Origin: a virus
Taxonomy: Duplodnaviria; Heunggongvirae; Uroviricota; Caudoviricetes
Reading direction: 5' to 3' (one strand)
Length of the DNA: 15,582 bases
IMG/VR virus record: IMGVR_UViG_3300029888_000066
Numbering within the stretch: the stretch's first letter is position 1; the number at the start of each line of letters is the position of its first letter. Below are positions 1 to 15,582 of the stretch, piece by piece. A program made the position numbers and the translations under genes. The notes under the pieces are model-generated. The model was given only the letters and a program-made list of their open reading frames with translations, searched no databases and was not told the DNA's origin.

Positions 1-366
1 GTCGAACTTAACCATGACAGCGTTCTGTACTTCAGGGGCCAGCTTGTCAAAAGTGACGTTCATCGGATCGGATTCAGTCTCAACCGGGACAAAAGAAGCA
101 GACTCCTCATCCCAGCGGTTTTCCTGCATATATTCAGCATCCCATGAATCGAGGGCAGGGCGGGGTATGCCAGGTTTATCCTCGCAGACAATAAATTTAT
201 AAGCGCAGTCCTGAGCAGCCGGATAATGTTCCAGGAACTGCCAGTGAAATTTTGCTCGAGCACGGCGTTCGTCGCCAGCTTCAATGGCTGTGGCTACAGC
301 CACAGCGCCTTCTTCCCTTGTTGCCAGTTCGTCAGGAATAGCGGCGCAAATAAAGACTTTACTCAT
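1..366 (-). CDS. Prophage protein, 5' part only (N-terminal 122 codons; gene runs past the window start); sits in the position after ydfD
   Basis: Reverse-strand ATG at 366-364 with GAGGT Shine-Dalgarno about 9 nt upstream; frame open to the window edge; translation begins MSKVFICAAIPDELATREEG. Function not recognised. Confidence 0.6.
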   Translation of the reverse strand, partial: MSKVFICAAIPDELATREEGAVAVATAIEAGDERRARAKFHWQFLEHYPAAQDCAYKFIVCEDKPGIPRPALDSWDAEYMQENRWDEESASFVPVETESDPMNVTFDKLAPEVQNAVMVKFD

Positions 367-459
367 TTTGTTTTAACCTCATGACAGATTTAAGGATGAA
401 CAAATCCCTGCCATTGCTGGCATATAAGAATGAAACCGGATATTTATTACGGAACTGTT

Positions 460-651
460 TTAAAGACCTGCCGGGATTTCGATATTATCCTGGTGAATAA
501 CTTTATCGACCGGGTAACAGTTACCGGGAATTTTCTGTTCGGTTGCTGCAGTCATACACTCCTGCATTGTCCTGTGAACACTGACTGCAATATCAACTGG
601 CACTCCGGAAACAAGAAAAACTGTCAGAACAAGCGCAAATGCTGAATTCAT
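460..651 (-). CDS. ydfD: YdfD-like small prophage protein, 63 aa
   Basis: Start ATG overlaps the dicB stop in an ATGA arrangement, as recalled for dicB-ydfD; translation MNSAFALVLTVFLVSGVPVD...; is the in-frame tail of ORF 460..705. Confidence 0.6.
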   Translation of the reverse strand: MNSAFALVLTVFLVSGVPVDIAVSVHRTMQECMTAATEQKIPGNCYPVDKVIHQDNIEIPAGL

Positions 652-836
652 TGTGCACATCCTTTTGGCATCAGACGTAAACGAGCCAGCATTGAAACAA
701 TGCATATTTTATTTAATAGCTCCCGTTCTTGTTTTCTCTTGTTAATGGCATCTTCAGTAAATACAGGGTTACTGATAGTGACACCAATTTCAAAACAACC
801 TTCAGACGTATTAACGTTTGGTAATAACGTTTTCAT
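648..836 (-). CDS. dicB: Cell-division inhibitor DicB, 62 aa
   Basis: Last 62 codons of ORF 648..941 translate to MKTLLPNVNTSEGCFEIGVTISNPVFTEDAINKRKQERELLNKICIVSMLARLRLMPKGCAQ, which I recognise as DicB; GAGGA Shine-Dalgarno 7 nt upstream of this ATG. Confidence 0.85.
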   Translation of the reverse strand: MKTLLPNVNTSEGCFEIGVTISNPVFTEDAINKRKQERELLNKICIVSMLARLRLMPKGCAQ

Positions 837-1005
837 TATCGCGTCCTCAACAATGAATTTTGTGATGCAGTGCCTGGTGCCTCCAGGTGACGTTAACCAG
901 TTAACAATTAACGTCGGATACAGAGAATCCACCCATAACACTGTTTTTGGTTTTAACTGTTCCGCGTGCGCTTAGCCGTATTCACCGCATCACAAAATTC
1001 ACTTT

Positions 1006-1063
1006 AAAAAGGGCGGCAGAGCAGTCACGGAGTAAAACTGATACCGCCAAACGTCACCAGAAA
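1006..1063 (-). ncRNA. dicF: DicF small RNA (ftsZ-targeting sRNA of the dicB operon)
   Basis: Reverse complement reads TTTCTGGTGACGTTTGGCGGTATCAGTTTTACTCCGTGACTGCTCTGCCGCCCTTTTT, matching the DicF sequence as I recall it, ending in a GC stem plus U-run; lies between the ydfB/C-position ORF and dicB on the operon strand. Ends approximate. Confidence 0.75.
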
Positions 1064-1322
1064 ATTGATAACAGAGGGCGTTGCAGCGGGGTTGTCACTT
1101 AAGCGTATGGTCAACCTGACAACCCGGTGTCCTCAACGGGGAAGGAATAACCCCGCCATACTTACCGCCGCGCCATTTTGCGGGTTGCCACAACCGGAAG
1201 CGCACGGTCGAATTAAATTTAACGACACCGTACAGTGAGACGAACTTCGCCGTGCGCTTTCGTGTTGTGTGCCTGCTTTTAACCACGTCAGGCGAGGTGG
1301 TATCCTTAAAATCACCACAGTT

Positions 1323-1898
1323 TTAAGGATTCATTAAGCAATGTCGCAACCACCAATAAATCCGCTTAAGAACATGAAAATTGATTACTGGTATAAAGCT
1401 CTTACAGTTGTTGGCGCTGCGTTGTTTGTCTTTAATGGAACGTCTTTTTTTGACAGATATCCCGTTGTTCCATTGGGTTTTTTGTCCTCCGGCATCTTTT
1501 TTATTGGTTTGGGGGAGTGGATTAATCACCCTCTCATAGTGAGATTTATTGGTCCTGGAGTTTGGACTCGTGGATATAATCGTTCTTCGTGCGCACTCGG
1601 TATCATCTTCGACATACTTGGTTGTTTCCTGATTGTTACAGGAGTCGTCAAGTTCTTCTGATGTAAAACCGCAAATGGGGCACGTAACGGGAATTTTGAA
1701 AAGCGTTTCTCCGGGTTCCAGAACAAAATTTTCTGCGGTCTGATTTTGCTTCTCATATTTGTGCTCCGCGTCATTGTGAGAGCACATTCTTATTCTGAGT
1801 GCCTGTTTAAACTCACTGAAGCTGAGAGCTTCTTCGCCTTCGGCAAGGCCTTCGAAGTATTCTTCGTAAGCCTTTTCCATGATTGTGTCGAAATCCAT
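1323..1898 (-). CDS. ORF in the ydfB/ydfC position of the dicB operon; 5' third looks coding, 3' extent uncertain
   Basis: ATG at 1898-1896 lies 1 nt after the ydfA stop with AGGTGAG upstream; begins MDFDTIMEKAYEEYFEGLAEGEEAL; frame stays open for 191 codons but the distal half is low-complexity and overlaps a plus-strand ORF. Confidence 0.4.
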   Translation of the reverse strand: MDFDTIMEKAYEEYFEGLAEGEEALSFSEFKQALRIRMCSHNDAEHKYEKQNQTAENFVLEPGETLFKIPVTCPICGFTSEELDDSCNNQETTKYVEDDTECARRTIISTSPNSRTNKSHYERVINPLPQTNKKDAGGQKTQWNNGISVKKRRSIKDKQRSANNCKSFIPVINFHVLKRIYWWLRHCLMNP

Positions 1899-1899
1899 A

Positions 1900-2055
1900 T
1901 CACTCACCTGAGTTTCTTTCCAGCCAGCGACGGGCACCATTTTCGGTTTTAAACGTTTTGCTTTTGGTATACGTCATCGCGGTGAACGTGCCGTCCTGGT
2001 TTGGAAACACGCCGTACACCAGAGATTCGTTGTTGCCAAGATCGATAGTATCCAT
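1900..2055 (-). CDS. ydfA: YdfA-like small protein, 51 aa
   Basis: Internal start of ORF 1900..2133; GAGGT 5 nt upstream; translation MDTIDLGNNESLVYGVFPNQDGTFTAMTYTKSKTFKTENGARRWLERNSGE; first gene after dicA on the same strand. Confidence 0.6.
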   Translation of the reverse strand: MDTIDLGNNESLVYGVFPNQDGTFTAMTYTKSKTFKTENGARRWLERNSGE

Positions 2056-2135
2056 GCTGACCTCATTTCCCCTTAACGCTGGGGTAGCGGAACTGTTTGC
2101 TGAGAACACCGTGCGGTGTGTTGATGCAAACAAGA

Positions 2136-2185
2136 TTAGCCATGACTAACATATCGGTCAAGTGATTTTGTATGCTATAGCTAAC
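2136..2185. promoter_or_regulatory. Candidate DicA operator and promoter region for the ydfA-dicF-dicB operon
   Basis: Near-palindrome TTAGCCATGACTAA at 2136-2149 and TAGCTAAC at about 2177-2185 share the TTAG..CTAA half-sites seen between dicA and dicC; located between the dicA stop and ydfA start. Confidence 0.4.
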
Positions 2186-2221
2186 ATAATTGATGTGGTA
2201 AAAGATAACTCATTGATGATG

Positions 2222-2629
2222 TTATCTTTTATTTGTCCGCTGACGGGCTTTTAGTAATTCTTCAAAGAGTTTATTGAAGTTTTTTACTCGAGCTCGCATT
2301 TCGGCGAGCTGGGTATTCTGTTCTGATTCTGGCAGTGCATTAAACAGCTCAAGGAGCTCTAGTTCTTTGGGGGATAAGGCAACTGGCTTCTCAACAGGTG
2401 GTGTTGGTTGCTTGTCTTCATCGCCAAATAGAATCCATGTTGGTGAGCATTGCAATACTTTGCTGAGGGCAAAAAGGTTCTTCCCTGTAGGTTCACTATC
2501 ACCCCGTTCCCATTGTGATACAGACACATGGGAGATTTTCAGGGCTTTAGCAAGAGACCTTTGGGTGTGTTTGAGGTTTTTCCGACGATACCTGATGCGT
2601 TCGCCGATAGTTAAATTTTTTGTTTCCAT
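2222..2629 (-). CDS. dicA: Repressor DicA (XRE-family HTH, cI-like), 135 aa
   Basis: ORF translation METKNLTIGERIRYRRKNLKHTQRSLAKALKISHVSVSQWERGD..., recognised as DicA; divergent from dicC. Confidence 0.9.
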   Translation of the reverse strand: METKNLTIGERIRYRRKNLKHTQRSLAKALKISHVSVSQWERGDSEPTGKNLFALSKVLQCSPTWILFGDEDKQPTPPVEKPVALSPKELELLELFNALPESEQNTQLAEMRARVKNFNKLFEELLKARQRTNKR

Positions 2630-2712
2630 AGTTAGCTAATGCTAAATCGTATTGACTATGTTTTTGTTAACATCTATCTTGTTAGTTATGACTAACAATA
2701 AAGGTGTTTTAA
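2630..2712. promoter_or_regulatory. dicA/dicC divergent control region with two palindromic operator candidates and a rightward promoter
   Basis: TTAGCTAATGCTAA at 2632-2645 and GTTAGTTATGACTAAC at 2681-2696; TTGACT at 2652-2657, 17-nt spacer, TATCTT at 2675-2680 reading toward dicC. Confidence 0.5.
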
Positions 2713-2943
2713 ATGCTTAAAACTGACGCTCTTTTGTATTTCGGTTCAAAAACAAAACTTGCACAAGCAGCAGGTATTCGTTTGGCTTCGCTTTATAGCT
2801 GGAAAGGGGATTTAGTTCCCGAAGGTCGCGCGATGCGTCTACAGGAGGCATCTGGCGGGGAGCTTCAGTATGATCCCAAAGTTTATGATGAATATCGTAA
2901 GACGAAGCGGGCGGGGCGGTTGAACAATGAAAATCACTCCTGA
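2713..2943 (+). CDS. dicC: Cro-like regulator DicC, 76 aa
   Basis: ORF translation MLKTDALLYFGSKTKLAQAAGIRLASLYSWKGDLVPEGRAMRLQEASGGELQYDPKVYDEYRKTKRAGRLNNENHS, recognised as DicC. Confidence 0.85.
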   Translation: MLKTDALLYFGSKTKLAQAAGIRLASLYSWKGDLVPEGRAMRLQEASGGELQYDPKVYDEYRKTKRAGRLNNENHS

Positions 2944-3448
2944 ACAGGCTCGTGAGGCTCTGGATGCCTGGATATGTCGACCAGGAATGACACAGGAGCA
3001 GGCGACGATATTAATCACTGAAGCATTCTGGGCTTTGAAAGAGCGCCCGAACATCGATGTTCAGCGTGTCACATATGAAGGTGGCGCGATTGATCAGCGA
3101 GCGCTTGGCGTTAATCGAGTGAAGATATTTGAACGCTGGAAGGCTATCGACACCAGGGATAAGCGTGAAAAGTTCACGGCGCTAGTGCCTGCAATTATGG
3201 AGGCTATCCGGATTAATGATTTCAGGTTGTATCGTAAAATTACTGACGGAAAAAGCATCACGTGCATGATCGCCGGGTTAAACAAAGAATATGGCGATGT
3301 GGTGGAGTCCGGACTGCTTTTTGCTGATCCTGCCGTAGTGGATCGTGAAACTGACGAACTTATAGAAAAAGCAATTGCTTTCAAACTTGCGTATCGACAG
3401 CAATACCAACAAAAAGCTGGATGGAATTATGAGCCTTCTTTTTGCTGA
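2927..3448 (+). CDS. Hypothetical 173-aa protein in the position after cro (possible CII-like or YdaT-like regulator)
   Basis: ATG inside the last codons of dicC (coupled arrangement); product begins MKITPEQAREALDAWICRPG; functional call is by position only. Confidence 0.55.
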   Translation: MKITPEQAREALDAWICRPGMTQEQATILITEAFWALKERPNIDVQRVTYEGGAIDQRALGVNRVKIFERWKAIDTRDKREKFTALVPAIMEAIRINDFRLYRKITDGKSITCMIAGLNKEYGDVVESGLLFADPAVVDRETDELIEKAIAFKLAYRQQYQQKAGWNYEPSFC

Positions 3449-4394
3449 ACGCCCACTGGTTATAAACACGCAGCTGGCAATGAAAATTGGCTTAAACGAA
3501 GCCATTGTTTTGCAACAACTGCACTACTGGTTGAGAGATACCAACTCCGGCATGGAATGTGATGGTGTTCGCTGGATTTATAACACAACGGAACAATGGC
3601 TGGAACAGTTCCCATTCTGGTCAGAGTCAACGTTAAAGCGCGCGTTTGCAAGTCTGAAAACGCTGGGGCTTTTGCGTTGTGAAAAGCTCAATAAATCAAA
3701 GCGCGATATGACCAATTTCTACACGATCAACTATGGGAGCGAGCTTTTAGATGGTGGCAAATTGAGCGAATCCATCGGTTCAAAATGCGCCGCTCCATCA
3801 GGTCAAAATGACACGATGGAAGAGGTCAAAATGAAACGCTCCATTGGTTCAAAACGACCCAATGTCATCGGGTCAAAATGGCCTGATGATCTTACAGAGA
3901 ATACAACAGAGATTACTACAGAGAATAAAAACACTTTTCGTCCGGAAGCTTCGCAACCGGACCCGCAGACGACTGAACAGGATTTTTTAACCCGGAACTC
4001 CGACGCGGTTGTGTTTAGTGCGAAAAAACGCCAGTGGGGTAGCAGGGAGGATTTGGCGTGTGCGCAGTGGATCTGGGGGCGGATCGTGGGTCTCTACGAA
4101 CAGGCAGCCAGTGATGATGGCGAGATCATGCGACCAAAAGAGCCTAACTGGACTGCCTGGGCCAATGACGTGCGCACAATGCGGATGCTGGATGGCAGAA
4201 GCCACAGACAAATTTGCGAAATGTTTGGTCGGGTTCAGCGAGATCCATTCTGGGTAAAAAACATCATGAGCCCGTCAAAGCTCCGCGAAAAATGGGACGA
4301 ACTGGTCATCCGCCTGGGACGTTCACCTGTACAGCGTTGTGTTAATCATATTTCTGAACCGGATACAGAAATTCCGCCTGGTTTCAGAGGATAA
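3429..4394 (+). CDS. Replication initiator, lambda O-like (N-terminal winged-helix-like region, iterons inside the gene)
   Basis: Frame of ORF 3375..4394; preferred start ATG 3429 (MSLLFAERPLVINTQLAMKIGLNEAIV), with TTG 3375 as an alternative; five direct repeats inside the coding sequence as in lambda O/ori. Confidence 0.6.
   Translation: MSLLFAERPLVINTQLAMKIGLNEAIVLQQLHYWLRDTNSGMECDGVRWIYNTTEQWLEQFPFWSESTLKRAFASLKTLGLLRCEKLNKSKRDMTNFYTINYGSELLDGGKLSESIGSKCAAPSGQNDTMEEVKMKRSIGSKRPNVIGSKWPDDLTENTTEITTENKNTFRPEASQPDPQTTEQDFLTRNSDAVVFSAKKRQWGSREDLACAQWIWGRIVGLYEQAASDDGEIMRPKEPNWTAWANDVRTMRMLDGRSHRQICEMFGRVQRDPFWVKNIMSPSKLREKWDELVIRLGRSPVQRCVNHISEPDTEIPPGFRG
3771..3880 (+). repeat. Five iterons (consensus about TCCATCGGTTCAAAATG) at 23-24 bp spacing: candidate phage replication origin
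   Basis: Copies start at 3771, 3794, 3817, 3840 and 3864; they encode the repeated SIGSK/IGSK peptide; followed at 3893-3928 by three TACAGAGAATA-like repeats in an AT-richer stretch. Confidence 0.7.
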
Positions 4395-4434
4395 ATGTTG
4401 ATTTCAGGTCATGAGGTAATTTTAAGGGGGACTT

Positions 4435-4854
4435 GTGGCAAAAGTTTTTACACAAGAAGAGCGGGAAAAAATTAAATGGCAGGTGGTGGAACTCGTGCGC
4501 CAGAGCGGCCGTGAGACGTTACGGCAACTGGAAGCTAAAACAGGTGCGACTAGATATCTGATGAGCGTTCTTGCCAGAGAGCTGGTAGCCAGTGGCGATG
4601 TATACAACTCCGGCTACGGGTTATTCCCCTCTGAACAGGCGCGTAAGGACTGGCAAAACGCCCGCAAAAAACTCTCGAGGGCAAAGGTGAAGAAACCTGC
4701 TGTGGTTGATCCGGACCTTATCTGGTCATCACCTGACGGAGAAATACGTCGCTACGACAGTCGTCTAAACATAATCTGTCGCGAGTGCCGGAAGGCAAGG
4801 AGAAGCAGGCTATTGTTAACACCAAGCTGTAATGTCCCCTTTGAACCATTCTAA
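4435..4854 (+). CDS. Hypothetical 139-aa protein after the O-like gene; 3' end may be altered by the adjacent IS
   Basis: GTG start with AAGGGGG Shine-Dalgarno 6 nt upstream; MAKVFTQEEREKIKWQVVELVRQSGRETLRQLEAKTGATRYL; stop lies only 33 bp before the transposase gene. Confidence 0.5.
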   Translation: MAKVFTQEEREKIKWQVVELVRQSGRETLRQLEAKTGATRYLMSVLARELVASGDVYNSGYGLFPSEQARKDWQNARKKLSRAKVKKPAVVDPDLIWSSPDGEIRRYDSRLNIICRECRKARRSRLLLTPSCNVPFEPF

Positions 4855-6470
4855 AATGTCCCCAGACAATTCTCTGGGGGATTTTTCATGATCAAAGAGA
4901 CTGTTACGATGAGTCATAAGGAACTCCACCGACTTCAGATTATTCAGGAGTCAATTAATCGACATATTACTCAGGAACAAGCTGCGGCACGCATTGGCAT
5001 TTCTATTCGGCAGGTTAAACGTCTGGTGCAACGGTATAGAAATGAAGGGCCTTCTGGTCTGGTTTCCCACCGACGTGGAAAGCGTCCTAATAATTCCTTT
5101 TCTACTGAATTCAGAGCAACAGTAATTTCACTCCTCAAAGGCCGTTACGCTGATTTTGGACCTACGTTTGCGTGCGAAAAATTGCGCGAGATACACGGTT
5201 TATCTTTATCCGTTGAAACTCTCAGAAAGTGGATGATAGAAGAGGGGTTATGGCGTGAACGCCGTCGTAAAATTGCCCGTATATATCAACGCCGCATGCG
5301 ACGACCATCTTACGGTGAACTGATCCAGATTGATGGCTCACCTCATGACTGGTTTGAAAATCGAGGCCCCAGATGTACACTGATCGTTTTCATTGATGAT
5401 GCCACCAGTGCGTTGATGGCGTTGCGTTTTGTGCCTGCTGAAACAACCCGGGCTTACATGGAAACCCTCCGGGGTTACCTTAATGATCATGGCGTACCGC
5501 TCGCTCTCTACTCTGATAGACACAGTATATTCAGGGTAAATAACCCAGAGCGGGAAGGTGAGCTGACCCAGTTCACTCGTGCGATAAAGACACTGGGCAT
5601 CGAGCCAATCCATGCCAACAGCCCGCAGGCAAAAGGGCGGGTAGAGCGCGCCAATCAGACACTACAGGACAGGCTGGTCAAAGAAATGCGGCTTCAGAAT
5701 ATCAGTGATATTGAAACAGCAAATGCATGGTTGCCGACCTTTATTGAAGCCTATAACAAGCGGTTCGCTACGTCGCCTCGTACTACTGATAATGCTCATC
5801 TTGATGTGCACCATTCTGAAGAGGAACTGGGTTATATCTTCAGCCTACAGGCGAAGCGCGTTCTGTCTAAAAATCTCACTTTCCAGTACAAAAGCAGTGC
5901 GTTTCAGGTACGCAGTGAGGGCCGGGGATATCGACTTAGGCATTCGGTTGTTACTGTATGTGAGAACTTTGACGGTGAAATTAACGTTCTGTATGACGGG
6001 AAAGCGCTGGGCTGGGAAAAGTATGTTGATGGCCCGGAGCCTATACCACTGGATGATGAAAAGAGTGTCCATGAACGAGTGGATAATGCCCGTATTGATT
6101 TACGCTCAAAATACTATGTTAAATCTAAAGCTGACCATCCCTGGCTTACGCGCCGAACGCAAAGTCATCAGCAAGTTAAGCCCCCGAAGTTACCTAAAAA
6201 GAAGCCTGATCCCGATAAAATAGATTGAAACCAAGATCGATTCGGTTGAGTGCATATCCATTCATAGGGTAGATTCTTAAGTCGCGTTTCTGGTGTTCAT
6301 TTTCGGGTGGTTTGTTACTTGTTTTACCGGGGATATGCCAGAAACGCGCTGAGTCAGTCTGGGCGGTGCGCGTAATGAGGCGTTATGGTAAATAGCCTAT
6401 GCTAATGTCCGCTAAGAGCAAGAAGCGGAAGTTGGCAGTTTTGTGGACTGTCCCCACAAAAGTGACTACA
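4830..6470 (+). mobile_element. Insertion sequence carrying the DDE transposase; boundaries not resolved
   Basis: Transposase gene plus about 250 bp of non-coding 3' sequence; no clean terminal inverted repeats found by eye, so the ends are approximate. Confidence 0.35.
4888..6228 (+). CDS. DDE (rve-type) transposase, 446 aa, IS481/ISNCY-like with N-terminal HTH
   Basis: MIKETVTMSHKELHRLQIIQESINRHITQEQAAARIGISIRQVKRL (HTH), then an integrase-core pattern with candidate catalytic D (IQIDGSPHDW), D (YSDRHSIF) and E (ERANQTLQDRL); GGGGGA Shine-Dalgarno upstream. Confidence 0.85.
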   Translation: MIKETVTMSHKELHRLQIIQESINRHITQEQAAARIGISIRQVKRLVQRYRNEGPSGLVSHRRGKRPNNSFSTEFRATVISLLKGRYADFGPTFACEKLREIHGLSLSVETLRKWMIEEGLWRERRRKIARIYQRRMRRPSYGELIQIDGSPHDWFENRGPRCTLIVFIDDATSALMALRFVPAETTRAYMETLRGYLNDHGVPLALYSDRHSIFRVNNPEREGELTQFTRAIKTLGIEPIHANSPQAKGRVERANQTLQDRLVKEMRLQNISDIETANAWLPTFIEAYNKRFATSPRTTDNAHLDVHHSEEELGYIFSLQAKRVLSKNLTFQYKSSAFQVRSEGRGYRLRHSVVTVCENFDGEINVLYDGKALGWEKYVDGPEPIPLDDEKSVHERVDNARIDLRSKYYVKSKADHPWLTRRTQSHQQVKPPKLPKKKPDPDKID

Positions 6471-6631
6471 GAAATAGTTGCAATTCATAATTGATCATGG
6501 GTTGTCAGTTAAACTCGTGGCGATTTAAATAGACTAATTGGGAGTGCGTCCATTACTTATATCTTGTAATGTTAACTATCAGAAATGATACAAAGATAAT
6601 ATGTCTTTAAAGAAAAGGCTGATGGCGAAAA

Positions 6632-6650
6632 GTGGCCCGATGAGGGCCAC
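6632..6650 (-). terminator. Candidate intrinsic terminator of flxA
   Basis: Perfect 7-bp stem GTGGCCC/GGGCCAC with a 5-nt loop, 15 bp past the flxA stop, followed on the minus strand by TTTTCGCC. Confidence 0.5.
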
Positions 6651-6664
6651 AATACGGCTGTCAC

Positions 6665-6997
6665 TTAGACGTAAATATCAATGGTGCCAGCGGTATTTGT
6701 ATCGTCTTTTTTCTCTTCTTTTTTATCAGGCTGAACTGTCGCGTCTTTATTCTTTTTCTCTGCCTGCTGCCTTAACAACTGCTCCAGTTGAGCCCTGAGG
6801 CTTTCAATTTGCTTCTGTACCAATGCAGCCATTTCTTTTTTCTGCTGTGTCGTCATCCCCTCTTCCGATGAGATTTTCCCAAGCTTTTCAGTCAGCACCT
6901 GAATTTGTCTTGTGATTTTGGCTATTTCTGATGTTCCTTCCGGGGCGGAGTTGTTTGAAATAACGGTTGAGGTATTTCCCTGAATTGTGACAGACAT
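6665..6997 (-). CDS. flxA: FlxA (flagellar-regulon prophage protein), 110 aa
   Basis: Translation MSVTIQGNTSTVISNNSAPEGTSEIAKITRQIQVLTEKLGK..., recognised as FlxA; AGGAG Shine-Dalgarno upstream. Confidence 0.85.
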   Translation of the reverse strand: MSVTIQGNTSTVISNNSAPEGTSEIAKITRQIQVLTEKLGKISSEEGMTTQQKKEMAALVQKQIESLRAQLEQLLRQQAEKKNKDATVQPDKKEEKKDDTNTAGTIDIYV

Positions 6998-7020
6998 AGA
7001 TTTCTCCTTTTAAAAAAGCA

Positions 7021-7047
7021 CTATCGGCATGCACAAAAAAATCTTTA
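7021..7047 (-). promoter_or_regulatory. Sigma-28 (FliA) promoter for flxA
   Basis: On the minus strand, TAAAGA then a spacer then GCCGATAG, i.e. TAAA-N15-GCCGATA, matching the FliA consensus TAAA-N15-GCCGATAA; about 25-50 nt upstream of the flxA ATG. Confidence 0.6.
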
Positions 7048-7199
7048 ATCGTATTTCTTGTGTCATTAATTGTTTGATGTTCAGATTGTTTTCCTCGCGG
7101 GCTGGCGCGCCTCAGAAAGTAAAGCTTGTTGACAGGGGTAAACGTTCGGCAATAATTTTCTGCCGCATGCGGGTGTTGCATAAAACGTGCTACGTTCCT

Positions 7200-7505
7200 T
7201 TATCGACAGGTCAGGTCACCGCTCACCCGCCGACGAGAAAGCAACACTGACATGCTAAAGCAAAAAATAGATGAATAAGTTGAGTTGTGCATATGTAGCC
7301 TGACCGTCACAAAGTATATGGTGTCTGTACCAGTAAGATGATGGCCGGACTCTTTAAAAGCGAGCTGACCTGCACAATACAGGATGGACTTAGCAATGGC
7401 TGCTCCTGGCACAAAGCGGACAGTGATCACCGTTCTTACGACTACTTTCTGACTTCCTTCGTGACTTGCCCTAAGCATGTTGTAGTGCGATACTTGTAAT
7501 GACAT
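7200..7505 (-). CDS. YdfV-like ORF, 101 aa (position between flxA and relB)
   Basis: ORF of the expected length and position; no convincing ribosome-binding site seen; overlaps the relBE promoter region, so may not be translated. Confidence 0.35.
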   Translation of the reverse strand: MSLQVSHYNMLRASHEGSQKVVVRTVITVRFVPGAAIAKSILYCAGQLAFKESGHHLTGTDTIYFVTVRLHMHNSTYSSIFCFSMSVLLSRRRVSGDLTCR

Positions 7506-7518
7506 TTGTAATTACAAG
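7466..7518 (+). promoter_or_regulatory. relBE promoter with relO-type operator
   Basis: TTGCCC, 17-nt spacer, GATACT, overlapping the palindromic CTTGTAATGACATTTGTAATTACAAG immediately upstream of relB. Confidence 0.6.
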
Positions 7519-7529
7519 AGGTGTAAGAC

Positions 7530-7769
7530 ATGGGTAGCATTAACCTGCGTATTGACGATGAACTTAAAGCGCGTTCTTACGCCGCGCTTGAAAAAATGGG
7601 TGTAACTCCTTCTGAAGCGCTTCGTCTCATGCTCGAGTATATCGCTGACAATGAACGCTTGCCGTTCAAACAGACACTCCTGAGTGATGAAGATGCTGAA
7701 CTTGTGGAGATAGTGAAAGAACGGCTTCGTAATCCTAAGCCAGTACGTGTGACGCTGGATGAACTCTGA
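7530..7769 (+). CDS. relB: Antitoxin RelB, 79 aa
   Basis: Translation MGSINLRIDDELKARSYAALEKMGVTPSEALRLMLEYIADNERLPFKQTLLSDEDAELVEIVKERLRNPKPVRVTLDEL, recognised as RelB. Confidence 0.9.
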   Translation: MGSINLRIDDELKARSYAALEKMGVTPSEALRLMLEYIADNERLPFKQTLLSDEDAELVEIVKERLRNPKPVRVTLDEL

Positions 7770-8056
7770 TGGCGTATTTTCTGGATTTTGACGAGCGGGC
7801 ACTAAAGGAATGGCGAAAGCTGGGCTCGACGGTACGTGAACAGTTGAAAAAGAAGCTGGTTGAAGTACTTGAGTCACCCCGGATTGAAGCAAACAAGCTC
7901 CGTGGTATGCCTGATTGTTACAAGATTAAGCTCCGGTCTTCAGGCTATCGCCTTGTATACCAGGTTATAGACGAGAAAGTTGTCGTTTTCGTGATTTCTG
8001 TTGGGAAAAGAGAACGCTCGGAAGTATATAGCGAGGCGGTCAAACGCATTCTCTGA
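7769..8056 (+). CDS. relE: mRNA interferase toxin RelE, 95 aa
   Basis: Start overlaps the relB stop (ATGA-type coupling); translation MAYFLDFDERALKEWRKLGSTVREQLKKKLVEVLESPRIEANKLRGMPDCYKIKLR..., recognised as RelE. Confidence 0.9.
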   Translation: MAYFLDFDERALKEWRKLGSTVREQLKKKLVEVLESPRIEANKLRGMPDCYKIKLRSSGYRLVYQVIDEKVVVFVISVGKRERSEVYSEAVKRIL

Positions 8057-8127
8057 ACCAAAGCATGACATCTCTGTTTCGCACCGAAGGTGACACTTCT
8101 GCTTTGCGTTGACAGGAGAAGCAGGCT

Positions 8128-8283
8128 ATGAAGCAGCAAAAGGCGATGTTAATCGCCCTGATCGTCATCTGTTTAACCGTCATAGTGACGGCACTGGTAA
8201 CGAGGAAAGACCTCTGCGAGGTACGAATCCGAACCGGCCAGACGGAGGTCGCTGTCTTCACAGCTTACGAACCTGAGGAGTAA
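8128..8283 (+). CDS. hokD: Hok-family membrane toxin HokD (RelF), 51 aa
   Basis: Below the 60-aa cutoff of the ORF track; ATG 8128 with GGAGAAGCAGG upstream; translation MKQQKAMLIALIVICLTVIVTALVTRKDLCEVRIRTGQTEVAVFTAYEPEE. Confidence 0.85.
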   Translation: MKQQKAMLIALIVICLTVIVTALVTRKDLCEVRIRTGQTEVAVFTAYEPEE

Positions 8284-8351
8284 GAGACCCGGCGGGGGAG
8301 AAATCCCTCGCCACCTCTGATGTGGCAGGCATCCTCAACGCACCCGCACTT

Positions 8352-8379
8352 AACCCGCTTCGGCGGGTTTTTGTTTTTA
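8352..8379 (+). terminator. Intrinsic terminator after hokD
   Basis: ACCCGC-TTCG-GCGGGT hairpin followed by TTTTTGTTTTTATTTT. Confidence 0.7.
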
Positions 8380-8499
8380 TTTTCAACGCGTTTGAAGTTC
8401 TGGACGGTGCCGGAATAGAATCAAAAATACTTAAGTAGCGCGCAGGGATAAGAGGGATGGTCCCTTAAAGGGGAGAGCTAATTATCCGGAAGGATTCTG

Positions 8500-8751
8500 A
8501 TGATGAACATCGAAGAACTGCGTAAAATTTTTTGTGAAGATGGCCTCTATGCTGTGTGCGTTGAAAATGGAAATCTTGTTAGTCATTACCGCATTATGTG
8601 TTTGCGAAAGAATGGGGCTGCGTTAATTAATTTTGTGGATGCTCGGGTCACGGACGGATTTATCTTGCGCGAAGGTGAGTTTGTCACTTCATTACAGGCA
8701 TTGAAAGAGATCGGAATAAAAGCTGGCTTTTCTGCTTTTTCAGGAGAATAA
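8500..8751 (+). CDS. rem: Rem, small prophage protein, 83 aa
   Basis: Matches the 83-aa length and position of Rem in Qin-type prophages; MMNIEELRKIFCEDGLYAVCVENGNLVSHYRIMCLRKNG; GGAAGGA Shine-Dalgarno upstream; possible promoter TTGAAG at about 8391. Confidence 0.7.
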   Translation: MMNIEELRKIFCEDGLYAVCVENGNLVSHYRIMCLRKNGAALINFVDARVTDGFILREGEFVTSLQALKEIGIKAGFSAFSGE

Positions 8752-8817
8752 ACTCATCTACAATCTTGCGCGGGGCTGAACTCCCGCTGAGTAACACCGT
8801 GCCACCGGAGAAAACCG

Positions 8818-9096
8818 ATGGCACGCAACGCAAAATATTACAATTCTGATAATTCGCCCGTTCTTGCCTGCACGCACGGGCGGTATTCTCACGCATTCAA
8901 GTCTGAATGGTTCCAGCACCCTCCATGCACTGCAGAACAGGCCGAATGGCTGATTCATTCTTACCGCAGGCGCGGGTTCGAGGTTAAGAAAGCTCTCAGT
9001 CTCGACTATCGGCACTGGATAATCTCTGTCAGGCTGCCTTATTCCGAACGCCCACCACGTGCGTCCCGCACTTTCCAGCAACGGATCTGGAGGTAA
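8818..9096 (+). CDS. Hypothetical Cys/His-rich 92-aa protein, translationally coupled to ydfU
   Basis: GGAG 7 nt upstream of ATG; stop TAA sits inside the GGAGGTAAcGTG junction that starts ydfU; MARNAKYYNSDNSPVLACTHGRYSHAFKSEWFQHPPCTAEQAEWLIH. Confidence 0.5.
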   Translation: MARNAKYYNSDNSPVLACTHGRYSHAFKSEWFQHPPCTAEQAEWLIHSYRRRGFEVKKALSLDYRHWIISVRLPYSERPPRASRTFQQRIWR

Positions 9097-9097
9097 C

Positions 9098-10147
9098 GTG
9101 CGGGTATTACTTAGACCTGTTCTGGTGCCTGAGCTTGGGCTGGTGGTCCTTAAGCCGGGCCGTGAATCCATACAGATATTTCATAATCCTCGAGTGCTGG
9201 TGGAACCGGAACCAAAAAGCATGCGTAATCTGCCATCCGGAGTCGTTCCTGCCGTTCGCCAGCCGCTGGCGGAAGACAAAACATTGCTGCCGTTTTTTAG
9301 TAACGAACGGGTGATTCGTGCTGCTGGCGGCGTTGGCGCATTGTCCGACTGGCTATTACGTCATGTTACATCCTGCCAGTGGCCTAATGGCGATTACCAT
9401 CACACTGAAACAGTCATTCACCGTTATGGTACCGGCGCAATGGTGTTGTGCTGGCACTGCGACAACCAACTGCGTGACCAGACATCGGAATCACTGGAGC
9501 TGCTTGCTCAACAAAATCTGACAGCATGGGTGATTGACGTCATCCGTCACGCAATAAGCGGTACGCAGGAGCGGGAATTATCTTTGGCTGAATTATCCTG
9601 GTGGGCGGTCTGCAATCAGGTGGTGGATGCACTACCTGAGGCTGTATCGCGTCGTTCGCTGGGATTACCAGCGGAAAAAATCTGCTCGGTGTACCGCGAA
9701 AGCGACATCGTACCGGGAGAGCAGACCGCCACCAGCATATTGAAACAACGCACAAAAAATCTTGCACCGTTGCCTTACGCCCACCAGCAACAAAAATCAC
9801 CACAGGAAAAGACGGTGGTAAGCATCACCGTTGATCCAGAGTCTCCGGAATCTTTCATGAAGCTGCCTAAACGTCGCCGCTGGGTTAAGGAGAAATACAC
9901 ACGTTGGGTTAAGACACAGCCGTGTGCTTGCTGCGGTATGCCAGCCGACGATCCGCATCATCTGATTGGTCACGGGCAGGGCGGAATGGGAACAAAAGCA
10001 CATGATCTCTTTGTGTTGCCTTTGTGCAGAAAGCATCACAACGAGCTGCATACGGATACAGTGGCATTTGAAGATAAGTATGGCTCCCAACTGGAGCTGA
10101 TATTTCGTTTTATCGATCGCGCGCTGGCAATTGGCGTACTGGCGTAA
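9098..10147 (+). CDS. ydfU: YdfU-like prophage protein, 349 aa, C-terminal Cys/His (HNH-like) motif
   Basis: GTG start 4-5 nt after GGAGG; 349 aa, as I recall for YdfU; C-terminus KTQPCACCGMPADDPHHLIGHGQGG...LCRKHHNELH; the longer ORF from 9059 is an upstream extension. Confidence 0.7.
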   Translation: MRVLLRPVLVPELGLVVLKPGRESIQIFHNPRVLVEPEPKSMRNLPSGVVPAVRQPLAEDKTLLPFFSNERVIRAAGGVGALSDWLLRHVTSCQWPNGDYHHTETVIHRYGTGAMVLCWHCDNQLRDQTSESLELLAQQNLTAWVIDVIRHAISGTQERELSLAELSWWAVCNQVVDALPEAVSRRSLGLPAEKICSVYRESDIVPGEQTATSILKQRTKNLAPLPYAHQQQKSPQEKTVVSITVDPESPESFMKLPKRRRWVKEKYTRWVKTQPCACCGMPADDPHHLIGHGQGGMGTKAHDLFVLPLCRKHHNELHTDTVAFEDKYGSQLELIFRFIDRALAIGVLA

Positions 10148-10160
10148 GTGGAGAACGAGC

Positions 10161-10913
10161 ATGAACCTTGAAGCCTTACCAAAATATTACTCCCCAAAAT
10201 CTCCAAAATTGAGCGATGACGCTCCAGCGACAGGCACCGGTTGTTTAACAATTACGGATGTAATGGCAGCGCAGGGGATGGTGCAGTCGAAAGCACCACT
10301 TGGGTTGGCCTTATTTCTGGCAAAAGTTGGTGTTCAGGACCCTCAGTTTGCGATTGAAGGCCTGCTAAATTACGCGATGGCACTGGATAACCCGACATTG
10401 AACAAATTGAGTGAAGAAATCCGGTTACAGATTATTCCTTACCTCGTGAGTTTTGCCTTTGCTGATTACTCCAGGTCTGCGGCAAGTAAGGCTCGCTGTG
10501 AGCATTGTTCAGGTACGGGATTTTATAATGTATTGCGCGAAGTGGTGAAACACTACAGACGCGGGGAATCTGTAATCAAGGAAGAATGGGTGAAGGAACT
10601 ATGTCAGCATTGCCATGGTAAGGGCGAAGCCAGCACAGCGTGCAGAGGGTGTAAGGGTAAAGGGATTGTTCTGGATGAAAAAAGAACCCGGTTTCATGGC
10701 GTACCGGTATATAAGATTTGTGGGCGTTGTAATGGAAACCGGTTTAGTCGTTTACCGACCACGCTGGCACGACGTCATGTCCAGAAGCTGGTACCAGACC
10801 TGACCGATTATCAGTGGTATAAGGGGTATGCGGACGTCATTGGTAAACTGGTAACAAAGTGCTGGCAGGAAGAAGCATACGCGGAAGCGCAATTGAGGAA
10901 GGTGACGAGATAA
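10161..10913 (+). CDS. quuQ: Late-gene antiterminator Q homologue, 250 aa
   Basis: MNLEALPKYYSPKSPKLSDDAPATGTGC... with a CxxC...CxxC zinc-binding region (CEHCSGTG, CQHCHGKG, CRGCKGKG); start chosen at the MNLEALP methionine; the track ORF 10131 start overlaps ydfU. Confidence 0.85.
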   Translation: MNLEALPKYYSPKSPKLSDDAPATGTGCLTITDVMAAQGMVQSKAPLGLALFLAKVGVQDPQFAIEGLLNYAMALDNPTLNKLSEEIRLQIIPYLVSFAFADYSRSAASKARCEHCSGTGFYNVLREVVKHYRRGESVIKEEWVKELCQHCHGKGEASTACRGCKGKGIVLDEKRTRFHGVPVYKICGRCNGNRFSRLPTTLARRHVQKLVPDLTDYQWYKGYADVIGKLVTKCWQEEAYAEAQLRKVTR

Positions 10914-10944
10914 ATGATTTTTGCTGAAGATGGCGACATGATGT

Positions 10945-10973
10945 TTGCATTCTTCAAAAAATATGGATAAAAT
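10945..10973 (+). promoter_or_regulatory. Candidate late promoter (PR'-like) downstream of Q
   Basis: TTGCAT, 17-nt spacer, TAAAAT, starting 32 bp after the quuQ stop. Confidence 0.45.
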
Positions 10974-11020
10974 TTTTTCAACGATGGGCTTTGTATACCC
11001 GACGTTAAGAAAAAGTAGAA

Positions 11021-11049
11021 AACCCGCTGATGAGCGGGTTTTGTGCTTT
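11021..11049 (+). terminator. Intrinsic terminator (tR'-like) about 50-70 nt after the candidate late promoter
   Basis: AACCCGCT-GATG-AGCGGGTT hairpin followed by TTTTGTGCTTT. Confidence 0.7.
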
Positions 11050-11334
11050 AAATGGGGCAATGGTAATGTTGAATCTCATCCCGGGACTCATGTCTGTTAA
11101 CTTATTATTTAGCTGGTGACTTGGTTATTTGCCTGATGTTTAAAATGTTTTCTTCCAGTACAATGTCCCTAAACACAATGAGTCTGCTTATTATATTATT
11201 AGCAGAGCTATTACGGCCAAAGTACAGCATAAGCTTTTAAAGCCAATCAACCAGTCATCAAGACAGACGGGGTTATTCATAAAAACTCTCCATGTGTGAT
11301 CCGATGGGGCCTGAAATTAAAGCTTTAATATAGC

Positions 11335-11547
11335 TCATGAAAGGTAAACATTGGCAGCTGAAGGGCCACGCAGACCATTTATCCGGCAAAATTCCACGCG
11401 TAATCCGGTGGTAATTTCTTCTGCATCGCGGAGATTGAGCGCTGAAACATGAAGCTGGACATCGATACGACCATCGGATGGGGTGATAAGACCCTTGCCG
11501 CTTTTGCCGTCAAAGGTTTTGACAATTCCTGTCATTTTACGGGACAA
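11335..11547 (-). CDS. cspF: Cold-shock-protein family CspF, 70 aa
   Basis: Translation [70 protein letters not shown]. Confidence 0.9.
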
Positions 11548-11847
11548 AAAAATTCCTTAATACTGATAACTTGGCGCACTATACACACGTTCCTGAAGAA
11601 AGCTATAGTTTTTTGATGGGGTTGAAGATGGCTGGATGTCTAAAATAAACATTGCTTCATATGTTCAACTATGCGTTAATGATTGCGTCGGTTTGAAGAA
11701 CAGACGATATACGAAGTAGTTTACTAAAGCAGTTCTCATTTCAGGTGTTATTCACTTATTCCTTCTTTGAGTCTCTCCAATTAAGTACGAAGTCGTTTCT
11801 GTTATGCAAACCATTTATGCCGAAAGGCTCAAGTTAAGGAATGTAGA

Positions 11848-12063
11848 ATGTCAAATAAAATGACTGGTTTAGTAAAATGGTTTAACGCTGATAAAGGTTT
11901 CGGCTTTATTTCTCCTGTTGATGGTAGTAAAGATGTGTTTGTGCATTTTTCTGCGATTCAGAATGATAATTATCGAACCTTATTTGAAGGTCAAAAGGTT
12001 ACCTTCTCTATAGAGAGTGGTGCTAAAGGTCCTGCAGCAGCAAATGTCATCATTACTGATTAA
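11848..12063 (+). CDS. cspB: Cold-shock protein CspB, 71 aa
   Basis: Translation [71 protein letters not shown]; long 5' leader (about 300 nt) typical of csp genes. Confidence 0.9.
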
Positions 12064-12334
12064 AATTCATCGCTCGTCTGTATACGATAACGAAGAAGGC
12101 TGATGCCTGAGTAGAGATACGGACAGAGTAGTGAATATTGGATCTCTTTAATAAAAAGTAAGGAGGTCCAATACATGAAACAATGGCTAGCATATTTGGC
12201 AAAATCTTAATCAGGAAAAGTATGCTAACCATTGTGGTGAAGTGCAGGTTTGCTGCATGAATAGTTTTACAGCAGAAGCTAACTGCTGGCATGGCAAAAC
12301 AAAGTGCGTAAGTGGATGACTCCCACAAAAAGCA

Positions 12335-13075
12335 CCACAATCTCAAACCCGCTCAGGCGGGTTTTTTATTGTGCACAGAAAACCCCCAGCTAGGCTGGGG
12401 GTTCCGGAAAGCTTTCAGCTTTAAGCCAGTTATTAAAACCCCTTTTGATTTGTTAAAACACCTTGCGGTCTGGCAACTGCAAGTGTCAAACAAGAAATCA
12501 AAAGGGGGTCCCAATGGGGAACGAAAAGAGCTTAGCGCACACCCGATGGAACTGTAAATATCACATAGTATTTGCGCCAAAATACCGAAGACAGGTGTTC
12601 TACAGAGAGAAGCGTAGAGCAATAGGCTGTATTTTGAGAAAGCTGTGTGAGTGGAAAAGTGTACGGATTCTGGAAGCTGAATGCTGTGCAGATCATATCC
12701 ATATGCTTGTGGAGATCCCGCCCAAAATGAGCGTATCAGGCTTTATGGGATATCTGAAAGGGAAAAGCAGTCTGATGCCTTACGAGCAGTTTGGTGATTT
12801 GAAATTCAAATACAGGAACAGGGAGTTCTGGTGCAGAGGGTATTACGTCGATACGGTGGGTAAGAACACGGCGAAGATACAGGATTACATAAAGCACCAG
12901 CTTGAAGAGGATAAAATGGGAGAGCAGTTATCGATTCCCTATCCGGGCAGCCCGTTTACGGGCCGTAAGTAACGAAGTTGGATGCAAATGTCAGATCGTG
13001 TGCGCCTGTTAGGGCGCGGCTGGTAAGAGAGCCTTACAGGCGCATTTGAAAAACCTCCGGCTATGCCGGAGGATA
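12335..13075 (+). mobile_element. IS200 (IS200/IS605 family), about 0.7 kb; ends approximate within about 40 bp
   Basis: tnpA preceded by the characteristic left-end structures: terminator-like hairpin 12345-12367, perfect 8-bp hairpin 12383-12401, and a long-range stem (CCCCTTTTGATTT 12439-12451 pairing with AAATCAAAAGGGG 12496-12508) that sequesters the tnpA Shine-Dalgarno. Confidence 0.7.
12514..12972 (+). CDS. tnpA: IS200 transposase TnpA (HUH/Y1 type), 152 aa
   Basis: MGNEKSLAHTRWNCKYHIVFAPKYRRQVFYREKRRAIGCILRKLCEWKSVRILEAECCADHIHMLVEIPPKMSVSGFMGYLKG..., recognised as IS200 TnpA (HxH motif in CADHIHML); track ORF 12463 is an upstream TTG extension. Confidence 0.9.
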   Translation: MGNEKSLAHTRWNCKYHIVFAPKYRRQVFYREKRRAIGCILRKLCEWKSVRILEAECCADHIHMLVEIPPKMSVSGFMGYLKGKSSLMPYEQFGDLKFKYRNREFWCRGYYVDTVGKNTAKIQDYIKHQLEEDKMGEQLSIPYPGSPFTGRK

Positions 13076-13462
13076 TTTATTCGGGGCTGTGGGGTATTTC
13101 CAGGGCCTCTCCTTTACCACTCCCGGGAAGGCCCTTTCCCTTCTTGTCGGTAATTTCACAAGTTGTCCCATACTTGCAAGATCGCGCATCAGCTCCGGTA
13201 TACGTCCCGGTGAAGCGCCCTGCAATGTCATCAGCATTCTCATCACCATTCCGCATGATTCTGAGAAACTCAGTTGATTCGGCCAGTAACCTTTCAGATG
13301 TTCCGCCATTTTAATCATCTGATATCTCACCAGATTATAAGCCAGTAAGACACCCCACAGCTCTTGCTCCACAAGCTCCGGCTTTTTACTTCTCAGCGTC
13401 AGCCTGCTCAGTTGCATCGTCTGTTTTATCTCTCTGTATCCCTGGTCAGGTTGACGGGGCAC
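13061..13462 (-). pseudogene. Truncated ORF, possibly a transposase C-terminal remnant, abutting the IS200 right end
   Basis: 133-aa ORF with no N-terminal continuation; contains an AYNLVR motif reminiscent of IS transposase C-termini; its last codons run into the hairpin CCTCCGGCTATGCCGGAGG (about 13054-13072) at the IS200 boundary. Family not determined. Confidence 0.3.
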
Positions 13463-14195
13463 TAGTGGTTTCAGCGGTTAATCGTCGAACAGGCGCGAGA
13501 CAATATTCGCATTCAACAAAATAACAAACGCAACACTGATCGTTTTGTTGAGAGGATAACTCTTTTTCAGGGTTATGGGTGAAAGGCCTGAAAATTTGCG
13601 ATTATCTTTAAGAGAGTCACAAATACACTCCAAAACCAAAACCCGCTCTCTCATTCTTTAGACTGAACTTAGCGTAGCTCACCATGTCAAAATGTTTGAA
13701 ACTGCTCTGGTGTGGGAAGTGTTCGAAAACTCGTAGATTGTTATTTCAATCAGTGCGCAAAAGAGTGTCTTACTGAAAAATGAATATAGATATTCATCTG
13801 GCGATTCGAGACGAAAAGATTTCTTTCATCCGCAGTTATGCGCATGGTTAAGAGGTGACGATTGAAGAAGTCCTGATCTTACTGAAGTTACGCGGATAGT
13901 GGGTAATGCCGCGAGATTGATGGAACTTTAAAAATTATCTCTTAACGTTTTACGGATATAAAAAGTTTATTTTTTGTTAAGAGAGATTACTTCACCAGAC
14001 AACTTGAACTCGCTGCAGGGCGTTTTTTATGCCCGAAAAGCTGCACAGTACGTTAAATATGCTGGTGATTGTGCAGTGAGTTTCTCCAAGCCTGATGTGA
14101 CTTGACTGAATGATATCACATTTGTAATGAAAAATAAATCAATGTTTTTAAGTTGCTAGGTGTTTGTTTCTATAGCTGGGGCACTTCCTTTTACT

Positions 14196-14339
14196 ATGGC
14201 TTTCCATGGTGGGGGCGGAGCTGGTGTTGATGATGTGGCCAGAAGCCTGTTTTATGCTGTTACAGTCATCGTTATATTCCTTATTGGATGGGGAGCAGGT
14301 ATTGTTTTCTTTCTGGGAATTAAACAAAAAACAATATGA
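14196..14339 (+). CDS. Candidate small hydrophobic protein, 47 aa
   Basis: MAFHGGGGAGVDDVARSLFYAVTVIVIFLIGWGAGIVFFLGIKQKTI; stop overlaps the next ATG (ATGA); weak ribosome-binding site; alternative frame 14206..14514 overlaps it. Confidence 0.3.
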   Translation: MAFHGGGGAGVDDVARSLFYAVTVIVIFLIGWGAGIVFFLGIKQKTI

Positions 14340-14770
14340 AGGATTTGAGTTTTATCAGATTTTTTCTGGCAATATTGTTGCTTCTTGTTCCTCCTGCTCT
14401 GGAGTTTCCAGTAATTCATCGGCACATTACGCCAGGTGCACTGACTTTATGCGTCATTACAGCCTTAATAATTACGCTGCTTGCCAGCTTGGGCGGCAGG
14501 CTTGTCTCAGTTAAATGTATTTCGGAGATTTCGTTTATTCGTCGTCACCGGATTGAGTGCATGATGGCGGGATTTATGATTTATTTCTGGACATTCTCTC
14601 TTATTGCTGGTTGGTACAAGCCCCAGTTTGAGAAGGAATATCAGACACTCCACTATGAGAATGCTAGGTATTACGTTCTTGCACGCTATGACGGTCGTTT
14701 AGTTTTATCACAATCGTACAGGAGCGGGAGTAGGAAGTTTGTTATAATCAATGGCGGACATAGACTTTGA
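14336..14770 (+). CDS. Hypothetical membrane protein, 144 aa
   Basis: Three hydrophobic segments (FLAILLLLVPPAL, LTLCVITALIITLLASLGG, MMAGFMIYFWTFSLIAGW) followed by a hydrophilic tail; possible promoter TTGACT 14102-14107, 17-nt spacer, TAATGA; no recognisable homologue. Confidence 0.45.
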   Translation: MKDLSFIRFFLAILLLLVPPALEFPVIHRHITPGALTLCVITALIITLLASLGGRLVSVKCISEISFIRRHRIECMMAGFMIYFWTFSLIAGWYKPQFEKEYQTLHYENARYYVLARYDGRLVLSQSYRSGSRKFVIINGGHRL

Positions 14771-14977
14771 GATTAATGTAGTCAGAGTGTGTTAAAATTC
14801 CCTTAGAAATCGGGAATAGGTAGTACTAGATACGCAGGATTTAATCAGTCGTATTGAGATGGAATTGCAGAGTTAAACTGGCATGGATTATTTTGTACCC
14901 AGCCCTTAAGAACAATGGTGAGAGATAGTAACTCATAATCGCCAATTCACTGTTTTAAATTTAGTAAGGGCCGCTAT

Positions 14978-15582: not shown

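Follow-up and report, generated by a model that had tools for sequence, protein, structure and literature searches.

A Qin-type dicBF operon carrying an undescribed and probably dual-coding module

We analysed a 15,582-nucleotide stretch of tailed-phage DNA (IMG/VR record IMGVR_UViG_3300029888_000066), hereafter the window, and its positions 1 to 2760 are a Qin-type immunity and early-left region. As summarized in Table 1, the minus strand carries dicA, ydfA, a long open reading frame, DicF, dicB, ydfD and a further gene, and the domain and Rfam matches confirmed this order, which a preliminary description of the same DNA had proposed. Pairwise alignment revealed about 99% nucleotide identity to the Qin prophage of K-12 outside one segment. 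The YdfA and DicB proteins show no amino acid change relative to K-12, dicC (divergent from dicA) is identical, DicA differs at one residue (D105N) and YdfD at two (V6A and E17V). The interval from the dicA stop to ydfA and the dicA-dicC spacer are likewise identical in the alignment, as is the stretch holding the promoter-like element at the dicBp position, which is flanked by TGTTAG..CTAA repeats. DicF, which spans 1063 to 1011 by the 53-nt K-12 annotation, has the K-12 sequence and matched its Rfam model over the full length, as the preliminary description had anticipated. Directly downstream lie dicB and ydfD, the start of the latter overlapping the stop of the former. The interval from DicF to the dicB ATG had been thought longer than in K-12; it measures 174 nt both in the window and in K-12 MG1655, so this claim was wrong. 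Only the start of the YdfE-type exonuclease gene is present, as the gene continues beyond the window; near-identical genomes and phage HannyBb have an annotated full-length gene of 823 aa at the same place, and in those near-identical genomes, unlike in K-12 Qin, it is not truncated by IS2.

Table 1. Features of the dicBF region of the window and the evidence for each
Feature	Position	Strand	Basis
YdfE-type exonuclease, N-terminal 122 codons	1..366	-	phrog_2082 'exonuclease', positions 1-122 of 823, E 7e-88
ydfD, 63 aa, DUF1482, annotated lysis protein	460..651	-	PF07358, E 2e-25
dicB, 62 aa, cell-division inhibitor	648..836	-	PF05358, E 2e-40
DicF sRNA	1011..1062	-	Rfam RF00039, 76.7 bits (gathering score 48), model positions 1-52 of 52
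Highly conserved non-coding block between B stop and A start	1262..1335		Invariant across lineages
Cassette replacing the K-12 ydfB 3' end, ydfC and the spacer downstream of ydfC	1265..1800		Pairwise alignment with K-12
ydfB'::B frame, 191 aa from the ydfB ATG	1323..1898	-	Open reading frame calls, alignment
Gene A, 106-aa small membrane protein (predicted), uncharacterised family	1341..1661	+	Homologues, AF2 model, substitution pattern
B N-terminal module type I, I-P-x-x-C-P-I-C-G-F, just outside gene A	1665..1694	-	12 divergent lineages
ydfA, 51 aa, DUF1391	1900..2055	-	PF07151, E 2e-28
Promoter-like TTGACC-17 nt-TAATCT upstream of ydfA, dicBp position	2133..2161	-	Read from the sequence
dicA repressor, 135 aa, HTH_3	2222..2629	-	PF01381, E 1e-16
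dicC, 76 aa, P22 Cro-like	2713..2943	+	PF14549, E 2e-11

Repression of dicBp by DicA is known from the literature (PMC6832061). When derepressed, the operon gives one transcript from which YdfA, DicF, DicB and YdfD are produced; DicF is cut out of this transcript to pair with several mRNAs, that of ftsZ among them, DicB, acting with MinC, opposes the Z ring and ManYZ, and YdfD brings about lysis (PMC5069750, PMC6832061). Since the corresponding parts are identical or nearly so to those of K-12, the known mechanism holds in the window. The earlier identification of a DicB, DicF and YdfD operon for division arrest and lysis, repressed by DicA, was correct, with the amendment that dicA is a separately transcribed repressor gene and no member of the operon. 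The operon of the window is textbook and adds nothing on DicF, DicB or YdfD. Compared with the K-12 Qin dicBF operon (dicC/dicA, ydfA-ydfB-ydfC-dicF-dicB-ydfD-ydfE), it keeps the order, the promoter region, DicF, DicB, YdfA and DicC, and it differs in that a cassette, termed A/B here, replaces the 3' end of ydfB and ydfC.

The alignment with K-12 breaks from about 1800 to about 1265 or 1228, and the cassette measures approximately 0.55 kb with a fuzzy right-hand boundary between 1228 and 1265. While ydfA is present, ydfB is reduced to codons 1 to 34 and ydfC is absent, which makes the locus a variant and not the K-12 arrangement. The preliminary description had reached the same verdict on two grounds, neither of which survived: the DicF-dicB spacing and a continuous ydfB/C frame. 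The frame is indeed open throughout (the program listed it as 1940 to 1323, 205 aa), and it consists of ydfB codons 1 to 34 running in frame into a foreign open reading frame, B. That it encodes a merged protein at the YdfB/YdfC position, in a dicB operon variant with a longer dicF-dicB spacer, would fit its continuity from the ydfB ATG and a dicA-to-dicF distance 119 nt greater than in K-12. This reading is very improbable, however, as the 174-nt spacing is shared, the cassette and ydfC coexist in some other prophages, and the extra length comes from a cassette with a gene, A, on its other strand. A ydfB-ydfC fusion was refuted by the alignment with K-12, in which no YdfC sequence was found.

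Gene A is unannotated by PGAP in this locus, and it is a real gene on the evidence of its length-matched homologues, invariant motifs, three-helix model and bias to codon position 3. Sixty homologues of similar length, with identity down to 34%, share invariant DYWYKA and G.GEW.NHP motifs, the family comprises 486 representative clusters in a large library, and substitutions concentrate at the third codon position, with a pN/pS of about 0.1 to 0.2. The AF2 model of the protein (pLDDT 82.9) contains three long hydrophobic helices, and A is predicted to be a three-helix membrane protein. The gene also occurs alone in many non-phage genomes, and it is the ancestral gene of the module; beside these non-phage homologues no conserved partner gene was found outside one syntenic Desulfobulbales group. 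The preliminary description had overlooked this plus-strand gene.

Sequence searches with A against Pfam, PHROG, NCBIfam, PADLOC and PDB returned no match, and for the A and B families together the sole exceptions were phrog_35040, which is self-made, and a trivial rubredoxin-knuckle match (E about 0.03 to 0.07). Fold searches with the A model gave generic helical-bundle matches only, and comparison with known exclusion and defence families gave none. A was rejected as a SieB homologue, with an hhalign probability of 0.2% against Rac SieB and no Pfam match at E ≤0.1 (PF14163). Consensus scans revealed neither a promoter nor a terminator for A, and no intrinsic terminator lies downstream of it. 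Gene callers chose B over A (1798 versus 141 member sequences), and the annotations of mEp390 and HannyBb carry B only, as would be expected if B alone were a gene and the plus-strand frame spurious. Yet this is barely credible: A homologues in non-phage genomes face an antisense frame full of stops, the motifs, the confident fold and the purifying-selection pattern all belong to A, and the similarity cited for mEp390 gp39 lies on the A strand.

Gene A lies entirely within B, which is read in the in-register antisense frame. The core of B starts at an internal ATG at 1787 and is 154 aa long, and cores of 151 to 155 aa were found in clade 1, in mEp390 and in a Pantoea prophage. An SD-like sequence precedes the B start in several lineages, and in the window and most other lineages examined B stops only 16 to 36 nt past the A start codon. 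Some older RefSeq records annotate it as a 191-aa hypothetical protein, and phage HannyBb as one of 205 aa; current PGAP leaves it uncalled. Outside the overlap, B begins with one of two alternative N-terminal modules, and in both the protein sequence is conserved while codons change synonymously. Type I is kept in 12 divergent lineages with C-P-x-C-G invariant, its codon third positions varying while the residues stay constant, and its pN/pS is 0.3 to 0.6 in the B frame versus about 1 in two control frames; within B, such values were obtained only in this non-overlapping module. The second module reads PGSV..GW. We rejected B as a canonical four-Cys zinc ribbon, for there is no conserved second knuckle.

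Within the overlap, the amino acid sequence of B is unconstrained (pN ≥ pS), and stop avoidance is the only signal. The AF2 model is essentially disordered (pLDDT 43.8), the tail after the N-terminal module being predicted disordered. Broken copies exist as well, with a TGA inside the CPxCG motif in one lineage (L014), a homopolymer frameshift in another (L003) and a stop in 1 of 22 IMG/VR haplotypes.

We then considered how the cassette is distributed. At a coverage of at least 80%, it was detected in 795 of 5426 complete Escherichia coli genomes (about 15%), among them that of the reference strain ATCC 25922, and it is also present in two or more isolated phages; the K-12 ydfC segment was detected in 2989 genomes. 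K-12 is without the cassette, whose presence or absence is a polymorphism among otherwise similar phages. The module was found behind at least five different repressor types and always adjoins the immunity region: it lies in a pL-like operon downstream of the repressor, or in a pR-like operon between cro and cII. Its orientation follows a rule: B always runs along the early lytic operon and A always against it, and this two-strand arrangement recurs in many temperate phages. Other accessory genes that fill the same slot in the prophages examined include HigBA and ParE modules. A literature search revealed no mention of the A/B locus. The window holds a known operon that carries an undescribed, probably dual-coding module.

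The antisense frame of A was open well beyond the window. In every clade-1 lineage, A contains zero TTA, CTA and TCA codons, and five clade-1 lineages with a GC content of 0.40 to 0.45 have no antisense stops though A-ending codons are used elsewhere in the gene. Under a null model based on the codon usage of flanking genes, the chance of a stop-free antisense frame was 0.001 to 0.013 per clade-1 lineage. A second phage clade, comprising mEp390, a Pantoea prophage and 14 IMG/VR clusters, behaves alike. An antisense open reading frame over at least 85% of A was present in 17 of 18 phage lineages versus 3 of 17 putatively non-phage homologues with a GC content of 0.53 or less (Fisher p = 4e-6, the lineages not being phylogenetically independent). 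The 79 near-identical IMG/VR copies differ by few changes, too few for a selection test. In the same slot of Rac, the antisense frame of sieB is interrupted by 7 stops. Position in the slot is therefore not enough to yield an open frame, and the same count does not support the idea that the slot generally requires one. These comparisons suggested that B is kept open by selection in phage-borne copies, which forms part of the explanation that we prefer.

Alternatively, A alone could be real, as an ordinary reverse-oriented moron, with B a non-functional shadow frame open by the chance of codon usage. The in-register antisense frame is generically stop-poor, with 1 to 10% of 107-codon windows open in flanking phage genes (10% in lineage L009), and a shadow frame would account for the lack of amino acid constraint in the overlap, the disordered model, the broken copies and the missing PGAP call. 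We consider it unlikely in view of the excess of open frames in phage over non-phage lineages, the N-terminal modules conserved outside the overlap with a pN/pS below 1 in the B frame only, a core length that is consistent where measured, and the invariable direction of B along the early operon.

B could also be translated with only the act of translation mattering. Ribosomes behind RNA polymerase would then keep Rho from terminating the early transcript, or A mRNA from pairing with it, and the B polypeptide would be functionless. The free evolution of the overlapped part save for stop avoidance, the predicted disorder and the end of B so shortly past the A start codon are all consistent with such a role. 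On the other hand, the conservation of two different N-terminal modules points to a protein function. In this slot Rac copes with sieB antisense that goes untranslated for about 0.5 kb, and in K-12 the RNA from ydfC to dicB is already untranslated over about 570 nt (PMC5069750). We regard this alternative as possible though doubtful.

The block between the B stop and the A start reads TTGTGTGCCTG..CCAC.TCAGGC..GGTGGTAT and is invariant across lineages whose A proteins are only 39 to 58% identical. It contains a hairpin at 1302 to 1330 (MFE -10.9 kcal/mol, z = -4.2), four stem pairs of which switch from AU to GC between clades, and an extended -10-like element, TGGTATCCT, at 1298 to 1306 upstream of A. 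The block occurs only in loci with the module downstream of the repressor. A promoter scan of the block gave no match, and no known RNA family was found in it at E ≤1 in Rfam. The block may serve A as its promoter or 5' leader, or it may act in the early-left transcript as an RNA element.

Taken together, we consider it likely that the window combines a Qin-type operon with a mobile module of two genes on opposite strands of the same DNA, with B kept open in phages. The functions of A and B are ones that we infer. By analogy with sieB, rexAB and bstA at the same kind of site, A would be made in the lysogenic state as a membrane protein. Upon derepression, transcription and translation of B would proceed head-on through A and its upstream region, which would switch off A and let RNA polymerase continue to DicF and dicB. 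A and B could form one lysogeny/lysis toggle on both strands, in which A is a lysogen-expressed membrane effector (of exclusion or abortive infection, for example) that harms the phage's own lytic growth and is silenced head-on by B from the early lytic operon, B perhaps also neutralising A as a protein. We put this toggle forward tentatively, as a rather doubtful proposal.

The A/B pair is missed by current annotation, truncated (as a "ydfB pseudogene") or put on the wrong strand. Were both strands to code, the pair would be a rare case of antisense overlap backed by a comparison of many lineages and not by one Ribo-seq data set. Synonymous mutations of A can introduce stops into B. The module takes immediate-early positions to either side of the immunity region and may for this reason have a bearing on the way in which lysogeny-specific functions are turned off when temperate phages are induced. 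By inserting a convergent transcription unit ahead of DicF and dicB, it could also alter the leakiness or inducibility of the toxic operon in natural isolates versus K-12. Should the toggle prove true, prophage self-immunity would be encoded antisense to a defence gene, and the pair would be a phage module of a new class and would rank among the best comparative examples of two antisense genes in full overlap.

Among known systems, the Rac sieB locus (racR-ydaG-ydaF-sieB(+)-kilS-kilR) has the same architecture as the window, namely, a repressor, a DUF1391 gene, a reverse-oriented membrane-protein gene, an sRNA and a division inhibitor, and in some Rac-like prophages gene A occupies the sieB slot upstream of kilR. 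Like SieB genes, A is a reverse-oriented gene for a predicted membrane protein in the early-left operon near the repressor; it differs in showing no sequence or profile similarity to SieB, and Rac sieB is without a B-like frame. The repressor-adjacent mosaic hotspot of lambdoid phages holds lysogeny-expressed defence genes, such as lambda rexAB, in which RexB is a membrane protein, and BTP1 bstA (PMC8585504). The A/B module lies in the hotspot adjoining the repressor gene, as do rexAB and bstA. These genes, however, have the orientation of the repressor gene and are thought to be transcribed from its promoter, whereas A converges on the repressor gene or is located between cro and cII, and A has no known defence phenotype or homology. 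Antisense overlapping genes have been reported in EHEC (ano and asa) and in Pseudomonas (olg1/olg2) (PMC5960689, PMC6294744, PMC8850804), and like these, B is a long frame that runs opposite to an established gene and involves the in-register antisense frame. While those cases rest mainly on Ribo-seq in one species, the evidence for A/B is comparative and comes from many phage lineages, and B, unlike them, is longer than its partner, covers it entirely, has a conserved non-overlapping module of its own and keeps a fixed orientation in the operon.

We examined the dicBF region of the window by ORF listing and Rfam searches, and this confirmed the minus-strand gene order of the preliminary description (dicA, ydfA, a long ORF, DicF, dicB, ydfD, and a further gene), including a DicF match to its Rfam model. 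The features are summarized in the table. The whole 2.7-kb region was matched at ≥80% coverage in 933 of 5,426 complete E. coli genomes, the best matches being 99.9% identical, and alignment to the MG1655 Qin prophage revealed ca. 99% identity, apart from a segment running from ~1800 to ~1265/1228. DicF, DicB, YdfA, and DicC do not differ from their K-12 counterparts, DicA carries one substitution (D105N), and YdfD, a protein with a lysis annotation whose overexpression causes lysis, carries two. The dicBF operon of the window is an already known, ordinary operon. Since the sequences are identical, the mechanism of dicBF can be transferred to the window: DicA represses dicBp, DicF is processed from a polycistronic RNA and pairs with the ftsZ, xylR, and pykA mRNAs (PMC5069750), and DicB together with MinC blocks division and ManYZ-dependent phage entry (PMC6832061).

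Features of the dicBF region and gene A
Feature	Coordinates	Strand	Basis or remark
dicC	2713..2943		divergent from dicA
dicA	2629..2222	-	HTH_3
ydfA	2055..1900	-	DUF1391
205-aa ORF	1940..1323	-	ORF listing
Gene A, 106 aa	1341..1661	+	plus-strand ORF inside the cassette
DicF	1062..1011	-	RF00039, 76.7 bits (gathering score 48)
dicB	836..648	-	PF05358
ydfD	651..460	-	DUF1482
YdfE-type exonuclease, first 122 codons	366..1	-	

The region had been described as a K-12 variant, and this holds for the segment between ~1800 and ~1265/1228. The longer DicF-dicB spacing then proposed was an error, since 174 nt separate the DicF 3′ end from the dicB ATG in both sequences; the dicA-to-DicF distance is 119 nt greater in the window, an excess wholly accounted for by the replaced segment. 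The continuous ydfB/C frame is indeed open, but much of it is the antisense strand of gene A, and ydfC is absent from the window in this alignment. K-12 ydfB encodes 42 aa, of which codons 1 to 34 are common to both sequences, and beyond codon 34 the window frame continues for 157 more codons. At this cassette (~1265-1800), current PGAP reports "ydfB, incomplete" and leaves the remainder unannotated, while some older annotations give a 191-aa hypothetical protein. The K-12 ydfC segment was found in 2,989 and the window's segment in 795 of the 5,426 genomes, and some prophages have ydfC behind the cassette, in some cases in frame with ORF B, the antisense frame of gene A. The latter prophages indicate that modular shuffling gave rise to both the K-12 and the window arrangement.

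Gene A is a genuine gene, as judged from its homologues, invariant motifs, predicted structure, and substitution pattern. Sixty homologues of 100 to 111 aa, with identities down to 34%, occur in Yersinia, Herminiimonas, Reinekea, and metagenomes, in which D-Y-W-Y-K-A and G-x-G-E-W-x-N-H-P are invariant, and a profile search yielded 486 representative clusters. The AF2 model (pLDDT 82.9) consists of three long hydrophobic helices and a small hairpin, and between-lineage differences fall mostly at codon position 3 (e.g., 11/7/34), with a pN/pS of 0.1 to 0.2. Fold and family searches returned nothing specific for A. One non-phage homologue has as neighbours an abortive-infection gene of the AbiJ type and an IS110 transposase (locus L028, 4898-5809 and 3739-4872), an Arcobacter genome (L030-L032) carries homologues in three different places on the chromosome, each with 38% identity to the query over an equal match length, and the copy in Shigella flexneri CP182557 (3001-3282) is degraded by several in-frame stops and deletions.

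The in-register antisense frame of A was stop-free over the whole gene in every enterobacterial prophage copy compared (the window lineage, its 84 to 88% relatives, a 58% lineage, and the 51% Yersinia lineage), remaining open for 145 to 221 codons. An antisense stop requires TTA, CTA, or TCA in A, and none occurs among its 13 to 17 Leu and TCN-Ser codons (GC 0.40 to 0.45), even though A-ending codons are used in its other codon boxes. Judged from the codon usage of flanking genes, the chance of this is 0.001 to 0.013 per lineage; when flanking genes were divided empirically into stretches of 107 codons, 0.8 to 10% of these were open, and non-phage A homologues of similar GC contain 3 to 17 such codons. 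The frame is likewise open in another phage clade, a highly divergent one in which A is only ~39 to 50% identical to that of the window; it consists of mEp390, 14 IMG/VR clusters, and a prophage of Pantoea rodasii. Overall, a single antisense ORF covered ≥85% of A in 17 of 18 phage lineages, which are not wholly independent of one another, versus 3 of 17 non-phage homologues with GC ≤0.53 (Fisher P = 4 × 10−6). The antisense frame is probably no simple shadow of A.

ORF B also reaches 30 to 100 codons upstream of the overlap, where it contains one of two conserved modules, either P-x-x-x-C-P-x-C-G-(C/F) (type I; 1694..1665 in the window) or L..PGSV........VTL.GW (type II). In these modules third codon positions vary while residues stay, with a pN/pS of 0.3 to 0.6 in the B frame versus ~1 in control frames, and the B core measures 151 to 155 aa in the window-type lineages, mEp390, and the Pantoea prophage. 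Against B being a gene are its evolution within the overlap, about twice as fast as that of A with pN ≥ pS, its predicted disorder (AF2 pLDDT 43.8), and a few broken copies. Taken together, the sequence comparisons make it likely that B is translated and maintained by selection. Behind what had appeared as a continuous frame there is a widespread, incorrectly annotated module, both strands of which are probably coding. The interruptions comprise an A-run close to the start that differs by one base (Yersinia locus L003, ~600-625, versus L005), a TGA replacing the Gly of CPxCG (locus L014, 6328-6330), and a single nonsense SNP at window position 1499 in one IMG/VR haplotype; A is intact in the latter two of these copies.

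The A/B module occupies one of two slots, in both of which B is co-oriented with the early lytic operon and A is opposed to it. Slot (i), in the pL-like operon directly downstream of the repressor gene and with A convergent to it, is used in the window and in Yersinia, Rac-like, Pantoea, and other prophages; among these loci, repressors of at least five types occur and the early genes differ (KilR, RdgC, DicB), sometimes with a HigBA or ParE module in front. Slot (ii), used in mEp390 and in several IMG/VR phages, belongs to the pR-like operon, where the module separates cro from cII. The stretch beside the repressor is known as a mosaic hotspot that houses defence genes expressed during lysogeny, e.g., rexAB and bstA (PMC8585504), and from this position A might, rather doubtfully, be assigned as an exclusion or defence protein. 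Slot (i) modules alone carry a non-coding block (1262-1335 in the window) that is more conserved than coding sequence and, across very divergent modules (loci L003, L009, L010, L014, L146, L158, L175, and L185), nearly invariant. It contains one hairpin, kept through compensatory AU-to-GC exchanges between clades, and had no match in Rfam. The block could serve A as its promoter or leader; alternatively, it could belong to the early-left transcript as an RNA element. We infer that A would be expressed from its own promoter while the operon is repressed, and that early transcription and translation of B would pass through A and its upstream block, switching A off and proceeding to DicF and dicB.

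The isolated Escherichia phage HannyBb (PP925841.1) carries the ydfA-B/A-DicF-dicB-ydfD-exonuclease block at 99% identity; it matches window positions 1-2126 and 2815-4794 and has a different repressor/cro pair, with a mosaic break at 2127-2814. A 2016 study found no DicB or DicF matches in phage genome databases and mentioned upstream-gene variation of the operon among strains only in passing (PMC5069750), and we found no description of the cassette, the gene A family, or the A/B overlap in the literature. In mEp390 (NC_019721, 3456-3911), gp39 is annotated on the B strand with a note citing similarity to Bcep176 gp33, but it is the opposite strand, that of A, which has this similarity (BLASTP E values, 2e-17 for A versus 0.53 for gp39). 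The IMG/VR contig IMGVR_UViG_2778261534_000008, at 15,582 bases exactly as long as the window, also matches window positions 1-2126 at 99% identity, with the module at other coordinates and a different immunity region. The distal prophage part of the window holds RNA features at 11687-12079, 12381-12504, and 14978-15054 (all plus strand); there, Rfam returned a cspA-type thermoregulator leader (158.8 bits) and STnc490, an sRNA that binds Hfq (146.1 bits), and ARAGORN a tRNA-Arg(TCT).

The DicF terminator and 60 nt downstream (window ~950-1016) are 95% identical to the kilS sRNA region of K-12 Rac (locus L015, ~3350-3420), indicating that this portion of the early-left leader is common to Rac and the Qin-type prophage of the window. 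The layout of Rac matches that of the window, with sieB in the place of gene A (racR-ydaG-ydaF-sieB(+)-kilS-kilR). Nevertheless, SieB is unrelated to A, and the antisense frame of sieB contains seven stops, in contrast to the open antisense frame of A.

Follow-up and report, generated by a model that had tools for sequence, protein, structure and literature searches.

TTAG-N6-CTAA palindromes around dicA as very probable operator cores of a P22-type immunity region in a Qin-like prophage

Results

Organisation of the locus

The stretch of viral DNA analysed here (15,582 nucleotides, hereafter the window) carries the repressor gene dicA and the Cro-like gene dicC in divergent orientation, with ydfA, DicF and dicB on the far side of dicA (Table 1). 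The K-12 Qin prophage dicC/dicA/ydfA-dicB locus shares 99.7% identity with the window over 1,081 bp by sequence comparison. The three palindromes discussed below are identical to those of E. coli K-12, the two promoters and the genes dicA, dicC and ydfA match K-12 exactly or nearly so, and both intergenic regions show no difference from strain C600. A helix-turn-helix repressor gene divergent from a Cro-like gene, with an 83-bp spacer between them, is the arrangement of a P22-type immunity region.

The proteins point the same way. DicA matches Pfam HTH_3 (E=1.3e-16), and its residues 7-71 match the P22 C2 structures PDB 1adr and 2r1j (E about 1e-19), the matches to C2 in PDB and phage ending at about residue 71; DicC matches Pfam P22_Cro (E=1.7e-11). 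A LexA-type/S24 cleavage domain is absent from the 135-aa DicA, in which Pfam recognises HTH-type domains only (residues 8-74), and we therefore do not place DicA among the LexA-like autocleavable repressors, although its operators work in P22-like fashion. The literature agrees that the cleavage domain is absent, and names the antirepressor Rem, not RecA (PMC10448788). The 11-bp inverted repeat across the dicA stop codon is a likely dicA terminator, judging from the letters, and would part dicA from dicBp.

Table 1. Genes, operators and promoters of the dicA/dicC region, in order of position in the window
Feature	Position	Strand	Description
dicB	648-836	-	Downstream of ydfA
DicF	1011-1062	-	Downstream of ydfA; 76.7 bits
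ydfA (DUF1391)	1900-2055	-	Gene 1 of the dicB operon; Pfam DUF1391, E=1.7e-28
dicBp, PL equivalent	2133-2161	-	Candidate -35 TTGACC 2161..2156, 17-nt spacer, candidate -10 TAATCT 2138..2133
OB1, dicBp-proximal operator	2134-2151		TGTTAGTCATGGCTAATC on dicA-sense strand; core 2136-2149
OB2, dicBp-distal operator	2169-2186		TGTTAGCTATAGCATACA on dicA-sense strand; OL2 equivalent
11-bp perfect inverted repeat	2199-2231	-	Across dicA stop codon; candidate dicA terminator
dicA	2222-2629	-	135-aa repressor; N-terminal HTH_3; short helical C-terminus
dicA promoter core/start, PRM equivalent	2629-2644	-	Candidate -10 TAGCAT 2644..2639; no Shine-Dalgarno
Oa, dicA-proximal operator	2630-2647		ATTTAGCATTAGCTAACT on dicA-sense strand; core 2632-2645
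dicCp, PR equivalent	2652-2680	+	-35 TTGACT 2652-2657, 17-nt spacer, -10 TATCTT 2675-2680, +1 2687
Om, degenerate middle operator	2655-2672		TGTTAACAAAAACATAGT on dicA-sense strand; 25 bp centre-to-centre from Oc and Oa
Oc, dicC-proximal operator	2679-2698		20-bp inverted repeat TTGTTAGTTATGACTAACAA; core TTAG-N6-CTAA 2682-2695
dicC	2713-2943	+	76-aa Cro-like protein

Palindrome census

The preliminary description of this DNA had pointed to three operator-like palindromes with shared half-sites: TTAGCCATGACTAA at 2136-2149, between dicA and ydfA, and TTAGCTAATGCTAA at 2632-2645 and GTTAGTTATGACTAAC at 2681-2696, both between dicA and dicC. All three were recovered, and where they had been placed. 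On both strands of the whole 15.6-kb window, TTAGNNNNNNCTAA (TTAG-N6-CTAA) has exactly three matches, at these three places; the chance level, taken from 200 dinucleotide shuffles of the window, is 0.17 matches with a maximum of 2, none of the shuffles reaching three. Allowing one mismatch adds two unrelated matches, not above chance, and the hexamer TGTTAG by itself is not enriched in the window (7 observed, 7.1 expected), so that the significance is confined to the dyad arrangement.

The palindromes as first outlined were too short, however, being the cores of 18-20-bp operators of the form TGTTAG-N6-CTAACA. When the 15.6 kb were scanned with an operator matrix, the best four matches were Oc, OB1, OB2 and Oa, in that order; the three sites originally listed are all real, but the total comes to four to five, OB2 and the degenerate Om having been missed. 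A weak DicC peak has been published upstream of dicF, and we searched 1062-1400 for a matching site; no operator was detected there by exact, one-mismatch or relaxed (TTHG-N6-CDAA) patterns or by the matrix.

Oc and the dicC promoter

Oc is the top matrix match of the window (27.4 bits) and, read on the opposite strand, is identical to the Oc published as 5'TTGTTAGTCATAACTAACAA (PMC3441716). It covers -8 to +12 of dicCp, in keeping with the earlier proposal that this palindrome overlaps the dicC promoter start. The dicCp hexamers were taken from a promoter scan, and +1 was set by the published 5'RACE rule, according to which the -11 A of the TATCTT hexamer stands 11 nt before the dicC transcription start (PMC3441716). 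DicA binds Oc in vivo and represses dicC through this palindrome; a single A-to-C change abolishes binding, and deletion of dicA removes the Oc-dependent repression (PMC3441716). Reg-Seq recovered a DicA site at -8 to +12 of dicCp, as the one repressor site on that promoter (PMC7567609).

Oa, Om and the leaderless dicA start

From the coordinates of dicA and dicC, Oa lies with Oc inside the 83-bp spacer, and it ends one base short of the dicA ATG; P22 OR3 (ATTTAAGATGACTTAACT) ends at the matching position relative to the c2 ATG. The site at 2630-2647 is taken to be the Oa of the literature from its name. The dicA transcript starts 0-9 nt from the ATG at 2629, giving a leaderless mRNA, and in dRNA-seq data dicA is one of five E. 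coli mRNAs whose leader is shorter than 10 nt (PMC4681348); in the P22 annotation the 5' nucleotide of the RM transcript is 4 nt before the c2 ATG, within OR3. By sequence, TAGCAT would be the dicA -10, and the promoter scanner called no dicA promoter. This hexamer and those of dicBp were read manually, with P22 collinearity as backing. With Oc on dicCp and Oa on the dicA -10 and start, the dyads of the spacer cover both divergent promoters, as in P22.

Because Oa sits, like OR3, on the leaderless dicA start, its position suggests that it is an OR3 equivalent and a candidate control site of dicA rather than of dicC. According to Yun et al. (PMC3441716; data not shown), DicA failed to bind either Oa or Om when assayed in vivo, so that at least one of the three palindromes may not be a site for DicA on its own. 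The DicA targets proposed in the preliminary description thus hold for Oc, which is bound, but perhaps not for Oa, which is reported unbound in one assay and by its position would control dicA. It is more likely that Oa is a DicC (Cro)-side site at which dicA is shut off; use mainly by DicC would account for the absence of binding by DicA alone.

Om overlaps the -35 and spacer of dicCp and occupies the P22 OR2 position. We considered it as a genuine third operator and rejected it, treating it as decayed: the matrix scan ranks it no higher than 50th, and its invariance is confounded with, and explained by, the overlapping dicC promoter. Om is probably not a working repressor site in this immunity type. 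More generally, the invariance of Oa and Om could stem in part from overlapping promoters instead of protein binding.

OB1, OB2 and the dicB operon promoter

OB1, which lies past the dicA stop and ahead of the ydfA start, is the second-best matrix match (26.8 bits); it fills the spacer of dicBp and overlaps its -10, the position of OL1 inside P22 PL, which makes the earlier label of operon operator the right one. OB2, centred 35 bp upstream of OB1, has a perfect left half and an imperfect right half, and is the third-best match: it scores 13.4 bits, where the best match in each of 200 simulated windows averaged 5.7 and reached 14.8 at most. Three relatives (L012, L013 and L104) have a perfect right half as well as a perfect left one. 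The same operator motif therefore recurs at a second promoter past dicA and in the same direction, as do OL and PL in P22.

The promoter itself is directed towards ydfA, dicF and dicB, with a predicted start at about 2126, and is collinear with the annotated P22 PL (CACTTGACC-17-TAAATT). Its -35, CTTGACC, does not vary among 39 distinct sequences, and its -10 varies only as TAA[TC][CAT]T. The hexamers score below the threshold of the promoter scanner, TAATCT being a weak -10, and we found no mapping of the dicBp transcription start in the literature.

Published work reports that dicBp, upstream of ydfA, is repressed by DicA (PMC10448788). The Reg-Seq authors class the DicA site for dicB as low-evidence and of unknown location (PMC7567609), and DicA contact at OB1 and OB2 consequently rests on sequence logic and on ChIP-seq of DicC, in which the strongest peaks flank dicA on either side, the motif is TT(A/C/T)G...C(G/A/T)AA and DicC induction represses dicA 48-84-fold (bioRxiv 10.1101/2024.09.21.614188); Pan et al. 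2019 contains no binding data. The comparative data allow the DicA operator of dicBp to be a bipartite pair, 2134-2151 plus 2169-2186, where Reg-Seq had no location.

Conservation and co-variation with the recognition helix

The palindromes had been expected to be conserved in related immunity regions, and they are. Among 52 distinct haplotypes none of the 24 columns of the TTAG/CTAA core is variable, compared with 70 of 249 intergenic columns (P = 2e-4); of the 18 inner operator columns, 8 vary. The half-sites of OB1 are invariant and its flanks variable; the TGTTAG of OB2 has a single low-frequency variable column, again between variable flanks; and Oa is invariant in the 52 haplotypes. In relatives with 56-73% DicA identity the Oa position keeps TTAG-N6-CTAA with the sequence otherwise changed (TTAGAATTACCTAA, TTAGCATAAGCTAA). 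We also examined whether the operator centres are hypervariable by nucleotide diversity and set the idea aside as a pattern only, as two deep clades dominate the signal and it is not clearly above that of synonymous sites.

In more distant relatives the operators change along with the recognition helix of the repressor. The helix ISHVSVSQWE goes with TTAG-YYATRR-CTAA, VAHVTISQWE with TTAG-R....Y-CTAA at the same four positions, VS(G/D)SSISLWE with TTGAG-N4-CTCAA and (K/R)SSVSVFKWE with TAAC-N4-GTTA. Four helix types are therefore paired with four operator types at equal positions, which is what modular immunity entails. Helix ISHVSVSQWE occurs only with a pyrimidine as the fifth base of the half-site, and VAHVTISQWE only with a purine, and the comparative data allow that this base may separate two immunity types whose operators would otherwise be compatible. 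Were this so, the frequent inner Y/Y..R/R flips would tune affinity among Qin-type prophages.

Discussion

Here we describe three palindromes around dicA that are very probably the cores of operators in the dicA/dicC locus of a Qin-like prophage, an immunity region of the P22 type. Reading this locus as a cI/cro-like switch, as the preliminary description did, is supported and already known, the literature on it beginning in 1986-88 and having been revisited in 2012, 2020, 2023 and 2024; since the system has been described for that long, there is nothing conceptually new in it. Bejar et al. reportedly dealt with the dicA-dicC operators and immunity region in 1986 and 1988. The interpretation also agrees with the repression of dicC via Oc (PMC3441716) and with the finding that DicA and DicC form a bistable CI/Cro-like switch (PMC10448788).

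A mechanism can be proposed along P22 lines. DicA presumably binds as a dimer to the 18-bp dyads TGTTAG-YYATRR-CTAACA. At Oc it would sit on the -10 and +1 of dicCp and block dicC transcription and, according to the literature, would stimulate the weak leaderless dicA promoter. At OB1 it would occupy the spacer and -10 of dicBp, OB1 and the weaker OB2 together keeping ydfA-dicF-dicB off. At Oa, on the dicA -10 and start, DicC or excess DicA would turn dicA off. Dimeric binding, DicA contact at OB1 and OB2 and the protein that uses Oa are the parts of this model that we infer. The joint model, in which OB1 and OB2 are an OL1/OL2-like pair, Oa is mainly a DicC site resembling OR3 and the fifth base splits immunity types, is tentative, and we would give it rather less than an even chance.

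The alternative that fares best is that only Oc and OB1 bind protein, Oa being conserved merely as the dicA core promoter and the 5' end of a leaderless mRNA. The failure of DicA to bind Oa in vivo (PMC3441716) and the single repressor site seen by Reg-Seq on dicCp (PMC7567609) are in its favour, and the overlap of Oa with the candidate -10 and the dicA start could alone explain its invariance. We consider it improbable, however, because in relatives with 56-73% DicA identity the Oa sequence has changed and yet TTAG-N6-CTAA stands at an unchanged distance from the ATG, because exactly here P22 has OR3, a bona fide operator, and because the strongest DicC ChIP-seq peak lies at the dicA-dicC intergenic region with a matching motif, alongside the 48-84-fold repression of dicA (bioRxiv 10.1101/2024.09.21.614188).

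It is very unlikely that the palindromes serve primarily host factors, such as the TetR-family YjdC or a Cnu/H-NS complex, instead of the prophage DicA and DicC. YjdC is enriched at the dic locus by ChIP-qPCR and interacts genetically with dicA and dicC (PMC9283627), and CnuK9E/H-NS antagonises DicA at Oc (PMC3441716); against this, in relatives from several genera the operators change together with the recognition helix of the prophage repressor beside them, which would be unexpected if a host protein read the site, and Oc-dependent repression is lost when dicA is deleted (PMC3441716). A chance origin of the palindromes in AT-rich intergenic DNA, or a role as RNA hairpins or terminators, can practically be dismissed: although the stems are short and AT-rich and one-mismatch versions occur at chance frequency, no shuffle gave three exact matches, every match in the window belongs to one of two regulatory spacers, the half-sites stay constant between variable flanks, and the starts of dicC (2687), dicA (2629-2638) and, by prediction, dicBp (about 2126) are located within the dyads or downstream of them, so that the respective transcripts lack full palindromes and the RNA readings are ruled out.

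The operators set the bistable DicA/DicC switch, and once they are recognised the window can be given its correct annotation, that of a Qin-type immunity region. The added value of the present analysis is modest, and consists of the base-pair placement of the dicBp operators and of comparative evidence on which operator bases matter.

Comparison with known systems

The dicA-dicC-dicBp locus of K-12 Qin, whose operators are named Oc, Om and Oa, is the same element and shares Oc (Bejar et al. 1986/1988; Yun et al. 2012; Ragunathan et al. 2023). Only the flanks differ, the regulatory region being unchanged: the window has an intact YdaT-like gene and replication genes after dicC, where K-12 Qin has ydfX/ydfW remnants, and the window lacks ydfC and has ydfB in a truncated or fused form.

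P22 immC (c2/cro, OR1-OR3, OL1-OL3, PR, PRM, PL) shares gene order and orientation with the dic locus. The divergent spacer is 80 bp in P22 and 83 bp between dicA and dicC; both hold three 18-bp operator positions, with centres 23 and 25 bp apart in P22 and 25 and 25 bp apart here, and in both the last operator stops one base short of the repressor ATG and the leader of the repressor mRNA is very short or absent. P22 PL and dicBp have in common the -35 context CACTTGACC and a pair of operators, one within the 17-nt spacer and the other 35 bp further upstream, and the N-terminal domain of DicA is 59% identical to that of P22 C2. The half-sites differ, however, being TGTTAG(Y) in the dic locus and ATTTAAG in P22, and unlike P22 the dic locus has a decayed middle operator and no OL3 equivalent. 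DicA, at 135 aa, also lacks the LexA-like cleavage/oligomerisation domain of P22 C2, and is induced by the antirepressor Rem and not by RecA (PMC10448788).

With the OR/OL system of lambda (CI/Cro) the dic locus shares a bistable logic of divergent repressor and Cro genes with joint operators, in which the repressor blocks both early promoters, rightward and leftward, and stimulates its own leaderless mRNA, and Cro represses the repressor promoter. In contrast to this common logic, operators and proteins share no sequence homology other than the HTH fold, functional sites are fewer in the dic locus, the OR-OL distance is about 0.55 kb compared with 2.3 kb in lambda, and there is no RecA-dependent cleavage.

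Finally, the PPompW/Stx-phage dicA, the Rac-type “dicA” (MN652886) and Cronobacter phiES15 also encode 135-aa repressors, with 51-63% identity. These DicA-like modules of other prophages have dyad operators at the equal four positions and likewise a ydfA-type leader downstream, but differ in the inner bases (TTAG-R...Y-CTAA) or in whole half-sites (TTGAG-N4-CTCAA, TAAC-N4-GTTA). As these operator differences match the recognition helices, the modules are presumably of different immunity specificity.

Identity of the locus

All three TTAG..CTAA palindromes that the preliminary description had placed around dicA were read in the window sequence, at 2136-2149 (TTAGCCATGACTAA, site 3), 2632-2645 (TTAGCTAATGCTAA, site 1) and 2681-2696 (GTTAGTTATGACTAAC, site 2). 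They are the only matches to TTAG-N6-CTAA on either strand of the 15,582-bp window; in 200 dinucleotide-preserving shuffles matches averaged 0.17 and numbered at most 2, never reaching three. Allowing one mismatch added only two unrelated matches across the window, which is the chance level, and a looser pattern after the published DicC motif found no further sites there. An inverted-repeat tool showed site 2 to lie centrally in a longer dyad, and returned a further palindrome at 2165-2190.

The K-12 derivatives C600 and ER1709, in which the genes concerned are annotated as DicA, DicC and YdfA, were 99.7% identical to window 1880-2960 when complete E. coli genomes were searched, and C600 matches both intergenic regions without a single base difference. 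The flanks are unlike those of K-12 Qin, with an intact YdaT-like gene, replication genes and a truncated ydfB; the window thus represents another strain's Qin-type prophage in a less decayed state. As the gene for the published DicA antirepressor, rem (PMC10448788), is intact at 8500-8751 (+ strand), the whole repressor/antirepressor module is present.

The truncated ydfB forms part of a fused 205-aa ORF that includes a Cys-rich segment (1323-1940, - strand) and is similar to a 212-aa hypothetical gene annotated in E. coli O26; a hydrophobic 106-aa ORF lies opposite (1341-1661, + strand), and K-12 ydfC is missing. A full-length 446-aa transposase ORF (4888-6228, + strand) stands amid the replication-region genes; truncated copies occur in relatives, where they are annotated as IS1202-like ISEsa1 or ISNCY family, and in some relatives its place is taken by QueH and a KwaB-like (Kiwa) gene.

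Features of the immunity region and of the late part of the prophage (genes from ORFs, Pfam and complete E. coli genomes; operator scores from the operator matrix)
Feature	Position	Strand	Evidence
dicB	648-836	-	downstream of ydfA
DicF RNA	1011-1062	-	downstream of ydfA
ydfA	1900-2055	-	DUF1391
dicBp	-35 2161..2156, 17-nt spacer, -10 2138..2133	dicA-sense	own reading, P22 and conservation support
OB1 (site 3)	2134-2151		26.8 bits, rank 2 in window
OB2 (new, imperfect)	2169-2186		13.4 bits, rank 3 in window
dicA	2222-2629	-	135 aa; HTH_3, E = 1.3e-16
Oa (site 1)	2630-2647		10.7 bits, rank 4 in window
Oc (site 2)	2680-2697		27.4 bits, rank 1 in window
dicC	2713-2943	+	P22_Cro, E = 1.7e-11
cspA-type thermoregulator 5'UTR	11687-12079	+	Rfam, 158.8 bits; late part
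Hfq-binding sRNA STnc490	12381-12504	+	Rfam, 146.1 bits; late part
tRNA	14978-15051	+	Rfam, 52.1 bits; late part

Operators and promoters

Site 2 is the dicCp operator Oc: reverse-complementing window 2679-2698 gives the Oc sequence published by Yun et al. 2012 (5'TTGTTAGTCATAACTAACAA; PMC3441716). In that study repression via Oc in vivo was dicA-dependent and abolished by one A to C change, the cloned site caused titration toxicity, and the A of TATCTT was mapped to -11 of dicC; this puts dicC +1 at window 2687, within site 2, so that the suggested overlap with the dicC promoter start agrees with the mapped transcript. A DicA site on dicCp was also recovered by Reg-Seq (PMC7567609) and placed at -8..+12 in a later preprint. 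In their remarks on the middle and dicA-proximal operators, Om and Oa, Yun et al. describe both as 'identified solely by nucleotide sequence', citing Bejar et al. 1988, and report no DicA binding to either in their assay, data not shown (PMC3441716).

A symmetrised 18-bp operator matrix, built from 24 distinct strong sites of relatives, ranked Oc, OB1, OB2 and Oa highest in the window, the next match scoring 4.1 bits; on simulated windows the best score averaged 5.7 bits and did not exceed 14.8 bits. Om (2655-2672) ranked 50th. Operator centres in the dicA-dicC spacer fall at 2688.5 (Oc), 2663.5 (Om) and 2638.5 (Oa), in 25-bp steps, and those at dicBp at 2177.5 (OB2) and 2142.5 (OB1), a 35-bp step.

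On the dicA-sense strand dicBp reads CAC-TTGACC-GATATGTTAGTCATGGC-TAATCT, with OB1 occupying the spacer and overlapping the -10. In the window scan this hexamer pair was too weak for the promoter scanner, and the assignment is therefore a reading by eye backed by comparison; among related loci the -35 is invariant and the -10 varies solely as TAA[TC][CAT]T. Repression by DicA of dicBp upstream of ydfA has been described (Ragunathan et al. 2023, PMC10448788), and Reg-Seq classes the dicB site for DicA as low-evidence, location unknown (PMC7567609).

The ydfA-dicB operon leader (2056-2125, - strand), which between dicBp and ydfA occupies the place of nutL in P22 and lambda, is conserved even where relatives' operators and repressors differ. 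It contains a small hairpin ACACC-GCAC-GGTGT (2106-2119), an invariant GTTCCGC (2087-2093) and a second hairpin CCCC-AGCGTTAA-GGGG (2069-2084) with a few compensatory changes. A perfect 11-bp inverted repeat (TAAAAGATAAC / GTTATCTTTTA, 2199-2231) across the dicA stop codon is probably a dicA terminator insulating dicBp from read-through.

Oa ends one base short of the dicA ATG and contains a candidate dicA -10 (TAGCAT, 2644..2639). No Shine-Dalgarno sequence was found ahead of dicA, in agreement with its published leaderless transcript (Romero et al., PMC4681348), dRNA-seq having placed dicA among five E. coli mRNAs whose leaders are shorter than 10 nt. Oa is off consensus at 5 of 18 positions, in its centre and flanks; given this deviation, the reported non-binding of DicA, which is the main caveat, agrees with a low-affinity site of the OR3 type and does not contradict the model. 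For DicC, ChIP-seq gave its strongest peaks on both sides of dicA and a palindromic motif TT(A/C/T)G...C(G/A/T)AA, and DicC induction repressed dicA 48-84-fold (2024 preprint 10.1101/2024.09.21.614188).

Conservation and co-variation

We fetched 95 related loci, plus annotated phages and strains, 75 of them alignable across the whole regulatory region and representing 52 distinct haplotypes. Among these haplotypes all 24 core columns (TTAG/CTAA) were invariant, against 70 variable columns of 249 intergenic ones (hypergeometric P = 2e-4), and the inner operator columns that did vary (8/18) always kept the form Y-Y-A-T-R-R. Conservation in related immunity regions, on which the original proposal had been made to depend, thus takes the form expected of operators. 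In near-identical Qin-type prophages (L023-L096) inner positions 5, 6, 9 and 10 of TTAG-N6-CTAA flip among many pyrimidine/purine combinations, giving 8 different YYATRR centres at Oc (2686-2691) and at least 6 at OB1 (2140-2145) with TTAG/CTAA unchanged, which could reflect affinity tuning or exchange between operators. The signal in a diversity analysis of the inner bases was dominated by two deep clades and did not clearly exceed that of synonymous sites.

Among distant relatives the operator changes jointly with the recognition helix: ISHVSVSQWE accompanies TTAG-YYATRR-CTAA, VAHVTISQWE (PPompW, a Rac-type phage, E. albertii, E. ruysiae and strain EC2257) TTAG-R....Y-CTAA, VS(G/D)SSISLWE TTGAG-N4-CTCAA, and (K/R)SSVSVFKWE TAAC-N4-GTTA. 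The VAHVTISQWE type has two spacer sites; downstream, E. albertii, E. ruysiae and EC2257 add a pair of perfect sites at a spacing of 35-36 bp, and in PPompW one of the two sites there is perfect and the other carries one mismatch, the Rac record stopping before this point. In VAHVTISQWE loci L005, L006, L010, L012, L013 and L104, TTAG-N6-CTAA stands at the same positions with the fifth base always a purine and the tenth a pyrimidine, the reverse of the K-12 type (ISHVSVSQWE), in which the fifth is always a pyrimidine and the tenth a purine; the fifth-base difference is a candidate for determining, at a single position, the immunity specificity that separates the two DicA types. DicA-type loci 99% or 57% identical to enterobacterial ones on short MAG contigs (L009, L014, L015; labelled Collinsella, Bacillota, Veillonella) are most likely binning contamination by enterobacterial prophage DNA.

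Mechanism and alternatives

DicA and DicC function as a bistable CI/Cro-like pair, with Rem as antirepressor (Ragunathan et al. 2023, PMC10448788), and the proposed switch, in which DicA represses dicC and the dicB operon, is the established picture (PMC3441716, PMC10448788). The palindrome finding is correct and its interpretation supported, but the element it describes is of textbook standing and has been studied by experiment. We are highly confident in the following steps taken jointly. DicA dimers at Oc would block dicCp at its -10/+1 and activate the weak promoter of the leaderless dicA transcript (activation per Yun et al., PMC3441716), and DicA at OB1, aided by OB2, would block dicBp and keep ydfA-dicF-dicB silent. 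Oa, over the dicA -10 and start, would be an OR3-like site at which DicC or excess DicA turns dicA off, and Rem would lift DicA repression. The anatomy, statistics, conservation, co-variation and P22 collinearity come from the present analysis, and the binding and regulation steps from published work (PMC3441716, PMC10448788, PMC7567609, 10.1101/2024.09.21.614188); we infer the assignment of Oa to DicC, the dimeric binding of DicA and its direct contact with OB1 and OB2.

The alternative that Oa is merely promoter sequence is weakened by relatives that keep the dyad with a different Oa sequence and by P22 OR3 lying at the same place. Host proteins (YjdC, Cnu/H-NS) as primary readers of the palindromes do not fit the co-variation of operators with the phage repressor helix, and chance or RNA hairpins are excluded by the occurrence statistics and transcription-start positions. 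The analysis makes three small, testable additions to the known system: it places the two-part operator of dicBp to the base pair, reads Oa as OR3-like, and separates two immunity types of DicA by a Y/R difference at the fifth base.

Comparison with P22

The structure of the P22 C2 DNA-binding domain is solved (1adr, 2r1j), and the N-terminal domain of DicA matches it at E about 1e-19. In the annotated P22 record the c2-cro spacer is 80 bp long, with operators at three positions whose centres are 23 and 25 bp apart; OR3 (ATTTAAGATGACTTAACT), like Oa (ATTTAGCATTAGCTAACT), ends one base before the repressor ATG (c2 and dicA, respectively), and the RM transcript start is annotated 4 nt ahead of the c2 ATG. 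Downstream of c2, the sequence of PL is CAC-TTGACC-17 nt-TAAATT; OL1 occupies its spacer and OL2 lies 35 bp upstream, the same geometry as dicBp, OB1 and OB2 and partly the same sequence. On this matching geometry, the counterparts of Oc, Om and Oa are OR1, OR2 and OR3, and those of OB1 and OB2 are OL1 and OL2. The half-site is ATTTAAG in P22 and TGTTAG(Y) in the window, where the middle operator, unlike that of P22, is decayed. Every testable feature of a P22-type immunity region was found at the locus. Pfam detected in DicA no LexA-like cleavage domain, which defines CI/C2-type repressors; DicA is thus a short repressor under antirepressor control that works like P22 C2 on DNA but lies outside that protein family.

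Follow-up and report, generated by a model that had tools for sequence, protein, structure and literature searches.

Where would a Qin/lambda-like prophage of E. coli start its own replication, and can the site be recognized among the repeats lying inside its initiator gene? The stretch of DNA analysed here (the window: 15,582 nucleotides, IMG/VR record IMGVR_UViG_3300029888_000066) contains such a gene, and a first-pass annotation had proposed that iterons and an AT-richer stretch within it form an origin, as in lambda. Every computational test run supports this proposal. The segment 3750–3930 is very probably the vegetative replication origin of the prophage, located inside the gene of its own initiator. 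It appears as a hybrid of the lambda and RepA_N types, a variant of a known arrangement. The features on which this reading is built are collected in the table below.

Coordinates of the features of the origin region and its surroundings in the window (frames are those of the initiator gene)
Feature	Coordinates	Strand	Evidence and details
cI/DicA-like repressor gene	2222-2629	minus	Pfam and PHROG; PhiR42_1 annotation; immunity region 2222..3448
pR-like promoter, upstream of cro	2652..2680	+	Consensus scan only
Cro/DicC-like gene	2713-2943	plus	Pfam and PHROG; PhiR42_1 annotation
CII/YdaT-like gene	2927-3448	plus	Pfam and PHROG; PhiR42_1 annotation
Replication initiator gene, 321 aa	3429..4394	+	ORF/translation; phrog_391 'replication initiation O-like', E 1.1e-91
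Predicted winged-helix domain at the N-terminus, aa 1-107	3429..3749	+	Presumed iteron-binding module
Iteron U0, degenerate	3750..3772	.	GGTGGCAAATTGAGC / GATGGTGGCAAATTGAGCGAATC; frame 0; precedes U1 by one period (23 bp)
Disordered inter-domain linker, aa 109-181	3753..3971	+	AF2 pLDDT ~25; coincides with iterons and 12-mers
Iteron U1	3773..3795	.	CATCGGTTCAAAATGCGCCGCTC; frame 2; TGC replaces consensus TGA (stop in that frame)
Iteron U2	3796..3818	.	CATCAGGTCAAAATGACACGATG; frame 1; best dyad symmetry
Iteron U3	3819..3841	.	GAAGAGGTCAAAATGAAACGCTC; frame 0
Iteron U4	3842..3864	.	CATTGGTTCAAAACGACCCAATG; frame 2; CGA instead of TGA
Iteron U5	3866..3888	.	CATCGGGTCAAAATGGCCTGATG; frame 2; TGG instead of TGA
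Three tandem 12-mers (type TACAGAGAnTAC)	3893..3928	.	TACAGAGAATAC / AACAGAGATTAC / TACAGAGAATAA; presumed site of DNA unwinding and helicase entry
Helical C-terminal domain, aa 205-297	4041..4319	+	Lambda O C-domain homologue; pLDDT 70-85
C-terminal tail	4329..4391	+	VQRCVNHISEPDTEIPPGFRG; near copy of host DnaT C-terminus
Ren-like/DUF977 (LygF) gene	4435..4854	+	PF06163, E 4.6e-21; phrog_142

The array had initially been described as five copies of a 17-mer starting at 3771, 3794, 3817, 3840 and 3864. All coordinates were re-checked and are correct, as is the spacing (23, 23, 23 and 24). The natural repeat unit is 23 bp long, with units abutting over positions 3750-3888, and there are six of them, five good ones and a degenerate one upstream. 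Each unit is a partial palindrome centred on CAAAATG, of the form CATCnGGTCAAAATGnCCnGATG. Comparison of each unit with its own reverse complement gives 16 self-complementary positions out of 23 in U2, U4 and U5; U0 and U3 are poor palindromes. The counterpart of U0 is a good copy (GAGGTCAAAGTGA) in mEp460_4F5 and in the Klebsiella phage phi7.2, and the centre of U4, CAAAACG, is the same as that of the lambda iterons. The motif GGTCAAAATG, with at most one mismatch, occurs six times in the 15.6-kb window, against 1.56 expected for the whole window; four of these matches, three of them exact, are phased within 3778-3880. A GATC site (3888-3891), which is kept in relatives, bridges U5 and the 12-mers.

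Comparison with related phages, which had been proposed as a check, speaks in favour of the array: deposited phages related to this one also carry the repeats, and the initiator gene is base-for-base identical in PhiR42_1 (zero differences over 3429-4394), where it is annotated as 'DNA replication protein O'. In HannyBb and mEp460, its identity is still 97-98%. Distant relatives, in phages of Erwinia, Hafnia, Providencia, Staphylococcus, Bacillus and Acinetobacter, show the same layout with iterons specific to each lineage. Within a locus, the iteron arms are complementary at 57-69% of positions, versus 32-48% in a cross-locus control. The diversity used for this covariation analysis was drawn from the phage collection and from motif scans, an IMG/VR search with the N-domain alignment having returned only loci of at least 95% identity, which are unusable for covariation. 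The Erwinia-type iteron arms read GGGCAAATTGCCC.

Directly right of the iterons, the three TACAGAGAATA-like repeats reported earlier do start at 3893, 3905 and 3917, and the surrounding stretch is indeed AT-richer, with GC dropping to 0.35 in 3880-3939. The lowest-stability 36-bp stretch of the initiator gene begins at 3896 and ranks in the top 1.7% of the window, the 12-mer tract itself being only moderately AT-rich (AT ~67%). The string ACAGAGAWTA is found four times in the window, against 0.07 expected, and three of the four occurrences lie at 3894-3927. One relative, with 78% identity in the DNA of the N-domain, has 12-mers that match at 100%. The 12-mer motif is conserved across phyla of very different GC, always directly after iterons, and such exact conservation suggests a sequence-specific role beyond simple melting. 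Together with the 23-bp phasing, it recurs in several initiator families and many phyla; the 23-bp spacing, whose function had been left open in the first-pass annotation, is a conserved hallmark of such origins.

The 12-mers might also be kept as a recombination 'linker' for swapping origin-binding and helicase-recruiting modules, and not as an unwinding element. The C-domain is exchanged as a module among phages, and the N-domain, iterons and 12-mers move together, apart from the C-domain. In line with this idea, the module boundary is situated just right of the 12-mers, and their motif joins many different N- and C-domains. It is nevertheless unlikely, since selection for future recombination is weak and since the same C-module occurs in SfIV-type genes without 12-mers; the maintenance of the motif right after the iterons in phyla of such different GC and its coincidence with the stability minimum also argue against it. 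An unwinding element remains the preferred reading of the tract.

The state of the prophage has also to be considered. Transcription from the pR-like promoter would run through cro and the cII-like gene into the initiator and the origin. Besides this promoter, the promoter/terminator scan detected only a terminator-like site after the Ren-like gene, and neither a promoter nor a terminator within the origin; an Rfam scan of 3000-5000 (E up to 1) gave no match to a structured RNA. No P, DnaC, DnaB or helicase gene is present next to the initiator, and neither the complete genome of PhiR42_1 nor the relatives contain one. The downstream gene, whose integrity the first-pass annotation had coupled to a retained origin function, proved to be of the Ren-like/DUF977 type instead of a P analogue. 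Since these phages do without any helicase loader, its state is irrelevant to origin function. Its 3' end diverges from PhiR42_1 after 4794.

It could be argued that the origin is an inactive relic here, the prophage being damaged by an IS element and a deletion, or lacking a helper. A gene for an ISNCY-family transposase is indeed present at 4888-6228, and about 2 kb of PhiR42_1 right after the Ren-like gene are missing from the window. The same transposase region is, however, present in PhiR42_1, the missing segment codes for a methyltransferase and small ORFs with no replication genes, and the helicase loader is absent from every relative. With the initiator gene and origin unchanged with respect to PhiR42_1, inactivity appears quite improbable.

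Another possibility is that the iterons are initiator sites serving autoregulation, copy control or the exclusion of related phages, initiation taking place elsewhere in the genome. Plasmid and lambda iterons can titrate the initiator and inhibit replication, as stated in PMC3349717, and melting is a sequence-based prediction here. This alternative looks very improbable: the low-stability tract adjoins the array, as at the lambda ori, and the same arrangement is the experimentally shown origin in lambda and pSK41. Moreover, no second iteron cluster was found in the window, where the core motif is met elsewhere only as two isolated matches with one mismatch. A packaging or partition site was dropped as a candidate, the array being found in the initiator gene in every relative, with the anatomy of an origin.

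The repeats of this candidate origin map onto the segment coding for the disordered linker, with the least stable DNA directly after it. The six iterons occupy all three reading frames, which identifies them as DNA elements and not as a peptide duplication. Third-codon-position identity with mEp460_4F5 and with the Klebsiella phage is 0.83 and 0.80 in the iterons and 1.00 in both cases in the 12-mers; it falls to 0.53 and 0.47 in the N-domain (flanking coding DNA, ~0.5). As judged from these values, the repeats are constrained at the DNA level. The origin DNA would at the same time encode the disordered linker between two protein domains, which is why three frames can be tolerated and why the frame-2 iterons avoid the consensus TGA. 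A mere coding-sequence duplication, giving a repetitive peptide linker with no DNA function, would agree with the in-frame 12-mers coding for TENT/TEIT/TENK and with the peptide SIGSK encoded by two iterons, but it is already contradicted and hardly conceivable, given that a period of 23 bp is not divisible by 3, that substitutions in the repeat segment lack the third-position bias of the flanks, that the 12-mers favour particular Thr codons (ACA 25/29 versus 27% elsewhere in the same ORFs, p 1e-10) and Glu codons (GAG 23/29 versus 41%, p 7e-5), and that the 12-mer motif is read in another frame in Bacillus phage TP21-L and is not part of any long ORF in a plasmid of B. velezensis.

The initiator itself has no Pfam family match; among 5426 complete E. 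coli genomes, 1849 have it under the RefSeq label 'hypothetical protein'. Its initial designation as O-like holds for the C-terminal half only: BLASTP aligns residues 147-294 with residues 135-270 of lambda O (148 aa, 34% identity, E 1e-26). The N-domain belongs to another family (~10,000 clusters at 50% identity), with a predicted RepA_N-like fold. A diverged lambda O N-domain was considered and rejected, with no BLASTP alignment in this part, an hhalign probability of 0.05 and no Phage_rep_O Pfam match. In a medium-confidence model (mean pLDDT 55, N-domain 60-79), the best fold matches of the N-domain are the RepA_N plasmid initiators (pSK41, pTZ2162) and the Vibrio PLE RepA. At the sequence level, neither RepA_N (PF06970) nor Phage_rep_org_N is found among the Pfam matches of 10 family members (E up to 1), and a profile search of PDB sequences with the N-domain retrieved no RepA_N chain and no solved structure.

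The C-terminal end of the protein is identical to DnaT residues 159-179 at 15 of 21 positions, including the terminal IPPGFRG, and the IPxGFRG end is kept in relatives and in the SfIV O-like protein. Only these last ~21 residues align; the DnaT N-domain and DNA-binding domain (PF17948) gave no Pfam match. From its sequence, the initiator is not a DnaT homologue and carries the tail only. For DnaT itself, the DnaT84-153 and 2026 preprimosome papers report that residues 154-179 add to cooperative single-strand binding, with nothing specific on the extreme tail.

The likeness to lambda extends to several levels. The lambda iterons also lie in the linker-coding part of the initiator gene, are partial palindromes around CAAAAYG (TCCCTCAAAACGAGGGA) with a spacing of 20-24 bp, and are immediately followed on the right by a purine-rich, low-stability tract. 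The homologous C-terminal domain and the genomic position between cII and ren homologues are further shared features. In contrast, the N-terminal DNA-binding domains have no sequence relationship, lambda has four iterons versus six units here, its tract is plainly A-rich where a sequence-conserved triplet of 12-mers is observed here, and it has a P gene but no DnaT-like C-terminal tail.

Location of an origin within an initiator-type gene is also known from phage SPP1, where oriL lies within the gene of the organizer G38P. RepA_N replicons offer a further parallel for the overall design. Their initiators of ~320 aa comprise an iteron-binding winged-helix N-domain, an origin-encoded central linker and a host-specific C-domain (PMC5703833), and their semi-palindromic iterons, which converge on a poly-A tract, are central in rep, where they code for a dispensable linker (PMC7145576, PMC5703833). 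A three-part initiator with a predicted winged-helix N-domain and the same semi-palindromic direct repeats on a poly-A tract, mid-gene and linker-coding, are recognized here, but in a phage instead of a plasmid context, and with a lambda-O-type C-domain instead of the primase-binding staphylococcal type. The N-domain is also 46-52% identical to the N-domains of the 'DnaD-like' proteins of Staphylococcus phage 96 and Bacillus phage TP21-L, whose genes contain the same CAAAATG-centred iterons and the 12-mer motif; these Gram-positive phages differ by their C-domains and by encoding, downstream, a helicase loader and a DnaB-type helicase of their own. Finally, in RK2 (TrfA) and F (RepE), the Rep protein binds one strand of the unwinding element, with sequence-specific recognition of short tandem repeats beside the iterons, as described in PMC10602881. 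Although neither the Rep family nor the repeat sequences are related to those seen here, and the origin of these plasmids lies outside the rep gene, a recognition of this kind is a possible model, by analogy, for the sequence conservation of the 12-mers.

A mechanism can be proposed from the sequence and these comparisons. Dimers of the predicted N-terminal winged-helix domain would bind the six 23-bp semi-palindromic iterons (arm-CAAAATG-arm'), and the 23-bp phasing and central A-tracts could allow wrapping of the array into a complex of higher order, similar to the lambda O-some. The resulting strain would open the adjoining (TACAGAGAnTAC)x3 tract, the least stable DNA of the gene. By analogy, the lambda-O-type C-domain and the DnaT-like tail may recruit the host helicase system directly, given that the phage itself encodes neither P nor DnaC nor a helicase. 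As in lambda, passage of transcripts from pR across the region is probably a further aid.

An origin inside the initiator gene is in itself a known arrangement. For the cross-phyla 12-mer, no description was found in full-text literature searches, its strings retrieving no replication paper and only primer coincidences. It is quite conceivable, although still tentative, that the tandem 12-mer (TACAGAGAnTAC)n and the 23-bp-phased iterons form an undescribed cross-bacterial origin cassette, common to initiator families that look unrelated. The cassette would be shared by phages, plasmids and prophages of Proteobacteria, Firmicutes, Cyanobacteria, Chloroflexi, candidate phyla and others. If this is true, the 12-mer would be selected as a nucleotide sequence and not as a peptide, AT-richness alone would not account for it, and a universal partner would be implied, such as the replicative helicase, the primase, or else a surface for single-strand binding that is conserved among the initiators. 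The mimicry of the DnaT tail would then be one of several interchangeable couplings of the cassette to the host helicase-loading machinery.

For this locus, the analysis supplies a predicted function for a gene labelled 'hypothetical protein' with no Pfam family, and narrows the prophage origin to about 180 bp. This may be of use for predicting prophage replication and induction as well as phage-plasmid incompatibility, and for designing origin-based phage-resistance decoys. The 12-mer with the 23-bp phasing could be used as a simple sequence signature with which to locate origins, whatever the phylum, in phages and plasmids that lack annotation, and the DnaT-tail mimicry provides a handle on how the DnaT C-terminus acts and how loader-less phages acquire a helicase. 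It follows that lambda-type and RepA_N-type replicons would be two faces of one modular design, in which the iteron arms are the specificity determinants.

The locus appears from its sequence to be a replication origin lying inside its own initiator gene, as the first-pass annotation had proposed, and to be of the lambda/RepA_N type; it is intact and very probably functional. The repeats sit within an ORF encoding a 321-aa protein, and the DNA of this ORF (3429-4394) shows no difference from PhiR42_1. By blastn, a 1.2-kb stretch with the gene and its flanks has 99.9% identity to PhiR42_1, 98% to HannyBb and 97% to mEp460_ev081. PhiR42_1 is a complete lambda-like Escherichia phage genome of 48.7 kb with Qin-type accessory genes (dicC, relBE, flxA, rem). 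The window lacks about 2 kb of it (L001 7496-9474, a methyltransferase gene and small ORFs), the junction at 4785-4794 alters the 3' end of the Ren-like/LygF gene, and the transposase region corresponds to two shorter annotated genes in PhiR42_1. At 80% coverage or more, the initiator gene is found in 1849 of 5426 complete E. coli genomes, under the PGAP name "hypothetical protein".

Features of the initiator locus and its surroundings (window positions; frame and encoded peptide for the iterons)
Feature	Position	Strand	Frame	Peptide	Remark
cI/DicA-like repressor	2222-2629	minus
Cro/DicC-like gene	2713-2943
CII/YdaT-like gene	2927-3448
Initiator gene	3429-4394	plus			321 aa
Iteron U0	3750-3772		0	DGGKLSE	degenerate sixth unit; good copy in relatives
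Iteron U1	3773-3795		2	IGSKCAA
Iteron U2	3796-3818		1	SGQNDTM
Iteron U3	3819-3841		0	EEVKMKR
Iteron U4	3842-3864		2	IGSKRPN
Iteron U5	3866-3888		2	IGSKWPD
GATC (Dam) site	3888-3891				bridges U5 and first 12-mer
12-mers	3893-3928				copies at 3893, 3905, 3917
DnaT-like tail	4329-4391				last 21 residues
Ren-like DUF977 gene	4435-4854				downstream of initiator gene
ISNCY-family transposase gene	4888-6228				intact 446-aa ORF, next after Ren-like gene
ACAGAGATTA match	9020-9029	minus			single, isolated

A repeat search recovered the five copies reported at first, with start spacings of 23, 23, 23 and 24 bp, and the three TACAGAGAATAC-like copies spaced by 12. The GC content falls to 0.35 around 3880-3939. 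Read in register, the array consists of abutting 23-bp units, each a partial palindrome CATCnGGTCAAAATGnCCnGATG that matches its own reverse complement at 16 of 23 positions in U2, U4 and U5. Four copies of the core GGTCAAAATG with at most one mismatch, three of them exact, lie within 3778-3880, against 1.56 expected in the whole 15.6-kb window. For ACAGAGAWTA, 0.07 occurrences are expected in the window, and three are present at 3894-3927. The single ACAGAGATTA match distant from the origin is probably due to chance. At the iteron/12-mer junction, GATCTTACAGAG or GATCATACAGAG is found again in several enterobacterial relatives.

It could be argued that such repeats are a mere duplication of coding sequence, absent from related phages. 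This is contradicted by the reading frames, by the third codon positions and by the relatives that carry arrays; on four independent results, the repeats are a DNA element. A period of 23 bp is not divisible by 3, and between them the six units use all three frames. The iteron consensus includes TGA, which is kept in U2 and U3; in the frame-2 units, where it would be a stop codon, the sequence reads TGC, CGA or TGG instead. Stop-codon avoidance thus shapes the iterons, and explains much of the apparent variation between them as a compromise between two codes. Compared with mEp460_4F5 and with Klebsiella phage ST147-VIM1phi7.2, both of them diverged relatives, third-position identity of the gene is respectively 0.53 and 0.47 in the N-domain, 0.83 and 0.80 in the iterons and 1.00 for both in the 12-mers; the codon-periodic pattern of protein-level selection is therefore gone from the repeat segment. 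A medium-quality AlphaFold model shows folded domains at aa 10-105 and 205-297, with a pLDDT of about 25 at aa 109-181 between them, a region that coincides exactly with what the iterons and 12-mers encode. In pSK41 Rep, likewise, the origin codes for the central region 121-199, which is dispensable as protein (PMC5703833).

The 321-aa protein matches no Pfam family, and corresponds to phrog_391, "replication initiation O-like", with an E-value of 1e-91. The initial designation as O-like holds for aa 147-294, which align by BLASTP with lambda O residues 135-270 (34% identity, E 1e-26), but not for the N-terminal 110 residues, which show no lambda O similarity even by profile versus sequence. 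The best 120 database homologues listed are unnamed or "hypothetical", except one fragment called "Replication protein" in UniRef; none bears a Pfam domain on the initiator itself, PF06254 and PF17761 being found only on longer fusion calls.

The N-domain gave only weak winged-helix matches against Pfam. Foldseek ranked N-domains of RepA_N initiators, a plasmid family, at the top of the PDB, namely 5kbj (a Rep-DNA complex) and 4pql, with probability 1.0 each. Because no sequence-level match to RepA_N was found in Pfam or in a profile search of PDB sequences, the N-domain is predicted to be RepA_N-like in fold and mode without belonging to that family. Published descriptions of RepA_N origins, with four Rep boxes central in rep and a host-specific C-domain, closely fit the window locus (PMC5703833). 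With 10,289 clusters at 50% identity (E <=1e-3), the N-domain family is very large, and tblastn with aa 1-109 retrieved 155 phage records. Many long relatives (400-880 aa, proteins P0126-P0227) have two tandem N-domain copies, and no TEITTE-type motif in the linker regions shown.

Nine phages of seven host genera, with 76% down to 43% identity to the N-domain, were compared. In eight, a CAAAWTG-centred array directly follows the N-domain coding part, with spacings mostly of 22-24 bp; the ninth, Pseudomonas phage AF, yielded a single unit. ACAGAGAnTAC-type repeats come after the units in most of these phages, and degenerate forms of them in Hafnia phage yong2, Staphylococcus phage 96 and Acinetobacter phage Abp95. 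The iteron centre is constant, while the arms are lineage-specific yet complementary, as seen in the cores of the window (GGTCAAAATGACC), Erwinia phage Stean (GGGCAAATTGCCC), yong2 (GGACAAATTGTCC) and the IMG/VR loci L101 (TACCCAAAATGGGTA), L116 (GTTCAAAATGAAC) and L136 (GTATCAAAATGATAC). Over 80 sites from 27 loci, arm complementarity at positions 1-4 from the centre is 62, 57, 69 and 64%, against 36, 32, 48 and 33% when arms are paired across loci. Such arms would mark a symmetric dimer that co-evolves in specificity with the sites it binds. By blastn, the initiator parts are inherited as modules: Klebsiella phages have 3486-3963 (N-domain, iterons, 12-mers) in common at 77% identity but not the C-domain, whereas SfII/SfIV-type phages share 3925-4303 (C-domain) and combine it with another N-domain that comes with 18-bp iterons of its own. 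In Shigella phage SfIV (L216 1056-1997), this alternative origin module comprises an HTH_36-like N-domain, in-frame iterons CCGTCAAAATCTGA and an A-rich tract, with no 12-mers.

Directly after iteron arrays, the tandem 12-mer TACAGAGAnTAC is conserved at the nucleotide level. It is seen in initiator-like genes from phages, plasmids and prophages of many phyla, whose N- and C-terminal domains are of several kinds. A blind scan of IMG/VR with ACAGAGANTACNACAGAGA returned at least 80 loci (L092-L171). A window-type N-domain lies within 700 nt upstream in 48 of the 80 listed; most others are initiator-like ORFs with different N-domains, different iterons and C-domains that are lambda-O-like, DnaT DNA-binding, DnaD/DnaB_2 or of no known type. 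In the 200 nt just upstream of the 12-mers, the dominant repeat lag is 21-24 bp in 44 of 58 non-redundant listed loci (exactly 23 bp in 31 of these), compared with 5 of 58 in a control segment. GTDB species-representative genomes were scanned with a stricter pattern of 21 specified bases, for which about 0.3 matches are estimated by chance. The matches listed come from Gamma-, Alpha-, Beta- and Deltaproteobacteria, Firmicutes, Cyanobacteria, Chloroflexi, Bacteroidota, Nitrospirae, Fibrobacteres, Gracilibacteria and one archaeal MAG. Among 74 usable listed loci, 64 lie within an ORF, open in the ACA-GAG frame, of 180 codons or more, and 47 have the 21-24 bp lag upstream (L217-L296). The spacing of 23-24 bp remarked on at first is thus a recurrent one: iterons stay 21-24 bp apart, in most cases exactly 23, even where their sequences and the N-domains differ.

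Several observations suggest that the 12-mers are under nucleotide-level selection. Thr-Glu dipeptides near, yet outside, the ascertained pattern use ACA in 25 of 29 cases, against 27% in the rest of the same ORFs (p 1e-10), and GAG in 23 of 29, against 41% (p 7e-5). The motif is read in another frame in Bacillus phage TP21-L. It also occurs in plasmids, for example in a Nostoc plasmid gene adjoining a DnaB-like helicase gene, and appears to be non-coding in the 8.4-kb Bacillus velezensis plasmid pBamNAU-B3a (L214 1120-1245), where three CCTACAGGGAAA-type iterons, then three ACAGAGATTAC repeats, lie outside any long ORF. The 12-mer strings had no match in a replication context in the literature searched, which misses most older phage and plasmid papers, and this silence speaks only weakly for novelty. 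The least stable 36-bp stretch of the whole initiator gene starts at 3896, inside the 12-mers (top 1.7% of the window), and the A-rich tract of lambda occupies the same relative position. By position and stability, the 12-mers would be the best candidate for where the strands first open.

P is the protein bound by the O C-domain in lambda. The gene order of the window is that of lambda with the exception of P: no P-like, DnaC-like or helicase gene is found among the initiator's neighbours in the window, nor any annotated helicase or loader in the complete PhiR42_1 genome. Of the last 21 residues of the initiator (VQRCVNHISEPDTEIPPGFRG), 15 are identical to the E. coli DnaT C-terminus, the terminal IPPGFRG among them. 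Relatives with other tails retain the IPxGFRG end, as does the O-like protein of SfIV. The initiator of L128, a locus with the 12-mer, has the DnaT DNA-binding domain instead of this tail. The most economical hypothesis is that mimicry of the DnaT tail couples the initiator to helicase loading, so that it would plug into the host's own pathway; the papers on DnaT that were consulted define no partner for its tail.

This kind of origin is already known, and the variant is a hybrid covered by neither model family, combining a RepA_N-like N-domain, a lambda-O C-domain, a DnaT tail, no loader and a sequence-conserved 12-mer element. The general signature of 12-mers and 23-bp phasing is the part of the finding that is worth following up.

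Follow-up and report, generated by a model that had tools for sequence, protein, structure and literature searches.

A 3,301-bp unit of the IS1202 family with relBE between its ends, at the start of prophage hokD

The window analysed here (the whole stretch of 15,582 nucleotides of IMG/VR record IMGVR_UViG_3300029888_000066, a tailed phage) holds a transposase gene (tnp) behind a 139-aa open reading frame (ORF). The initial annotation had confined an insertion sequence (IS) to positions 4435–6600, with its left end probably inside the ORF. The transposase itself is already annotated and an IS beside a truncated ORF, as the locus was first framed, is ordinary. The question raised by this locus is where the mobile unit ends, what lies between its ends and how the neighbouring genes came to be broken. 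As set out below, the 1.6 kb first described is the left part of a 3.3-kb cargo-bearing transposon.

Features of the locus, with positions in the window; IRL and IRR stand for the left-end and the right-end inverted repeat.
Feature	Position	Strand	Remarks
Truncated DUF977 gene, 139-aa fusion ORF	4435–4854	+	GTG start; ends 33 bp before ATG 4888
Microhomology at DUF977/hokD-leader deletion junction	4785–4794		GTGCCGGAAG, 10 bp, GTGCCG[G/A]AAG
hokD-leader remnant, Shine-Dalgarno region	4795–4813	+	19 bp; left duplication copy at 4799–4813
IRL	4814–4839	+	TGTTAACACCAAGCTGTAATGTCCCC; inside the 139-aa ORF
Second copy of inner IRL, putative second transposase-binding site	4845–4863	+	ACCATTCTAAAATGTCCCC; 79% identical to 4821–4839, 24-bp spacing (repeat search)
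Terminator-like hairpin, then T-run	4859–4880	+	Directly 5' of tnp start; consensus scan only, putative function
Transposase gene (tnp)	4888–6228	+	446 aa, ATG at 4888; 439 aa from second ATG at 4909
Conserved 3' non-coding part of transposase module	6229–6433	+	Contains hairpin 6283–6348 and palindrome 6405–6431
Qin-specific cargo segment	6434–7403		flxA and 3' two-thirds of ydfV
flxA	6665–6997	-	FlxA Pfam E = 2e-14
ydfV ORF	7200–7505	-	101 aa; spans cargo/right-module boundary
Right-end module	7404–8114	+	relB, relE, inner-IRR repeat, IRR
relB	7530–7769	+	Right-end module
relE	7769–8056	+	Right-end module
Inner-IRR repeat	about 8064–8082	+	13/19 identical to inner IRR, by eye
IRR	8089–8114	+	GGTGACACTTCTGCTTTGCGTTGACA; directly after relE, 1.5 kb beyond the region first annotated
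Right copy of target duplication	8115–8129	+	hokD Shine-Dalgarno through AT of start codon
hokD ORF	8128–8283	+	tblastn 100% to HokD; severed from own promoter, mok and sok

The assignment of the gene to the DDE transposases was borne out by the NCBIfam model ISNCY_2 (NF033594), which matches the protein with E = 1e-139 (score 465.9, cutoff 250), and by RefSeq genomes, in which it is labelled 'IS1202-like element ISEsa1 family transposase'. Its Pfam domains are HTH_28/29/32/23 and rve_3, and the residues D149, D170/D171, D210, E253 and Q260, read off the translation, complete the motif of the IS1202 family (DDE triad, extra DD and Q at E+7). The architecture is also that of the family, i.e. 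a single large transposase (394–507 aa) with an N-terminal HTH and a DDE (RNase H-fold) core. The PDB, searched by sequence, offered nothing beyond a marginal similarity to the integrase core of a retrovirus (E = 0.003), and a plasmid-borne copy of the transposase differs at three residues.

The ORF does stop 33 bp before the transposase start, and the left end of the element lies inside it, both as first proposed. IRL begins at 4814 with TGTTAAC, which is the point where conservation starts in about 25 loci with unrelated flanks. That no terminal inverted repeats could be found is true within 4435–6600 only, given that an IRR exists further right. The best candidate for a right end inside that region (...GCGGAAG, 6425–6431) was rejected, matching IRL at 10 of 22 positions by eye and having a flanking duplication in none of eight contexts. 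Six Hok proteins were used in tblastn to look beyond 6431 for the hok ORF that a simple insertion would have left there as its second half; none was found at that place and the sole match was hokD at 8128, which pointed to 8114 for the right end. The IRR ending at that position matches IRL at 19 of 26 positions with tips TGT...ACA, typical of the imperfect terminal repeats of the family (about 22–29 bp, 5'-TGT ... ACA-3'), and agrees with the consensus ...TTTGCGTTGACA of compact 1.45-kb multi-copy relatives (Hahella, Chromatiales, Rhabdochlamydiaceae). The target-site duplication for which a check had been suggested is present, 15 bp long (GGAGAAGCAGGCTAT), at 4799–4813 and 8115–8129; within 4700–8250, AGGAGAAGCAGGCTAT (4798–4813 and 8114–8129) is the one exact direct repeat that reaches 16 nt. 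Among 26 distinct insertions of family members the duplication measured 15 bp (8), 16 bp (16) or 17 bp (2), and the 15 bp found here fall within the 15–17 bp of the ISTde1, or long-duplication, subgroup. Because the inverted repeats bound 4814–8114 and the 15-bp duplication flanks it, the mobile unit is 3,301 bp and comprises tnp, a structured 3' spacer, flxA, ydfV, relB and relE. It is not an IS in the strict sense of one free of passenger genes, since these last four lie between IRL and IRR.

Both ends also carry a repeat of the inner part of their inverted repeat (4845–4863 and about 8064–8082), a described feature of the IS1202 family (PMC10132070), and these inner repeats are probably bound by the transposase. 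Two partial direct similarities that had been noticed are both present, at slightly different positions: TAATGTCC at 4830 and 6403 (not about 6402) is part of the repeated subterminal motif, and TGTCCCCA at 4857 and 6449 (not about 4856 and 6451) has its second copy outside the conserved module, where it is probably incidental. Motifs of the form AATGTCCCC / GGTGACA, with an internal pair at 6405–6431 and a single site at 7416–7422, are candidate sites for the transposase HTH.

The duplicated 15 bp belong to hokD, with the Shine-Dalgarno GGAG at one end and the AT of the start codon at the other. The site is empty in E. coli strain 61, with ...GGCAAGGAGAAGCAGGCTATGAAGCAG... unbroken and followed by the same downstream genes, and matches to such empty hok sites start exactly at window 8114; in a listed sample of 25 rows, this was the start in 18 of the 18 that matched hokD only. 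In relatives, the Rfam sok/hok-leader model RF01794 stops exactly at the leader junction. E. coli chromosomes have one copy of the transposon, confined to a single locus, which counts against a mobile unit; its relE-IRR-hokD junction was found in 1,165 of 5,426 complete E. coli genomes, with some match in 4,707.

Relatives with the same end modules speak for movement as a unit. The right-end module shares 93.5–98.8% identity with that of four further elements (L085 and L086 of 12.8 kb each, L087 of 5.6 kb and L074 of 2.6 kb), and the RelE protein accession is the same in K-12 and in plasmid pMS7884B. In CP020054.1 the two modules (the left one to 6433, the right one from about 7404) enclose ncrYCBA and chrBA in an element of 12,843 bp with its own duplication GGAGAAGAAGGCCAT, and one of 5,643 bp in OW849180.1 has the same end modules, other cargo and the duplication GGAGAAGTAAGCTATG. 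Each of these two has a Hok ORF of a different hok allele directly to the right of IRR, and the 15–16-bp duplications of the plasmid relatives are allele-specific. Besides the ncr/chr genes, the cargo seen in relatives includes a GNAT-RHH toxin-antitoxin pair together with an acetyltransferase; L074 (2,575 bp) sits at a non-hok site with a 15-bp duplication. From 6434 to 7389–7402 the window has no homology to the plasmid transposons, and the module boundaries are the same in the four cargo variants, with AGCGGACA at each of the two. Altogether, hok start regions adjoin IRL or IRR in at least nine distinct hok alleles. The copy in pMS7884B does not fit the scheme so neatly: it has a hok ORF on its right, but its left flank is unrelated and a duplication is missing, which shows that rearrangement also happens at a later stage. 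In a Klebsiella plasmid copy (L084), ISKpn38 interrupts IRL and 9 kb of sequence contained no IRR, and in the 3-kb flanks of the genome-contig loci no IRR was found at most of them.

The region behind tnp had been described as long and structured, and it is part of the conserved transposase module, kept in relatives. The 11-bp perfect inverted repeat reported there is exactly where it was placed (CGCGTTTCTGG from 6283 and CCAGAAACGCG from 6338, i.e. 6283–6293 and 6338–6348, with 44 nt between the arms), and by our own arithmetic about 0.02 such repeats would be expected by chance in some 370 bp. The fold of 6229–6440 reaches -74.8 kcal/mol against -58.7 +/- 4.2 for shuffled sequences (z = -3.8), with none of 200 shuffles as good, and ten relatives, with identities as low as about 70%, keep the hairpin. 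Its outer 9 bp are invariant, and thus uninformative for covariation, with double changes at one inner pair only, so that on sequence grounds either an RNA structure or a DNA palindrome would fit its conservation. The consensus scan did not call it an intrinsic terminator because no T-run follows. Rfam at gathering thresholds gave no known RNA in this spacer of the window, and an E-value-mode scan of the equivalent region of CUVET17-972 returned the hok/sok leader and nothing else. The hairpin may act on the tnp transcript or insulate tnp from convergent transcription of the cargo. Further on lies the palindrome ATGTCCGC-N12-GCGGAAG (6405–6431), and homology with plasmid and other enterobacterial copies stops at 6419–6444.

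In ISEcp1-type units, which have a transposase of another family, a left transposase module mobilises variable adjacent DNA up to a distal right end, and the present unit could have arisen in the same style from an ancestral IS that lost its own IRR (remnant at about 6425–6450), used a distal surrogate in its place and mobilised the DNA between. We regard this as unlikely, though it is the best of the alternatives. Window positions 6425–6450 and the equivalent plasmid sequence do resemble a decayed IRR, in the window, in L005 and in L023 the GCGGAC is followed by what looks like a degenerate IRR (GCGGACGTTTGGTTGACG; GCGGACATTTAAGTTTTGTCCAC), and the cargo varies from element to element. However, the distal end here is no weak or ad hoc surrogate but an IRR that fits the full consensus, has an inner repeat of its own and is conserved in a fixed relBE module. 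Four elements contain this relBE-IRR module of 0.7 kb, cut off at identical boundaries, for which a fixed two-module backbone is a better fit than repeated read-through capture.

It is improbable that the mobile unit is instead a compact ISEsa1 of 1.6 kb (4814 to about 6431) without duplication, next to which relBE and 8089–8114 are unrelated neighbours. ISfinder and Harmer and Hall give ISEsa1 as 1,609 bp with terminal inverted repeats of 15/22, no duplication detected and no target preference (PMC10132070), and on this account there may be, or may once have been, a compact element that ends near 6431 on the right. The conserved 'ISEsa1' block of many enterobacterial copies, which ends at about 6431 as described above, also counts against the 3.3-kb unit. 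Against the compact element stand the poor match of the 6431 sequence to IRL and the missing duplications, the agreement of 8089–8114 with both IRL and the IRR consensus of the compact relatives, and the long units that have allele-specific 15–16-bp duplications in three hok loci and at two non-hok sites. For enterobacteria, what is catalogued as a 1.6-kb unit seems to be just the left module of longer elements.

The truncated ORF has a separate explanation. Pfam DUF977 matches it with E = 5e-21 over profile positions 1–115 of 134, and comparison with an intact 140-aa DUF977 protein shows 120 of 121 residues identical and divergence beyond, i.e. truncation at codon 121. The proposal that the true C-terminus had been lost was therefore right, and the case for an ORF that is full length in IS-free relatives, with the element ends outside it, falls; the part that does not stand is its replacement by the IS end. 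Codons 1–120 are DUF977, 121–126 a remnant of the hokD leader and 127–139 IRL. The homology to DUF977 ends at 4794/4795, 19 bp short of IRL, and megablast matches of IS-free DUF977 genes end at window 4792–4799. An adjacent deletion mediated by the IS, or its direct insertion, as the cause of the truncation is very improbable: IRL does lie within the ORF and supplies its last 13 codons, but the 19 bp of hok leader, with the left duplication intact, separate it from the break, the junction has 10 bp of microhomology and in a three-way alignment both deletion partners are still 4.4 kb apart in CUVET17-972. In K-12, where dicC is indeed followed by fragments and flxA as had been noted, IRL and 86% of tnp were lost through another deletion at a microhomology (window about 3221 to 6043), and of tnp only the last 49 codons are left (ydfW). 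Recombination between two hok loci, e.g. of a plasmid and the prophage, without any transposition is hardly credible as the source of the 15-bp repeat, even with Shine-Dalgarno regions alike across hok loci and a plasmid origin proposed for relBE (PMC6379469), given that left and right copies are equal at each of three loci and differ between them (GCAGGCTAT, GAAGGCCAT, GTAAGCTATG), that the repeats abut TGT... and ...ACA precisely and that non-hok insertions have the same geometry.

Overall, it is highly likely from the sequence comparisons that 4814–8114 is one IS1202-family transposon (ISEsa1-like, long-duplication subgroup), inserted as a unit at the start of hokD, and that two lineage-specific deletions came later. 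Its ends, the duplication, the empty site and the build from modules are shown by these comparisons, as are the two deletions. A transposon with the order IRL and second inner-IR repeat, tnp, structured spacer, flxA/ydfV, relBE, second inner-IR repeat and IRR would have moved into the translation-initiation region of the prophage hokD and duplicated 15 bp. The insertion would have split hokD from its promoter, mok and sok and left it behind relBE, as 'relBEF'. Later, in the lineage of this strain, a microhomology deletion from DUF977 codon 120/121 to the last 19 bp of the hok leader would have created the fusion ORF running into IRL, and in the K-12 lineage the separate deletion would have produced ydfW. 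A relBE-carrying transposon at the start of hokD would account for a long-known odd gene arrangement of E. coli.

Pedersen and Gerdes reportedly described, in 1999, IS150 and IS186 next to hokA, hokC and hokE and a 'major rearrangement' at K-12 hokD, and a 2016 work of Ramisetty and Santhosh has been cited for an integration of relBE into hokD. The lack of upstream regulatory elements at hokD is known, and so is its co-transcription with relBE. As with IS150 and IS186, a chromosomal hok locus is inactivated by mobile DNA here, but those IS lie downstream of hok ORFs, whereas this is a defined transposon with inverted repeats and duplication at a hok start. ISEsa1, compared by the PGAP family label and the transposase length, shares the 439-aa transposase (from the second ATG), the RefSeq label and the left module of about 1.6 kb; it differs in that the ends are here 3,301 bp apart with a 15-bp duplication, cargo inside and recurrent hok-start insertions. 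The absence of duplication and target preference ascribed to ISEsa1 is not what we see, as duplications appear once the distal IRR is considered and at least nine hok alleles are involved. The ISTde1 subgroup, where ISEsa1 is listed and direct repeats are 15–17 bp (Siguier et al., bioRxiv 10.1101/2022.12.17.520857), has the same TGT...ACA ends, the HTH and DDE with extra DD and Q at E+7 and duplications of this length, but its members are given as simple IS of about 1.3–1.7 kb without recognised target specificity, in contrast to the toxin-antitoxin and variable cargo found here. Transporter IS of the IS1202 family (ISKpn21, ISKpn65, ISRel10, ISShal2) also have passenger genes between tnp and an end; theirs is one extra ORF of unknown function, against 1.7–11 kb of cargo including relBE. 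The first three belong to the 5-bp-duplication subgroup and ISShal2 to the IS1202 subgroup (29-bp duplication), and the target is dif-like for ISKpn21, less clearly so for ISKpn65, and the hok Shine-Dalgarno/ATG region here. Tn7 and TnsB-type ends, a comparison made by Harmer and Hall, have TGT...ACA tips and repeated internal transposase-binding motifs (putative here) near both ends, but here there are no TnsA, TnsC, TnsD or TnsE homologues, the transposase is single and the duplication measures 15–17 bp, against 5 bp for Tn7. In the literature searched, we found neither this transposon with its cargo, nor its duplication, nor its targeting of hok starts, nor a described relBE/ncr transposon of the IS1202 family.

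With this history, the relBE-hokD arrangement of K-12 ('relBEF') and the pseudogenes ydfW and ydfX have a concrete origin that can be tested, with relBE as cargo of a defined transposon that struck the start of hokD and whose transposase was erased in K-12 by later deletions. More tentatively, with a probability that we put a little short of even, the lineage could be a site-specific 'addiction-module swapper' that recognises the hok initiation region (CAA and, directly behind it, a 15–16-bp Shine-Dalgarno/ATG window, possibly aided by the adjacent leader hairpin), inserts in either orientation, disconnects a type I toxin from its regulators and installs a type II module (relBE, or GNAT-RHH in Scandinavium) beside IRR, plus variable cargo such as nickel/chromate resistance. 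The choice of the hok start would then presumably lie with the transposition machinery and not with selection. Repeated, position-exact insertion into the ribosome-binding site of a toxin gene is an unusual target choice and directly testable. If the swapper reading is true, the chromosomal relBE of K-12, a textbook locus, would be the cargo of a transposon, and the ISEsa1 group would gain two things not detected before, a duplication of the target and a target that is defined. The same backbone with ncrABCY and chrBA, together with the presence of the element's right end in 892 PLSDB plasmids, makes these transposons a plausible and undescribed vehicle for the spread of metal resistance.

The insertion sequence that the initial annotation placed at 4435-6600, having found no ends for it, belongs to a 3,301-bp IS1202-family transposon (4814-8114) carrying the transposase gene (tnp), a structured spacer, flxA, ydfV, relB and relE. 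In a comparison of the window with 25 related loci of other genomes, the flanks shared no similarity until TGTTAAC at 4814, from where the sequence was conserved; the left inverted repeat (IRL) therefore starts at this point, inside the 139-aa ORF as had been guessed. The right inverted repeat (IRR), GGTGACACTTCTGCTTTGCGTTGACA, lies just upstream of the hokD ATG and is followed by GGAGAAGCAGGCTATG. It matches IRL at 19 of 26 positions with TGT/ACA tips, supplying the terminal inverted repeats that the initial annotation did not find, and also matches the right-end consensus of compact (~1.45-kb) multi-copy relatives from Hahella, Chromatiales and Rhabdochlamydiaceae. The 15-bp GGAGAAGCAGGCTAT flanks the element on both sides as a target-site duplication and, counting the A at the IRR tip, is the sole exact direct repeat of at least 16 nt in the region. 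Over 26 distinct family insertions the duplication measured 15 bp (n=8), 16 bp (n=16) or 17 bp (n=2), matching the published range of the ISTde1 subgroup, whose supplementary sheet includes ISEsa1. In E. coli strain 61, an uninterrupted hok leader homologue runs straight into hokD, rem and a DUF968 gene, and the latter two also follow relBE-hokD in the window.

A competing right end lies at about 6431 (...GCGGAC[A]), where conservation among the enterobacterial copies ends. Such a duplication-free boundary agrees with ISEsa1 (1,609 bp in ISfinder), for which Harmer and Hall (PMC10132070) described no detectable duplication or target. In the enterobacterial copies, the sequence at this boundary matches IRL only poorly as an inverted repeat, and none of the eight contexts compared shows a duplication beside it; it was rejected as the functional end. 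The outermost bases of IRR form a perfect outward-facing -35 hexamer (TTGACA), which by its sequence could help form a promoter, either at the IRR-IRL junction of a circle or tandem or as a hybrid directed into flanking DNA (hokD).

The transposase and its family are already known and annotated. Both predicted ORFs, separated by 33 bp, were recovered as described. A domain search placed HTH domains at the N-terminus of the 446-aa protein together with an integrase-type core, and it scores 466 bits (cutoff 250) against the NCBIfam 'ISNCY family transposase' NF033594. In RefSeq genomes whose DNA is 99.9% identical, the gene is called 'IS1202-like element ISEsa1 family transposase', and its final 49 codons have a separate annotation, ydfW. 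The motif residues read from the sequence (D149, D170/D171, D210, E253 and Q260) are those described for the IS1202 family, i.e. a DDE triad, an extra DD and a Q at E+7. The ORF is intact, with just three residues differing from plasmid-borne copies. In strain A11 it is likewise uninterrupted, with one amino-acid difference from the window; PGAP there nevertheless splits this intact 446-aa ORF into a transposase marked 'incomplete, missing C-terminus' and a ydfW gene of its own, and lists the 139-aa fusion ORF as a pseudogene of DUF977 on account of an 'internal stop'.

The element end had been suspected of replacing the C-terminus of the 139-aa ORF; divergence from intact DUF977 genes in fact starts before IRL. 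Megablast matches of IS-free DUF977 genes end at 4792-4799, and the product agrees with an intact 140-aa DUF977 protein at 120 of 121 residues and is unrelated beyond. In E. coli CUVET17-972, 4.4 kb separate an intact DUF977 gene from the same transposase; this interval contains a methyltransferase gene, a DUF7167 pseudogene, an insertion of the IS66 family and a hok/sok leader. Strains without the window's deletion have this IS66-family element (ISEc22-like; tnpA, tnpB and frameshifted tnpC) between the DUF977 gene and the hok leader. A three-way alignment showed that the window derives from a deletion with GTGCCG[G/A]AAG as the microhomology at the join, the 19 bp between this junction and IRL being the end of a hok leader. 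In CUVET17-972 and seven other loci, the Rfam hok/sok-leader model (RF01794) stops precisely where IRL begins. The window's DUF977 junction is common to 105-106 complete E. coli genomes.

A similar event is apparent in K-12, where the order is dicC, a truncated ydaT-family gene (ydfX), ydfW, flxA, ydfV, relBE and hokD; the fragments that the initial annotation placed between dicC and flxA are thus present. There ydfX is joined to window position ~6044 at the microhomology GGAG[G/C]CTA. The K-12 Qin prophage is a deletion derivative with ydfX fused to the transposase, and 'ydfW' is the transposase C-terminus, its last 49 codons.

The structured 3' region is part of the conserved left module. 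A perfect inverted repeat of 11 bp reported there (spacing 44 nt) was confirmed, as were the short direct similarities, with coordinates off by 1-2 nt. The stretch 6229-6440 folds far better than shuffled sequence (z = -3.8). In ten sequences down to ~70% identity, the outer 9 bp of the long hairpin are invariant, while the inner pairs vary by G-U/G-C transitions and one pair is altered on both sides. The hairpin lies between convergent tnp and cargo genes (flxA in the window, ncrY on plasmids), with no T-run after it; our preferred, unproven reading is a transcript-end or insulator element.

Coordinates of features in the window and in related loci
Feature	Position	Size	Content or remark	Target and duplication
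DicF antisense sRNA	1011-1062 (minus strand)		Rfam RF00039, 76.7 bits
K-12 junction partners	3205-3226 and 6036-6050; L088 3440-3560
339-aa ORF	3375-4394	339 aa	No Pfam or NCBIfam match at E <= 0.001; RefSeq hypothetical; placed in replication module by initial annotation
139-aa ORF	4435-4854	139 aa	Truncated DUF977 gene
hok leader remnant	4795-4813	19 bp
Direct repeat	4799-4813 and 8115-8129	15 bp		GGAGAAGCAGGCTAT
IRL	4814-4839	26 bp
Transposase ORF	4888-6228	446 aa
Inverted repeat arms	6283-6293 and 6338-6348	11 bp
AAGCGGA[C/A], direct orientation	6423-6431 and 7414-7422		Both cargo boundaries; likewise L086, L087, L074
ydfV ORF	7200-7505 (minus strand)		Straddles cargo/right-module boundary (~7404)
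IRR	8089-8114	26 bp	TTGACA at 8109-8114
cspA-type thermoregulator 5' UTR	11687-12079		Above Rfam gathering threshold
STnc490 Hfq-binding sRNA	12381-12504		Above Rfam gathering threshold
tRNA gene	14978-15051		Above Rfam gathering threshold
Strain A11 transposase calls	L001 6610-7659 and 7780-7929		RefSeq
CUVET17-972 IS66-family element	L004 2078-4414
CP020054.1 element (L086)		12,843 bp	ncrYCBA (nickel), chrBA (chromate), others; Hok ORF right of IRR	hok allele; GGAGAAGAAGGCCAT
OW849180.1 element		5,643 bp	Three unnamed genes	Another hok allele; GGAGAAGTAAGCTATG
L074 element		2,575 bp	relBE module; tnp internally deleted	Non-hok site; 15 bp, two mismatches
Scandinavium hiltneri element (71%-identical relative)	L036 4568-7020	4,275 bp	GrpB-like, hexapeptide acetyltransferase-like, GNAT/RHH-type toxin-antitoxin pair adjoining IRR (ORF translations read by eye)	15 bp
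Compact relatives (Hahella, Rhabdochlamydiaceae)	L024-L034, L040-L047, L062-L063, L069	1.45 kb	Multi-copy; L025, one target holding two tandem copies	15-17 bp

The relE-IRR-hokD junction is present in 1,165 of 5,426 complete E. coli genomes; among the remaining matches listed, every hokD-only one starts at 8114. At least 80% of the transposase module is kept in 781 complete E. coli genomes, and 892 PLSDB plasmids contain the 58-bp right end. The right end is contiguous with a hok gene in at least 557 records spanning several hok identity classes, and at empty hok sites the match begins exactly at the last bases of IRR. In at least nine different hok leaders the left junction has AT or ATG directly before TGT. 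One locus (L019) holds the element in opposite orientation in the same 15-bp stretch, and in two others (L020 and L048) IRR and IRL adjoin head to tail, 10 bp apart, at a hok-like site. CAA directly precedes the duplication on the IRL side at 16 of the 26 family sites (~0.4 expected by chance) and ACA at five more; the hok sites fit this motif (GGCAA followed by GGAG). Being so common, the motif cannot by itself account for the hok preference, so that additional recognition or selection presumably contributes.

The left module (4814-6433) and the right module (~7404-8114; relB, relE and IRR) recur at 91-99% identity with other cargo. K-12 and plasmid pMS7884B share an identical RelE protein accession. 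The ncrABCY/chrBA resistance cluster, common on Klebsiella and Enterobacter plasmids, is contained in the 12,843-bp version of the transposon (L085, pMS7884B; L086, CP020054.1). In the Scandinavium relative, a different addiction module occupies the position of relBE. The N-terminal third of ydfV is common to the plasmid transposons and the remainder is Qin-specific, so this ORF may be a chimera or spurious.

A review citing Ramisetty and Santhosh 2016 mentions that relBE is integrated into hokD, and co-transcription of hokD with relBE was already known. We found no description in the searchable literature of inverted repeats and a 15-bp duplication defining a relBE-carrying transposon, a backbone of two modules whose cargo (ncr and chr among it) is exchangeable, recurrent targeting of hok start sites, or any target duplication for the ISEsa1 group. 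As first framed, the finding was an ordinary annotated IS adjoining a truncated gene. From the comparisons made here, the element evidently moves as a unit and carries cargo. Both module boundaries are identical across all four cargo variants and resemble the inner-IR motif, the left module ending in the palindrome ATGTCCGC-N12-GCGGA[C/A] and the right one starting with ...AAAGCGGACAG; the shared AAGCGGA[C/A] is suggestive of a fixed point of cargo exchange, or of transposase-binding sites within the element.

Follow-up and report, generated by a model that had tools for sequence, protein, structure and literature searches.

Directly upstream of ydfU, in the Qin prophage of Escherichia coli K-12, lies a short open reading frame that runs up to the start of the nuclease gene, which raises the question of whether this ORF is a genuine gene and, if so, whether its product serves YdfU in particular or belongs more generally to the recombination genes of the region. 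The window, i.e., the whole stretch of DNA that was analyzed (15,582 nt), is the E. coli K-12 Qin prophage, and four of its features define the locus.

8500-8751, plus strand: rem, the usual but not constant upstream neighbor in Qin-type prophages, given for context.

8807-8810, plus strand: GGAG, the Shine-Dalgarno sequence of the small gene, 7 nt upstream of its ATG, from direct reading of the sequence.

8818-9096, plus strand: the 92-codon gene (PHROG 1212 family; WP_012304870.1), with ATG at 8818 and TAA at 9094-9096, encoding 92 aa; in K-12 coordinates, it extends from 1644584 to 1644306 on the minus strand.

9098-10147, plus strand: ydfU (b1560), encoding a 349-aa DUF968 protein with a C-terminal HNH nuclease domain, from Pfam, phrog_96 and existing annotations.

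The curated MG1655 record (NC_000913.3) lists rem (b1561) and ydfU (b1560) with no gene between them, in agreement with the first reading of the locus; the NCBI PGAP pipeline does call one in other K-12 derivatives and in thousands of E. coli genomes, as the hypothetical protein WP_012304870.1, which UniRef names “Prophage protein.” The gene is found in the large majority of complete E. coli genomes, and at least 1000 public contigs carry an identical protein sequence. The good Shine-Dalgarno sequence ascribed to it is present in Qin, and is weaker in diverged copies, e.g., AGCAGAGA. The missing entry in the curated MG1655 annotation and the presence of a longer ORF on the opposite strand (137 codons, 8758-9171) would both fit a chance ORF, or the mere shadow of an antisense gene. 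This explanation is scarcely credible, being refuted by the conservation of the locus and by the comparison of reading frames. The small ORF is intact in 95 of the 95 related loci that were scored, with no frame-disrupting change among them, and its pN/pS is 0.26 overall and 0.13 in the core (codons 27-92), compared with 0.36 to 1.53 in the five other frames; four of these reach at least 1.19, and the fifth, at 0.36, contains stop codons in all 11 diverged copies compared. Only the small-gene frame is open in every one of these copies (11/11), while the antisense frame is open in a single one (1/11) and has a pN/pS of 1.19. Third codon positions hold 49 of the 91 variable sites of the gene, and homologues are found in other genera. 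The 92-codon ORF is a genuine phage gene under purifying selection, which has no entry in the curated K-12 annotation. This annotation gap is the chief useful outcome of the analysis; the gene missing from NC_000913.3, the most curated of bacterial genome records, is already called by automated pipelines, so that adding it is a routine fix and the practical point is small.

The junction between the two genes is compact, and occupies 12 nucleotides.

9089-9100, plus strand: the coupling junction GGAGG-TAA-C-GTG, with GGAGG at 9089-9093, TAA at 9094-9096, C at 9097 and GTG, the annotated start of ydfU, at 9098-9100.

With its final two sense codons (TGG AGG), the small gene supplies the ribosome-binding site of ydfU, and its stop codon falls 1 nt before the ydfU start, in agreement with the original prediction, in which this stop was embedded in the ribosome-binding site and GTG start of ydfU. 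All 13 of the 13 diverged E. coli copies retain the junction TGGAGGTAA(C/T)GTG, and the layout TGG-GGG/AGG-stop-N1-2-ATG/GTG is common to all classes of downstream gene (DUF968, RusA, NinG and YbcO-type); in Klebsiella-type loci, the junction is a 1-nt overlap. Since the nuclease gene has its ribosome-binding site in the last two codons and the stop of the small gene, it would most likely be translated by restarting ribosomes. The geometry that had suggested co-translation is thus present in all 13 copies and supports an arrangement for translational coupling, from which we infer that the small gene and ydfU are probably co-translated. A programmed frameshift fusing the two products was rejected, as the nuclease frame, relative to that of the small gene, is +1 in Qin and -1 in the RusA, NinG and YbcO classes, with no slippery site in common.

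The protein itself falls into two parts, which differ in how widely they occur in the family.

8818-8895, plus strand: the N-terminal extension, codons 1-26, specific to E. coli Qin-type copies and holding C18, H20 and H25, delimited by alignment, pN/pS and pLDDT.

8896-9096, plus strand: the conserved core, codons 27-92, made of a beta-alpha-beta-beta mini-domain (residues 28-75) and a tail, LPxSxxPPRPSRxxQQRxW(R/G).

Most members of the family are 66 aa long and begin with MKxxWF, aligned to residues 27-32 of the Qin copy, and the phrog_1212 profile matches residues 27-92 over its positions 1-66 of 66 (E 1.7e-35). The 26-residue extension, which distinguishes Qin-type copies from most PHROG 1212 members, is nearly unconstrained (pN/pS 0.75, with 2-codon indels) and predicted to be disordered (pLDDT about 49); the idea that it might be the remnant of a DUF1367 gene was discarded, as no similarity was found at the protein or the DNA level. 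The core has a high-confidence predicted fold, and the tail is proline-rich and basic and ends in an almost invariant tryptophan. The tail motif is kept regardless of the downstream gene, and synonymous divergence is 0.275 in the tail vs. 0.405 in the remaining core; given that the tail overlaps the ribosome-binding site of the next gene, its conservation may be partly at the RNA level.

The small protein had been described as Cys/His-rich. The residues invoked (C18, H20, H25, C37 and H47) are indeed at these positions, and H34 and H66 can be added to them, but the reading does not hold, as the residues are not conserved: C18, H20 and H25 belong to an extension that is mostly absent from the family, these three and H47 vary already among E. 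coli copies, and C37 and H34 are not maintained in the wider family, in which Y49 is the sole invariant residue. A zinc finger was rejected for want of a conserved set of four Cys/His ligands, and judging from the alignment, zinc binding by the small protein is unlikely.

PHROG 1212 is almost confined to prophages and phages of Enterobacterales, and is recognizable across genera at 35-50% identity. A search among 1.84 billion representative proteins returned only 60 clusters of relatives at E≤1e-3, and the 59 phage records of the family all have Enterobacterales as hosts. Its members include Gifsy-2 STM1021.1n, mEp237 gp051, PY54 ORF47 and phiES15 gp17, which occupy the same nin-region position as the Qin gene. 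Foldseek against BFVD matched only Orf QD1 of phage N15, which is annotated without a function, searching PDB sequences with a profile gave nothing below E 0.25, and a literature search by genome coordinate or accession gave unrelated matches only.

It could be argued that the ORF is mainly a translational leader, kept to deliver ribosomes to a poorly initiating GTG nuclease gene and encoding a peptide of little function. The junction is the most constant feature of the family, the genes downstream often start with GTG, and the N-terminal extension is nearly neutral, as this would predict. Yet the core, with its pN/pS of 0.13 and synonymous changes throughout, is under strong purifying selection at the protein level, the predicted fold is confident, and a pure leader would keep its amino-acid sequence less well than the 35-50% identity observed across genera, which together make a leader very unlikely.

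The downstream protein, YdfU, has two Cys/His-containing regions.

9374-9475, plus strand: a Cys/His cluster, YdfU residues 93-126 (C93, H101, C118 and C121 invariant), in a predicted beta-beta-alpha element, from invariant columns and AF2 secondary structure.

9884-10147, plus strand: the HNH (His-Me finger) domain, YdfU residues 263-349, with CxxC, DDxHH, CxxH and H motifs.

YdfU matches Pfam DUF968 (PF06147) over residues 160-346 with 256.8 bits (cut-off 27.8) and, over its full length, phrog_96, “HNH endonuclease” (E 2.8e-171). Its C terminus reads C276-x-x-C279 ... H287 H288 ... H292 ... C310-x-x-H313 H314 ... H318, and C276, C279, D284, D285, H287, H288, C310, H314 and H318 are invariant in 41 orthologues of 50-90% identity. 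The HNH-like C terminus that had been proposed from this motif was confirmed, both by the DUF968 match and by a beta-beta-alpha metal fold at this end of the protein. As far as its sequence indicates, YdfU is a known type of HNH nuclease, whose domain has already been described. Among solved structures, Ref of phage P1, a RecA-dependent nuclease, is the nearest to it in fold, and the Pfam RecA_dep_nuc family gives a weak match (E 0.004, 17.8 bits, below the cut-off of 26.9); from this likeness to RecA-dependent nucleases, a testable activity may be proposed for an uncharacterized K-12 gene. A second HNH domain in the N-terminal half was rejected, the comparison with the C-terminal HNH giving an hhalign probability of 0.8% and PDB sequences giving no match.

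Whether the small protein is tied to YdfU depends on the company that the two genes keep elsewhere. In Qin, the pair is followed by the gene for the Q antiterminator.

10161-10913, plus strand: ydfT (quuQ), the Q antiterminator (Pfam Antiterm, 181 bits), which marks the distal end of the early-right “nin” operon.

The neighbors on both sides are exchangeable. Upstream, 81 of about 90 loci of the E. coli type have rem and the remainder have hokD, an IS element or an HTH gene, and directly after ydfU, RusA replaces ydfT in other copies. We collected 226 loci by searches seeded with a narrower family alignment, the broad one being too divergent. The gene following the small gene is a DUF968 gene in 90 of them, RusA in 84, NinG in 32 and YbcO or a YbcO-like gene in 14, counts that are inflated by near-identical prophages and correspond to 19, 60, 27 and 13 distinct small-protein cores for the DUF968, RusA, NinG and YbcO-type classes, respectively. 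Some loci have RusA, and others a YbcO-like HNH gene, behind identical 66-residue cores. The gene preceding the small gene is DUF1367 (phrog_319, “NinB/Orf mediator”) in 105 loci, and the commonest gaps along the series DUF1367, small gene and nuclease are of -7 to +2 nt; Qin-type copies have no NinB-like neighbor. A full-length YdfU orthologue (57% identical, same PHROGs) follows a KilA-N gene, with no member of the small-gene family within 2.5 kb, and this form of YdfU is very common, one cluster alone having 9520 members. The small gene and YdfU thus do not strictly co-occur in both directions.

These results bear directly on the two-protein nuclease-plus-partner unit that the original prediction had put forward, by its own label, as speculation, and in which the small protein would serve YdfU specifically, as a subunit, inhibitor or specificity factor produced in fixed proportion to it through coupling. 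The two genes make up a single mosaic block in E. coli, where homology to other prophages typically begins about 17-33 nt ahead of the small-gene ATG and runs as far as the ydfU stop. The small gene and DUF968 are found together without exception in both lineages sampled (E. coli-type, 90 of 90 loci; Klebsiella-type, 80 of 80, from a search seeded from the DUF968 side), and the DUF968-linked small proteins fall into deep clades of their own, sharing no more than 56% identity with those of any other class. Such constancy and divergence make a lineage-specific functional tie of the small protein to YdfU possible. A dedicated unit nevertheless appears distinctly unlikely and the comparison does not support the proposal as it was stated, given that the same family precedes NinG and the unrelated RusA fold, that identical cores precede either RusA or a YbcO-like HNH gene, and that the KilA-N-linked orthologues of YdfU have no family member within 2.5 kb. 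Moreover, neither the small protein nor YdfU nor Rem matched a defense system in PADLOC. A natural in-frame fusion (P0174, with an alignment tuned for correct MAFFT placement of short sequences) was modeled with AF2 as a single chain, which is a weak test; the pTM was 0.37, neither the tail nor the YdfU N terminus gained in confidence, the tail pLDDT dropped from about 56-74 to about 47, and nothing in the model indicated docking.

The genes of lambdoid nin regions are packed closely in a mosaic, where being neighbors says little about whether the products interact, and the small gene and ydfU are an ordinary gene pair of such a region. The small protein is probably a lambdoid nin-region product that is not specific to YdfU, its gene occupying a fixed slot ahead of interchangeable nucleases, to which it is most likely coupled. 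According to this model, the gene would belong to the part of the early-right operon that immediately precedes the Q antiterminator, with its slot directly upstream of whichever junction or recombination nuclease the phage carries (RusA, NinG/Rap, a YbcO-type HNH protein or, in Qin, a YdfU-type DUF968 protein) and, in most relatives, directly downstream of the NinB/Orf-like recombination mediator (DUF1367). Ribosomes finishing the small gene would restart 1-2 nt later on the nuclease gene, and the small protein may have its role at some step of phage recombination or DNA processing, and not as a subunit reserved for YdfU. Slot and coupling junction stay fixed while unrelated junction nucleases are swapped behind them, which neatly illustrates mosaic exchange at the border of a gene, and one small protein associated with four nuclease types offers a handle for asking whether nin-region genes form a complex.

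A more committed version makes the small protein a third component of a recombination module, which would bridge or regulate the NinB/Orf-like mediator and the nuclease, or recruit both to a host factor via its Trp tail. The position between DUF1367 (phrog_319) and the nuclease in 105 loci, the tail motif conserved whichever gene follows, and the fusion of NinB-like and similar HNH domains into one protein in Gram-positive phages are consistent with it. The evidence is, however, purely positional in a region where adjacency counts for little, the NinB-like neighbor is missing in Qin-type copies, and fold and motif searches with the small protein gave no match pointing to DNA or protein binding, so that we consider such a component unlikely. 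More doubtful still is that PHROG 1212 proteins are small, general adaptors in lambdoid recombination, produced in concert with the junction nuclease (RusA, Rap, YbcO or YdfU) and connecting it, by docking through the ...QQRxW tail, with the NinB/Orf-like mediator and possibly also with a host protein; if true, interchangeable nucleases would share one overlooked dedicated regulator, whose gene would be present in K-12 without being annotated.

Among known systems, the nearest counterpart of the small protein by position is NinE of lambda and DLP12 (PF05322). The order in DLP12 is ybcN-ninE-ybcO-rusA-Q and that in phiES15 is YbcN, small gene, HNH, RusA and Q, so that the two genes fill the same slot, and both proteins are small with a basic, Trp-containing C terminus. 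Homology was rejected, the small protein having no Pfam match at E≤1 and an hhalign probability of 0.1% against DLP12 NinE, and NinE is only its positional analogue. For the nuclease, DUF968 and DUF1364 proteins form group 7 of the His-Me finger nucleases (Jablonska et al. 2017, PMC5714182), which includes YbcO (PDB 3g27); YbcO is a bare HNH domain, whereas YdfU adds about 260 N-terminal residues, including the second conserved Cys/His cluster. RecA-dependent HNH nucleases are represented by Ref of phage P1 (PDB 3plw; PMC3973344, PMC4330346) and by Gp16 of the Staphylococcus aureus phage phiNM1 (PMC12817073). Gp16 matches Pfam HNHc_6 and passes the DUF968 threshold too, and its HNH domain aligns with that of YdfU at an hhalign probability of 94.7%. 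The likeness of YdfU to Ref and Gp16 that is shown here is one of fold and profile, for the HNH domain. The N-terminal parts differ: Ref has a disordered basic segment there, Gp16 a NinB-like domain and YdfU a different domain. Descriptions of Ref and Gp16 mention no need for a small partner protein. In Gram-positive phages, fusions of a NinB-like domain with an HNH domain are found both in DUF968 proteins (PMC4118853) and in the RecA-dependent nuclease Gp16 (PMC12817073).

The window corresponds to the Qin cryptic prophage of E. coli K-12 in reverse orientation (K-12 coordinate = 1653402 - p, p being the window position), and its 8700-10200 segment is 100% identical to K-12 derivatives. The genes that concern us lie in the following order:

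relB, relE and hokD, + strand: upstream of rem, in that order
8500-8751, + strand: rem, between hokD and the 92-codon ORF
8818-9096, + strand: the 92-codon ORF, between rem and ydfU
9098-10147, + strand: ydfU, directly after the 92-codon ORF
10161-10913, + strand: ydfT/quuQ, the Q antiterminator, after ydfU

The order places this region at the distal "nin" end of an early-right operon of the lambdoid type, directly before the Q antiterminator. A strong terminator-like hairpin (8352-8369, + strand; AACCCGC-TTCG-GCGGGTT, then a T-run) lies just 3′ of hokD, and promoter-like sites precede rem (8392-8421) and the small gene (8737-8764); the number of promoter-like sites is not above that in shuffled sequence. 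Rem has a single PHROG match, to PHROG 340, a family without assigned function, and its score against the NCBIfam SocB toxin model (14.9 bits, cut-off 210) is far below threshold and probably noise. Between ydfT and cspF, the NCBI pipeline PGAP calls in JM109 a 29-aa hypothetical protein (WP_120795389.1; 3992-4081 of the collected locus, about 11191-11280 of the window, - strand).

As the original prediction had it, the curated MG1655 record (NC_000913.3) carries no gene between rem and ydfU. Under PGAP, JM109 and all the other E. coli records looked at do have the ORF, listed as a hypothetical protein (WP_012304870.1); the identical protein, named "Prophage protein" in UniRef, is found on at least 1000 public contigs. 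The frame is intact in 95/95 related loci and, in 13 copies with synonymous divergence from the window copy of up to ~0.75, pooled pN/pS is 0.26 and median dN/dS 0.20, with a pN/pS of 0.13 in the core (residues 27-92). When all six frames were compared across 11 gapless copies, only the annotated one was open in all 11; four alternative frames gave pN/pS of 1.19-1.53, and the opposite-strand frame sharing wobble positions gave 0.36, yet has stops in 11/11 copies. Variable sites in these copies fall 20, 22 and 49 times at codon positions 1, 2 and 3. A 137-codon antisense ORF that spans the whole small gene (8758-9171, - strand) is open in 1/11 diverged copies, with a pN/pS of 1.19, and was discarded as a chance ORF. 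There is no in-frame ATG, GTG or TTG between codon 1 and the core, so ATG 8818, preceded at 7 nt by a GGAG (8807-8810), must on this reading be the translation start. The 92-codon ORF is therefore a real, conserved gene that is absent from the reference K-12 annotation.

The family to which the product belongs is narrow. No Pfam or NCBIfam model matches the protein; it matches phrog_1212 (E 1.7e-35), a family annotated without function. Out of 1.84 billion representative proteins, an exhaustive HMMER search returned only 60 clusters at E<=1e-3, and a phage-genome search returned 59 records, including Gifsy-2, mEp237, PY54, phiES15 and N15-like phages, with hosts that are all Enterobacterales. 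Most members have 66 aa and start with MKxxWF, a motif that lines up with Qin residues 27-32, so the E. coli form carries an N-terminal extension of 26 residues; this extension shows 2-codon indels, a pN/pS of 0.75 and a predicted pLDDT of ~49. It also contains three of the residues, C18, H20 and H25, on which the description of the protein as Cys/His-rich had been based. These three vary within E. coli, as does H47, while C37 and H34 are replaced in other members by M, L, V or I and by Q or Y, respectively. The only invariant residue is Y49, followed by the near-invariant F32, L45, L60, D63, L73, P74 and W91. No conserved metal site was found among the aligned members, and the alignment thus speaks against a Cys/His metal protein. 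AlphaFold2, run with a 38-sequence alignment, predicted a beta-alpha-beta-beta mini-domain with high confidence (strands 28-33, 56-60 and 67-75, helix 39-52; block-mean pLDDT 92-96 over residues 31-70) with a less ordered tail. Foldseek against viral models returned a single match, phage N15 Orf QD1, itself without functional annotation, and the family profile found no solved relative; the predicted fold gives no functional lead. In two phage records (ON470583.1, 3001-3279, and ON470612.1) a homologue is labelled "toxin to Rem"; we found no basis for this label and no PADLOC or NCBIfam toxin match, and in ON470583.1 no rem gene lies directly upstream.

The original prediction had argued that the small gene and ydfU are co-translated. 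Its sequence statements (Shine-Dalgarno, stop, GGAGG, GTG, and the Cys/His positions in both proteins) proved correct: the last two sense codons, TGG AGG, make a GGAGG (9089-9093), followed by the TAA stop (9094-9096) and the GTG start of ydfU (9098). A set of 226 loci, each with a family member, was assembled from IMG/VR, GTDB genomes, GenBank phages and E. coli genomes.

Genes flanking the small gene in 226 loci (locus counts are inflated by near-identical prophages; numbers of distinct small-protein cores in parentheses)
Downstream, YdfU-type DUF968: 90 loci (19)
Downstream, RusA: 84 loci (60)
Downstream, NinG/Rap: 32 loci (27)
Downstream, YbcO or YbcO-like HNH: 14 loci (13)
Downstream, other or none called: 6 loci
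Upstream, DUF1367 (phrog_319, "NinB/Orf homologous recombination mediator"): 105 loci
Upstream, Rem: 81 loci, Qin-type copies only

Of the six leftover cases, one is a Q antiterminator, one an exoribonuclease-like gene and one a gene without assigned family; two are short ORFs chosen by the neighbour-calling script, one of which (locus L095) has a PGAP-called DUF968 gene directly downstream, and one locus has no downstream ORF called. In most relatives (L083, L084 and about 100 more loci), the small gene sits between the DUF1367 gene and a junction nuclease, an arrangement without equivalent in the window. In every downstream class the small gene ends in TGG-GGG-TGA or TGG-AGG-TAA, with the next ATG or GTG 1-2 nt on, or with a 1-nt overlap in Klebsiella-type loci (TGGAGGGATTGATG); the near-invariant Trp codon and the following Gly/Arg codon therefore double as the ribosome-binding site for the gene that follows. 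The predicted coupling thus stands as an arrangement, but one general to the slot rather than special to YdfU. The tail is nonetheless under real constraint at the protein level: it has a pN/pS of 0.09, with synonymous changes present, and it retains its peptide motif regardless of the following gene. A programmed frameshift is unlikely, the downstream frame being +1 in Qin and -1 in the other classes.

The HNH-like C terminus proposed for YdfU was borne out. YdfU matches Pfam DUF968 (256.8 bits; HNHc_6 and RecA_dep_nuc sub-threshold) and PHROG 96, "HNH endonuclease"; its model has a beta-beta-alpha element at residues 285-319, and all of 41 orthologues retain C276, C279, D284, D285, H287, H288, C310, H314 and H318. 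This assignment is already known: YdfU and YbcO (PDB 3g27) have been placed in group 7 of the His-Me finger superfamily, typically neighbouring RusA and Q (Jablonska et al. 2017, PMC5714182). A second Cys/His cluster, CQWP(H/N)xxYHH...CWHCDN (residues 93-126, window 9374-9475), with C93, H101, C118 and C121 invariant in the same orthologues, sits within a confidently predicted beta-beta-alpha element and so looks like a further module of the HNH-like or zinc kind. Compared by profile with the C-terminal HNH, it gave an insignificant match (probability 0.8%), and no PDB sequence matched.

The original prediction further suggested that the small protein is a dedicated partner of this nuclease. 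In E. coli prophages, shared homology typically runs from 17-33 nt 5′ of the small gene ATG to the ydfU stop or to a point within ydfU, so that the two genes form a block between changing flanks (rem, hokD, an IS element or an HTH gene upstream, ydfT or RusA downstream), and in a search seeded with a Klebsiella YdfU orthologue (50% identical) the small gene lies directly upstream in 80/80 loci. However, a full-length orthologue (329 aa, 57% identical, same PHROGs) occurs in E. coli prophages at sites where none of the frames within 2.5 kb encodes a family member, and this form is abundant, one cluster alone having 9520 member sequences. Moreover, small proteins of the DUF1367-linked clade can share identical cores and yet precede either RusA or a YbcO-like HNH, the DUF968-linked small proteins of E. 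coli and Klebsiella (41% identity) are no closer to each other than either is to other classes, and no PADLOC defence model matches either protein. These results speak against an obligate pair, and the tie to YdfU is at most lineage-specific. Two E. coli prophages (L309, L310) have an alternative layout (LexA-like, RusA, KilA-N, DUF968, Q), with the YdfU orthologue directly after KilA-N (7-nt gap). Over its last 310-370 nt, this orthologue shares 87-89% identity with ydfU, which shows recombination inside the nuclease gene, between the N-terminal and HNH parts. One NCBI protein on a single contig (P0174, 438 aa) is an in-frame fusion of small-protein residues 1-89 with full-length YdfU (...QQR-MRVLL), and reflects a deletion of 13 nt or else an artefact of annotation. 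Modelled as a co-fold stand-in, with both halves correctly placed in the alignment, it offers a weak test: the small domain is confident, the tail falls to a pLDDT of ~47, YdfU residues 1-55 are below 50 and pTM is 0.37, lending no support to docking.

We conclude that the small gene and ydfU are an ordinary, tightly packed lambdoid nin-region pair and that the small gene occupies a constant slot, and keeps a constant coupling junction, ahead of interchangeable recombination nucleases. That its product serves NinB-type mediators and junction nucleases as a common adaptor seems to us a long shot. Among known systems, the YdfU HNH aligns with that of Gp16 from S. aureus phage phiNM1 (hhalign probability 94.7%), a protein that recent work (PMC12817073) showed to be a RecA-dependent nuclease and to carry a NinB-like domain at its N terminus; in Pfam, Gp16 hits HNHc_6 and also scores above the DUF968 threshold. 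In Gram-positive phages such as phiNM1, a NinB-like domain and an HNH domain of the YdfU kind are found in a single protein. Homology of the small protein to NinE was not detectable (hhalign probability 0.1%). The order in phiES15 (YbcN, small gene, HNH, RusA, Q) mirrors that of DLP12 (ybcN-ninE-ybcO-rusA-ylcG-quuD), with the small gene in the place of ninE, and the PHROG 1212 family is thus a positional analogue of NinE.
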